A DNA stretch of 63,821 nucleotides, counting the filler, from Rhabdomonas costata (Eukaryota), in assembly GCA_019059605.1 (NCBI GenBank). It is 28 parts of 28 records of this genome, joined end to end, with 100 filler letters (N's around TTAATTAATTAA, not from the genome) between each part and the next. Parts side by side here need not be neighbours in the genome. Positions count along the whole stretch, not along the records: positions 43,407 to 45,585 come from JAHMHO010005025.1; 27 more parts are not named here. One strand, written 5' to 3'. The notes under the pieces were generated by a model, which was not told the origin of the DNA, did no database searches, and saw nothing but the letters and a program-made list of their open reading frames with translations. Shown in pieces: positions 1-63,821 of this stretch. The translations under genes were made by a program, and so were the position numbers. Within the stretch, counting starts at the first letter, position 1; the number at the start of each line of letters is the position of its first letter.

Positions 1-2
1 GT

Positions 3-335
3 TGGGGGGTCCCTCTGCAATCCTCCGAGCACAATTGCCCCGGCTGTGGTCGTCTTGTGGATGTTCTAGGTGACCACTATCTTACATGCGAACTGCTGGG
101 TCGTTACGCCCGTCACAACACCGTGCGGGACGCTGTGGACCGGGGCAGTTCCCTGATGGTGGACATCTCTGTGGTGGACCCGCTGCAGGTTGCCTCTTCG
201 TACATGGCGCAGGAAGTAGGGGTCATTGCGACAGCACCCACAACGTACCCAACGCACCCATTAAACAGCAGACCACAGCAGCACGACAGCAAGATGTCCG
301 AACAAAGCACCTCATGGTTTCTGTTCGTACCTTGA
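3..335 (+). mobile_element. Remnant of the C-terminus of an RLE-type (CRE/SLACS-like) non-LTR retrotransposon
   Basis: Frame from nt 3 reads GVPLQSSEHNCPGCGRLVDVLGDHYLTC (CCHC knuckle), then RHNTVRD, then DRGSSLMVDISVVDP and WFLFVP, in the order expected for the restriction-like endonuclease. The PD catalytic segment appears deleted. Confidence 0.7.
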
Positions 336-2185
336 GGGGTCAGCCAAAATTTAAAATATAAGCATTCAATTTACTCCCCTCGTGGTGCCCAAGGGTATGC
401 TATAGCCCGGATGATCTTTGCACAGCCCCACGAGATCCCTTATGTTGGTTCAAAAGGAGAAACGTTAAAAAGTACAAAGACCTCCAGTATATGTGTTGAA
501 GCCGGTTCCAAACATTTGGCTGTCCAATGGGAATAGGTTTAAGGACTATAGACATTGGGTAAGAGTTTTGCTATTGCGTTTGCGTATTTTGCGTTTCAGA
601 GAAATGAAAAGGGTTTTAGGGTTGCAGCTTTTTGAGATAGATGTATGGGAACGATTAGAACTTAGAACTTATTCAATTATTATCTCAAGTCATGACGGCT
701 TCGTTCACATTCGTTCACGACATAAAAGTGAAAAAAAAGGGGAAGTTTTCAGGAGATTTGGTGCATCAGTTTACCTTGTGAACGCCTTCTGAAGAAGTTC
801 ATCATTTCCAGGGTTCTTTCCTCCTTGAAATTTGTGGTGACTTCCCCGCGCTTCTCAACGGTACCATACTGCAGCTTCATACAAGCATCACTTTAAATGA
901 ACATCTCCATTTCAGACCGTCGGCATGAAGTGACGGGTGGCATCACCCTCTCATCAGCGTTAAACTTCTTTTAATATCATCACTGCATCGGTGGAGACGA
1001 GGCAGAAGATCCGTCGGCAAGGGGATGGACGACGAACTCTCGTCCACACTTGCCTCCTAGTACAGTATGAGCGAGTGCATACCCGCGCATTCATAGGTCA
1101 TGCGGCAGAGTTCTCGATTGATATCAGGTGCAGCCCATCAATTACCCCCCCATAATCCATATTGTGGTATCACGCACATTGCGCCTTTGCGCGGTGTTTT
1201 TTTTTTGGCGCGTTTACGGTCCTGCTGTTCTGCGGGCATTGGGGTGAGGTGCGCCGTGCCCACCCACACACACATACACGTTGCGCCTGGGACGGAGTGC
1301 TTGACACCTGAAAGTGTGTCCAAATTTCTATTGCGGTGGTTGCGGTTCCAGCCTTTCACTTTCTCTCCAGCAAAGGCCTCAAACCGCAAAAAGAAACGTC
1401 CCCAGTGAAACAACAAACCTGTACATGAAGCAAAGTTGCGACATGCACGGACGGTTTCTGTTTCTTGGTCCACGCGCAAAAAGAAATCTAATCTTTGCTT
1501 GCTCCTCGATGTCTGCCTGGCTGTTTCCCGTGGCTTTCATGCTCTCACTTTGTCACCTATACGCGTCTGCGGGATTCTCTTCTTCCACGGTGTGCGTGTG
1601 GCTGTGAGGGGAGTGTGTGGTTTTGTCGGGCCTATGCTTTTCTTTTTGACCCTGGCGTTGGAGGCCTTCCGGCCTCCATTCGTCAGGCGGTGCGTTTCTT
1701 GCGTCGGCGGACGTGAGTAGGTTTCAGTGCGGAGGTCGGGCGGGGTAAAGGGGTGACCGTATTTTGTATAGTTCTTGTGTGTGGAAACAGAAACCAACTG
1801 CGCCTGACGCTCTTCACTGTTGCTGTCATGTGCAGGTTTGTTTCGCTGAAGGTTTTCTTGTCTTCGCGCGCGCTCGCGTGTGTGGAAACTCGAAAACAAT
1901 CACACTTCAGAAAGAATTTCATTTAAATAACACAAGAAGAGAAGAAAAAAGTCCCCTAGACACGGCAAAACTCTGAAAAGTCTCCCTGTCTTTTTTTTAT
2001 GGGTTACTGCTCGTGGATGGTGAGCTAAAAACTCACTGTGTTGCTCTCCTCAGTTTCCCTGGTGCAATAATACTGAATAATACTGGTCACTGAAAAGCGG
2101 CACAGGCACAAGAGTTCGGGAAGAGTGCAACACCAAAAAAACAAACAATTTACAGGAAGGGGCGCGAGATAAACCACAAAACCAC

Positions 2186-2285
2186 NNNNNNNNNNNNNNN
2201 NNNNNNNNNNNNNNNNNNNNNNNNNNNNNTTAATTAATTAANNNNNNNNNNNNNNNNNNNNNNNNNNNNNNNNNNNNNNNNNNNN
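2186..2285. other. Artificial contig linker N44-TTAATTAATTAA-N44 (first of 27, recurring about every 2.28 kb up to 61543-61642)
   Basis: Identical 100-bp unit with stops in all six frames; the intervening contigs are nearly all 2178-2185 bp, consistent with length-sorted concatenation. Confidence 0.99.
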
Positions 2286-4599
2286 GGTTTTGGGGACAAC
2301 AACTCAAAGAGGGATTTCTATAACGTAGAGCAACCTGTGGTGGATGCGTGGATCCCCTCGGTGCGCAGCAGAAGTGCCAGAGGTACCGAAGTCACAGGAG
2401 CGCTATGTGGGAGACATGAGTGGGGGCTCTCTCAGAAGGGAAGTCCAGCGCTCACTAAAGGAAGGAGAAGGGACGATAGAGAGGGTCCGGGGTGGGATGG
2501 CGAGGGAGTCCTGTCCTCCCCCGCCTTCCCCCTGAGCAGTCCCAACGGGCCTGCTCCCCCACACAGGGTCTTCGTGCTGACTCCTGAAGTGCCCGGCCTC
2601 CCCCGTCGCACCCCTACCTCGGCCGGTGGCCCGCCGGCTAGACCCGTTTCCCTTTCTTGTCCCATTTTTTTGGCAGCCCCGATTTTGGGCCTTTCACGGT
2701 GACTTTCACGGCACTCTGTATAACCGGAGCTGGCCTTTTTTCTTCACGGACTTTTGGAAGAAGAATTTTTGGAGTTGTAGAGCTACTGTACAGCACCTGG
2801 GCAGCACCATGTTGATATAGTGCCACAGCACAGGTTAGACCAACTGGCTCATTGTCAACGAACAATATATAACGTTGCCACCAACTGCACAAAAAACAGC
2901 AGACCACCTGCAGGCCCGCCGCACATCAAAGGCAAACTCCGGCCTTCGAGCAGTCAGAGATCCTGGGTCTTAAACGACGAGAGTGATTTTTGAAGAAAGA
3001 GTTCCCTGTTAACTGAGCCCAAATGGGCAGAGGTATGGGGCTGATATTGATGTGTTGCTGGATATGGACTCATCTTTGTGCCTATGACATCAAATCGTCA
3101 AACAGTGCATAAGACGAAACAAAGTGATAAGCGCCATGTACAGTTCTTTATTGGCAAATGTGTTCCTCAGAAAAACCGACCGACAATAACTTACAGGGAG
3201 GAAGGCAGGGATGGATGACGTGGTGAAGATCAGAATCTAGCTGCACAGCAACGACAGAGAGGTGGGCGGAGTGAGACTAAAGTCGGACGACGGAAAAGGT
3301 TGGGAAGAAGGATTGAAGGAGGATGGCCTTTGTGCCTATCATAAACGGGAAGCAAGGTGATAGTTAACAGTGCAGGCGAAGCACTGTGTTGTTTACCACT
3401 TGCTTGGTGCTCATATGTGGCCAGGATCCATCTTGCTTTTTGTTTAGGGGGGGGGAGGTCACAGGATGCTTGCTACGCTACGTGGATGCGAGTGAATCAG
3501 GAGATCCTCTCTGCGTGCGCACTATAAGCCGGGGCTCTTTTCGTGGGATGCGTTAGTTTATCGGCGAGGTGCAGCACTTCCTAGAATCGGTGCAGAGGTC
3601 CGTGTAGGCGAGTTGCTTGTTGATTTCCAGCATGGCGTGACATCAACAGTCTGGACCAGACGCTCGCTGTGGCTCCCCACGTTTGCCCCCCACCCTCACC
3701 CCGATTGTGCTGTGTTCTCTTCAGTGTGTGAGAGGAATCCCTCCCAGCGGCCTGCTGGCGTTCAGCTGAGGAGTTTAGGTGTATATTTCCCCTTTTTGAG
3801 GCGAAGCGTAAGAAAAGGGGTGCATGAGTTAGTGAGATGTGTGTGGGTTGTTTCTTAATTTTATCAGTCCCGAGGGAGCACTGTTTTGATGGACTTCCGC
3901 ACGCAAACACACCAGAAACAACGAAAGCACGACAATTGGGGCTTATGAATACCAGGCAATGGACATATACACTACTCTACCTCTACTCTACCACTTACCA
4001 CTGCGAAACCAATAGTAAGGTAATGCAATAGAATTTGCTGGTTAGGGGGCGATGCATGTGTCCCTTGGGACTGCAATAGCTTTTGTAGAGGATTAGATTT
4101 GAAGGTTTCCGGGAGCATTCCCCGATGTTCAGGATGCTCAACCACCTCGCCCTGATCTCGGTTCGGTTGTTATCCCGGATTAGTTCAGGTGCCAGCCTAC
4201 CATATGCTAGGGGTTTTATTCTCAACAGCAAGTCACGGCACTGCGACACAGGCAGGAGTTCTTGAAGCGCACCACCAGTTGTACTCTTGACTTTATCGAC
4301 GGGTCGGGGCTGCACTGTTGATCCTCCACTATTAAACGTTTAACGGTGTTAAATAGCAAAAGTCAAATTTTGGAAGACGCCCCCAGGCACGTCCCCGCCT
4401 CATCTGTCCGCACAGGCCGAGCCGCCGCGGAAGAATTTCCGCCCTTAAACTGATATGGTCACAACCACCNNNNNNNNNNNNNNNNNNNNNNNNNNNNNNN
4501 NNNNNNNNNNNNNTTAATTAATTAANNNNNNNNNNNNNNNNNNNNNNNNNNNNNNNNNNNNNNNNNNNNGTGGTGGGTGTGGTTGGGTGTGGGGGGCGG

Positions 4600-6319
4600 C
4601 GCGGCGGCTGGGGTGGTCTGGCCGGCGATGGGCTGACCCTTGAGGTTGAGCGCCTCGCAAAGACGCATCATCAGCGCCTCCATAGGCTTGGAGTTCCGCA
4701 CAAATGTCTGCCCACCGTCGCCAGAGCCGTACACCTTTTTATGATTGGAGGGAAAGAAGGCACAGGGAATGCGTGGCTGGATGGGGAGGGCCACCCCTCT
4801 CCGCTGAAATCACACACATACACACACATTTTTTCACGAAAAAAATTTCAGATCCAGAAATACCGGGAAATATAGAAAATAGCAACTCCTTGGTCGCACA
4901 CCTCACACCATAAAGGCGCAGAAGACGTGGAATGAACAAGGAAAGGGGTTGGTGTGTGTGCTCCTGTCATGTGGGAGATGGATCCCCGTCCTCTTCAGCC
5001 CTCCATGGAGCTACGGCAGAGTGCGAGAAGAGAGTCTTTTTTTTTTGGCGATGGTGGCACTTCATTCAGAGTGCCCCAGCAGATGTGCAGACCTGAGAAA
5101 CACAGCGCCGTCGCTTAAACCCACAGGGTGATAGAGAGGCAGTGTGTGATGGTTGCACGACAATCCCCCCCATCTCCCCCAGCCCTCACCAAGACAGCCG
5201 CGTGGGTACACACCAAGCAGTCCGGGGTGAGCTGGAGGTGGGTACTGACCCACAGGGTGTGCCCGAGGTACCGCACCTTCATGCACAGCGGGACGTGCAG
5301 CCGCAGCACCCCGGCCCCCAGCACGGCACTCACCGCTCGGCACTCGTGCGACAGCACCTATGCAACGCCCACACCAGCATAACCTTCTGACTCCTGTTGA
5401 TGGGCATATCCTAATCGCTAAAGATCTCTGAGGAGGTAAAGCCACCCAAAGTGACCAAGGACAGCGCGGGAAACTGTTTTGGGGAGTATATCGACCCGTC
5501 GACCCACTGGCAACGTGCGCGCGCAGAATTTTTTTCTTGGATAGAACCAAAGAGAAAATTCGTCTTGGCATTTCTTGATCGAAGAGCACAGAGAAAAGCG
5601 TAAAAAGGGAAGACAGTAAGGGGGAGCAGTGGGCGGGATGTGTGTCTCTGCGTGTGTGGGGAGGGCAGCACCTTGGCGGCGTTTTCCCGCGAGCCCACGC
5701 GGCGGATCGTATCCGCTGAGGTGGCAAAGCGGAAGCTCACCCCGCCGTAGAGAAACACGTCCTCCTGGCCAGGCACGGGCGCCAGCTTGATCGTTGCGCA
5801 GCGGCATCGCTGCTGCGTCAGCCGAGCAGCCAGCGGCACCACAGCATCACTGCCACCCCGTGCCACCCCCACACGATGCGTGTGTGCCACATGACCTGAC
5901 TGTTTTCATTGAAACCCGAATTCGCCCAACTCCTGTCCTCTTCTCACCGGGCGTGCGGTTTACCAATACGTACGGATGGATTCCTTCCTACTTAATACCA
6001 CAGTCTTTGTCTTGCTTGTCTTTCCGAACTGTATAAGAGGTGAACAAAGCGGACGGCGTGTTTGGATGCATGTGAACAGTGATTGCAGTTTATGCAGTTT
6101 AAAAGCAATTAAAGAAAGGTTGAGCAACATTTCCCCAAAGGCGAAGTGCAACACGCCACCACACCGGAACGCCGCAAAGGCGTTGCCGATGACCTCCCAC
6201 CGCTGCAGAGCCTTCTGCGGGGTGTCGACGGCCATCGCCAGCGCGCCCTGCAGCTGATGGTGCAGGCCCTGGGTGGCCACCCACACTTCGTGCTCTCGCG
6301 GCCCCGCGCTCTCAGGCCG
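4600..6319 (-). CDS. Clu-domain protein, partial, 4 exons
   Basis: Exons ~6319-6160, ~5895-5672, 5357-5214, 4734-~4600 joined by GT-AG introns give YGGVSFRF...ENAAK|VLSHE...HVPLCMKVRYLGHTLW...CL|VYGSGDGGQTF...ALNLKG, matching Clu-domain motifs (AxKxxxHE, VPL, YGSxDGG, LNL). Confidence 0.75.
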
Positions 6320-7321
6320 CTGCACACAAAAAGACACAAACTGCAAGAGGAAAACCTTGGGAAGGAGGCACAAGCGCGCTGGCCTTTGGGCTGCGAGGGT
6401 CCGGATAGCAGGATCATGCGAAGCCACGACAAGTGTTGTGCATGAGTGGCGACTTAGATGCCCGGTCATACATTTATAAGAAAACAGTCCCCCAAAGGCC
6501 CATATTATAAAGTCAAAATAATGGGCTGCTGATGATTGCAACCTTCCTGACTGCTGACAGTTGATTATCATCTGCGCTTCGGCCCCCGCCTGTGCCAAAA
6601 ATGCGTAGATGTTGGTTAGTAGTCAGGGTGCTTCTCTCTCCAGTCTGATGTGCGTGAGTTGACCTCTCCGCTTCCTCCGGTACTGGGGGCATCTGGGTCG
6701 TTGACTTCGTTTCAGGGATTACCCCCCTTGCCCTTGCCCTTGCCAACCCAACCNNNNNNNNNNNNNNNNNNNNNNNNNNNNNNNNNNNNNNNNNNNNTTA
6801 ATTAATTAANNNNNNNNNNNNNNNNNNNNNNNNNNNNNNNNNNNNNNNNNNNNGGGGTACAAATCGGGGGGCACAGGGTCCGAAGGAAGCGGCCGGAGGC
6901 ACAGGGAAGGGCAAAGCCGCTCTTCAATCCCGGCGGGCGCTGAGGAGCACAATGCAAACAGGAAAAAGGGCCCCAGCAAGTAAGTCCGGGACAAAGTGCC
7001 CCAGGTGTGCAATGCCAAGCCCTTTGGGGCAAAGGATTCCTGCCCACCGGGGTATGGTGGGACCGGCGCGGTTATTTCAACGCCAAAGTTGCTCCTTTTT
7101 GCTCCTTGGCTGTGGAACTGTGTGCCCCCTTTTGGTGCTTACCGTTTTGGTTGTCCCCGATTTCGTCTTTTTCAAGGCCCTTCCGGCCCGAATGAGCTAG
7201 AGAGAAGGGGAACCACGGGGCAAAGCCCCAAGAAATTTGGGTTTTCTTTTATATTTTTGTGCGTTCTAAATAGGTGTGTGGGTGGGTGGATTTCGTCCTG
7301 AAACCAAACTATATATAGCAC

Positions 7322-7499
7322 GTTACCTCTTAAACTCAGAACACGTGCTTTTTAGCCTGAGTAGCATGAAAACGTTTAAACGTTTTAACGTTTAAAACAT
7401 ATCGTATGCATACACACAAGCCTAGCGGCATTTTAAAGCGTTCCCAGGACTTCAATTGGAAACTCGTAACATACTAAATTCTGAGTTTCGGGATGTAAC
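7322..7499. mobile_element. MITE-like element, ~178 bp
   Basis: Imperfect terminal inverted repeats GTTACCTCTTAAACTCAGAA / TTCTGAGTTTCGGGATGTAAC around an AT-rich non-coding interior. Confidence 0.5.
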
Positions 7500-10128
7500 T
7501 TACCTTATTTACCTTATTTTCATTCTTAATCTTTCTTTGGGGTCACCCCTCCCCCAAATCCTCTAAGGAGATGTGCCGTTTACCCGCCGAGGATAATCTG
7601 GACATCCGGGTCACCGGACCGCATATAAGCCACCCCTGCATGTATCAACATTCCGGGCGCGAAAACGCGACCACAAAACGCCTCAGACGAGACAACCCGG
7701 AAGGTACGGGGTGACCCACCAGGGGTAAACGGAACCATCGGTACAACGAAACCCCAAGAGTGGCAGGAGCACCTAAGTGGAGCAACATGACCAATAATAC
7801 TGACTCATGCTGCTAGGGGGAGTGTAGGTAACCGTGGCAGCGGTGAAGCGAACATGGAGACAAATTGGGTTTAGAAGGGGGTTTTATTGTCCCCGAAGTT
7901 TAATTTAGGGCCCAAATTAGCAATGCGCCAACGTACCTGAAACCAAACCCAAGCTAAATTGCTGAGATATGACGATGTTACTTTCTTATGGGACCAGCAG
8001 CGGTGAGGCCCATTTTGCCGTCAGGGAGACGAACTCCTTTTGGGCAAGCGCCACCAAAAGCAAGACATCGTTCAAAGAAAGAACATGGCCTCCATTCTGA
8101 GTCTTCCTCAAATCATGTCGCGTGTGTTGGGCCCACGTGGGACAAACAACCGATACAAGATTCGAACACGATCACAACGGTACATACAACCACTGCAGGG
8201 ATCAACAAAATAAATTCCTCTCAGTAGAAATCAAACATGCATATACAAGCGCGCGTGCACAAACACACACACACAAATTATTTCGGGGCTGCGGGCGGGA
8301 AACCATTACATCATCGCTTGGGGCGTGCGGCTGCCCTTCCCGCGTTGCACCGAGGCAGCTCCGCGCCTTGGGCAGCCTTGGGGACCCCTGTGGTGCGGCG
8401 GAACCTTTGGCGGAACTGCTTCATCCAGAACTCGGGCTGGTCCTGGATCGGGTCGGGCTCAGCCGGGTTGTGCCAAGGAGTATGGCCAAACGGAAACGGC
8501 ACCTACCCCCATGGAAGCGAAAGCATCAGACTCTCACACATCAACACAGTCCAGAAACAAGCCTTCTATTGCCACAGCGAACTTTTGAACTTTTCGCGCG
8601 TAATCACCGCAAATCTAATTCGCATCCCCGCCCGGATAACCGGCACTTCGGAATGGTAAAAACCCTTGTTGTGCCGATGTTTTCCTTCCAAGTGTAGCCT
8701 CTCAGCTGCAGCAGGCTGACATAGAGACAGGCTGACAAAGAGATGAGAGTAAATGGTAACTGGAGTTTAGTTATAAAAAGTTACGTTGGTTTTATTGATG
8801 ATTTGATTCCTTTCATCACCAATTTCGCTTTATCTTTCTTTGTGAGTGCATTTCTGCTCCCAAACCACTGAAAACGTATATCCCGAGACATTAGCGTGCA
8901 CTGAAATCCTGAACGAAGTAGACACATGCCGGACGAGAAGCGAAGGTCTGCATGGCGTGGTCGTAATCCAGCATGTGCAGCTTTCTTTCGAAGCACCACT
9001 TCCAGTACAGGTTGTCCGTGGCCATCTCAACCACCACNNNNNNNNNNNNNNNNNNNNNNNNNNNNNNNNNNNNNNNNNNNNTTAATTAATTAANNNNNNN
9101 NNNNNNNNNNNNNNNNNNNNNNNNNNNNNNNNNNNNNGGTTGTTTGTTGCATCTCCAGCTTGTCGGCGCAGTACCTTCCTTCTCTCTGGAAGAGGCAAAG
9201 CAAGGGGACAGACGGTCGGAGAGAGAGAGGGAAGGTACTGCGCCGACAAGCTGGAGATGCAACAAACGAAAAAAAAACAAGTGAGGATGCAACAGCTGCA
9301 GAAAGGGGACGGAGAGGTCAGCGGTGGTGCAAAGCTCACAAATTGCGAAAAAGGTTCGAAACTTCCGCATGGACAAAAAACCGTAAGGAAAAGGAGGCAT
9401 GCGTGCTTCTTGTTCCTCAAAGGCAGAGGGTAATAAATAATGGCGTCGCACCACGGTTTGGAAAGGGTCATTAAAAATGTGGTGTCGCCTCCAAGCCCCC
9501 CACCCTGAAATTGGTTTGAATTCCATTCCCGGAATTAGGTGGTTGCGCTATTTAGAGATCAAAATGCGCGGGGCAGATGAGTCTCTTCAACTTCCGAGGG
9601 AAAGGCGGCGACATCTTATCACCTCGCGATTTTCAATTTGCTGCGTAAAAGAGAGCAGACACTCGGGTCATTACTCACCCCCCACTAGTGGTGAAACTGG
9701 TGGTTAAATCACCATTGAGCGGTAAAAGCAACGCAAGAAAGGCATCTGCAATACCGTCCAACATGAGTCCGCTGAAACAGGAGGAGCTCAAGTGGGACGC
9801 TGGGAAGCAACAAAAACCGCAGAGAGGCACTCGTGGTGAGGAAGAGAGATGGGGGTGGGGTGGCGAAGGAAAGAACCACGCGAGGCTGCACAGAAGGTTA
9901 CATTCACATTCAATTCACTGCAACACGACACACAAACAGGGGCAGGGGTAGGGGGAAAAGTGGGTGGTTCCGGGTCTGAAGGCATGGAGAAGAATGGCAA
10001 AGGGGACATGAAGCAGTCGGGTATCTCACAAAAAGTTGCAGGACAACACGAAGACAGTCGAAGCCCATCGGCATTGGGATGTTCCGCTGCTGCTGCGTGA
10101 AGGGAACACAGCGATGCAGCGCACAGCC

Positions 10129-10889
10129 TTAGTCCTGCTGCCGCTTGTGAATCCACTTGCTCTGCTCGGCGACGATGCCTGCATCAAAAGGCGCAAGACA
10201 ACACAGGCGGAAAGAAAGGATCCCACGGGCCAATATCACACCTTTCGGGAGCAAGATGAGCGATCCACTATCATTCCACCGGAAGAGACTCATTAGCCCC
10301 TAAGCCCTGACCTTAAAAAAAATCAAGTGGCCCTCCCGGGAAACATGCATACAACCACACTTTGAACCACAACGGGTCTCCAGGTGCGTTATCTTCTCCG
10401 TGAGGAACCCGTCCGTCCGTCCGTCCGTCCGTCTGTCTGTCCGTCTGTCTGTCTTTCTGTTTTTTTGTCTGTCTGGCTGCCCGCCTGCAGAAGGACAAGG
10501 TCTCAGCGAGAGCGCACACACAGGAAGGCGAACGCACGCAAGGCAATGCTTTGGAAGCGCAAAGAGAGTTTTTTCCAATACGCTGGCTATATGTGACGTC
10601 TGAAGGGGGGGGGGCGGTACGAGGTATGAAAAACCAACCGAAACCCTCATCACAGGCCGCACCAGCACAATTTTGCATCAGGTCACATTTCCTACTTGAT
10701 GCAAACATGATGTCCTGTACCAGCCAGGGCGGCGCACGCATGGATGCATGCCTTGATTGCAGTATCCCGTTGGCGTCCCCTTGTGGTGAACGAAGACCTT
10801 CTGGTTGGTCGTCTTGAAACGCCCAGTGACGTCCCGAGTACCTCCAGTGATGGGATTCTCTGACGCCGCCTTCGGCTTCTTCACTTCCA
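10129..10889 (-). CDS. Last two exons of a small hypothetical protein
   Basis: Exon 10889-10752 (EVKKPK...GRFKTTNQKVFVHHKGTPTGYCNQ) and exon 10178-10129 (GIVAEQSKWIHKRQQD*) are phase-compatible through a GC-AG intron. Confidence 0.55.
10408..10475. repeat. (CCGT)n/(CTGT)n microsatellite inside an intron
   Basis: Seen directly in the sequence. Confidence 0.9.
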
Positions 10890-13800
10890 CTACAACAAGG
10901 TTGCGGACAGGAGCAGCGTAAGGAAGAAATGGGAACAAATAACAATATCAACAATATCTGGTCAGAGGGGGCACAGACAGCAACTTTTGCTTTTCCGAGG
11001 CTGCCTACTAATCAGAATTAGAGTAGAGAGTGTAAATGACTAAAAGGCAGTGAACCCTTTACTTGCACAACCAATTACCCTATCAGAGCTCAAAAATCTG
11101 ACTGGACAGCAAAATAGGACAGCAAAAAGGAAATGCCACACGGAGATGATGAAAACTTCGGGTTGGACAATTTGAAATTTTGTGTTAAACAACCAACCAA
11201 CCACAGGGGCACTGTGCCAGCACCCACTTGATGATGTTATTTGCGGACAGGAGCAGCGTAAGGAAGAAATGGGAACAAATAACAATATCAACAATATCTG
11301 GTCAGAGGGGGCACAGANNNNNNNNNNNNNNNNNNNNNNNNNNNNNNNNNNNNNNNNNNNNTTAATTAATTAANNNNNNNNNNNNNNNNNNNNNNNNNNN
11401 NNNNNNNNNNNNNNNNNGTTGGGATCACATCTACCGGTTTTTCAGAGGCTAACCTCTGAAAAACCGGTAGATGTGATCCAAACCCAGCCATGCGGTCACA
11501 TACAGTAAAGCAGTGGGTTCCTTTGTGCTGGTGTGGAGTGTGGAATGCAGACCTTCAAAACTTTTCCTGAAATACCTGCGCTGCAGATAGATTTTATCTC
11601 AGTGGCTTATTATTGCAAAACTTCAGATGAACTCGTGGTGTCTTGCGTCCTGTTTAACGCCTTCGAAGCAACCAGAGCTGTTTGTCCGAGCATGGCCGGA
11701 AGCGCCTGTGCTCGGGTTGCAGCGTTTCTGAGCATGTGCAGAAAAACGGGTGACCCCACCCAAATACGATTCTCTTCTTTTTTTTATTTGCGTCGTTTTG
11801 TGTGTTCAACCGCAATCTGGCGCAAAAAGGGGAAAGAGGAGGCCTGGGCCCTGGCGGAGGGCTTGCTTCGCCGCGTTTGGGTGCGGACGCCCAGTCAACC
11901 AGCGGCCGTTACGCCAGGGGCGATGAGCTTGGGGTGCCCCGCCTGTCTTGCGGACCGCCTTCCCTCCCTGCGACAGGCCCCCAACAATGGCATACGCCTC
12001 CCGCCCTCACCATGATTGACCACATGTCATGCATACTTCACGGACGGATGAACCTTTCTCTGATTGATGCAGAAAGGAAGGGTATCGTATTTTGTTGTGA
12101 ATGATGATCCGCAATTTCGGCGGCTTCTCTTGTGTTTTTTTAGAACTGGTAATCACCCAACGCCTCACCTCCACCCGTCGCGTCAAAAGATGAGTCTGTC
12201 CCAGGCCGCGGCTTTCACACGGTTACAGCTCCGACAACAACAGGTGTGCTGTGCCTCTCCATTTTCATCAAGCGCTCCGCGACACGACGGTAAATCTTGC
12301 CATAGGATCGTTCCAGTGCGGGTGCGCTGTGCTGCAGCTTCCCGGCTCAGACCCCACCATTGGGGCACTGTTGCGGCGGCTGGCCTGCGCGGCAGCAAGC
12401 TGTTCGGCATCCGGAGGATCTTCAGAGCCTGCTTTCGGAACCTCAGGGTGGGTCCCACTGTGTCTGCGTACCTTGGGCCCCCTGCTGCCGTTGGTGTCAA
12501 GCCAGGAGCTGTGCCGGGTACGCTCGGGCTCGCCTTGGCAGCGCATGTGTGAAAATCACTCTGAAGTTTGTATTACAAGGTTCAGCGCTGTGCTGGAAGT
12601 AGGCAATCAACTGGTTCAGGGTACCAGATGTCAAAGGGAGTCTGATGCGGACGGAAAACGCAGATTAAGGACGCAGCACACAAAAGCCGAAGAAGTGTTA
12701 GGTCTAAAGTATATTTTCGAAGGAGCGCAAGAGACGGCGCCGAAGGATGCTCTCCGTGGTTGGAAGATGGCCTGATGATCCTGAGAATGGCCTGAGAATG
12801 GCGAAGAGTTTAAATGCCAGATTGGGTGAGCGCAGGAGAATTGAAGGTCTTCCAATGAATCCTTGAATGAATCGCTGAGATTTGGTTGGGCCCTCCGCCT
12901 TCCAATGTAATCGCCCAAGAGTCGGGAAAAGTTTCGTTACCTTTGCATGAGGCAGAAAGACCTTCACGATGACCAGAGGAATACTGGTCAGCTACTGAAG
13001 GAAGGTGACGTTCACAGCGGAGCTGCACAGGTGCACCCTGAACTTAATCTTGTCGGTGTTGTACAGTGTGGATGGGTGTTGTACGGTGTGCATGCCATTG
13101 TTCAGGTGCTATCTTCGCTGGTAAGGTGTGCGCCACAGTGGAGTCCTGAGACTCGGGTAGCAACCTCAACTCTGTTGGCTCGGATCGGCTTCCTGGAGGG
13201 CGGAAGCCGAGAACAGGTCGGCTGCAGTCGCAACACGGGGATGTACCATTACTAATTACTGAGTGTAATCCTTTTTTGTTTTGCTGATGATGTTCTCCTT
13301 TGCTTTTTTTTCTCATCGTCGGTCATGGTCTAGGTGGAAGGACGACGAGCTACCATCTCGCAAACAGACTATCCATCGTGGGAATGGAAGAAAAGCTGCC
13401 CTACATTCTATTGCTTTCCTCTTGTGAAAAGGTCCGCGAGCTCAATGAGGTGCTGCGGGGGCTATGGGCAGAGCTACTGCGACCTCCGGCGCCCCACAGT
13501 GGGGGCTCCGGGGACAATCGATGCCCTGCTGGTCCCCTGTGTGTTGCCCAAGCTGCCCTTCAACACTTCTCCACGTTCGCCGCTCACGCCGACACACAAC
13601 NNNNNNNNNNNNNNNNNNNNNNNNNNNNNNNNNNNNNNNNNNNNTTAATTAATTAANNNNNNNNNNNNNNNNNNNNNNNNNNNNNNNNNNNNNNNNNNNN
13701 TGTGTGGTGGGGATAAGCTGGCGTTTCTGGAGTCGATCGAGGCACCTGTGCTTGCGTCGTGCTCTGGCTTCTTGAGTGTGGTGGCTCTTTGAAGGAGAGA

Positions 13801-15283
13801 AGGTTGTCTATGGGTTATGAAGTGTTACAGTACCCCGGAAGCAGACTGTATGGGTCAGTTCAAGCCTGCATTCTGAGCGCGAGCTTTCAGCCCTACTTAA
13901 GAGTGCAACAACCTGCAATTAACGGATCTGTAATCTGACACGATGCTCCCTTTCGGGCTGAGCCAATGCGGGTTTTCAAGAATGACGAGGACCACTTATA
14001 GCTAGGCCGACTCTTTGGAGATGTCTAAATCTTGGCTGCAAAACTATACCCATGCTACAGAAACGGAGGTCTTTGTGTTGTTATGGTTTTGTGCGTGGGC
14101 CGGAGGGAGGAGGGCGTCCTCACCACAAACCACTGGTACTGTGGTCTCTGATCTTCATGCTGCGAGTAAGACGGTTTTTTTCTGGGGATTAGGACCCGAC
14201 GACGACGCAACTATCCTGCCTGAGAATCCTGCAGAGTCTCCGGAGGGTGCGCAGGTACGTCCCGCAGGCCCTTCTGCATCAGCTGCAGGCCAGTGGGGAT
14301 GAAACCAACGGCTCGGACGGCAGCCCTGAGGATGAGGGAGCCCCAATCAAGCCTGTCGAAACTCAGGTTTCTGGAGTTAAATTGTGTTGTCGGTGTGTGG
14401 GGGCCTCCAGCAGCACCCGTCCGGACCTGTGCACCTCGTCAGGAGTCACCGCGGGCATTGGGAGGGTTAGGACCCTTTTCTTCGGTTCAAATTCTTGTTT
14501 CATGCGATGGGCGACCAACCACACAGACCCAGGGGACCGGACCTGGAGCCGGTTAACTTAGCATGAACTAATGTTGGAATCACTTCCATTGAGATTTTGG
14601 TCCGATCTTAAACACAGACCGCCAGAAAAGGAGGGGTTCAAGCCGGCTACCCGTTGGGGCCTATACTTGGTGGCTGGTGGTGGGTGATCCGGGGCGATGC
14701 AGATTGCTCCAGATTCGAACAGCAGGCGGCATGGAGCAGCGGTACAACAGTCTAACTTCAGCAGCAAGACAGTGTGTTGGGGTGGGGGAGGACTGCGTAT
14801 TTACACAAGGCAGCTCTGATACTACCCGCGAGTTGTACATCTAACTTTGTCAATTGCAATCCATCAGAAGAAGTTTAACGTAGCTCAGGGAACCCCAACT
14901 CACATGTCGAACCGAGGGTTGAGCAGTGGGATAGGTCGGGATGGGGTGGTGGATATAAGCAGCTGGTTCATCCTTACTTAAAACAGTGTCACGGGACTTA
15001 AAACAGTCTCACATTTGGCAGGCAAGGTAGCCGTGTGGGGCTTATAAGGAAACCAAAGCCTGTCTTGGGTCAGCCGTAGATGGATTAAGAAAACAGAGGG
15101 AAGGTGCAGTGTCTGATGGTTGATTGGCACAAGCAAATGCATGTGCCAATAGCCGGTTCAAGCAGCCTGTTTAACCGACGGTGTCGCAGTAATGCATTAG
15201 TGGACGCTGAATAGGAGGGGTGGTGGTCACAGAACACACATCCGTGCACCTCACCCCCTGCGCTTTCCAAGCTGAGCAGCTGC

Positions 15284-15763
15284 ATGAACATGGCGGAGGC
15301 CTCCACGGAGGCTCCCTTTGGTCGCCCGCGCAGCAGTAGTGGCCTAGGGAATTCCGCCCGCAGCGGCAATGCCCAGACCGCACACCGCAACTCTCAGCCC
15401 GCGGTCCGTGGCGTTGGGGTCAGTGTGGCACGGGGCCCCGGCCAAAGCAGAAGCACGCTTTGCTATGCCCCTGGGACCGGTGCTCTGCGGGTGGTCCGCC
15501 GCGGGGTATGTTCGCGCCTGCGTTCCCCTTTAGCTCACCTGAGCGGCGATAGATTTCCCTACACCTGCGCCATGCGTACCGACCCGGCTGCGTCATGCTC
15601 GAAGTGAAATGCCCCTCCCCCCGTTAACGGGCAACGAATCCAGAATCCTGTTTGGCATTTCTCGCAGATGGCGGTGATGTTTGTGCGGCTGGTCAACTTT
15701 GGGGAGTTGATCCGCACCGGTGCTTCGGAGGCCATCGCAACATACAATTCGTTTGTCGAGGCG
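15284..15763 (+). CDS. Adenylate/guanylate cyclase-like protein, partial
   Basis: Exon ending 15505 (...ALRVVRRG, GTATGT donor) and exon 15668-15763 (MAVMFVRLVNFGELIR...ATYNSFVEA) resemble the first strand and helices of class III cyclases. The 5' boundary is uncertain. Confidence 0.45.
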
Positions 15764-16031
15764 GTGTGTTTTCCTTGTTTGGTATTGCATGCATTGCCAG
15801 TCCAGTTCCGTTGGTTAATGTGCACATGCGTGTTCGTGTGTGTGGTTTGGGAACTGGACTGGCAATGCATGCAAAACCACACACNNNNNNNNNNNNNNNN
15901 NNNNNNNNNNNNNNNNNNNNNNNNNNNNTTAATTAATTAANNNNNNNNNNNNNNNNNNNNNNNNNNNNNNNNNNNNNNNNNNNNTGGTGTGCACTGCGTT
16001 GTGGTAAGGGTTCGGGTGGTAGCCGCTCTCC

Positions 16032-17351
16032 ACGGTCAGCAAGCAGAAGCAAGACCAAGCCCGCTCCGCCCGAGAGAAGGTCGGAGAGCTCCGAAGGAAC
16101 ATCCGCCGCCTGAAGCTCGCCGCCACCGGGAAGAATGGCACGCTGTACCCCGACGCCCCGATGATCTTCCTGCTGCACTCTCCTCACAGCGAGGAGCACT
16201 ACCCCGCTCCCCATCCCGCGAACCCAGAGCTGCTCAGCCTAGTCCGCGAGCGCTTCGGGGGGGAGATCGCGACCCGCTCGGCGGGGTCGGAGGGCATGAG
16301 CCTGGACCGCGTGATGAAGATCCTCACCAGGCTCGATGACTGGGACTTCGATGTGCTCGGCCTGCACCGGGAGCTCGGAGGCAGTACGCTGTGTTTGACG
16401 ACCTACGCCTTGCTGCACAAGCACGGGTTGGTGAAGCAGTTCAACATCGACGAGAAGATCTTGGTGAACTTCCTCACGGTTGGCTCCATCTTCCGCCAAT
16501 TCTTCTTTTTGCCCCATGCGGAGGAGAGCATCTTTTTCGCTGACAATGCGCCTTTTTCGTCACCCCTTTAGGCCCTTGAGAGCGGGTACCACCCGAACCC
16601 TTACCACAACGCAGTGCACGCCGCGGACGTTCTGCAGATCATGCACTACATCATTGGGCCTGGTGGTTTGAAGCAGGTGAATTTTACTGGCAACCTTTCA
16701 CCTTTCCTCGCTCTCCCTAAAGAACGCTTTAAGACTCCGCCCTGTGGAGTGGAGAAAAGCACGTCCTTTGTTCGCTCTTCTCACCAGTGCGTGCCTGAGA
16801 GATCGTGGCGCTTTCCTTTGTGCTGCTTTGTTCAGGCTATCAACATGACCCCGCAGGACTGCCTGGCATGCCTGCTGTCGGCGGCGATTCACGACTATGA
16901 CCACCCGGTGTGCTTAGGCTACCCTGCCGAAGCTTTGGATCTATTGCTGAGGATCGCCTTTTTGCGTGGTGCGGTTTGATACCTTCGTGGCTTTGCAGGG
17001 CCTGAACAACCACTTCCACATCCGCACCAACGCCTACCTCTCCTTCCTGTACAATGAGCGCTCTATTTTGGAGAACCACCACCTGACCCAGGTGTTCGAG
17101 CTTTTCAAGAACCCGAAGTACAACATCTTTGCCACGCTGACCTTCGAGCAGTACAAGGACGTCCGTGACACGATGCTGGAAATTGTGCTGAACACGGACA
17201 TGGGCCTACACTGGAGGGTGTACCAGGCCTTTCGCCGGCGGGGGGCACGGATGCCCCGTGGACTTCGAAGGAGGACCAGAGAATGGCCATGTCCGTTGCG
17301 CTGAAGATGGCGGACATCAACAACAGCTGCCGCTCTGCCCCGATCTATGCG
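16032..17351 (+). CDS. Class I 3',5'-cyclic nucleotide phosphodiesterase, partial, with one frameshift
   Basis: Exons <16032-16478, 16572-16676, 16836-16907, 16999-17351, all GT-AG. Motifs WDFDV, NPYHNAVHAADV, AAIHDYDHP|GLNN, LYNERSILENHH, TDM, LKMADINN. Confidence 0.95.
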
Positions 17352-18530
17352 GTTTGCCACGCATCCTTCTCGTCCTTCTATTTCTCCTTCAAGTCATTTT
17401 GTGAGTTCAACTCCCTGTCTTGTCCCCTGGTGTGGTTTTTTCCGGTGTGGGTTCTGTTCCTGTTTTCTATTCGTGGGACCTTCGAGTTGAGTTCTTGAGA
17501 TGCGCAGAGATTGGTTTTTCAGTAGTTGAGGAGTTTGGTGAATTTGGGGGCAGACTTTCTTCAAGATTCAAGATTCAAGGCACCCAAAGAACGTGTTGAA
17601 ACCCGCCATGAACCACCCGGCTGTGGAGGAAGTGTTGCCAGCCGCTGTTGAGAGCGTGCAAACCGCATGTTAGGGACTCCACTCAAATCCCTGTCTTTAC
17701 GTGGAGCAAGATGACGGGTTTAATAGATAGTGTCGAAGTTTGCTTTTTGCGCGAATATCTGGTCCGGTATGGAAGGGGCGGTTGGTGTCTCTTCAGCAAG
17801 GGGCAGCATGAACGCTGTGAGTCATCCGCCGACGTTATCTTTACTCTGTTTCAACTCTGTATTGGCACAGACAGCCAGAGGTATGCGTGTGTGAAATGGG
17901 AATGGCTGGAATGGACTGGAGCGAGAAACGGAAAGAGAACGACCCGGAATGGGCAGTGGAGACCAGGGAGGGGAGCGACCACGGCGACCAGACCAAGCAG
18001 GTGGGAAGGAGCGCGGGGGAGTGAAGGGAAGCACACAGACAAAAGGAGTACAGGCAATGATATCGGTTAGTGCCGCACACTGAGGCGGGACCCAGGCTTA
18101 CGTCAAGGCGTAAGGGGGACGTGCAGGCCAACCGGAGAGTACCCAAAACCCCACACACACCCACCACNNNNNNNNNNNNNNNNNNNNNNNNNNNNNNNNN
18201 NNNNNNNNNNNTTAATTAATTAANNNNNNNNNNNNNNNNNNNNNNNNNNNNNNNNNNNNNNNNNNNNTGTGTTTGGTCAATGCAACCGTGCAGCACAACA
18301 AAAGAACAAGGACAGCGGCCAGTAAGAAAAAGCAGGCAGCAGGGCAGCTGGCACGAAATCACAAAGAGCACCACACCCTCGAGTCACAGACATCACTAAT
18401 TCCACCAAAGGTACAGGAAGAAACCTAAGTTCTTCACTGAACACCTGAACGGATGCGGTGAAAAGGGACAAAGGCAGAACAAATAGCCTCAGATGCTGCG
18501 ATCTGCAAACAGAGACAGAGGTAGAGAGAC

Positions 18531-19926
18531 CTGGCGTAGGAGATGTACCGAGTAAGCACGGGAAGAGGGATGACCTCTTCCCCGTCCTGAAGTACCGTGG
18601 CAGAGCTCCGTGGGCTCTGCTGCTGCTCCGGAGCGGAAGGAGACCCCCGTTGGCTCCCTCGCCGCGCCCGGCCCCGTCCTCGTCCCCGACTCCCGCTTCC
18701 AGGCGAGTGAGGCTCGCTAAAGCACACACATAAGCATACACGCATAAAAACTTTTAGAGAGCGACAATGGACCCACACTTGGGTGTGCCACCGCCCAGCG
18801 GGGTCCCATCAGGGGAGTTGGTGGGAACGCCCTGCGGGGTAAGCACATTGAGTAGACTCACCGTTTGAACCGGTAGGAGGATGACATTGACACTCGAGAA
18901 CGGGCGAGCGATTCCCGAGCCAGTTCCTCAACATGTGGATGCATACACACAGACACCCCAACGAGGGCGGGAGATACGGAAAGCCCGAAGCAAATGCGGA
19001 TGCCAACGCCATCATGACGTGAACACGAACAAAGCCGCAGAGAAGCTAGGTATGTACCCTGCAAACTCCAGGAGCATAGCTCCGCACTTGTGTTGTCGTG
19101 CTGCAGCCCACAACAGTCCAGGGCAGGAGAGCTATATCTAGGCCCAACCTTTTGTCCAATTGGCCCCAGTTCACACAGTTCACAGGGTTCTATATACTTC
19201 CTCCATCCGAGATCCGAGGACCAGGCCAATAAACACACACAGTTCCCTAACAGTTGCCAAACACGTAGTTTTGCGGAGTTCCTGTTTGACAGGGACGTTC
19301 CACACTGTGCACCTGTCCGCGGGCGCGCTCTGCCCAGGCTCGAGGTAGAGGTTTACGATGTGAGAGGCCAGGTAGGAGTCCACCTTCTCGTCCACCCGGT
19401 CGATCAGGACGTAAATCAGGTCAAACCTGTGGGCGTCCCACATGCCGAGCCCCCACCAGGCAAACGGAGGGAGAGGGGTAAAACGGACTTTTGCGGAGTC
19501 TGCAAATCGTTCTTGTAGTTGAATAAAAACTGCTTTGATGAATGTAACGATGATGTTTTGCCACCCATCTCAGCAATGCGGTGAGATACCGTGAGACCAG
19601 CGTGGGCTCCAGCTTGAGATTTTCCACAAGACTCAGCTCCCTGTTCCACTTGCTCTCGGAGGGATTCGCAGCTGTGACCGCAATACACACACATGCATCA
19701 CACATGCAAATCGACACTGAAAGACAGCTGACCTGAATTTTATCTGCCGACGCGGACGCGCTTAAATGAACAAAAACCATAAAAAACCACGCCCATCAGC
19801 AGGATTATATACAAAGGCTCGGGCAAGGAAGCAGAGAGTGCGTACAGGCACACCCGCCAGCAGGGAGGTGCGGGCGTTGAGGGTGGCAATGATTCCGGCC
19901 TTCGCAATGCTCACTGTCTGCTGTTC
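18531..19926 (-). CDS. MCM4: MCM replicative helicase subunit, most like MCM4, partial, 4 exons
   Basis: Exons 19926-19854, 19671-19590, 19426-19313, 18716-18531 (GT-AG): [28 protein letters not shown]...LVSRFDLIY...LASHIVNLY...LTRYISYAR. Confidence 0.88.
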
Positions 19927-20744
19927 CTGAGAGAATGAGGGAGAGTCCCTCAAACATTTTTGAAATCTGCATCGGGGTGTGGCATTCATGCCCTTCGTGG
20001 GGAACATGACACTTGCCAGCCTCCGGCAAGAAGCGGTGACAGCCAGATAGCTCGCTTTGTTTTCAGGGGTCCTTTCCTGTGATGGCTGCTCTTTCGTCTC
20101 ACCCGAAACCAACAGCAAAAGGGGACATCTTCTGTAGCCACAAAACCTGCACATGACAAGCAGTGTGGGACAGCGTCACGTGCCGGTTTCTGTCCCCGGT
20201 GCACACAAATGATTGTACAAGACACAGAGATCACCCCCTCCCCACCCTTCCATCTGGAGGGTCCGTGCGGGCCACGCCTTCTTTTGAGACGCAGAGCTCT
20301 TCATGAGCCACTAACTCGGGCAGAGGGATGTTGGCAGTAGACACGACACTGCTTCTGCCCTGCCGTTGCATTTGCGAAGCCATTGAATTTTTCAAGGGGC
20401 ATGCAAGAGAATTAATAAATCAGTCCAAGAATACTGTCTTGCTCATATGTNNNNNNNNNNNNNNNNNNNNNNNNNNNNNNNNNNNNNNNNNNNNTTAATT
20501 AATTAANNNNNNNNNNNNNNNNNNNNNNNNNNNNNNNNNNNNNNNNNNNNTGTGGTTTTTACTGGCATCTGCGTGGGAAGCAGTGAGGAAGTCGTGTATT
20601 GGCAGCTGCTTCCCACGCAGACGCCAATACACGACTTCCTCACTGCTTCCCACGCAGATGCCAGTACAAACGACTTCTTCACTTCCTTCTTTCCTACTTG
20701 CTCTCTACTATTTCCGTTCCAATCCAAGAACAAAGGTGTCGCAC

Positions 20745-21768
20745 CTCGGGGCAGGGGATGGCACCACCAGGGTGTACGCCAGAATCGACAGAAAGGGGTT
20801 CGCCCGGATATCGGGGAATAGGCAGAGGGCATCCACGATCCGGCTGTAGTTCAGCCCAGCGGTCGAGCCAGGCAAGCTGAGCAAGCCGCTGCCCTTCAGG
20901 CGGTAGGACAGCGTGAGGAGGGTGCTTTCGGAGGGGTCGATGAGATCCATGAACGCGCTCTGCGTGCTGAGCATCATCGAATTGCGCAGCTTCACCGTCA
21001 CCCCCTGAAAGACGACAATGGCGGTGCCGCGGCAAAAGATAAATCTAATAAATCTACTGGTGGCAAGAGAACACCACACCGAATTAAAGGAGCTGAGTAC
21101 CCGTTCGCAGATCTGTACAACGGTCACAGCCGTCAAGGCGAGAAAAACCCGTTTTGATGCGTGTTTCATCGCTTTCTGCTTTCTGCTTTCTGCTTTCTCA
21201 TTTAAAACGCGTTCAAGGAATAAAAATGGCCTCTTTTTGAATGCAAACAACGCAGAGTCACACGTTCTTTACGAACCGCATAAGGTAGATCCAATGACTT
21301 GCGAAAGCCCGAAATGCTGATCCAAAGGACAACCACAAACAACCACCAACAAATTAGTCCAGGAGACGAATAAAAGTGCTCCTTTCGATACACCAGAATC
21401 GAATGCACACTCGAACACACATCTTTGAACTCATGTACGCGAAATGGAAAAACACGCAAAAGAAGGTAAACACATAGAGGAATGCGGCGCACCTCTACCG
21501 AGCTCTGGCCCAGGTTGTTGATGCTGCTGATGCCGCTGTTCCCCGTCTGCCACGTCACCAGCCACATCGACACCGCGGGCCCCACCGTAAACACGCACAT
21601 GAACACCACAATCACCAGCTTCAGGGGCATCTTCCAGCCTCTACCCTGCAACCCACCGGAGTCCTCTCGTCGCAGCCCAGCAGTGCTGATGCTGCGGCGA
21701 GGGGAGCTGGGCAGGATCCGTGGCGTGCTAAGAGGGAGGCTTGCGCGTCCCCGCGAGGAGATAGGCAT
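20745..21768 (-). CDS. N-terminus of a membrane receptor-like protein (one TM helix plus probable extracellular domain)
   Basis: Exons 21768-21493 and 21004-20745, in phase and GT-AG; hydrophobic LVIVVFMCVFTVGPAVSMWLVTW segment. The layout recalls receptor-type cyclases but no catalytic domain is visible. Confidence 0.6.
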
Positions 21769-23536
21769 GAGATGGAGAGCCCGGAATTTCTGGGTGGGGT
21801 GGGGGACCGCTGAAAGAACAAAAGCCACACAAACAAAGAAGCTCCCCTGCCAAAAAGAGAGAATGGAATTGCACGAGACATTTCTTGTTTCTATATGCAG
21901 GTTCATGTGCCGCTGAAGTCCTCATGTTCTGCCCTTCGCCCTGTGGTTGTGGAAGACCTAAAACGCAACAACCACAAAGTAAATAAAAAGTCTAAAACAC
22001 CTCTGATTAGCCTGACCATGCAGAACGTCGAAGGTCCAACTCAGCTCTACACTCTCCTCTGCAAGACTGTGAGCCTCATTAGCTCAAACAGATTCCGAGC
22101 CGAAACATATGTACACAATAAAAGGCATCACCCTGAAAACGCTCCGCGGGATGTTCTTTTTAAACAATTACAAACGCTGTTCTTTCTGTCAACGTTGTGC
22201 GGTGTCGAAGTAGTTTATTAGTCTGTCTTTCTTTCTAATTCACCTCCTTCTCGCCCACTGCAATTTATGCTCATGATTTGCTTTCTTTCTGCGCTCCTTG
22301 CTCCGTGTGCCGTGAAAATGGACAATGGTCCCAGCGAAAACAAGTCACCGTTCAGCACCGTGACCACAACGCCACAAAGCAGCACTTGATTTCGCAGGGG
22401 TTCCAAAACCATTTCCCCACCAATTCTTCGTACAACCGAAAAAATAAATTAGCGCTGAAGGCACCATAGGTGTAAGCTTCACGTCGCCTTCTACAGGGCA
22501 GCGGCAAGCGAGCGAATGGAAACCCCCCGATGCTGTCTGCGGGTCGCGTCCCGTTGCACTGCTAGTTTCGCCACGAGGATAGAAAAAAGACCACCGTCGT
22601 GGCCCACTCACGAGGTGTCGTGAGAGAGCAAGATTTTGTACTTTGCCTCTCGGGGGACCTGGTGCACCAGCACTTTGCCGTTGTACGACACGCTGGCGAA
22701 GACCCACGGCGAGCACGCGCTCCACCCCACACANNNNNNNNNNNNNNNNNNNNNNNNNNNNNNNNNNNNNNNNNNNNTTAATTAATTAANNNNNNNNNNN
22801 NNNNNNNNNNNNNNNNNNNNNNNNNNNNNNNNNGGTGGGTTGGGAATCTTTGACTTAAAAATGTCGTTGTAAACCATGCATTATAGTAAATTTTGGTATT
22901 TTTGGGTTTTTTTGAAGTAATCGACGAGTTTTTTGACCGTTTTTTTTTCCACTCCGCATAATTTGATGATTTCCAGTCGATTTAAATAACTAACAAGCGT
23001 TTTTAAGTTTGTAAAAGTTTTTTAATAGTCATTTTGTTTCTGCGATAGATTTACAAGAACAAAGTTTTTACAATTGCTGCTCAGCATTTGCATGTGTCAA
23101 TTTTTTCAGGTGTAATTGGTTTTCATTCACAGAAAAATTGAGCTCTTGTGTCTTTATGAGGTATAAATTTTACTTATTAACTTCTGCGCATCTCTTCCAT
23201 GAAAAACACCTAAAATATGCTTCACACGATCCAGGATGAAGGTGCACTGATCTGCTATCTGCTGGATCTCATCTTGGACAAAACCAACGACGTTGTGGAA
23301 CCATGTTCAGGTGCGCAATTTTCTCATATTTCTAATGAATTTAGAATCATTGTTGTAAAACTTATGGTAAAATCAAATTGTCTTATTCAGTAACACAGAT
23401 GTGTGCTGCTGGAAACCGCATACATTTTTACTTTGCCGTGTTTTTGCTGCTCTGCCAAACCTATTGCATGTGTTTGTGAAGGTTGACTGGAACGTTTTTG
23501 GGTTTGCATGCGTGCACATTGAAGTGTAGTTTGGGT

Positions 23537-23750
23537 TTTGAAAATTTTCTAAAACTCCCACCCGCACTGGATGGCATCGGGGGGACCCTGCCCCAGCCGG
23601 CTTCCCCAGTGCGGAAGACTCCGAGGGTGCCTGGGACAAGCGAAAAGGCCCGAGTCCACCTCAAGGGTTCACGGAACTCCCTTGAGGGTTTGGGACAAGC
23701 TGGAGTAGTGAAAGAGTCCGACTTCTCGGAGTTTTGCAAAATTTTTGAAA
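23537..23750. mobile_element. MITE-like GC-rich insert in an AT-rich contig
   Basis: TTTGAAAATTTTCTAAAACTCC (23537-23558) is an imperfect inverted match to GGAGTTTTGCAAAATTTTTGAAA (23728-23750). Confidence 0.45.
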
Positions 23751-24551
23751 AAAGTCAACTTATCGATCTTAGAACATTAGTTTAGTTCACACTGTCTGTC
23801 AGTTGTGTTCTTTACAGGGACCTTCAGGTGCAGTGCTTTCTTTGCATGCGCGTTTTAAGTACTTATGAAACGCATGCTACACGCTCAGATTTTGATATTT
23901 TTGCCACATCATTGGAATTTTCAATTTTACTGCATAAACTTTAAAATGTTGTACTCGATTTGCTGCAATTCTGCAGAATTATACAAAGATAATATATTTT
24001 ACCAATGCAATTCAGTCTTTGCACTTTGACTACACGATGAGCTTCAACGTGAGGAACATCATTCTTCCAGAGCAAATGTTTGATCAAATTCCGCGTTTGT
24101 ACTGCATTTCTTGGTTTCAGACCATTGTTCTGTACATACCTGTCTTTGCTGGAGTATCAAGCTTGCTATGTGCGAGTGCATTTGTTTTTCCAAGGCATCA
24201 TCAAGACAAAATGGATTGGAGAATAAGGTCTTTTTTATGTAAGTAAAAAATCTTCCTCAAACTGTACCTCTCAATATCTGATCTTTGTAACATATGTCCG
24301 TCATGATTGGCGTTATTGAGGAAGACCCATTTCTCAAAAATAACACCGCAAATTACAATTTGTTTTAAATATGTGACAATGACTGCATATTTGAAACAAT
24401 GTGGCTAATACGTCTTTAAATTGGCCAATATCAAGTAATGCATATGAACTGTGCACACAAGTTTGCTTTATTCTCATTTAATTGGGATATTGTTTTGACA
24501 TTTTATTTACTTTGTTTGCAGCGCTCCATCTGCAGCGGTTTTTGTTACAAA

Positions 24552-25016
24552 ATGCCTCCAAAGACGAAATCAGCAAGGCCACGCCAGCAGTTTTCAGCGG
24601 AGTCACAATTCTTGGCTCACCTGGAACATCTTTGTGGAAAAACCTTCCGTACGCTGATTGAGGCAGTTAATCTTTTCAACCAGACTGGTTGGATGGCATC
24701 AAGATCTTTACAGCTTGGAGTTTCAACAAAGGAGCTTTGGGAGGAACTTTGTGAAGCAGCAGGTTCAACAGGTCTTCCGAAAAAACTCCGCGACATTTCA
24801 GTGGAATTCTTTCGACGTGTACACCCACCCGAAGAGAGCTCGGAGTTCCAGAATTCTTCAGGTAAGAGAAGGAGCAGATCGAGTTCAAAAAAAGACCCAG
24901 GTCCCAAGTGCAACAAAAAAAGCAAGCGTGGTAACAAAAGTGGAAAACAAAAGCGCTCGCGTAGAAAGCCATCTGGTCCAGAAGTTGATCCTTCGTGTAC
25001 ACCAAGCAATGAGGAA
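24552..25016 (+). CDS. Hypothetical basic protein, 3'-truncated
   Basis: Uninterrupted ~155-codon ORF MPPKTKSAR... preceded by a pyrimidine tract and CAG; K/R/S-rich tail; AT-rich codon use unlike the host genes. Confidence 0.45.
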
Positions 25017-25888
25017 NNNNNNNNNNNNNNNNNNNNNNNNNNNNNNNNNNNNNNNNNNNNTTAATTAATTAANNNNNNNNNNNNNNNNNNNNNNNNNNNN
25101 NNNNNNNNNNNNNNNNGTTTGGGGAACCGTGTACCCAATCTATGACTTCGTAGGTACGGTCAAAGTCGAAATGTCTTAGAATATTACCGAACCGACTTTT
25201 TACTCGTTCACAGTTAGATTTTCTAGTTTTTCTTTCGTTCGCGACGAATATCCGATGATATAGTTGCGAACTGTGTGAACTTGGGTGACAATATCTACCA
25301 GTAGGGTGGTGCTTAGTGTAATTGGGTTTCCAGACGAACCCCTTTCTCTCTCCCGCTGGTGTCGTCGCAGGCTTTTCATGGGCTCCGAGAAATTCCCCTC
25401 GGAAGATGAGGTGTGTGCGCCTTCGCTCTGCGTGCAAGTGCGCTTGCAATTCCCTATCTTGATTGATGAAGGCTCCCCAGTGTCATCCGAGCAATTACGC
25501 TGCGCATGAAGGCTGATGGTTTATGGGTATGCATTTAATGCTAATCTACTGCTTCTGGTGCTGAGCAGAACAGTGACAGGCCCAGCAACACTGATCTCTT
25601 CTCCCCCTCCTTTTTATACGCAATGTTGATGCGAGTTGAAGTCGAACTTTATCCGCAGATCACAGATGTTGTCGTGTTCCTTAGCTCCAGCCTTGGGAAT
25701 CTTTTTATGAATGGTGGAAGGTGTAATGTCACTGGGCTGCAGTACATATTTGCCCCATATCTGCGTTACGGAGGGGGGGGGGGTTATTATACTGGGACTC
25801 AGAGAGAGCTGAAAGGCGGAAAGCAGTGATCCGAAGATGGAATGCCCAATGCAAAATGCGCAATTTTGATGGGGTTTGCCCTTCACAG

Positions 25889-27123
25889 TACTTCGAGTTC
25901 ATCAGCGGTCACGGCGGCGGCTCCAACGCTTACACCGACGACCAGCACACCAACTTCTACTTCACCGTTCAGCCCCAGGACCTGGAGCCTGCTCTGGCCA
26001 GATTCTCGCAGTTCTTTGTGGCGCCCCTGCTCAGCCCAGATGCCGTGGATCGGGAGATGCATGCCGTGGACAACGAGCACCGCAAGAACCTCCAGAGTGA
26101 TGGGTGGAGGGTGGACCAGCTGATTCGTTCCTGCGCCGCGCCGGGCAGCGCGTTCAACCACTTTGGCACAGGGGACTTGACGACCTTGAACAAGCCCGAC
26201 ATTCACAAAAAGTTGACCTATCCCTTCCTTTAGCTTTCCGCCCGCACCGTCGTTAGATCACTTTTTGGAGAGCTGGGAAGTTTCGAGAAGTTTCTAGACG
26301 AGCAGTTGTTCATCATTGTGCAATTGCTCGTCCACGATATGGATTCTAGGAGTTCCCAACTTTTCCTCTCCTTGTGTCCCCCGGCCCGATTCAGCCAACA
26401 AGGAGGAGGATGCAACATGGCCAAGATTTGGACACGGGTCATCCCGTTCAGGTTGTGGACCCTTGGGCAGGTTTGCGGAACAGCCAAAATGAACAAATTT
26501 GGAACGTATCGGTGTTGGTATGGTGGAAAACCACCTGGCCACCTGTGGCCAAATTATTCTTTCTTTATTTAGCCTCTCCGCTCTGCTTCCTGGCCAAGAG
26601 AACTTTTTGTGTTGTGCTGCTGATTGCACCTTTGAACGAAAGGAATGTTTTTGCTCCCCAAAACCCTCGAATTTACTTTATTTTTCAAATGTGGTTGCAC
26701 ACACGCATACCCACATCAGCTCTCGCCAGAACTCGTGGTTGTTGTACGCCGATAGTATTAGTTCACGCTCAGGGGCCCGTTCCCACCGCCACCCCCGTCT
26801 TCTCCACAAACAGGTTGCTGGCCTTCTACAAGGCCCACTACACTACCGGCTCCCGAATGCGCCTGGTAATTCTGGGCAGCCAGCCTCTCGACACCCTGCA
26901 GGGATGGGCCGAGCGCCACTTCTCCGCTGTCCCCGCAGGCAGTGATTATCGGGAGGTGGGTGGCGCTGGCCACAAAACGAGTCCCACTGCCGCTTCCGCT
27001 CCTGCCACTGCTGCAGTTGAAGACCACACAACGGACTCCACCGACTTCGCGAAGCGCAGGCTGCGGTGGAGCCTTACGATACCCCCGCCCTTTGGGGCAG
27101 GGAGAACTTCCCGATGGTTTCTA
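25889..27123 (+). CDS. Insulysin/pitrilysin-like M16A metallopeptidase, partial
   Basis: Exons 25889-26211 and 26814-~27123: HGGGSNAYT...TNFYF...RFSQFFVAPL...DREMHAVDNEH...FGTGDLTTL...K|LLAFYKAHY...MRLVILGSQPLDTL. Confidence 0.92.
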
Positions 27124-28321
27124 GTTTCCTGCTTTTTTGTCAATGAATGGAAGCGTTCTGTCTGATTGTTTTTCCAGTGCAGGCACTGTGCACATATCGC
27201 TACCGTCTATACTTGAGTGTACGATATTAAACCCATTATCGCTGTATTTTTCCTACCATCTTATGAAGAATCGTTCCCCTAAAGGGTCACCACACAAANN
27301 NNNNNNNNNNNNNNNNNNNNNNNNNNNNNNNNNNNNNNNNNNTTAATTAATTAANNNNNNNNNNNNNNNNNNNNNNNNNNNNNNNNNNNNNNNNNNNNGT
27401 GGAGGCTCCTCGACAGGAGACACAGAAAATGGCCCAAGCTCGTAGATTGAACCTCTGATGGTGTTGAAAGGGTTGTGTGAGGGATGTGGTTATGGTTGTG
27501 GGTACCTATCATCTCCCCGCGGCTTTTTGCGAGTTGTTTGGCTCGCGGCCACGGGTTAGGAGGGAGAGAGTTTTGGTGCCTAGCCACGCGCCCGTTGCTG
27601 GGTTGGCGTGTTTGTAATTGCACGCACGCTCTCAATAACCCTCTTCCTCCGGGTTTTTCGTATATCCCGACGTTTCTCTTCACACGTTTTTATATACGTG
27701 AGAGCTGCCGAGCGCACTTTGTGCTAGGAGGCTTTCTTCCTGTGCCCGTGACTACATCTTCTGCCGTGCGTGTGCTGGTTACCCCCAGCCCCTCAAAAGC
27801 CACACTCAATTGCGAAAAATACTTCGTTGTGATGCTGGACGGACTGCGTTGATCTGCATTCCGAGTGACACTCGGCGTTCTTCCTGCGTCCTCGCTGGCG
27901 AGCACGTGTTCTTCTTATCCGTTGAGAGAGCTTTGTCTTGGGCTCGTCATATGACGTGCCAGACGTTGGAAAAAATATTTTTACTGATCACGGAGATCTG
28001 GTAGACAGAAAGTGAAGCTACGGAAAAGTAGTGCGGAAGTCTATAAGTGGGTGCGTCTCAAGCAAAGGACGAACAAAAACGAGTGGGAGCGGATGTTTTC
28101 CTGCCTCCCGAAGGTGCAAGAATGGCCCCTTTCTGACTTTTTCAGCCATTGTCAGCCACCGTGCATACTGTTTTCTTCTTTTTTCTACAATTTTTCATCT
28201 CATCAACATCAGAGTCTTTGTCTGCTGATTCTTTTTATATATCCTTTGTTCGCTTGAATAACCCGCGACCTGTTGGCACGTCGTTGCACGTTTATTCGGC
28301 TGTGCTGTAATAGGTTTGGGA

Positions 28322-29431
28322 ATGTGGCGCCTTGGAACGGCCCTGCGCGTCGCGGCGTGCCGCTGCAGAACTACCCGCCGTGACGTGCCATGGGGGGTCC
28401 TTGGTGTTGGCCATCGCGTCTACTCCACGGCTCCTCCGGACTCCGTGTTGGGAGCTTGTGTAGGTGTGCCCCAGAACTTTGTGTTCCCCACAGAACAGGA
28501 GCCGGGACCCTGTTTTGTTTTGCTCTTTTGGCTGTGCCCTCTCTGAGTCTGAGCGGCAATGTGGCAGTCCTTTTTTTGGCTGGATTTCACCTGCTACGGC
28601 GGGCTCAATTTTCTTGAGAACTGACGATCAAGTCTGTCGTAGAAACCATGTGTGTGTCCTCCCTCTTGTGTGGTGTTTGGAATGTGCTTCCCGGGCGCAG
28701 CCCCTGGTGCTGAGTTCCCCTCCGCCACAGCTCGCTCGCTGTGGCAGTGGTATGCCGCGGAGGGGAAGTCCAAGGGGAAGGCCGCGGTGCCCTCCGCCCT
28801 GGCCACGCTGTCCTCCACCCTCACCCCAGCCAGCGCGGAGGTTCCGAAGAAGGTGCAGGAGATGCTGCCCGCTGTGAAGGAGCTGGGCTCCGAGCAGGCC
28901 GTGGCAGTTAGGCAGGGCCTGCGGTCCACCGCGGAGCGGTGGTTCGAGCAGGTCCGTGGGACGGGGTGGCACCGAATAGCGCCAAGTGCGGTGAGATATG
29001 TCTGTGTCCTGTGTTTCTGAATTTTTGGCATTCGTATCTTTCCGAGCAGGTTTATGCTTCTTGCTGCTACACGCCAGACATTATCTGCGATGCTTCGCCC
29101 CATAAGAAATGGACAGCATACGTGCCCACAAACGCTTGCGAGGGGCCCAGGCAAAGTTACGTGTGCACGGGCACTGAGACACCACCCGACCGTAAGACGC
29201 GTTTAGCTTCTGCTGAAGACCAAAATTTGGGCTAGTTCATGGCTGTTCACCGGTGGGGGGAAAACTGGGTCTCTTGGGTGAAAGGTGCTTGCTCTTCCTG
29301 GAGGCCTGAACTTCTTGCTGGACCTTCGGGACGACCTCGTGGCGCTGAAGCCGAAGGACATAGCCGACCCTAAGGCCGCGGCTGCAGTTCAGGGCCTGCA
29401 GAGGCAGCTGACGGCCTTCTTGGTGGGGTGG
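28322..29431 (+). CDS. MLYCD: Malonyl-CoA decarboxylase, N-terminal part with mitochondrial presequence
   Basis: Exons 28322-28463, 28701-28951, 29285-~29431, in phase. Arg-rich MWRLGTALRVAACRCR leader; WFEQ|VLALPGGLNFLLDLRDDL...LTAFLVGW resembles the MCD N-terminal GGxxFLxxLRxDL...W motif. Confidence 0.72.
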
Positions 29432-30229
29432 GTCCACGGGGGTCTGGCGCCAGCTTTTATCTGCTTCTTCTTTTTTCGCCCTATGTTTTGACAATTTCGA
29501 TGGAGTTCCTACTGTATACTGGACTGTCAGAACACAGTCCAATCTCGAGCGATTCATTATGCATATTGTCCCAAAAAACANNNNNNNNNNNNNNNNNNNN
29601 NNNNNNNNNNNNNNNNNNNNNNNNTTAATTAATTAANNNNNNNNNNNNNNNNNNNNNNNNNNNNNNNNNNNNNNNNNNNNGTTATCCACAAGTGGGTAAG
29701 TGAAGTGGAGCGTGTTATCAGACGGGCAGGAGACAAGTTTTTGATGCTTTGTCATGTGTGTTTGTAGCTTTGTTTTCCCTTTCAGGAGCAAGGAACAACT
29801 CGCCTAACTTGCAAGAATAAGCAGCGCCGACTTTCACTAATCCGAAAGAAATCAGTGGAAATGTGGTGAAACAAGGAAGGAGTCAACGTCATCAAACGTT
29901 TGACGTGGGACGAGGGACAACGAGGAAGGCTAACAGAACAGCCGAAGGAGGGAATGGGCTGCTTCTCGAAATGCCAAAAAAAGAGACAAAAGGAAGAAAC
30001 TTTTGGCTGCCAAAATGACAAACAGAGTATGAAGTCGCCGTAAAAAAAAAACAACGCTGATCACTGAAGGGCTTGCTGCTAAAAGAGCCCGAGCTCTTTT
30101 TTCTTAGCTTGTTGCTTCCAAAGAGGCAGGGCTTCGAAAGCCAGCAGACTGCAGCCGAATAACTCCTAAATGGAATTGGAATTCAAAACAAAACCACACA
30201 AAAAGGCAGCACTTTCATTGTCGGGCTTT

Positions 30230-31440
30230 GTTCAAACTGGATGGGGTTAGTGAGGGCGATTCAAATGTTAACTATTCGAGCCTCGGAGAGGGGAGGCTGG
30301 GATTCTCATGTGAAGCAAAGCAAAGCAAAAGCAAAGCAAAAGGAGGTCGGTGGCCACGGAACCGCATCCCCCTGGGAAAGGACTTTATTGGGGGAACAGC
30401 CGGTCCAGCACCTCACGGGAAGTGTAAGGGGGGGCGCCGTCTTACTGAAACCAGAGCTGGCGCCGTGGGTTATGCTTGCGGCGTGAAGAACGGACCAAAA
30501 AGCCCAGCATGTCCCTGTACCGGGCTCCAGTCACAGTTACGGCCCTGCCACGGGACAGGAAGAAGTAGGGGCCAATTATTCCTCGGGAGGACAGACCACA
30601 CCACACAGTAATGTGGGGCGATTGCTGTTCCTGCTCCACGAGGGTGTGGGGATTCTCAGTCCCCCAAATTTGGCATGCCCGTTTAATGAATGATTGCGTT
30701 CCGCAGTTCCGAGACAGACTTCAAGGGCTGGGCTCAATGCGGCAAAGACGAAACTTATTTGACGTATTTCGGTAAATTTGGAGTTTGCTTTGCCAAGGTC
30801 AAACATTCAGGACGTCTGGAAAGATTGCACCGAACTAACTTGTTCCAAACTTGCACGGCCAACCGAGAAAGGGTTCTTTGTTTTTTGTTTTCCGTTTGGA
30901 TTTCAGAGCTGGAGAGAGGCTGGCATTTCCTATCTGAGGTACCTGTCCATCGCGACAAAAAGCCTTCACAATGTTCAGAAGGACGGCCCCTTGCTTCAAA
31001 AGAACCTGCGGTTCAGCACGGTTGGGTGGGTCAGTCTGCAGCCCGACCCGATGGGAGGGACAAAAGAAATTACATGTATGTTTCGCCCCAGTTTTGCTGT
31101 TTTTGTTGTGCTGGGAAGTGTGATTCCGACAGTTCGACTGTTTTGCATTTATGCAGTGATTCCGGCAACGCTGGACAAGATTCCGGAGACTCTTGTGAAG
31201 AGGCACGAGATCACGGCCTAGTGAACTCGCAACGTTTTCAAGAATATATAGCACATATCAAGCTCGGCTGCGCGGCACTGTTGTGAGGTTCACTGGTGAA
31301 CTGCGGTGTGTTTGATGACTTTTTCAGATCCACCTTGAGGTGACTTTTGTTTATGTGCACCGGAGTTTTAGGGAATTTCGATGACAACTGTAAAGGGCAA
31401 TGTGGAGCACCAAAGTCGTAGATAGTCGCAGACATCGATT
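30230..31440 (-). mobile_element. Degenerate Tc1/mariner-superfamily transposase
   Basis: Across frameshifts: WGTENPH...SPHITVWCGLSSRGIIGPYFF...TVTGARYRDML...WFQ*DGAPP...PWPPTS. The outer limits are approximate. Confidence 0.85.
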
Positions 31441-33582
31441 TTTCGATAACCTTTTAAGCTTTCTCTAACGTTAAGAATTCGACAATCACCGAGGCCAGTG
31501 CGGGCCGGACATCCAGCTGGAAAATTCATCTAGTGAACCCCTCCGTTATGTTTGACATTTGCAGCCCCCGTCTTGACCGCATGCTCGATCCCAAGCGCAA
31601 CAGCACTTTTTTGGCATTAAAACCGGGCAGTTTAGAGGAAGTTTGCCCAGACAACTCCGCAGTAGCAATGGCGTCCTGACGTCTCTTTGGTCCGTCCGTT
31701 GAAAAGTTTCACCGGCGCGCCTAACTTCCAAGGGCGAACGAAAAAAACAAATGGGAGCATGCAAAAAAAAAAGCGACTTTCCAGCCGCAATTCAAACTCA
31801 CAATTAGGAGCCAACCAATCTGGAAGAAAAGGCACACCCACCCACAAGGGAACACACCCAACCNNNNNNNNNNNNNNNNNNNNNNNNNNNNNNNNNNNNN
31901 NNNNNNNTTAATTAATTAANNNNNNNNNNNNNNNNNNNNNNNNNNNNNNNNNNNNNNNNNNNNGTGTTTGGGGTGTGTGGTCAGGGGAAAATGCATACGT
32001 GTGAATGCAGTGCACACTTCGGGTGCATGTCGTATTGATGCAGTGGTGCACGCGTGAGGAGTAGCAATTTTTCGACCCCAATGTGTGTGTATTCGCTGAG
32101 CGACGGGGCCGCGTGCGCAGGAGAATGCGGCGGAGGGTGAGGAAAATCTGACGCACCGCGACCGACACGCTGTATCAAACGGGTGTAGCAGCGGTTGTTC
32201 CAGGCCATCTCCGCTAGCGTCCCGCGCCTCATCACCACCCCCCGCAGCACGTTCGCCCGCACGCTGTTTTTGTTCATACGGAAAGTGGGACGCACCAAAG
32301 AGAGCACTTCCCGTACTCGGACTCGGAGCGTTGTTCACATTGGTGGGGCAAAAAAATCTGAGCGTTGTTCAGATTTTTTTTTGCCCCAAAGTCACAAAAT
32401 TCACAAATTCACAAAATTTCACACACACAAAAAAGGGAAAAGCAATTTGGTAGCCATTCATTCGTTCTAAAAATCATGTTTCGTCCCTTTTACTATGAGA
32501 GATTAGTTTTTCTACAGCTCTGTCCTGCAGGCAGCCTGGACCTTTGCACATCCATAAATGACACAATTTTACAAGGTCTTGCGCAGCAAATCGAAAAAGA
32601 GTTGTGTCGGTAAGGATTCAACAAAGGCAGATTTTCGACGATCTGTGCGTATGACTCACGGACAGCTGTGATCTGCTTCTTCGCCTCTGTGCATGTTTGT
32701 GCGATTAAACGTAAAGACGGGGAATTGTGCGTGAAAAGAAAAGCTGTCCCTGCCATTACACGCGTACAGCCGGTGAGCGCTCGCACGGAGGTCCTCAAGT
32801 GTTGCGGCCAGGTGCAGGCTCGCCAGACGACAGGCAAGGGCTCTCCGCCTGCCCCATGGACCATACCAATACAGCTAGACTGCCATGAAAGTTGAATACT
32901 CCTTTTGGTTGCCGTCAGTATTGACATCAATGCCACCATCCATTATTGCTGGGAAATGACCTGCCAACGTGTTCTCGATTCCCCTTCACCAGAATAACGC
33001 CACACTAGAAGCTTGACAGGGCGATAAAAGGAGAGGGGACATTGAGCCCCACGGTGTAAACACCCGGAGGAAAGGTTTTGGGAAAAAAGCCTTCGTGGGA
33101 GGCAAAAAAAATACACTGGTTAGGAAACAAGGGCCAAGAGTATTGATGTGGTCATTTTTTCCTTCAGCGAAGAGAAATTCCAAGCACAAAGTGAAATGAA
33201 AACATCTCTATCTCTGATATGTATCGACGAGCTAAAAAGGAGAAGAATGCGTTCAAGCGGCGGGCTTTCAAACCACTCCTCCAAGACGAAAGACAGAAGC
33301 AGGTAATCCCAGGCATACAACGTAGGCTTCCTGAGTGACTAGGTGCTGACGGAAAAGCGCTTACTCACCGTTCTGTTCTGCTGACGCACTGGACTGGCGG
33401 AGAACGGCTGACATCACATACGGGTGAGAGCAACCACCACAGCAAAAAAAGGCCCATAGCATCACCTCACGCATGCACATATACACATACAGACGGAGAT
33501 TGCCTAAGGCCGAGCGCTGGGTGATGAAGGGCGACAGGGGCATACAATCTGATGTGGCAGGGTGGCAGGGCGCGCCGCACGT

Positions 33583-33650
33583 ACTTCCACCACTGCCTCT
33601 GGATCACCGTCGCGCAGCGGTTCCTAAGCAGCTGCTCCGCGCTAACTTCC
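33583..33650 (-). CDS. Isolated exon with an IQ calmodulin-binding motif
   Basis: CAG acceptor, then EVSAEQLLRNRCATVIQRQWW, then a GTACGT donor. Confidence 0.45.
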
Positions 33651-34248
33651 CTGCGGGAAAAATGAGCGTACTTCGCACTCAAACAGCAGAAACACACACT
33701 TCCTCACTCACTCACCCACTCCTGCCACCAACGCGCGGAGGCGCTGTTGGAATAAGAATAAAGGGTAGTATACGCAGAGATGCTGCAAGTGTGTCAGAAG
33801 CGGGCAGCGGAGGGGGGAGGGGCATGCCTCCAAGCGTATTTTTGGCGATGAGTGACCAACTTTCGGGCAACGCAGCAGCGGCAAAAGCGCTGCACACAGC
33901 AGGCGTTGATACGTTGAACCTGTGCACAGCCCACACGAAGATAGCCTCAACAACCTGTGTCACTGGAGGCATTCGGGGCAACCGGGGCGTTCCCCAAGGC
34001 AACCACTGCAGAGGCAGAGAGACCTTACTTACCGCTATCACATGGCGTCCTACACTGTGCAAAAAGGCATAAAAACCAAGCCCTTGAAAGAGCAACACCG
34101 CGAGCTTCTCCCAAAATCATCCCTCCCTCCCCACCCCCTCTCCAANNNNNNNNNNNNNNNNNNNNNNNNNNNNNNNNNNNNNNNNNNNNTTAATTAATTA
34201 ANNNNNNNNNNNNNNNNNNNNNNNNNNNNNNNNNNNNNNNNNNNNGGT

Positions 34249-34699
34249 TGGGTGTGTGCAATGCCTTTTCCCGGAAGTTTGAGCTATGAGGACTTCAATT
34301 GTGCTGTGAGGAAAGCATCCAGGGAATCAGCTGCTGTTCAGTCCTTATAGCTGACTCCCTGTATACCTCTCCTTCTTGGTTTCTCTTGAATTCTAGCACA
34401 ATTAATTATCAATCATCAAGATTATGTCACCTCCTTGCATCCACGGGCACAGTTTGTACCTGGACTTAATCCGGCCTCCCGCAGATTTCACACACAGGCA
34501 CACACAGGCTCCCTCACGGACACGCACTACTTTACCAGAATCCGGAAAAGGGGGTCGAATGTGCCCTGTAAAGACTGTAAAGAGGTGGTATGGGTGTGTG
34601 CAATGCCTTTTCCCGGAAGTTTGAGCTATGAGGACTTCAATTGTGCTGTGAGGAAAGCATCCAGGGAATCAGCTGCTGTTCAGTCCTTATAGCTGACTC
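34249..34699. repeat. ~109-bp direct repeat pair (34249-34357 and 34591-34699), spacing 342 bp
   Basis: The two copies are near identical, differing in the length of one T run. Confidence 0.9.
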
Positions 34700-34723
34700 T
34701 GGGTCTGTCCTAAATACCAAATT

Positions 34724-34835
34724 CCCTAACCCTAACCCTAACCCTAACCCTAACCCTAACCCTAACCCTAACCCTAACCCTAACCCTAACCCTAACCCTA
34801 ACCCTAACCCTAACCCTAACCCTAACCCTAACCCT
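34724..34835. repeat. Telomere-type array (CCCTAA)18, internal to the contig
   Basis: Perfect hexamers from 34724 to 34831 followed by CCCT. Confidence 0.97.
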
Positions 34836-35026
34836 CCCCTTCGTCACCAACCCAATAGGCATGACCACTCGTCTCCCAGCCATACCACATACCAATACCA
34901 CCAGAGGTCGATGTTAGCCCTATTGTAACGTTATGCATACTACCATTACGCGTGAGGATGACGCCACCATAACATCAGCCTGTGTGATGCCATCGTCTTG
35001 CCCCTGCCGTGCTTTTCTCCTCTCAG

Positions 35027-36090
35027 TCATGCCCTTGTACTGCGTCCTCCCCGGTGTGGTGCCGCCGGGTTACTCCTACAGCGGCACCGGCTGTGGCCCT
35101 GGGTACGTCCTCAGCGACAGCTGCACGGGGCTGTCCTGCGCCGACAACTTCAACGGCACCGCTGCCGTTAGTTGCCTGTATTCGTACGTGACGTTCACCC
35201 TCTCGGGCTGCTCGGGTAAGTGACCATTCCGTTTCCTTTCGTGGCCTGTGTGTGTGTGTGTGTGTGTGTGCAGGGATTCGGATAAAGACGAAAGGGATAA
35301 TGTGTCACAGGGATAATTTTTATGCATCCAAAAACCCCGGTAAACATTTTATGTTCCACCCAGTCGTTCCTGTCATAACGGAGAGCAGAAAGGCTGGTTC
35401 ACGCGAATCGGACGCTCCCTCTATTTAGAAAGTCTATTCAGGGAAATGCATGTATTCAGCTGAATAGTGGTTACAAATGTGGAGAGGGAGCATCGCTGGA
35501 GCTGGATAGGCCCTTGTGCCGGATTGCGGATGGCTGAAAGGTCCCCGGAAATCACTATTCAGCTGGAGACAAGTTCAATCGAAATGTTCAAGGATAGCAG
35601 AAGAATATGTGAACAACCGGAAGCAAGGGCTCAGTAGCAAAGAGCGGGCCAGACATTGCACCAAAGGTGCGTTGCACACGGAAACGTTAGGGTAACCCCC
35701 ACCCTCAGACACACACACACACACCACGACTAAACTTTTGAATGGTGCCACTGCTCAGTGCTTGAGTGGTGCCACTACTCTTGTGCGGAAATCCCCGAAA
35801 GGGCGTGCCCCCCAGCAACGTCCATCTCGCTTGGACAGCCACGCTGGTATAAAGTCCATCTCAGTTGCCCAGCTAGAAGGGCATTTGAGGGTTGCGTTAG
35901 AGGCGCAGTCGCTACACGCTCGCAGTGGTCTCCTGTGCGCTGTACTCGAGCTGCGACACCTGCTCCGTGGTTCCGGGCTGCGGGTGGTGCGGGGCCACCT
36001 CTACGTGCATGGCGGGGCAGGCATCCACCGGGCCGGACTCCGGGACGTGCAGCTTTGGGTGGGTCACCACCTCGCAGTGTGACTCCGGAG
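35027..36090 (+). CDS. Cys-rich surface protein with a PSI-like repeat, partial
   Basis: Exons ~35027-35215 (GTAAGT donor) and ~35926-36090: SCDTCSVVPGCGWCGATSTC (CxxC...CGWC PSI pattern). Confidence 0.65.
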
Positions 36091-36921
36091 CCAGTGGGCT
36101 GACAGGTTTGTCCGGCGCTGTACCTTTTTGTTGTCTCCAGCAGAAGTCGGAGTGCAACTGTAGCTTGGCTGTCACAACTGTTTGTCCCCTGACGTTCATT
36201 TTCTTTTTCTTGCCGTTGAAATCACCCTACAAACCGCCGGGTTGTCTCCAGACGAGGACCCTTCCACAAGCGAAACACGACCGAAAGGGGCCGCGTCTGC
36301 CTTTTGAACCGTGAAGTGAGTGGGGTTGGGAGCATTGGGCAAAGCGATCTGGAAGCATAATTGTTGTCACTGGGATTTATTTGTACCTGCGTTTTGCTCA
36401 AGCTACCGGCTCCATTATTGCTATCCTTATCCCTTTTCTCACTCTCATCTCTCTACCCACACNNNNNNNNNNNNNNNNNNNNNNNNNNNNNNNNNNNNNN
36501 NNNNNNTTAATTAATTAANNNNNNNNNNNNNNNNNNNNNNNNNNNNNNNNNNNNNNNNNNNNGGTTTTTGGGGAGCAAGTTTCCGAATACACACAGAATC
36601 TTTTTTCAGAAATGAGGGCCCATCATAGAGGTGGTGACTCCCCCCTCCGGGCCTTTGTTTTTTGTCACCAGGTCTGAGCCGGTAGCCAGAAGAGAGAGAG
36701 GCGCTGCTCCAGCCGAGACCACACAGGGAACCTCTCGTACGTGCCGGGAGTCGCTATGTTCTGACAACGGAGAGGAGAAGCAAACAAGAACAATGCGAGC
36801 CGCAGCCTGGGGGGAGGGAGGGAGAGAGAGAGCTTGCCCATGAATCAAGGCACACAGAATCAAGGCAGAATGACGACAAAAACAGAAAACATTTCAAGGC
36901 GTTCCAAGAGGCTAGTCAAAC

Positions 36922-38378
36922 CTGTCTCTTGGCTTCGGCCTTGGCCAGCGCCTCCTTCCGGTTTCGAAGCAGCAGCTCCTGAGCAGCTCGGGACCCGCTG
37001 TGGGCCAGCATCTCGGCCTGTACCTGTTGCACCCGCTTCTCCAGCGTGGTCGTCTTATTGGCCTGTCACCCATTAAACCCAAACACCGGAAGCGTAACAA
37101 TGCCGAACCAGTGCGGGATAGAATCGGTTTCGGCACATCCAAACAACCAGTTTCGTACGAGGTAGCTTGTGTCTGGGGGCAGCAAGCTGATCAGAAGCAT
37201 ACGCCCTCTGGCAATTTTTGAAAGCGACTGTCCCTCTAATACTTTACACTTCCGCCAGGACATACCACGGCAGTTTCATGCTTGGACTGGATGGTCTGCT
37301 GCAGCATGGCCTCTTTCTCTTCCTGTTGCGTGCGCGAGAAAAAAAGCAAGCGCAAAAACAGCAGCCCAAGGAATACTGACCGTGTTGCATTAAATCAGCA
37401 CTTTTCGAAACGCACGGGTCGTCAGATCGACAGCTATGCAAACATTCACACCTTCGCCCCATAAATTGAACATCACAAACTGATGTTCGGTACCAAAGAA
37501 AAAGCAGAAAAAAAACTATGTCCAGAACTCAACACCAACAAGCCCACCCAGCTCTGAACTCCAAACATTATAAGAGATGCTGTCCCAGGTACACCTCCAG
37601 TCTTTGGCAGGTCTCCACTTTCTCCTGAGCACGCCGGAGTTTCTCGCGGTTCTGCGCAGCGTTCTCTTCAATGGCCTCCAGGTGCTTCTCGGTGAAGTTG
37701 TTCACCCGCGCTTCCTTCTTCGCCAGCTGCTTCTGTGATGGAAAAGTTACGTTTGCACCAACCAAATCAAGAACGCAATACATGCACAGTCACTTCACGT
37801 TTAGTTGAAACGACGGCTTTGACACATGCAAAATCGGTGGTCTTCCAGACTGATGATGTCCAGCGGCGGAGAAATATCAATACGTGCTGTGGATGATAAT
37901 CAATGTATCCAACGACCTGATGAAGGAACGGGCAGACGAATGGGCGAATGAAGTTCTGGACAGGAGCACGGGTGTGCCACCACCTGAATCTGGAGCAGGG
38001 GGTTGTTGTGCAGGGTCATGCAGGTCTCCAGGGTGCGCTGCTGGTGGTTCAGACGCGACTTGCTGTCCGCGCGAAGCTTCTCCTGCTTCTCCGAAGCGCT
38101 CTGTGTGTGAGGGCCCACAAAAGGAATAAAAAATACTGAATTGGGTGTAAGTGAATGGATACCCCTCTACTGCACTTATACACGTAATAGTAATACCTGA
38201 GACACACAGTCTGGGAAGGGCTCGGGAGACGGGATGAAAACAGTAATGCCACTAAAGACCTTGCGCAGACGCTTCTCCGCCTGCTCCTCCGCCGTCAGCA
38301 CCTTCTTCAACAGCGCCTCGGTGCGCTGCGCGTCGCTCTCCCACTTCTGGTGCAACCTGGCGCGCGTCTCATTCGCCG
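36922..38378 (-). CDS. Coiled-coil protein, partial, 4 exons
   Basis: Exons 38378-38260, 38100-37984, 37732-37595, 37062-36922, phase-0 GT-AG joins; E/K/R/Q/A/L-rich helical sequence. Confidence 0.7.
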
Positions 38379-39311
38379 CTGAGTTCCCAAAGCCCACCCC
38401 AAACACATGCCAGGTCACCATTCCCATTCGCAGTGCGCCCACCAAGTGAAAACCGATACACCACGAATCATCATCAAATATAAACTAAGCTGTAAGCAAT
38501 AGATCGGGGAAGTAATACGGTTCATAAAGAGGGCAACGCCGAAGCAGGCATGGGGTCTCTTGTACAGCAGCGTGGCGCGTCCTTGGGGTCAGGGTTTCCT
38601 GACCTTTCACCCTGGGCGACCCTGGGTGACCCTTGGCGGCTCTTTCTTATCCCTTTTGCAACGCTTCTTACTCCACATAGTCGAGGGTTTAACAGCAGCA
38701 CCCACAACGAGTTTTATATAGAACACCAACACCTAACCACCCCCNNNNNNNNNNNNNNNNNNNNNNNNNNNNNNNNNNNNNNNNNNNNTTAATTAATTAA
38801 NNNNNNNNNNNNNNNNNNNNNNNNNNNNNNNNNNNNNNNNNNNNTTTCGTACTCTCTCCGGTGACGTTCTCCTTTTGGTATGGGTGTCTGGGGCAGTGCA
38901 TAGGTTTCTCCTTGCTGCCTCCTCGCTTGGCGTGGGATGTGGGAGTTTCCCACAGTGTTTTTTATTTCTCTCCGCAGCTCGCTCAGTTTGTTTTGTCTGC
39001 TGCTTCATCTGCCCCAGTGTGTTCACCAATGCACCAGGTGTATTCAAACCAGTTTGACAGTTTTCGATTCGGGATCTTCTGGCACATGCACTTTTTTCGC
39101 ATGCAATTGTTCCTGTGCGACCATTGGGAATTGATGAAGCCCTAATTCCTCGACATTCCAATTCGCTTCTTTTTTATTTTGTGCCTGTGCCTTCTCAAGT
39201 ATCTCACGGTGGATGCAACTGCTTTGACCCTCGGACCGGTGGCTTTGCAGCGCTTGCGAGAGTTCGTGCAGTGAATTAGTGGTTTCTTGTTGGCCTTGGC
39301 GTGGGATGCAG

Positions 39312-40828
39312 AGCTCGCGGTGGATTGACGACCAGACTGTGGCCGTGTTCATTGATTTCAACCTGTACAACCCCAATGTGGGCCTCGTCGGGGCCACCCA
39401 CCTGATGGCGGAGTTCTTTCCCACAGGGGCGGTGTACCTCTCCCAAAGCATCAAGCCCTTGCCCGTAATGACGTGTGAGCTCACCTTGCACGCTCACACA
39501 CGCTCACACGATACCCACAGTCTTGGGAGGGTGGGACCCCGTGCGCCGGAGGCATGCAGCGAGAGGCCTGACGAATCGAGGGAGGGAATAGAAATGACAA
39601 GTGCGGTGCCTCCAAAGGATATGTGTGTCAGCCGGTGCTCTGAGCGCTCCACACACATACACACACAGACACGCACCCACACACGCACGCACGCACGCAT
39701 ACACAGAGAATGGCAGAGAGTTTGATATGGCAATAATATTCTGCCTCATTACGATATAGCCGCCTGTGAAAATACCACATTGTTGTTGTTGACCTTATTT
39801 CTTGCGACTTTCGAAATTGTCCTGGATTGTTTTGGCTGATCCAATGCACCGCTCCCTTCGCAGCTTGGAGACCACAAAAAGCCTTGGACTGTTGGTTGGG
39901 GAGATCTTTCTCACCATCATGGTGGTGCTGTACGTTTCTCGAGAAGCATACGAGGTTTGCCCTGGCTGAGACTGAGAAAAGGGGTGCGCTTGGAGAGTTT
40001 GCTGTGAGGGCAAGTGTGACCTGGATGCTCTGCTTTGGGAAGGCGGGTTTCTTCCTTTTGGGGTGCTCTGCTGTGCTTTCAGTTTTGGGGTTTCCTCACG
40101 GTCGACGTCCACCACTGTGTGCAGTGCCAGATCAACCGCAACAGGCAGAGGCATGGGTCTAAGCTGATCCGCTGCCTGTAGTGCGGGCGGTGTGCCTTAG
40201 TTTGCTCTGTGTGTGTGGAGCATGGATCTGTCACATGTGTGCATCCTTCCAATTTTGCAGATCGTTTCGGAGTTTTATGCAAAATTGGAAGTTTTGGTGA
40301 GTTCTGAATCTGCCACCTTTCGGGCTGATCCTACTTAGAATAATCTCAATACATCGGGGCTGGTTCTCTTCCCTTTACAGCAGGCTGGCAGGAGGACTGC
40401 GCATTACGGGCTTGTACCCTGCTCCATGCACCCCTACCTCTCCATTTGTAAAAGTTGGGTGGAGTGCTCTCACCCAAAGCCAACCGAGAAACCTACCGAA
40501 CCTTCAACAATACTTGGTCATTGATGAGGCTGTCCCCGATTCTTGCGAGAATTCTCACACCGTTCTCCCGGTCTCATTATCGGCAATCTTTGCGGGTGTT
40601 GCAGGGACTTCAACTACCAGCGGCTGCCCACCTGCCCGCTGTGCGGGCTGGAGCTAGTGATGGCCCACCAGTGCTGGCGCGGGTACTTCCTGGATGGCTG
40701 GAACATCATGGACCTGTTCAATCAGTCCCTTTTCCTGTGGGTGCTGTCGACGCGGTTCACGTTGCGTGGGGATATGATCAAGATGAGCTACACTGTGGGC
40801 GACTCCTTCCTGCTCCTGTTTCCCGTCG
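39312..40828 (+). CDS. Polycystin-2 (TRPP)-like cation channel, partial, with one in-frame TAG
   Basis: Exons 39312-39472, 39864-39954, 40083-40189, 40605-~40828, all phase-compatible GT-AG. WIDDQTVAVFIDFNLYNPN (TOP domain), GEIFLTIMVVLYVSREAYE (S2), YFLDGWNIMD (S3). Confidence 0.85.
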
Positions 40829-41842
40829 GTGCGCATCTGTCTTCCGCATATAAAAATAGCGTCACCTGCTTCTACCTCGCAACGGCGGATTGCCCATCCA
40901 GCTTTCTTTTGCAGAGATTCTATCAATGGCGAATTGTGCTTCATGGCACTTGAAATGGGGGATAGCCGCGATCCATGTTATCATGTATATTAACGAGCCA
41001 ACAGTGCAAGCCTCGACCACCAACACNNNNNNNNNNNNNNNNNNNNNNNNNNNNNNNNNNNNNNNNNNNNTTAATTAATTAANNNNNNNNNNNNNNNNNN
41101 NNNNNNNNNNNNNNNNNNNNNNNNNNGTGTGGGGTGGAGGCCCTGCTGACCAGCCGGGACTTGGGCAGCACCCCGTGCTGCCTCTTCACCTCCCCCAGCA
41201 GCGTGCCCTTCGACGACGCCGACCTGGTGGAGCGCATGGGCTGGGACATCGCCGAGGAGAAGTATACTCTCCCCGCACTTTGCTGAAGTGGTTGTTGCCA
41301 AGATTCATAGCTATGGTTGGCCTTCCCCATCCAGCATGGAGAAGGCGACTAAGGTCCCAGAGAGAAGTGTATCGTCCTTCAGCCCCCTACGAAGTTCATT
41401 ATCGGACACTTGCATCGCTGTTTGTTCTGGAGGGGGGGCCTCACCAATCATTGTAACCTGAAGACAGGCAACTGGGGATTGCGATCGCGAGGGTGAAGGC
41501 CGCATGTCAAGCTTAGGGTTGGTGAGTTCGTGGCTGTGCGACCCCGTTCGAGAGAAACCGTCTTCGCAGCACCGATGCCGCACCCGTGCATATTCGAGTG
41601 GTCGAACAGCTCTTACGCCGGTTGGAGGGGGGGGCGTCCGCATTATCGTCTTCGTTATCTCCGCGTGGGTCTCCGCTTGGGTGTTTTTGAGGGTGAAATC
41701 CGTGCGGGGCCACGCACGCCGCCAGCTGCGAGGCGGTAGAACACGCTGGACCATCAGATAAAAACATCCCCCTGGTCAACTCCGCGAAAGGATGCCAATC
41801 CATCCACACAAATCAGTGTGTGGGGGGGGGGTGCTATCCCAG

Positions 41843-43106
41843 GTGAACCGCCGGCAGACCCTGGCCAGCCTGAAGGACCCCAAGGTGTCACTGAGCCGTC
41901 GTGCTGTGACCTTCGAGGGCCCGCCCCACCTCAGCCGGACCGTGTTCTGCACCACCCGCCTGATCGCCACCGTCCGAGCCTGCTCCGAGGAGGTGGGCAC
42001 AGGGGATCCTTATCCTGCATCTCCAACCCACACGCACTAAAAGAACCGAATGAGATCGATTGCAGGGATTATGCCCGAATATGAAAGTGGCGTAAGGCCC
42101 CGAAGACAATGAAGGGGTCTCCACGAAGTTCTGGCAGAACCTGAGCCAACGAAGGAATAGCCGCGTTTAACTCACGTCTGTAACGGAGCAGGAAAAACTT
42201 GCCGTGCTGCATTTGTATTGCGGGGCAGTCCCACTCCACGAAAATGAGGAAGGGGAGCAGATGAGAAATTGAGGTCTAGTGAACCAGCGAACGAGGGCAT
42301 TTCAGCGTGTGGTGTGGCTTAGTTCGATTCTTCTGGTGAGTAGCGGCCACCTCCTTCACCCGTTGCCCGTACACGCGCACATGTTGTCAGGTTCTGGTTG
42401 CTATTTTTGATGCCTTCATGATGTTTTCTGCGAAAATCGGTCAGTCATCTGGGAAACCTCGCGCCCAGGTGGTCTCCCACCTCCACGACACAGACAGCAA
42501 GAACGTGATCACCCGGATGGTGCTGCACTTCAAGGTGGACCAGCGCTGCCGGTATGCAATACATCGAAGTGAACACTCTGAACCTCTCTCGTCACTCACA
42601 AGGGAGAGAAGCGAAATCACACAGTAACATCTGGCGGTAGCTCGCGGTTGTTCTGTGTCAGCCTCTCCTGCTCTTATCGGTGTGATTTTTCCAGCAGCAC
42701 CTCTCACCTCTAACCTCTCACTCTCGCTCAGTACCTCTTCGATAGACAAAACTTAGGTCAGCGTCCTTTGCAGCGATGGCAAAGAGCTCGGATGGCAACC
42801 AACAAGAGTGGCGCATGCCATGCAGTACTCTGGATTTGCCTTCATTGCATAGCAAGATCCTTCCGTGTCCGATGGTTGCCCGGTAAGCTTTCTCAGTCAT
42901 TACACGGAGGGTGTATGTGTGTATGTGTGTGCGGGGGTGTTGCCCTTTCCAGACTGGTTCTTCTGCACTGCCCCTCGGTGCGGGTAGTGCCCGTGGGGAA
43001 GCCCGCGCAGAGCTACCCCTACGTGGCGCTGCAGATGAACCTCCCGATCCGCTCCACAGATCCCCCGCCGTGGGCCTCCCACGAGGAGCCCCCTGTCGCA
43101 AACGAG
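41843..43106 (+). CDS. Hypothetical protein, partial, 3 exons
   Basis: Exons 41843-41992, 42469-42551, 42953-43106 in phase: RRAVTFEGPPHLS...ITRMVLHFKVDQRCRLVLLHCPSVR. Confidence 0.65.
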
Positions 43107-43407
43107 GTCCAGCACCTTGCCCACTCCTCGCCGAGACTTCTTTGCCCCGACGCAACAGTGAGCCATTCCCTCCTCTCGTAGGAGTAAGGGCCGCGGAGCG
43201 CAGCGGACGCATGCTGGTCTGCAAACTTCAACAATTATCCTTTACCCTTAAGCATGCGTCGCCTTATGAACTGCTGCAAACACAACCAACCAACCACACC
43301 CAACACNNNNNNNNNNNNNNNNNNNNNNNNNNNNNNNNNNNNNNNNNNNNTTAATTAATTAANNNNNNNNNNNNNNNNNNNNNNNNNNNNNNNNNNNNNN
43401 NNNNNNC

Positions 43408-44896
43408 GTCGGCGCGGAGCGCAGCGTGGGCGTGGGCGGGAATACGCAGAAGTATGGGGACCCGCGCAGGCTGCGGCCCGCCCTGGATTGCGGGGTGAGG
43501 GTGATCATGGCGCACTGCATTCCTTCCCGGAGGAGAAGGGGCGCAGAGGGCCTGTGAATCTCAGGGGATTACAATTTTATCGTGAACGCGTGCATCAAAC
43601 GATATGCCTATCGTGGTGACGGCATTGCAAAATTGACTATCGGTAGTTCCAAGCGTTTCAGAATCGCGGATATTTTTGCTTCCGTTGCTTTCCCAGCACG
43701 GAAGTAAAATGATGTTTTTAAAGTGGAGCTCAGGTCTACTCTACTTTTAATTTTTGCTTAGAAGTTTAAGTGTTATCTCACAGTTATCTCAAACAAGTCT
43801 ATACTGGACCCTAGTATGTATTTATTCAACAAGAAATATGGTGTGAGGTCCAGTCCGCCCCCTAGCCCCTTCCCCTCCCAATACCGCGCGAGTGAGGGGG
43901 TGGCGGAGGATGGGATCCCGTTCTTCGACGTTTTTGTGGGGATGATGGAGGACCCGAAGTACTCCGGGCAGCTGTTCGGGGACATCTCTGCGATGCCGAT
44001 CGTGACCCGGGTCCGCTACGTGCGGCAGCTCCTGCTGCGTCACCGTGACCTGCACCCCAGGTTTGAAGGAGGGGGCGGGGCGGCACCCTTGACTCGCTCT
44101 GCTCGAGTTTATTAGAGTGTTTTCATCTCACCCCGTCACCTCAAAAAAGCAAGGTATCAGTAGAATGGTAAACAACACAGCGCAAAACAAGCCAACCCTT
44201 TGGCAGTCCGAATCCAAACTTTTCACCACATTGTTTTGTTGTTTGTGAACTGGGGATTTTTTTCGGGAAAAGCATTCGCCCCAGGAAATGTGGCGGTCAC
44301 AACCGCAGGTATTTGTGTTTAGTGCTGGTGCACCTGCCCCGTTCCTTTTTTTTTGGCCGCTGGGATGAAGTGCCTTATCATTTTGTGGCAAAGCGTACCA
44401 GCCAGCCAGTCAGAAAGTATGCCCTGTTATTTGCTCCGTTCGCTTCGACAGGCAATTGTGCCACACCTGCTGTGGCAGTCAAGTTCTGCTCTGCACAACG
44501 GTGAGGGAGTCAACCGCATCCCTTCCCCCTTGCGCTTACTACCCTTGACTCGCTACCAGGAAAAGTGCATGCACCTCCCGCCCACGATTTTTCTGGACTC
44601 CCAGAAAAGCAGCAAGTCACATGGTCTACACCTCGGCTACACCTCGCACGCCCCCCAACAGGCTGCTTTACGGCACGGACTATCCCGTGCCGTGCATCCC
44701 ATTCCTCTCATTGACCGTGGCGCACGTCCTGCTGGGGCTAATCACGTGGGAGCAGAAGGCCCAGCTGGACCGCCTGTACTCATTTAACCCCCTGCTGTTC
44801 AACCTGGTGCTGATGAGGACCGTCGGCCGCACCACCACGACAGGTCAAGGACTGGACTTCACCCCCGTCCCACCCTTCCCCTTAGTGGGGAAGTAA
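43408..44896 (+). CDS. Amidohydrolase-2 family metallohydrolase, partial
   Basis: Exons 43408-43518, 43888-44060, 44662-44843/44896: GDPRRLRPALDCGVRVIMAHC|ASEG...LFGDISA...R|LLYGTDYPVP...NPLLFNLVLMR. Confidence 0.82.
43519..43887 (+). other. Non-GT-AG intron with base-paired ends
   Basis: Removal restores AHCASEG in frame; no sliding register gives a GT donor or an AG acceptor; 43529-43542 pairs with 43865-43878. Confidence 0.75.
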
Positions 44897-46519
44897 CTGA
44901 ATGCCACTTGGCGGCACCTGGACATTCGCTTTGAGGGAGATTGGGGGGGTATTGCGGGGAGAGCGGCGTTGCACCTGGTGAGGTTTCGTGAATGTACTAT
45001 ACGTGAGAGTATTCCCGCCCTGTATTGGTCACAATTGGGCCGATGGTTTGAGTCAGGGTGTGCACTAACTGTAGATGGGAGGAGGTGTTCATTTGCAGTT
45101 TTTTTTTTCCAGAAATTGCCCTGAGACGTTTTGATGACGGTCTTCGTGGCGCCACACTTTTTCTTGCCTTCTCGTTTTTGTTCCCTAGCACATGCGGCTG
45201 CAATTCTCGTTTCCTTTTGTCTTTTTTGACGTTTTGCTGGTGGCCTGACTATGTGAACTGGCATTTTTCGAAGCCCACCTCCCCTGGAGTTGGAGATGGA
45301 TGCAGAAATAAGTTGCTAACACCTGGGACGCAGTTACGAAAGCGCTGGGCTGAATTTGTGCGTGGATTTCATTTGTTCTCCCAAACTTCTCATCAGCTTT
45401 GGTCGCCCTCTGCCTTCGGCCAAACCCACTGCTAACGGAAAACGTCCCCAATTTCTATCCGCAGACTGTCTGTATGCCACAAATCAACGGAAACGTCCAT
45501 GGTCATCGCTGTGCGCCGCCGGTTTTTTCAACCAAAAAGGCCAAACCAGCTTTTCATCGGACGCGGCGTCAATCCCCCCACACCCNNNNNNNNNNNNNNN
45601 NNNNNNNNNNNNNNNNNNNNNNNNNNNNNTTAATTAATTAANNNNNNNNNNNNNNNNNNNNNNNNNNNNNNNNNNNNNNNNNNNNGGGGGGGGGGCGTTA
45701 AACGTTCAACGGCGTTTCATTTAGGCTTTCTGTTCTACTGCCCCCCTCCCCCCAGATGCAAATACAATTGTCCCTGTGGGTGAGGGTGAGTTGGGCACAT
45801 AGCGAGCTGCCTGTTGCCTGACAGGCTGTTGGTCACTACTGCGGACTGATGGCTACACACCCGCTGCTGGTAACAGGTGTGTGCTCGCGAGAGGTATGCG
45901 TTTTGGGCTCACTGCCGTGCATTCCATGTTACCCTCCTCCCTTGTGTCCCACGAGTCCCGGACCTTTTTCGCACAGCTATCAGCGATTTCTTATCACCGG
46001 CTGCCCACTTTGCTCCAATGCTGCTCTGGACTCTGATCTGAGGTTCCGCCTTCCTATTTGGCGGGGGCGGGGGCTTTCGCTCTCTGACTGTGTTTGTCTT
46101 GCGCGCCAACACATCGACAGGTGTGCAGAATAGGCAGAAGGGCATGCAGCACAACCTGTCCCGCTGCAGCCCGTTGCGTACTGAGAAAAGTGGTGCAGTG
46201 ACCAATGCGGGGGTGCTCCCGACTGAGACATTCCTTTAATATTAGTGCCTCACACAGACCCATAAATATATGGGTCTGTGGTAAATTATATGTGTCTCTG
46301 GTAAATGTAAGGGTGGTGCATACCGACCAGAGCAAAAAAAAGATATTAAACTTGTGGATGTTAGTAGACAATGACAACGATGCACTCTCCACCACGCTGT
46401 GCCGCTGTTGCGGCATGGATCCGCGCAGATGCCAGGATGGCACCTAGTAGATCCCAGCGCGCGGTTTATGAGGGCAGAGGGGAGAGGGGGCGGTGCAGAG
46501 TGTGCTGCCTTGGGTGTGC

Positions 46520-47580
46520 TGCCCGTCGGGCCCCTCTGAGGAGAACGCAATCAGCGCCGTCTCAATGGCGCGGGTCAGAGGCGACACCAGAACCTTCGCA
46601 CAGCTGGGCCCAATGTGCTGCTGCACGTACACCCGCAGCCCTTCCGCCTGCACCACCAATACCCACCCACTATCCACCCACCCACCAATACACAGGGGTT
46701 CTTTAACAAACTTTGGCCCGCTTTTTATCTTGCAATTTCAATCACACTTTTTTTTTTTGGAAAATACAAAAAGACTCCCTGACAGTCGTTCAAGTGTTTT
46801 ATTCCTTAGGAGGATGCACAAACATGCGGTCGAATTGAAGAAGGAAACGTTTGTTGTGGCCACGGACATGTTTTTCGGCCTCAAGAGTCCGGTGTGGTAC
46901 CCTAAAGGGCACTCTAATGGATGTTTAACGACGTGATACTTCTGTATAACTTCTTTTTTATTTGTAACTTTTTTCATTGTAGTTTTTTTTTTTAAAAGAC
47001 ACAGACACACACGTCATTCCTATCCTCCCCAACGTCCCTCTCAGACAAAACTTAAGCGCAAGAATGGAGGCCACCTGCCTCCGGCCCTTCTCAGAGAGTG
47101 GGGCGTCGCGCAGCTCAGGGCCGGTCAAGGCTTGCAGGCCCCCAGGCCGCTCCGCGGCCTCGCTGTGCAGTCCATGCCCATGGCACACCTGAAGCAACCC
47201 ACAAGTTAGTTCATAAAAGGAAATGCAGAAACAACAGCTGAGGAATAAAAATAACCCCACAGGTTTCTCAGAAGAGATTTTCGGTTCAAACAACAACTAC
47301 AACCATGTGGGCGCAAACAGCGAATCTCTGCTCTGTTGATTTCACTGAAGAGAATGGGCGCTAGTCCTTTTTCTGTTAGGAGGGAGGTGGCGCACCCCTA
47401 ACGGGTGTTGCAGGGACCTTTACCACTCAGATTCAGCCTCCCACTCAGGCCAGAATCCTGGATATAACGCCCCCATCCCTGAAGCACTTGGCCCCACGGT
47501 CCTTTATTCGTATGCCCAACTTCCCAGGTACACTGCTCCAGCGCTTCTCCTTCTTCTTCTTGTTGCCGTGGTTGCTGTGT
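46520..47580 (-). CDS. Histidine phosphatase / phosphoglycerate mutase-like protein, partial, possibly decaying
   Basis: Exons ~47580-47525 (AGAVYL), 47188-47075 (VCHGHGLHS...DAPLSEKGRRQ), 46647-~46520 (AEGL...LVSPLTRAIETA). Confidence 0.7.
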
Positions 47581-48710
47581 GAGTGCGGGTCCCGTTCGGG
47601 CTTGTGTCACGACAATACGTCAGCCAAATTTTGGACCCAATGGAAGGGAGAGGGGGAAGTGGTAATGGCTATCAGTAGCAGCAGAAACCTGAGCTAAACT
47701 TTGCTATTCTAATCATACGCCAGCCAAAGGGGACGCGTGAACCGGAAACGTAGCCCGGGAAGCATATAAAGACATCATCATAGTCTTTGTACACAAGTAA
47801 TTGCTCTGATACAGTTTATACACAACTGGTCACTGGTGGTAAACCACTTAGTACCCCCACCACCCNNNNNNNNNNNNNNNNNNNNNNNNNNNNNNNNNNN
47901 NNNNNNNNNTTAATTAATTAANNNNNNNNNNNNNNNNNNNNNNNNNNNNNNNNNNNNNNNNNNNNATGCTTCGTGCTTGATCCACGCCACCCTCTTTCCC
48001 CACCCCTTCTCTCCTCTCGGCTCCTGGTTCTCTCTCTCTCCCTAGTTCCCTGCCTCTCTCGCTCGCTCTCGTTGCTGTTGCACTCTCTCTGGCGGTGCTT
48101 CCTTCGAATGACGACTTTGGTTTTTGGCGGGTGCTGTCCCCATTTTCGGCTTTTGGCCTTTCCTCCAACACCCGCGGAGGACCTGGGGTTGGTGTTGGTT
48201 GCCTCTTCTTTCTGGTGATCGCTGACCTTGTGGAGGGCCCCTGGGGTAAATACCCCTCCCACCTTCCTCGCTGCTGCCACCTCCCTCAGCCCCGAGAGGC
48301 GGCGGGGCTGATTATCAAGTGTACAGTGCAGTTGCGGTTTCTTTTTTCGTCTTTCTTGGGCGGTCCGTCTTGCCGCGGCTGGGCCGCCTTGGCTCGCTCG
48401 CGGTGATGGTGGCGTCCCACGAGGTTCTTTCTTCTTCCTTCCTTTTCATTTCTTGTTCTTTCTTTCTTTTTGGGTAGTTGTTATTCCCACACTGTGTGTG
48501 TAAGTATGTGTGTGTGCGTGCGTGCGTGCGCGCGCGCGCGCGCCGGCGCCACTGAGTGCAATCATTTTTTCGGTTGTCGGCCTGCTGATGTTGTGCTGCT
48601 TTGTCTTCTGAAATTCCTCCCTCCAACAACCCCAAAAGTCTGCTGTGTATGTGGCACACGACCACACACATATGGTGACAAACCAACACCCCGAGGGAGC
48701 ACAGAAAAAC

Positions 48711-49800
48711 CTGAAACACGAAGAAAAACAGGAACGAGATCTGGGACTCGTTTAATGCTTTTATAGCCACGTCAGGGAAATTCGACGTGGTAAGCGCCGT
48801 GAACATGCTCTTGATGGCTTCTGAGGGCTGCGAGAAGTAGGCATCCCCTGCGCACAAAAAGAAAGAAAAGCAAACTTTGGCACTTTTGCACCGACCAGTT
48901 CGTCTGAAGAAGGACGCCCATGAACTTGATGCATAGTGTTCAGAACAGGCCCAAAGCGAAACCTGTACACCGACACCCACCCCTTGCACCCCCTTGCAGG
49001 AACCGCAAGTCAAGAAAACTCGGGAAATCCTTGACGGTACGTAAGTTGCCCCAACTCCAAATAACGCGAAAAAAATGGCTGCGTGTCAAAGCTTCCATTC
49101 GTTCACACCGCAGGCTTCGCGGTGCCAAGCTTCTCAAATTTAAAGACAAAAGCGCACCTTGCGGGGTGCCCACCCAGATCAGCGTCCCCACCCACGAGAA
49201 CAGCAGGATCCACACCCACAGCAGCACAAAGCCGCTGAACGAAAGATACACCGACTGCAGGGTGGTCGCCAGCCTCGTCACCCGCGACTCCTCCAGAAGC
49301 ACAAACACCAACGGCCGCAGAAAGGGCTCGATCCCACGCGAGCTGCGCATCTTCAGCTGCACCAGAGGATCCAGCAGCGCACCACAAAACACCACGTACC
49401 GCAGCACAAGGTACGGGGTCTGCTTTCCACACGCCACCGTGAGAACCACCAGCCACACAAAGAAAAACCCCACCAGGATGATATCCAAGGACATGCTGAC
49501 GGCAGGGCCAAGCGTGGGGATTCCTGAATGTACCATTACCTCCTCAGATCCACAGCTATCTTGCAGGCACCACGACGGAGTCTGAACGAAGGGCAGCACA
49601 AGGTATACGTACGACACAAGTACGACAATACGGGTGAAGTGAAGAAGTGGATAGTACAGAGTGCGGAGACGGTTCGCCGCCATGACGTGTGCAGTACGCC
49701 CTTGAAGGGCCTCGACAAAGTAAAACGCCGCCAAGTGAAGTGTAGACACTGCCTCGCCACCGTCCGGGACGGAGGGAGGCAGAGCAGCGGACAGGGCCAT
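48711..49800 (-). CDS. Two-pore channel (TPC1-like), N-terminal repeat
   Basis: Exons 49800-49158 and 48847-48711: AAFYFVEALQGR, PFVQTPSWC, PFLRPLVFV (S4), pore LTTSNFPDV, SFLFFFVF (S6). Confidence 0.88.
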
Positions 49801-52198
49801 AACAGTAACTGCTTCTGGACATGCAAACAAAAAAAACAGCGAAGAAAGCCAAAAGCCTTAAGGAAAAAGAATAGAAGAACCAGAACGGGGGCCAGAAAGT
49901 GCACCAAAATGGAAAAGTAGAAGTCTCCAAATTGGAATCGACGGCGTTTTCGCAGAAACCAGACAAAAGGCCAATATTCAGTTTGAGGGGTCTGTGTGTG
50001 CCCAAAGGATGGGTCAGAGGATGACTCAAGAACAAGCCTTGCCTCTTTGATTTGATCCGTGCAATTTTAAGAGACAAAAATAAACGCCCCAAAACTCCCG
50101 GACACCCGGTACCTTTGCAGTCGTTGGAAAGGAAACCCCAACCNNNNNNNNNNNNNNNNNNNNNNNNNNNNNNNNNNNNNNNNNNNNTTAATTAATTAAN
50201 NNNNNNNNNNNNNNNNNNNNNNNNNNNNNNNNNNNNNNNNNNNGGTGGGGGGGTCAGGAAGCCTTTTTAGACGGCAACGTTATATTCGAAATTATTATTA
50301 TTTCCGAAAACCAGCATCGGTCCTCGGTCCAGTCTGCCGCACAATTACAAAGGGCACACAACGTGATACTTTTTCTTCGTAATATCACCATAACAATTCA
50401 GAGTCTCAAAGTTATCCCACACACCGCAGCGCAGCGCTGTAATCGACGAGAATGAGGAAGAGGCCATCCGAAAGGGGGCAGGTGAGGATGTCAGGTTTGA
50501 CGACAGTATCACCGGCGAAGGAGGAGAAGCCCTGGCTCGAGGAGTTCAGAGGATAAGTCGCGGCCATAACAAGAAACAACAGCGAGAAAGCTGACTCACT
50601 GAAGATGGAAAATCGGGGCTATTGAACTGCAGTCTTCAACTCGAGTAACAGCAATGGAGGCAAAAGTCATCCGTAGAATTGAAATGAAAGTGCCAGGAGT
50701 CCAGCACCTGACCTCACAATAATTGCCAGCACAAAGAGATTCCAAGGTATTATCGACCCCGACCCTAAAAGCCCGAACATTTCGACCAAAGGATTGGGCG
50801 TCGATACTGAGGCGGGGGGTCCTGGTATAGCTTCTCTGCCGCTAAGTCCCACCTTGACCCGAAATACAAGCCGACATGCGGTGCCCCCATCCGCTGAATA
50901 TCCTCGCAAAAAAGAAAGAATGTGGTCGCACTGCCTACGCCAGTAAGCAAACAAAAAGGCTGGGGGCAAGGTAGGCTGGGAAAGCCCTCTTCTTTTCCAT
51001 GACCCTTGGAGAAACGAAACGCCTTCAAAGCACTTTGGCATGCACCAGCCGTTCCGGGGCCGAGGGTCGAGCTGATTAACACACCACCACAAGAAGTACT
51101 TTCCCAAGAAAACTTGAACATCATAGAGGGCAGTCCACACCCGAATGAAGCCCGACCAACCCAGAAACCAGGGAAGCAGCACAGTCTTGTCGCTGACTGT
51201 CGCACACAACAGCAAAAAAGAAACATCAAGAAAAGGGCACAAACACAAACAGGGAGACTACAGCAGGAATATGACCACGGGAGGAGGGGCTTGCAATCCC
51301 GAGGATGGCGAAGCAGGAGCCCCCAAAGGCTTACAAGGACGCTACCGGGCCTGCATCTATCCGAAGGGCAGAAATTCGGAGGCGGGCGAACGCCGCATCC
51401 CCCGTTCACAAAGCAAAAAAGGAAGCAGAACATGACTTTGCCCACCCAAAGAGAGCAAAGTGAAGGGACTTATTGTGCATGTATTTGAACACAAAAAAGA
51501 AAAAGGAGAAGAGGGGAGGGGGAGAATGAGAGGGCGGAGAAGGAGAGAGGAGAGGAGGAGAGAGGAATGCAAAGGACGGGAGAAGAGTGAGCTCACGGCG
51601 CCCCGAAAAAACGAAAGTAGTGGACTCCACCACAGCGCCGTGCAAAAACGGTGTTTCTTTTCTTTCCAAAGACAGCCGCGAAAGGGCAAACTCCGGAGGA
51701 ACCTCATTCTCATTGCCCCAGCGGCTCCAACGGCACTCAACGTCCTTCTCTCGCACCCCCAGATATCCACATCGCGTCCCATGTTTGAGGTTCGGTGTTA
51801 GTGACCATTTTGCTGTATCTGGAAGCGTTGCTGGAAGATAACAGTGGGGAAACATGGTATTTTTAGATTTTGCAGGAACTATTTCTACTCACACAAGCAG
51901 CCATCGCTTTGGGCTCGCCCCCAATCAAGTTTTATCTAAAAGTTTTCAGCTGTCGCTTCGAATGCGACTTCATGAACGTGAGGAAGATCGCTTCGGGAGG
52001 GGGTTTCAGTTGCAGATTTAGCCGTTGGCAGTCAGCAGCCATTCTTATTAATTGATATTCACAACAAATCATTTTCAATTCACCAAGGGAAGGCCAAGGG
52101 TGCGAGGAAGGAGGAAGCCGCGCCGTTCCTCCCGCTTATGCTCCCTAACGAAACATGGGAAACCCATGTGCCCGACCATCGGGGCAGAAGGCCTACAC

Positions 52199-52282
52199 CT
52201 CATCCTGGTCCTTGCGGAAGTTGGAGCCCATCCTCATCTTCATGTCATTTTCCCACCACGCCAGGTTCTCTGTGAGGTGGAT
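52199..52282 (-). CDS. Isolated probable exon, unknown protein
   Basis: Follows a (TTC)n pyrimidine tract and CAG; reads IHLTENLAWWENDMKMRMGSNFRKDQDE; GT donor. Confidence 0.4.
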
Positions 52283-52685
52283 CTGTCGAAAAGAAGAAGA
52301 AGAAGAAGAAGAAGGTGCACCATTTTTTTACCTGTGGAGGAACCAGCAGAGAGGGCTAAGCCGAAGCAAGCCTGGTTCCTTTCTATATACAACAGGCCTC
52401 CCGAAACGCTGCGAGACCGGTGCNNNNNNNNNNNNNNNNNNNNNNNNNNNNNNNNNNNNNNNNNNNNTTAATTAATTAANNNNNNNNNNNNNNNNNNNNN
52501 NNNNNNNNNNNNNNNNNNNNNNNTCAGGAGGCCTCCTGACAATTCAGAAGACCCCAGGCCTGCTTCGGCTTAGCCCTCTTAACACATTTACGTTGCACTG
52601 GGTTCTGGTTGTCGCGGAGTTTAATTTGTGGTGTGCTGAGAATGTCCACCACCCCCTCCTCTCCCCCTCTCCCTCTCACATGCAG

Positions 52686-53511
52686 GAGGACTTGCTGTGT
52701 ACACAGCTCGCGTTGTGGGCCTCTTTTCCTGTTGGGGTCGCGGTCACCCCTGCGGTGCAGGACCTGCTTTTGGTGATTGTGGGAGAGCAGGGGCTGGGCC
52801 CTCTGGCGGCTTCCGAACTCCCCAGCAACAGGTGAATCTGAGGAGACGGATGCAAAGCGACTCGCAGCTGCCGATTTTTAACCGCTGGATCTGGAGGAGG
52901 GAGGATAATCTCGAATCCGGGGATTTGTTTCATCAGTCAATCCGAAATCAATCCTGATCCGAAGTTTCCACATACACAGTATTATGGTGACCCAAGGATG
53001 GTTTGGAGGGATACTTTGCGTTAGTGATAAAGGGTCCGACGGCCGAAAGATTTGACCAGGAATCCACGCTTACTACACGCCCATATCAGTCGCCTGCATC
53101 TCTCCTCCGTGATCTCCAGCGCTATTCTCTTGTGAGGGAAAGGCTTCCTTCGAGCAGAGTTCCCCGGCAAGCCTGCGAAAGCCCTCCTATCGGCCGATCG
53201 AGTTCCCCCTCCTCCCTCACTCTCTGCTTAATTGCCGTCCCATGCGCCACACCATCGGGTTTGCTCGCAAAACATGTTACCCCACTCCCCATTTCTCCGG
53301 CACGCAGCACGGTCACTGTGGTGGAGGTCTCGCTGCTTCCGGGCTGTGCGGCCACCGCGGCCCAGGTCGGCACCGCGGCGTGCACTATCTCCACCATGCT
53401 GGCCAGCCAGGACCCCAGGGTGACTGCACTCCCGGCCAGCGGGGTGCAGGCCAGGGTGGTCGGAGACCCTGACGACACCGGGCCCCTTCCGGCATGTGCT
53501 GTGATTGCGGA
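52686..53511 (+). CDS. Two probable exons of an unknown protein
   Basis: GC-rich open stretches ~52686-52831 and ~53308-53511 with CAG acceptors and compatible phase. Confidence 0.4.
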
Positions 53512-54610
53512 ACGTGGTTGTGGTCGCTTGTCGCGAAAAGGAAAATTAACTTGTCCCTTGCCCTTGCACCACCTGAGTGTTAGGGGAAAATGGTGCCAAA
53601 AGGCCACCATTTCGACTGGAAACTTTTCTGTTTTTTTCTGTTTCTGTCTCGCTTTATGCCTCACGTAAGCGCCTCCATCCTTCACACACCCGATTTTCAC
53701 CGTTGTTTGTTGTATGCCTTAGTCCTACTGCACTCTGCTGTAGTTAGACTCACAAGGGGTTAAGGATCGGCAAAAACTCTCCGGTTGTCAACGCAGTCAG
53801 CACAATTGCATTTAGAACATTGGAAGCTCCTGATTTCAGTTTGCTTTTTCTGTAGCATTCCCATATATAGCTGCAGTTTTTTTTTCCTCTCACTTTTGAC
53901 ACAGCACAGGCTTCAGTTCTCTTCACAATCCCCGTGGGCTCCAAATAAAGGGCTGTGTTTTCATATGCTGCAATTGTGCGCTTGGGTTGCAGTGCTAACC
54001 GTTCTATGGGAGGACGATACATCCGTCATACACAGTGTAGCACAGCACTCTATAAATGAAGGGCCATCTGAGAGGCCGCAGCGAAGGAAAGACGTTTCGG
54101 ATACCCGGAACGGTGTAGTTTGATGCATTTTTTTTTTTGCCGCAAGTCGTTTTTTTGTGATATGTTCCTTGCAAAGGAGCAGACAGTATGGATGCCGCAA
54201 GCACAGTGTCTATAAGAACGCCAGGCCGATTCAAGCCCACGGAGTGTGCGCGCAAAGAGGAATTTGAGCAACTGCAGCTGTATTTTTGGAAACCCTGGTC
54301 TCAGCCACCTAATGACTCACTGCCGTTGCATTCTTCACCCCCCCCCCCCCCCCCATGGGTACTGTTTCCCCCGCTGTAGCGCACTTTACCTCACGCTCCG
54401 TTCGCCACGCATTGCTGAGGAGGCTTTAAACTTGGAGTCAGGGTTTTTTGATCGAGCGCAATCGACGGCCGAGTGCCATTTGCCTCTTTCCCATTTGAGA
54501 CAAGCAGGGAAAGAGCGGGGGAGAGGGCTCCACATACGGTGCTGTCATCAAATTCTCCGCTGCCTTGAAGTCAGAAGCAATGATAAAAAAAATTAGCCCC
54601 CTGGGGCAAA

Positions 54611-54640
54611 CCTGACCTGACCTGACCTGACCTGACCTGA
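54611..54640. repeat. (CCTGA)6 microsatellite
   Basis: Seen directly in the sequence. Confidence 0.9.
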
Positions 54641-55093
54641 GGGTGAAAGGACCGTCCCCATAGCGTTTTGGCACTGCTAAATGTTTAACGCCCCCCCCCA
54701 ACANNNNNNNNNNNNNNNNNNNNNNNNNNNNNNNNNNNNNNNNNNNNTTAATTAATTAANNNNNNNNNNNNNNNNNNNNNNNNNNNNNNNNNNNNNNNNN
54801 NNNGTGTGGTGTGGTCGTAGTTAACTTTGGGTTCTCACCAAAAGTACTATTCCAGATTATGTCTCAACTCTGTTCAACAATGCAGCGCCATTGTCACAGA
54901 AAGTGAGACATAATCTGGAATAGTACTTTTGGTGAGAACCCAAAGTTAACTACGACCATATCAACCATTCGAATTCAGAGGACCCTAACTTTGCTGCTAC
55001 AGCTTTGCTCACATCTAAGCTTGGGCCAATCCGGCAAGCTGGGTCTCAACCGTGGCAAGGAAGCCCGCCCGAGATGGAGAAACGAGGGCACAC

Positions 55094-55297
55094 CTGCAGC
55101 TCTACCATAATCCCCGGGTTGCCGAACGTGGACCTCTCCGCCGCAGTGTTGGTGCATGAGTGCACCGTTACTGACAGCACCCCAGTCATCACGTCAAGAG
55201 AGGAGTGGTCCGGGTACTGAAGGAGATTCTGGTACTCCTGCGTCATGAACGCGACCTGCTTGCCCTGGCTTCGCAGGGATTGCCACTGCGCAACGGC
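55094..55297 (-). CDS. Internal exon with a possible C2-domain start
   Basis: CAG acceptor, 68 open codons including TGVLSVTVHSCTN, GTGTGC donor. Confidence 0.5.
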
Positions 55298-55742
55298 CTG
55301 CACACGCAAACACACAATGGAATGGGTGCAGGATCTCATTCACATCTAATTCGCTCACTGTTCAATTTTGCAAATAACCCCAAATTTCAGCAGCACAGAT
55401 TATTCGGAAATAATAATAAAAAACACGGGACCACGACCCAGGTTCATCGCCTACCCAAATACCCCCAACAAAAAAGTCCGTCACCAATAGCGAGACGTCA
55501 CGGTGAGTCCTGCTCAGCCTTTAATATCAGGCAGTGTCCCAGTGCGTGGTCAAAAATGCCATTATTTATTATTATTATGAATTCTTTATTTTATGAAGAA
55601 TTTCTTTTTGGAAAAAAGCGGTTGTGGATGAAGCGGAGGGCAAGCCCTAGTTTGCTCTGCTCAACTCCCGTGAGGTATATCACTGATATGTATGGACCAT
55701 GGTGGTTTTCATGCATTTATTTCTTCCGCTATGCCTGTGCAG

Positions 55743-56435
55743 TGGGAAGATCCCCGGGGTGAAGGCTCTGGCACAGCTCCTGTCGACGATGCTGTACTAC
55801 CGCCGGTTCTTCCCGTACTACACCTTCAACCTGCTTGGGGGACTAGGCCTGTGCCGCCGTTGTGCCTTTATACATTGGCAATTTGTGTTTTTATTGCACC
55901 TTTGGGCAGCGCCATTCTTGCAACCCAAAAAAATAAATGTATATGCTGGTGCCAACTTTCTCATTGATTGGCCTTGGTCACCCCCAAGGGTGTCAGATCT
56001 TGTCATCAGTCCATCAGACGACCGTGTGCTTTTTTTGTGTTTTAAGAACTGGTGCTGGTGGTGGAGAATGGAGCTGGTTTGCTCGTTTGACCGCTCCTGA
56101 TGGTCAAGGCCGGCCGAAAGGGAGGTGGGTGAGTGGACCTTATTCACAGATGAGAACGGCGACGGTGTCGTGTACGGCTATGACGCGATCGGATGTACCG
56201 AGCCCCTGCCGTATGTGCATATCCTCTTTCCTCTTTTCCCAAATACTTACCTCCCTTTGACATGCCCTTGCTTGGCTTTCTCTGCTTCCTATATATTACG
56301 TCTCAGATTGTGTGTGCCGATTATGTGCATGTCTTTATCACTTTCCCAACAGCTACGGCGTCACTGGCTCTGGGACGAGCATGGCTCTGCCCCTACTGGA
56401 CAACCAGCTGCTGCGTGAGCACCAGCATCTCGCAG
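55743..56435 (+). CDS. PSMB1: 20S proteasome subunit beta type-1 (beta6/PRE7), partial, 3 exons
   Basis: Exons 55743-55846, 56150-56210, 56353-56435: [41 protein letters not shown]...[14 protein letters not shown]. Confidence 0.93.
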
Positions 56436-57160
56436 GTTTTTGGCCGCATGAATTAGCGCTGCGGGTTTTCCACAGCTACCGTACCTTTTCAGAACATGGA
56501 AAAATGGATTCCCAATTGGATACATATCCACACCCCCTAAAAATAGAACCCGTTTTCGGAGGAGCCCCTCTGCTAAGGATCCACACCGCACCACACCGCA
56601 CAAATGGGGTGTCGACGGTTCACAGCAGTGGGCTATACTGACGCTAGGCCATCGCCCCTGCTTGGGGAGAGTAAACAGGCAACAAAAACGGGGCACCATG
56701 TACAATTCTACAATGCAGGTGGTCGGTAGACCGACTAACTCACTAGGGTGAGGAGAGGAGAGAAAGAGGTATGGAGAGATAAACTACAGTAAGAAGAGGG
56801 GGTGCAGAGGGTGGGGAAGTAGCTCGTACGGCGCGAGCCTCCCGCCAGTCTGCTTTTGATAAGGGAGCGGGAAACCATCGAAGACGGTCTCTATCCACTC
56901 CGCTGAAACTGAAACCGAAACTGAAACTGAAACTGAGCGCAACAAACGGCAACGCACAGGGCAGACGAATCCAACAACCAAAANNNNNNNNNNNNNNNNN
57001 NNNNNNNNNNNNNNNNNNNNNNNNNNNTTAATTAATTAANNNNNNNNNNNNNNNNNNNNNNNNNNNNNNNNNNNNNNNNNNNNTGTTTTTTTGTTCAATT
57101 GAGTGGTGAAGCACTCGTGTAGGTTCTTACGGCCATAGTTATGTCGCATGTTGACAAAAG

Positions 57161-58915
57161 GGTTCCGGGAGAAGAACATGGACACCCTCTCGAACCAGCT
57201 TTGCAAGGTGATGTGCAAGTCCGAGTGCTCCTATGTTCGCCAGCTTCTTCCCCAGCCCGAAGAAGATGGCGTGATGCGGTATGTTCTAGTTTCATCCTCG
57301 CGATTTATTTTAAAGTCAGATGTAAATTAGTGGGGGCGAGCACCATTGGCCCCGTCAAAACTCGGATCATGCGGGGATGGCAATGTGGCGCCTACTGCTT
57401 TCTTGGACTGTGTGTGATTTTCTTGGACAGTGTGGTTCTAAGTCGACCAATCATCAGCTGTATGCCTGTTTGTCAAAATGCCACAGTGGAGTCGCTGGTC
57501 ACTGCTTCTAACGTTTTTCCTCCAATCGCCATTTAACTGGCACCACTGCCAACCTATGACTTTGGTTGTTGATAAAAGAAGCCCCCCCCCCGGTTTCACT
57601 CTGAATTAAAAATTGGGGATGAATACCGCCATCTGTCATTTTCTTTTATGGTTCCATCACAGTTCTCCCCAAAGGGGAACTGATTCTCCTGTTCCTGCAA
57701 CCTCGCCAGTCACTGTGGCCCCTGTGGGCCCAGCCAAATTCAGGCACTTCTCCACGGTGGGCAGCACCTTCCGTGCCTCCCTAAGGGAGCTCATGGATCG
57801 AATCCTCACGGCCAACCCGCATTGGTATGTGGTTGTGATATGTGCGAGTCTGTTTTTTGGGGGGAGAGGGGGTGACACATGACGGCACATGCCAACGCCT
57901 GCGTTTGTTTGATATTGGTCTGAAGTCTTGGTAAACAACCCACTTTTTTCGTGTGCCTTCAGTTTGCAAACCAGAAAGGTCAAGGAGTCGAGCGGTGCAT
58001 CTCTTTGCGACTGTGCCAAGGAGTTGCATACTGCTCAAGCTGAGGGTTTGGAGTCCTCCGCATGTGTGTGCAGTTCCTTGTTATGCTCTCTACATGCTTG
58101 ATTTCCTCCATTTTATCAACTAGGATCCGCTGCGTCAAGCCACACCCTTGCCGCAAGCCCAGGCATTTCCTGGGAAGCTCTGTTCTCGCCCAGATGCAGT
58201 GTGCGGGCGTGCTAGAGACGATCCGCATTCGCCGCTCAGGTTTGTGCGTGCGTGCGAGCGTGTATGTGTATGTTTCCCCCCTGGGTGTGTGTGCATCTGT
58301 GTTTGCCTTTCCAAGGGCCGAGCTCCTGCCTTCGCTCTCGCACCCAATTGTCCTTGAAATCTCTTCCATCGTTGTCACTTGACAACGCTCTGGTTTCTTC
58401 GCTGCTTCGAATACCAAAGACAGGAATACGTATTTGAAAAGATTTCTTTTGTGCCTCTGAATACCGCTGGAAATGGAAGCCATGTTCAAACAGACAAAAC
58501 TGTCTCTAATTAATGGAGAAAGGCGATGCTGGTGGTTATAAGTTTCTGCTTAAAAGACACGGTGTATGGTGAGATTGACTGAACGGGGGGGGGTATACTC
58601 ACAGATAAAAACTACAATGCTTCTTTCCTCGGTTTGCTCGCTGATGTGAAAGCCAGTATTTGGCTGAAACCACACCCCTAAAAAGAAGGCCTGTGGTGCC
58701 TATGCTGCATTTTTTAAAGCATTTTTGGTTTCCTCTTCCCGTCCAATTCCGCGTGATGGTGTTGGGGGGTTTCAGGGTACAGCGTGCGGATGCCTCACTC
58801 GGATTTCCTCTCGCACTTCCGGATCCTTCTGGGCAAACGCCTGTGCTCGCCCACCGCTCGCACTCCCAGCGAGTTGTGCAAAGACATCCTCACTGCGGAG
58901 GGGTTTTTGCAAAGG
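57161..58915 (+). CDS. Myosin heavy chain motor domain, partial, 4 exons
   Basis: Exons 57161-57278, 57744-57824, 58124-58239, 58776-~58915: FREKNMDTL...TVGSTFRASLRELM...NPHWIRCVKPHP...GVLETIRIRRSGYSVRM. Confidence 0.92.
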
Positions 58916-61900
58916 GTGCGGCGTGCTTTGGGGCTTCCTTCCGCTTCCCATTGTTCAAATACCGCAAAAGGCTTTTGGCGGATATAGTGACCGGACGCTG
59001 GTGCATTTATGAGCCCACCCCTATCAAGGCATTTGTGCCTCCCCCTTGTGAACTAGTGCTTTTATGGGCCCCTTTCGGAGAGTGCAGAGGGTTTGGAGGT
59101 GATGCTCGGGTCCCCTAGGATTCTACATACAGGAATTCGCAGGGGGATTAGGTGGGGGTGCGCATGTCCCCTAGTGCTCTTTCCAGAATGTCTTGGGCCG
59201 CTCCGCTGCGTTCCGTCGCCCAAGATCCTGGGTGCCATTTGTTGGACATTCCACCCCCACCCCNNNNNNNNNNNNNNNNNNNNNNNNNNNNNNNNNNNNN
59301 NNNNNNNTTAATTAATTAANNNNNNNNNNNNNNNNNNNNNNNNNNNNNNNNNNNNNNNNNNNNGAGTTCAGCGGGAGGCTGCTGCCTTGCGTTTTAGGGG
59401 GGGGGTGCGTTAAACGCTGAATACCCGAGGGCTTGGTGACTTTGACATGAGACACGATACTTTTACATTTTCTCAAAGAAAGTGAAGCACAAAAGGCGAA
59501 TGAGGATGCCCCAAAAACGCAAGGCAGCAGCCTCCCGCTGAACTCAAAACAGCACCAACTCCGGAACACTGCAATTAATGCAATTAATCAGCCATTTCCA
59601 GCATTATCAAAAGCTGTTGATGGGAAGAAATACGTTACCTCATAGGTAACGCATACCCGGGGCCATATTGTTACCGAAGGCCGAAGGTCAAGGACATCCA
59701 AGTGAAAAAACATGCAAGCAAATAAAAACCACACAAGCAGGCCAGTTTGGGAGTAGAGGAGGATGGAAGAGGGTGAGCCGAACCCGAGGCCCGATCAGCG
59801 GGCGGGCTGCTTGGTGGGCCCGGAGTTCCCCAGAACTATGTACAGGGTCCTGCGCCGCACCCCCCACGCACACATACAGCACGTACGGCTGAGGCGCGAA
59901 ACAGAAATTCAGCGAAACAACCACGCTCGACAAGGAATTCCTCACAACTGCATTCCCCAAACACACTCGAAACATTTGAAAACAAGGACACGGGCAACAG
60001 CGGATCCTACCAGGCATACGGAACCATCGCTACTTCACAAAACTATTGAAAGAAGTACCAAGTGGGGTGGTGGTGGGGGTGGTGGCAGCGTGCATCGCTA
60101 ACTATCCCTGAACAGAGGAGCCCCCCTTGGCGTGGGTTCCGATGGTTTCCAGATGCTTTCACGTCTGGATGATTCCCCAGGTTCCAGAAATCATTCCAGA
60201 TTTCGTAATTCAAGAAAGTCAGTAGGCCCTGATGGGCCCCCTGCAATGCTCCGAGGGCGAATCTTATATTCCGAGGGCGAATATCCTTAGCAAGAGTGAT
60301 GTGTCTCGAGGTTTGGCTCTTCGCTCCTTTCATCGCACGCAGCTAACAGAATTTCCCAATACCCCCCCCCCAGAAAGAAAAAGGGTGAAGAATGGCTGGG
60401 AAAATACAGGGGTTGGTTTGTGGTTTGTGGTTTGGATCACAAATGAAACTCACGGGAGAGGTGGAAAAGAGGGAGACCCAGGTGAGAGAGACACCTGCAG
60501 AGCACTCGAGCATGGTCCGAGGGCCTGGCAAGAGCTCGAGCTCGAACTGGAACTCGAGCTCGGCGGGGCAGACTGGAACCCAACCCAAAAAACCGAACAC
60601 ACCTCCAAACAGGCCCACATCGTGAACAGCTGCATCCTCAGTGTGCAACAAAGCTAATACACAATGGGACGCAGTGCACCTCGAGGATGGTGTGATCATG
60701 ACGGTTCCTTCCGATGGAAACAGAAACCAGAAACCACTTTGCCAATGCCCTCGCAGTGATTTCATTACAGTGGAAGTGAGTCAGGCGGTGCACGCTTGCC
60801 ATGGAACTAATATTTCAAGAGGACAACGCCAAAGTTCCAGCACATCCCAACATGAGAGTCTTTTGAAGTATTTTTCTTAGGCTGGAAATCCGATAATACT
60901 TCTGGATAAGGACTTGCCCACTTGTTGGGGCTTCAGACTAGTAGGGTGGGAAGAGTTAGGTCAGGTGAGATTGGAGGCCCCGGGGCGCTGCCGGGGTGGA
61001 CGGCTGTGGCTGGAACGTGGCCAGAGAGGCCTTACGCCTTTAAGTTTGATCACATGAAATAACACCCTTCAACGTGCTTCCGTGGGGTGGGCTACCTCGC
61101 AAAACGCTCACCGCACGTTTCATCTCCCCTTGACGACCTCCCAGCAGGCTAATTTTTTTCCCTGAACCGTGGTAGAGCACTGTCGCGCATCTTTCCGTGC
61201 CAATAAATAACTTTCACGCCACCGCCACTACCTGCTTCATCAAAAATGTTTGAGTCAATCACCACCACAACACACTGCATCGCGCGCAAGCATGCACTCA
61301 TGCCTGCAAGACGTCCAGTGGGGAAGCAGCGGCTTCTGGGGAAAAAAGCAGAGAAAGGACACCAATGTACGAAGAGAGCTGCACATGAAAACGAAGAGAA
61401 GTGGAACTGTCATCATACAGCGGACACCATTACCCCGAATTGGAATCCGAGAGGAGGTATGCAAGGACAAGCGCCATTTGACAAACGCCCACGCAAAAAG
61501 ATACGTGTCGCAATGCGTTCCAACCTTCAAACAGTGAAAGCCNNNNNNNNNNNNNNNNNNNNNNNNNNNNNNNNNNNNNNNNNNNNTTAATTAATTAANN
61601 NNNNNNNNNNNNNNNNNNNNNNNNNNNNNNNNNNNNNNNNNNGTTGGTTGGTAGCTGAACGCCGCCCTCATCTCCTATCTCTTCAGGGCCTCAGACAGGG
61701 ACGAGGTGGACACCACGAGAAGAGCCCCGTGGTGTCCACCTCGTCCCTGTCTGAGGCCCTGAAGAGATAGGAGATGAGGGCGGCGTTCAGCTGCCAAACA
61801 GCAGTCATCCAACAAAGGACGACGGACAATACGACTTTTGACATGTAACGTCAGGCAAGCGCCCATGAAACCGCCAAGGCCGCTCCACGCGAAGTAGTGG

Positions 61901-62617
61901 TATCCAGGAAACCGAGAAGACCTTGGCGTCAACCGGACGACCGCAGCCGCACTGGCGGTGGAGCGGTACTAAATGCATGTGGTTGCTTCCTCTCACTACT
62001 CTTCCTCTTTCATTCTTATCTGCTTGATGAAAGTAACAGCCTTCACAGCACCAGAATGTGCGTACGGAGAAAAGGCCTTTTAGCTTTTTAAGCAACAAAA
62101 ACGTGTTGTTTCCAGCACTTGCAATGTAAGTATGAAGTGAAATATCCCTTCATTTGGTGACGCGGGCAACATCTTCTCAGGGGATAAACCATTTTTAATG
62201 CATGTTGTGAACACATTTACGGATGTTTGTTCTCATTCCATTCGTGGATCTTTTCTTCGCGGAAAGAAATAGAACAGTAAAAGCTCCCGAAAAGCACCTG
62301 CAGTCGGATAGGGAGAGGCTGCCCTCTCTCTTTAGCCGAAGACGGAGGTGTTTTCGGGGAGCGCCATCCCTGGGCTCGATATCTCTTCCCTGCAAGGGTC
62401 GTCCACAAAAGAGAAACATAAGGGGTGGGTGGAAGTGGTGTGGTGAAAAGCGAGACTTCCTTTTTCGAAGTTTTGCTGCATAATAGATTGAATTCACGCA
62501 AATCCGCAAAGCTGTGCACTTCACTTATGCAAATGCAACCATTCCGACGGGGGGGGGGGTAGTGAGGCACCGCCGGTTCTGTTGACCACTCCTTCCCAAC
62601 AGGAATCTGATACGACA

Positions 62618-62784
62618 GATACTCCCACGATGATGACGGCTCGCTCTCCTCCTTCCTCGCCGCAAAGAGGGCCAAGGACAGTGGGTCCAGTCGGGTGGAG
62701 AAGGAGGCAGAGTCTCCGGAGGTCAGCGGCGGGGCCACAGTCTTGGCCCCCCGGATGCAAAACTCGCGCAGACGCCTCCACTGA
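62618..62784 (+). CDS. Possible terminal exon, low-complexity unknown protein
   Basis: After ACAG, an open frame YSHDDDGSLSSFLAAKRAKDSG...RRRLH* with GC-rich codons. Confidence 0.3.
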
Positions 62785-63821
62785 CACGCTGCTCGGGTCG
62801 GAGGAGTCCTGGGAGGGAGCAGCACAATCTCGCCCCTTTCATCTCAAAAGCGAGAAGTGAATTTCCTTTTTCACAACACCAATGTTCCAAATCTATCGTT
62901 CTCATAAAAAGTGAGACGATGCGCGCACCCCTCTGAGCAAACGTCTCGGAAAAACGAAAAGCCCCTTCGTGTACCGCTTGATGTTGGTTGACCGTATGCA
63001 AGACAGTAGCACGTTGTATGCATCAACACCCTTCCCATGCAACAAACGGGGTAAGCTCTTCGTAAAGCGTCGTCGAGATAGAATTCGGACAGCACTTGGT
63101 GTGGCCGCCGATAAAAGCGAGAAGCGCAGTATAATCCGCATGACATCACATACTTGGAAGGTTCTGCCATTCCCCAAACCCCCCGGGGACCGTCAAAAAA
63201 ACACAGTTGATAAATAACACGCAAATTGGGGGGGGGGGCAGAGATCCAATCTGTTGGGACAAATGGCATACGGGCATTACAACAAAGACTGCCCCGGGCA
63301 GGTTCAAGGACAGACTCATTTTTGGCTTATGGTCTCATTGACGGTACTGCTGTAACGGTACTTAACATTCAATAGATCAGAAGGCATAATAAAAATAGAA
63401 TAAAAGGACATGTATAATCCATTTCATAAAAAGTTAGCCCCGCGCCCTTTATTGTTCCCTCAAGCAGCTTTGGTCAAAATCCTTTGAGCCCATTCATGGA
63501 CCACGAACATCATTCAAGGCTTCCCAAAAAGACGTCACGTTTCTGGGCTTCGCCGTCGCGAACTTTCCGGGATGATGGAAACCAACACGAATTTCAAGGG
63601 TTCACTCCAAAACGCTTTCGGTGTAAGGTGAGCAGCTCATCCTTCATCCAGGAAACGGTAAAACGGAGGACGACCCGTCATGAAAGATGGCGCCCACGGC
63701 ACCAGTCCAGAGCGGCCCGCAAGGGCGGCTGTCATGATTGTTACTGGAAGCGTCCCGGGAAAAGGAGAGAGAGGGAATAAATGAAATGCCAGCCTGACAA
63801 AAGGGCAACAAAACCCCAAAC

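Follow-up and report, generated by a model that had tools for sequence, protein, structure and literature searches.

The gene fragment examined here, from Rhabdomonas costata, is interrupted within a conserved His motif by 369 nt that begin and end unlike an ordinary intron. The locus raises the question of whether this insert is removed from the transcript, and by which kind of splicing, or whether it marks a dead gene copy or a fault of assembly. We conclude, with modest confidence, that it is probably a genuine intron of the nonconventional (non-spliceosomal-type) sort known from euglenids, slidable and with an atypical geometry, and we treat it as a candidate throughout. The window, that is, the whole stretch of DNA that was analysed (63,821 bases), consists of 28 unrelated contigs of 2178–2217 nt each, joined by linkers of the form N44-TTAATTAATTAA-N44; features are not readable across these linkers. 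The insert is located in a contig of 2179 nt (43407–45585) that bears the 3′ portion of an Amidohydro_2-like gene (Table 1). Because the window is made of joined contigs, the 5′ end of the gene is cut at 43407 and the sequence to the left of it is unrelated.

Table 1. Features of the insert-bearing contig and its candidate intron, in window coordinates
Feature	Position	Strand	Remarks
Exon fragment	43408..43518	+	37 codons; 5′-cut by contig start 43407; C-terminal end ..VRVIMAHC
369-nt insert, candidate nonconventional intron	43519..43887	+	slides 2 nt left (43517-43885); GC 0.45
Exon	43888..44060	+	57 codons plus 2 nt; begins ASEG
Conventional GT..AG intron	44061..44661	+	601 nt, phase 2; ends pair with -23.5 kcal/mol over 30 nt
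Last exon	44662..44896	+	G-T-D-Y-P motif and stop codon; 84% identity to P0001, including the C-terminal tail
Insert register	43519-43887		AT..GC ends
Insert register	43518-43886		CA..CG ends
Insert register	43517-43885		GC..CC ends
Helix 5′ arm	43529..43542	+	starts 10 nt inside the 5′ border
Helix 3′ arm	43865..43878	+	ends 9 nt before the 3′ border
Upstream-exon stretch	43488..43497	+	pairs with 43882-43891 across the 3′ junction; model only, most pair probabilities 0.92-0.98
Alternative in-frame canonical pair	43495..43896	+	GT 43495-96 / AG 43895-96, 402 nt; rejected as productive junction

The assignment of the host gene rests on its homologues. Four exon-sized fragments of the window, searched alone, have no match in Pfam. 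The fragments align, across all three exons, to homologues that were themselves scored against Amidohydro_2 (PF04909, cut-off 26.4): P0012 (30.8) and P0020 (36.3) pass, and P0008 (21.4) falls below. When 1.84 billion representative proteins were searched by HMMER with the last exon, 77 matched at E ≤ 0.001, the full-length ones being about 400–450 residues long; among the named members of the clusters are bacterial ‘amidohydrolase family’ proteins, sponge proteins and one protein, derived from a transcript, of the euglenid Jenningsia. The second intron is GT..AG, as originally predicted, and in the alignment its removal rebuilds H-P-R-L-L-Y-G-T-D-Y-P, matching the homologues. The 172 visible codons, all from the 3′ part of the gene, form an open frame in which the motifs of the family are retained. 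Structural relatives are scarce. Searching the PDB with exons 2 and 3 gave chance matches only, the homologue P0012 gave none, and the profile of the alignment described below (A1) gave a single weak match (3irs, E = 0.00046) located upstream of the His motif. The split His would presumably act as a metal ligand; no solved relative spans this residue.

A second sequence touches the last exon. P0001, a predicted protein of 103 residues, comes from publicly archived short contigs, and its 84% identity to the last exon includes the unusual C-terminal tail. It begins with a translated C-rich stretch just ahead of the same exon start. P0001 is either another copy or a close relative, and its intron occupies that same position.

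The reading frames are as claimed in the original prediction, with ...ATG GCG CAC TGC ending at 43518 and GCG AGT GAG GGG resuming at 43888. The length of the insert and the 2-nt slide permitted by a GC repeat were likewise reproduced; the slide creates three registers, and none ends in AG. Read through in frame, the insert runs into a stop after 13 codons (ORF 43363..43557). For the alignment A1, 12 full homologues and the three exon translations, entered separately, were used. The end of exon 1 and the start of exon 2 fall in adjacent columns against 12/12 homologues, and the two exons abut with neither gap nor overlap in the consensus V-K-V-I-x-A-H-C-A-S-E-G, in which the His is present in all 12. 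The insert therefore splits the conserved His motif exactly, as had been proposed. The script-made 43518/43888 join was also compared by local blastp with 90 proteins, a set that includes near-duplicates from the same clusters. It matched 68 of the 90, of which 62 span the 12 junction residues, 54 of these ungapped. Among the ungapped homologues (near-duplicates included), the His is found in 51/54 and the Gly at +4 in 53/54. In several of the 8 gapped homologues, the gap opens directly after the +4 Gly, at a loop whose length varies within the family. On the evidence of these proteins, the coding junction is 43518/43888, and it is set by homology independently of any pairing.

An ordinary spliceosomal intron can be drawn over the same place. 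With the canonical pair of Table 1, the C-rich 3′ helix arm would serve as a polypyrimidine tract and the product would lack 11 residues. In its favour are the donor, GTGAGG, which is similar to those of the six GT introns that could be defined in the window, the C-rich tract upstream of the AG, the pairing of its ends, too, in the 469-nt-context fold model (below), and the reported predominance of conventional introns in R. costata (PMC8219788). However, the canonical join drops V-R-V-I-M-A-H-C and A-S-E, consensus residues that include the His retained by nearly all ungapped homologues (51/54). When compared with the 43518/43888 join over 61 homologues, it scores worse in 56, equal in 5 and better in 0, with a median loss of 21.9 bits. 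Its acceptor would be GAG, whereas YAG is used in 6/6 of the introns defined in the window, and 4 nt further upstream stands a second GAG whose use would disrupt the frame. The 33 nt that the canonical join removes beyond the insert are coding now, or were so very recently, because the 11 residues match the family consensus and the join never scores better; one would not expect 11 consensus codons to persist in purely intronic sequence. We regard splicing at this pair as improbable.

The standard for these comparisons is provided by the six GT-AG introns that could be defined in the window, all of which start with GT and end in a YAG acceptor; the GC donors mentioned in the original prediction are not seen among these six. 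Two of the six sit in a contig in which the exon junctions agree with a transcript-derived protein. This contig (25117–27298) carries a fragment of an M16 (insulinase-like) peptidase gene with GT-AG introns at 25411–25888 and 26212–26813. The gene agrees with P0091 (RCo042014) across both inferred introns except at one residue, His (27025–27) in place of Leu. Another contig (15985–18167) carries a cyclic-nucleotide phosphodiesterase-like gene with GT-AG introns at 16479–16571, 16677–16835 and 16908–16998. At about 17190–17260 of this gene, a one-base frame shift separates N-T-D-M-G-L-H from W-T-S-K-E-D-Q near six consecutive G; a damaged gene, an indel of the assembly or a tiny non-canonical intron could each account for it.

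A minor-spliceosome intron of the AT-AC type would have to run from 43519 to 43884 (366 nt, in frame). The start of the insert, ATTCCTT, counts in its favour, as we take it to be loosely like the U12-type 5′ splice-site consensus. This register nevertheless puts one extra residue into a motif that is ungapped in 54/62 homologues, and by eye no adenine-bearing element resembling a branch site is evident in the C-rich 3′ region. In a paper on the spliceosomal genes of E. gracilis, U12, U11, U6atac and the minor spliceosome all go unmentioned. We consider the U12-type reading hardly credible.

At the junction set by homology, the borders of the insert are neither GT-AG nor GC-AG in any of the three registers. 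The nonconventional introns of euglenids were reported to have a pyrimidine at the end of the upstream exon, a purine at the intron start, a pyrimidine at the intron end and a purine at the start of the downstream exon in 49–55 of 55 cases (PMC4770533). The insert has this pattern at both borders in two registers, 43519–43887 (C/A..C/G) and 43517–43885 (T/G..C/G), and at 0/4 positions in the third, 43518–43886. In the same 55 introns, positions +4,+5,+6/-8,-7,-6 are mostly CAG/CTG, and +5,+6/-8,-7 are paired in 55/55 (PMC4770533); single mutations in the triplets were reported to abolish splicing (PMC12501133). The absence of this Euglena pair from the insert, noted at the outset, was confirmed: the triplets are CCT/AAT, TCC/CAA and TTC/CCA, and no register permits more than one of the three pairs. 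The splicing code N3-CDG.. at the 5′ end with ..CH'G-N5-6 at the 3′ end, followed by R, fits none of the three registers, the only part of it present being the purine at the start of the downstream exon, in 43519–43887 and 43517–43885. The terminal 10 nt of the insert ends, folded as 10+U7+10, give 0.0 kcal/mol in all three registers and are thus unpaired. In E. gracilis, unpaired terminal 10 nt were reported for 2.91–3.74% of nonconventional introns versus 35.35% of GT-AG introns (PMC11170887). Overall, the insert shares with nonconventional introns the non-canonical borders, the slidability, a helix joining the ends and, in 2/3 registers, the pyrimidine/purine pattern; triplet pairing, the code and pairing of the terminal 10 nt are lacking.

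Other cuts that might bring the insert under the code were considered and rejected. CGG 43528–30 with CCG 43884–86 fits the code, but puts the frame out by removing 367 or 368 nt. A cut with CTG 43515–17 and CAG 43851–53 also fits, but ruins the His motif. CGG 43491–93 with CCG 43884–86 removes 405 nt, but leaves a pyrimidine at the exon start and loses the motif. Finally, the mini-helix ATT 43519–21/AAT 43880–82, taken as the triplet pair, is not C..G and would remove the Cys.

The absence of the code has a precedent within Euglena. In E. agilis, 71.8% of introns are reported as nonconventional; 84.4% of all introns and 69.1% of the nonconventional ones are slidable (PMC12501133). The genetically defined code is present in 61.2% of the nonconventional introns of this species and missing from 38.8% (PMC12501133). 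The suggestion that the insert belongs to an intermediate or lineage-specific class is therefore unneeded. Because its helix is atypically set back and the code does not fit, the insert is placed in the known minority of introns without the code, and no new class is required.

Pairing between the ends of the insert is strong. The two arms of 14 nt are complementary at 13/14 positions (93%), in agreement with the original prediction, and the first 30 nt form a duplex with the last 30 nt at -28.2 kcal/mol. This energy is equalled by 6 of 7245 site pairs of the same 369-nt spacing elsewhere in the window, at six separate loci; when the ends are joined via a U7 linker, the fold energy is matched by 45 of the 7245 same-spaced pairs. 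The pairing of the insert ends is more than chance. The six GT-AG introns of the window have end duplexes from -3.4 to -23.5 kcal/mol, all weaker than that of the insert, the second strongest belonging to the second intron of the same gene.

The fold of the whole region depends on how much sequence is included. In a 469-nt context, the minimum-energy fold contains the helix (pair probabilities 0.98–0.99) and brings the insert ends together, as had been expected. An inner extension pairs 43545–51 with 43857–63, the 3′ junction is paired to the upstream exon (Table 1), and the 5′ junction is left on a side branch of 31 nt (43498–43528) in this model. In a 409-nt context, the helix is missing, and the minimum-energy fold consists of local hairpins at each junction (z = -1.93); the pairing 43488–43497/43882–43891 is not seen there either. 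The juxtaposition of the ends thus holds in the longer context and fails in the shorter one, and the modelled helix structure is plausible but context-dependent. A scan of metagenome contigs with exon 2 gave 56 loci, all distant (best segments 34–58% identical), and no orthologous intron for covariation analysis. Rfam gave no match at the gathering score in the window and only sub-threshold matches in the contig 43407–45585.

Several repeats lie in the same contig. In the second intron, the G-rich 44068–81 faces the C-rich 44650–56, leaving 7 and 5 unpaired nt at the ends; this intron resembles the ‘conventional/intermediate’ introns of Euglena. It also contains an exact 14-nt direct repeat (44085–44098 and 44541–44554, 456 nt apart), with an 11-nt inverted match (44089–99 with 44503–13) at the first copy. 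The repeat may be the trace of an intron or other insertion nested in this one; for a nested nonconventional intron at this repeat, the Euglena code fits no register. The 5′ junction region of the insert (43514–43528) has a 13/15 direct match to 44513–44527 in the second intron, and the 3′ arm (43865–78) is also 86% complementary to 44068–81. Purine-rich and pyrimidine-rich tracts recur in this contig, and these matches may be due to chance.

The main rival to a spliced intron is an insertion that is never spliced: a recent transposon fragment or filler from the repair of a double-strand break, carried by a gene copy that is dead or unexpressed. The insert does lack the Euglena splicing code and terminal pairing, its AT-rich interior is unlike the exons (GC 0.45), and the diverged copy P0001 (84% over the last exon) means that one copy could be redundant. 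Expression gives a further argument. No protein of 31–2000 residues in the database matched exon 2: a ‘longer’ search gave 13 candidates, of which none reached E ≤ 1, and a ‘near’ search yielded none at all. The M16 peptidase exon in the contig 25117–27298 is 100% identical over 107 residues to the transcript-derived EukProt entry RCo042014, and ‘RCo’ names denote R. costata proteins predicted from the transcriptome (PMC8219788). At least one transcript-derived R. costata protein is therefore in the database in which exon 2 is unmatched, and the missing protein counts weakly against expression of the amidohydrolase gene. However, the published R. costata transcriptome is small, with a median transcript length of 430 nt (PMC8219788, Table 1). 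The codons flanking the insert still fit the family consensus and the visible part of the gene is open over all 172 codons, features at odds with a dead copy, though damage could lie in the 5′ part beyond the contig. Random filler would not be expected to have a strong helix at such symmetrical distances, 10 and 9 nt, from borders set by homology (6/7245). An unspliced insertion in a silent copy is, in our judgement, unlikely, and it carries more weight than the other rivals considered here.

The sequence has also been scrutinised for the marks of a mobile element. The insert has no terminal inverted repeats, no target duplication beyond 2 nt and no second copy within 61 kb. The proposal of a spliced MITE finds no support in these 61 kb: the inverted repeats lie 10 and 9 nt in from the ends, the stretches outside them do not repeat one another, and the flanking repeat is only GC (2 nt). 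A blastn search of the insert against the 28 contigs returned chance matches of up to 34 nt only, and no second copy was found in the other 27. As to an assembly artefact, a chimeric short-read contig could have placed foreign sequence between two true exon pieces, and the contig is indeed only 2179 nt long, among 28 short unrelated contigs. The breakpoints, however, fall exactly between two codons of a single motif, complementary arms belonging to the insert itself lie close to its two ends, and its borders are without N runs or repeats. A chimera is very improbable.

Given that the coding junction is known, that the borders are non-canonical and that the ends have an exceptional potential to pair, a route for removal of the insert as a nonconventional intron can be proposed. 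In the pre-mRNA, 43529–43551 and 43857–43878 would form a helix of about 14–20 bp, looping out the AT-rich interior and bringing the borders within 10 and 9 nt of the helix base. Removal would join 43518 to 43888, or the equivalent positions in the register 2 nt to the left, and so rebuild the conserved His motif; a transcript retaining the insert would meet a stop 13 codons in. Excision would proceed by the machinery described for Euglena. From the features above we infer the formation of the helix in vivo, the excision of the insert and the use of Euglena-type machinery. Excision of nonconventional introns in Euglena is reported to yield circular introns, as in tubA of E. gracilis.

The geometry could be read differently, as a second mode by which a deep-branching heterotrophic euglenid recognises introns for nonconventional splicing. 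In this model the helix would stand about 10 nt from the borders, the 3′ junction would be paired to the upstream exon (43488–97/43882–91) and the 5′ junction would lie on a short side branch, all without CAG/CTG. If true, the machinery would read a three-way junction and not fixed spacers of 3 nt and 5–6 nt, and such a mode could account for the approximately 39% of Euglena nonconventional introns that lie outside the published code. We consider a second mode rather unlikely and retain the reading of the insert as a codeless member of the known kind.

The insert is compared most closely with the nonconventional introns of Euglena (E. agilis and E. gracilis). In common with these, it has borders other than GT/GC-AG, is slidable via a short direct repeat and has a stable helix joining its ends; it also shows a pyrimidine/purine step at both borders in 2/3 registers and lies in a gene that has a conventional intron as well. 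In length it falls inside the Euglena range, for which averages of about 517–539 nt are reported (PMC11170887). It differs from them in the position of the helix, which begins at +11 and ends at -10 as compared to +4/-6, in lacking the CDG/CH'G triplets and the 3-nt/5–6-nt spacers (PMC12501133), and in a terminal 10-nt energy of 0.

Artemidia motanka and Namystynia karyoxenos, both hemistasiid diplonemids, also have introns with variable G/C-rich borders, and pairing of the ends has been proposed to juxtapose their splice sites (PMC12621601). These introns are short, with medians of 37 and 91 nt, and their pairing was measured in the 9 terminal nt (PMC12621601); the insert is longer, and its terminal 9 nt are unpaired. 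Non-canonical introns are reported to make up about 97% of the total in those genomes (PMC12621601), whereas 6 of the 8 intron candidates that could be defined in the window are GT-AG. The euglenid ‘intermediate’ introns (PMC4770533) provide another likeness, as a GT is found 24 nt outside the 5′ border of the insert and an AG 9 nt outside the 3′ border. The neighbouring GT-AG intron, with its well-paired ends, is another mixed feature shared with this group. ‘Intermediate’ introns are nonetheless described as having at least one canonical border at the actual junction (PMC4770533), and the homology-consistent junction of the insert has neither.

Within R. costata itself, seven putative nonconventional introns have been reported, and 29/29 complete introns in six marker genes are conventional (PMC8219788). 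The seven have non-canonical borders and a stem-loop, as does the insert; they were confirmed by a transcript and mapped reads (PMC8219788), whereas the insert is a candidate drawn from genomic sequence. If spliced, the insert would be a homology-anchored addition to a very short list in a primary heterotrophic euglenid. Because protein conservation sets its borders, we know how far the helix lies from the cut sites, and, if spliced, the insert would lend itself naturally to testing ideas on the large minority of euglenid nonconventional introns without the code. It would leave the picture of euglenid splicing unchanged, being no new phenomenon but a candidate for use as substrate in the knock-in assay that already exists.
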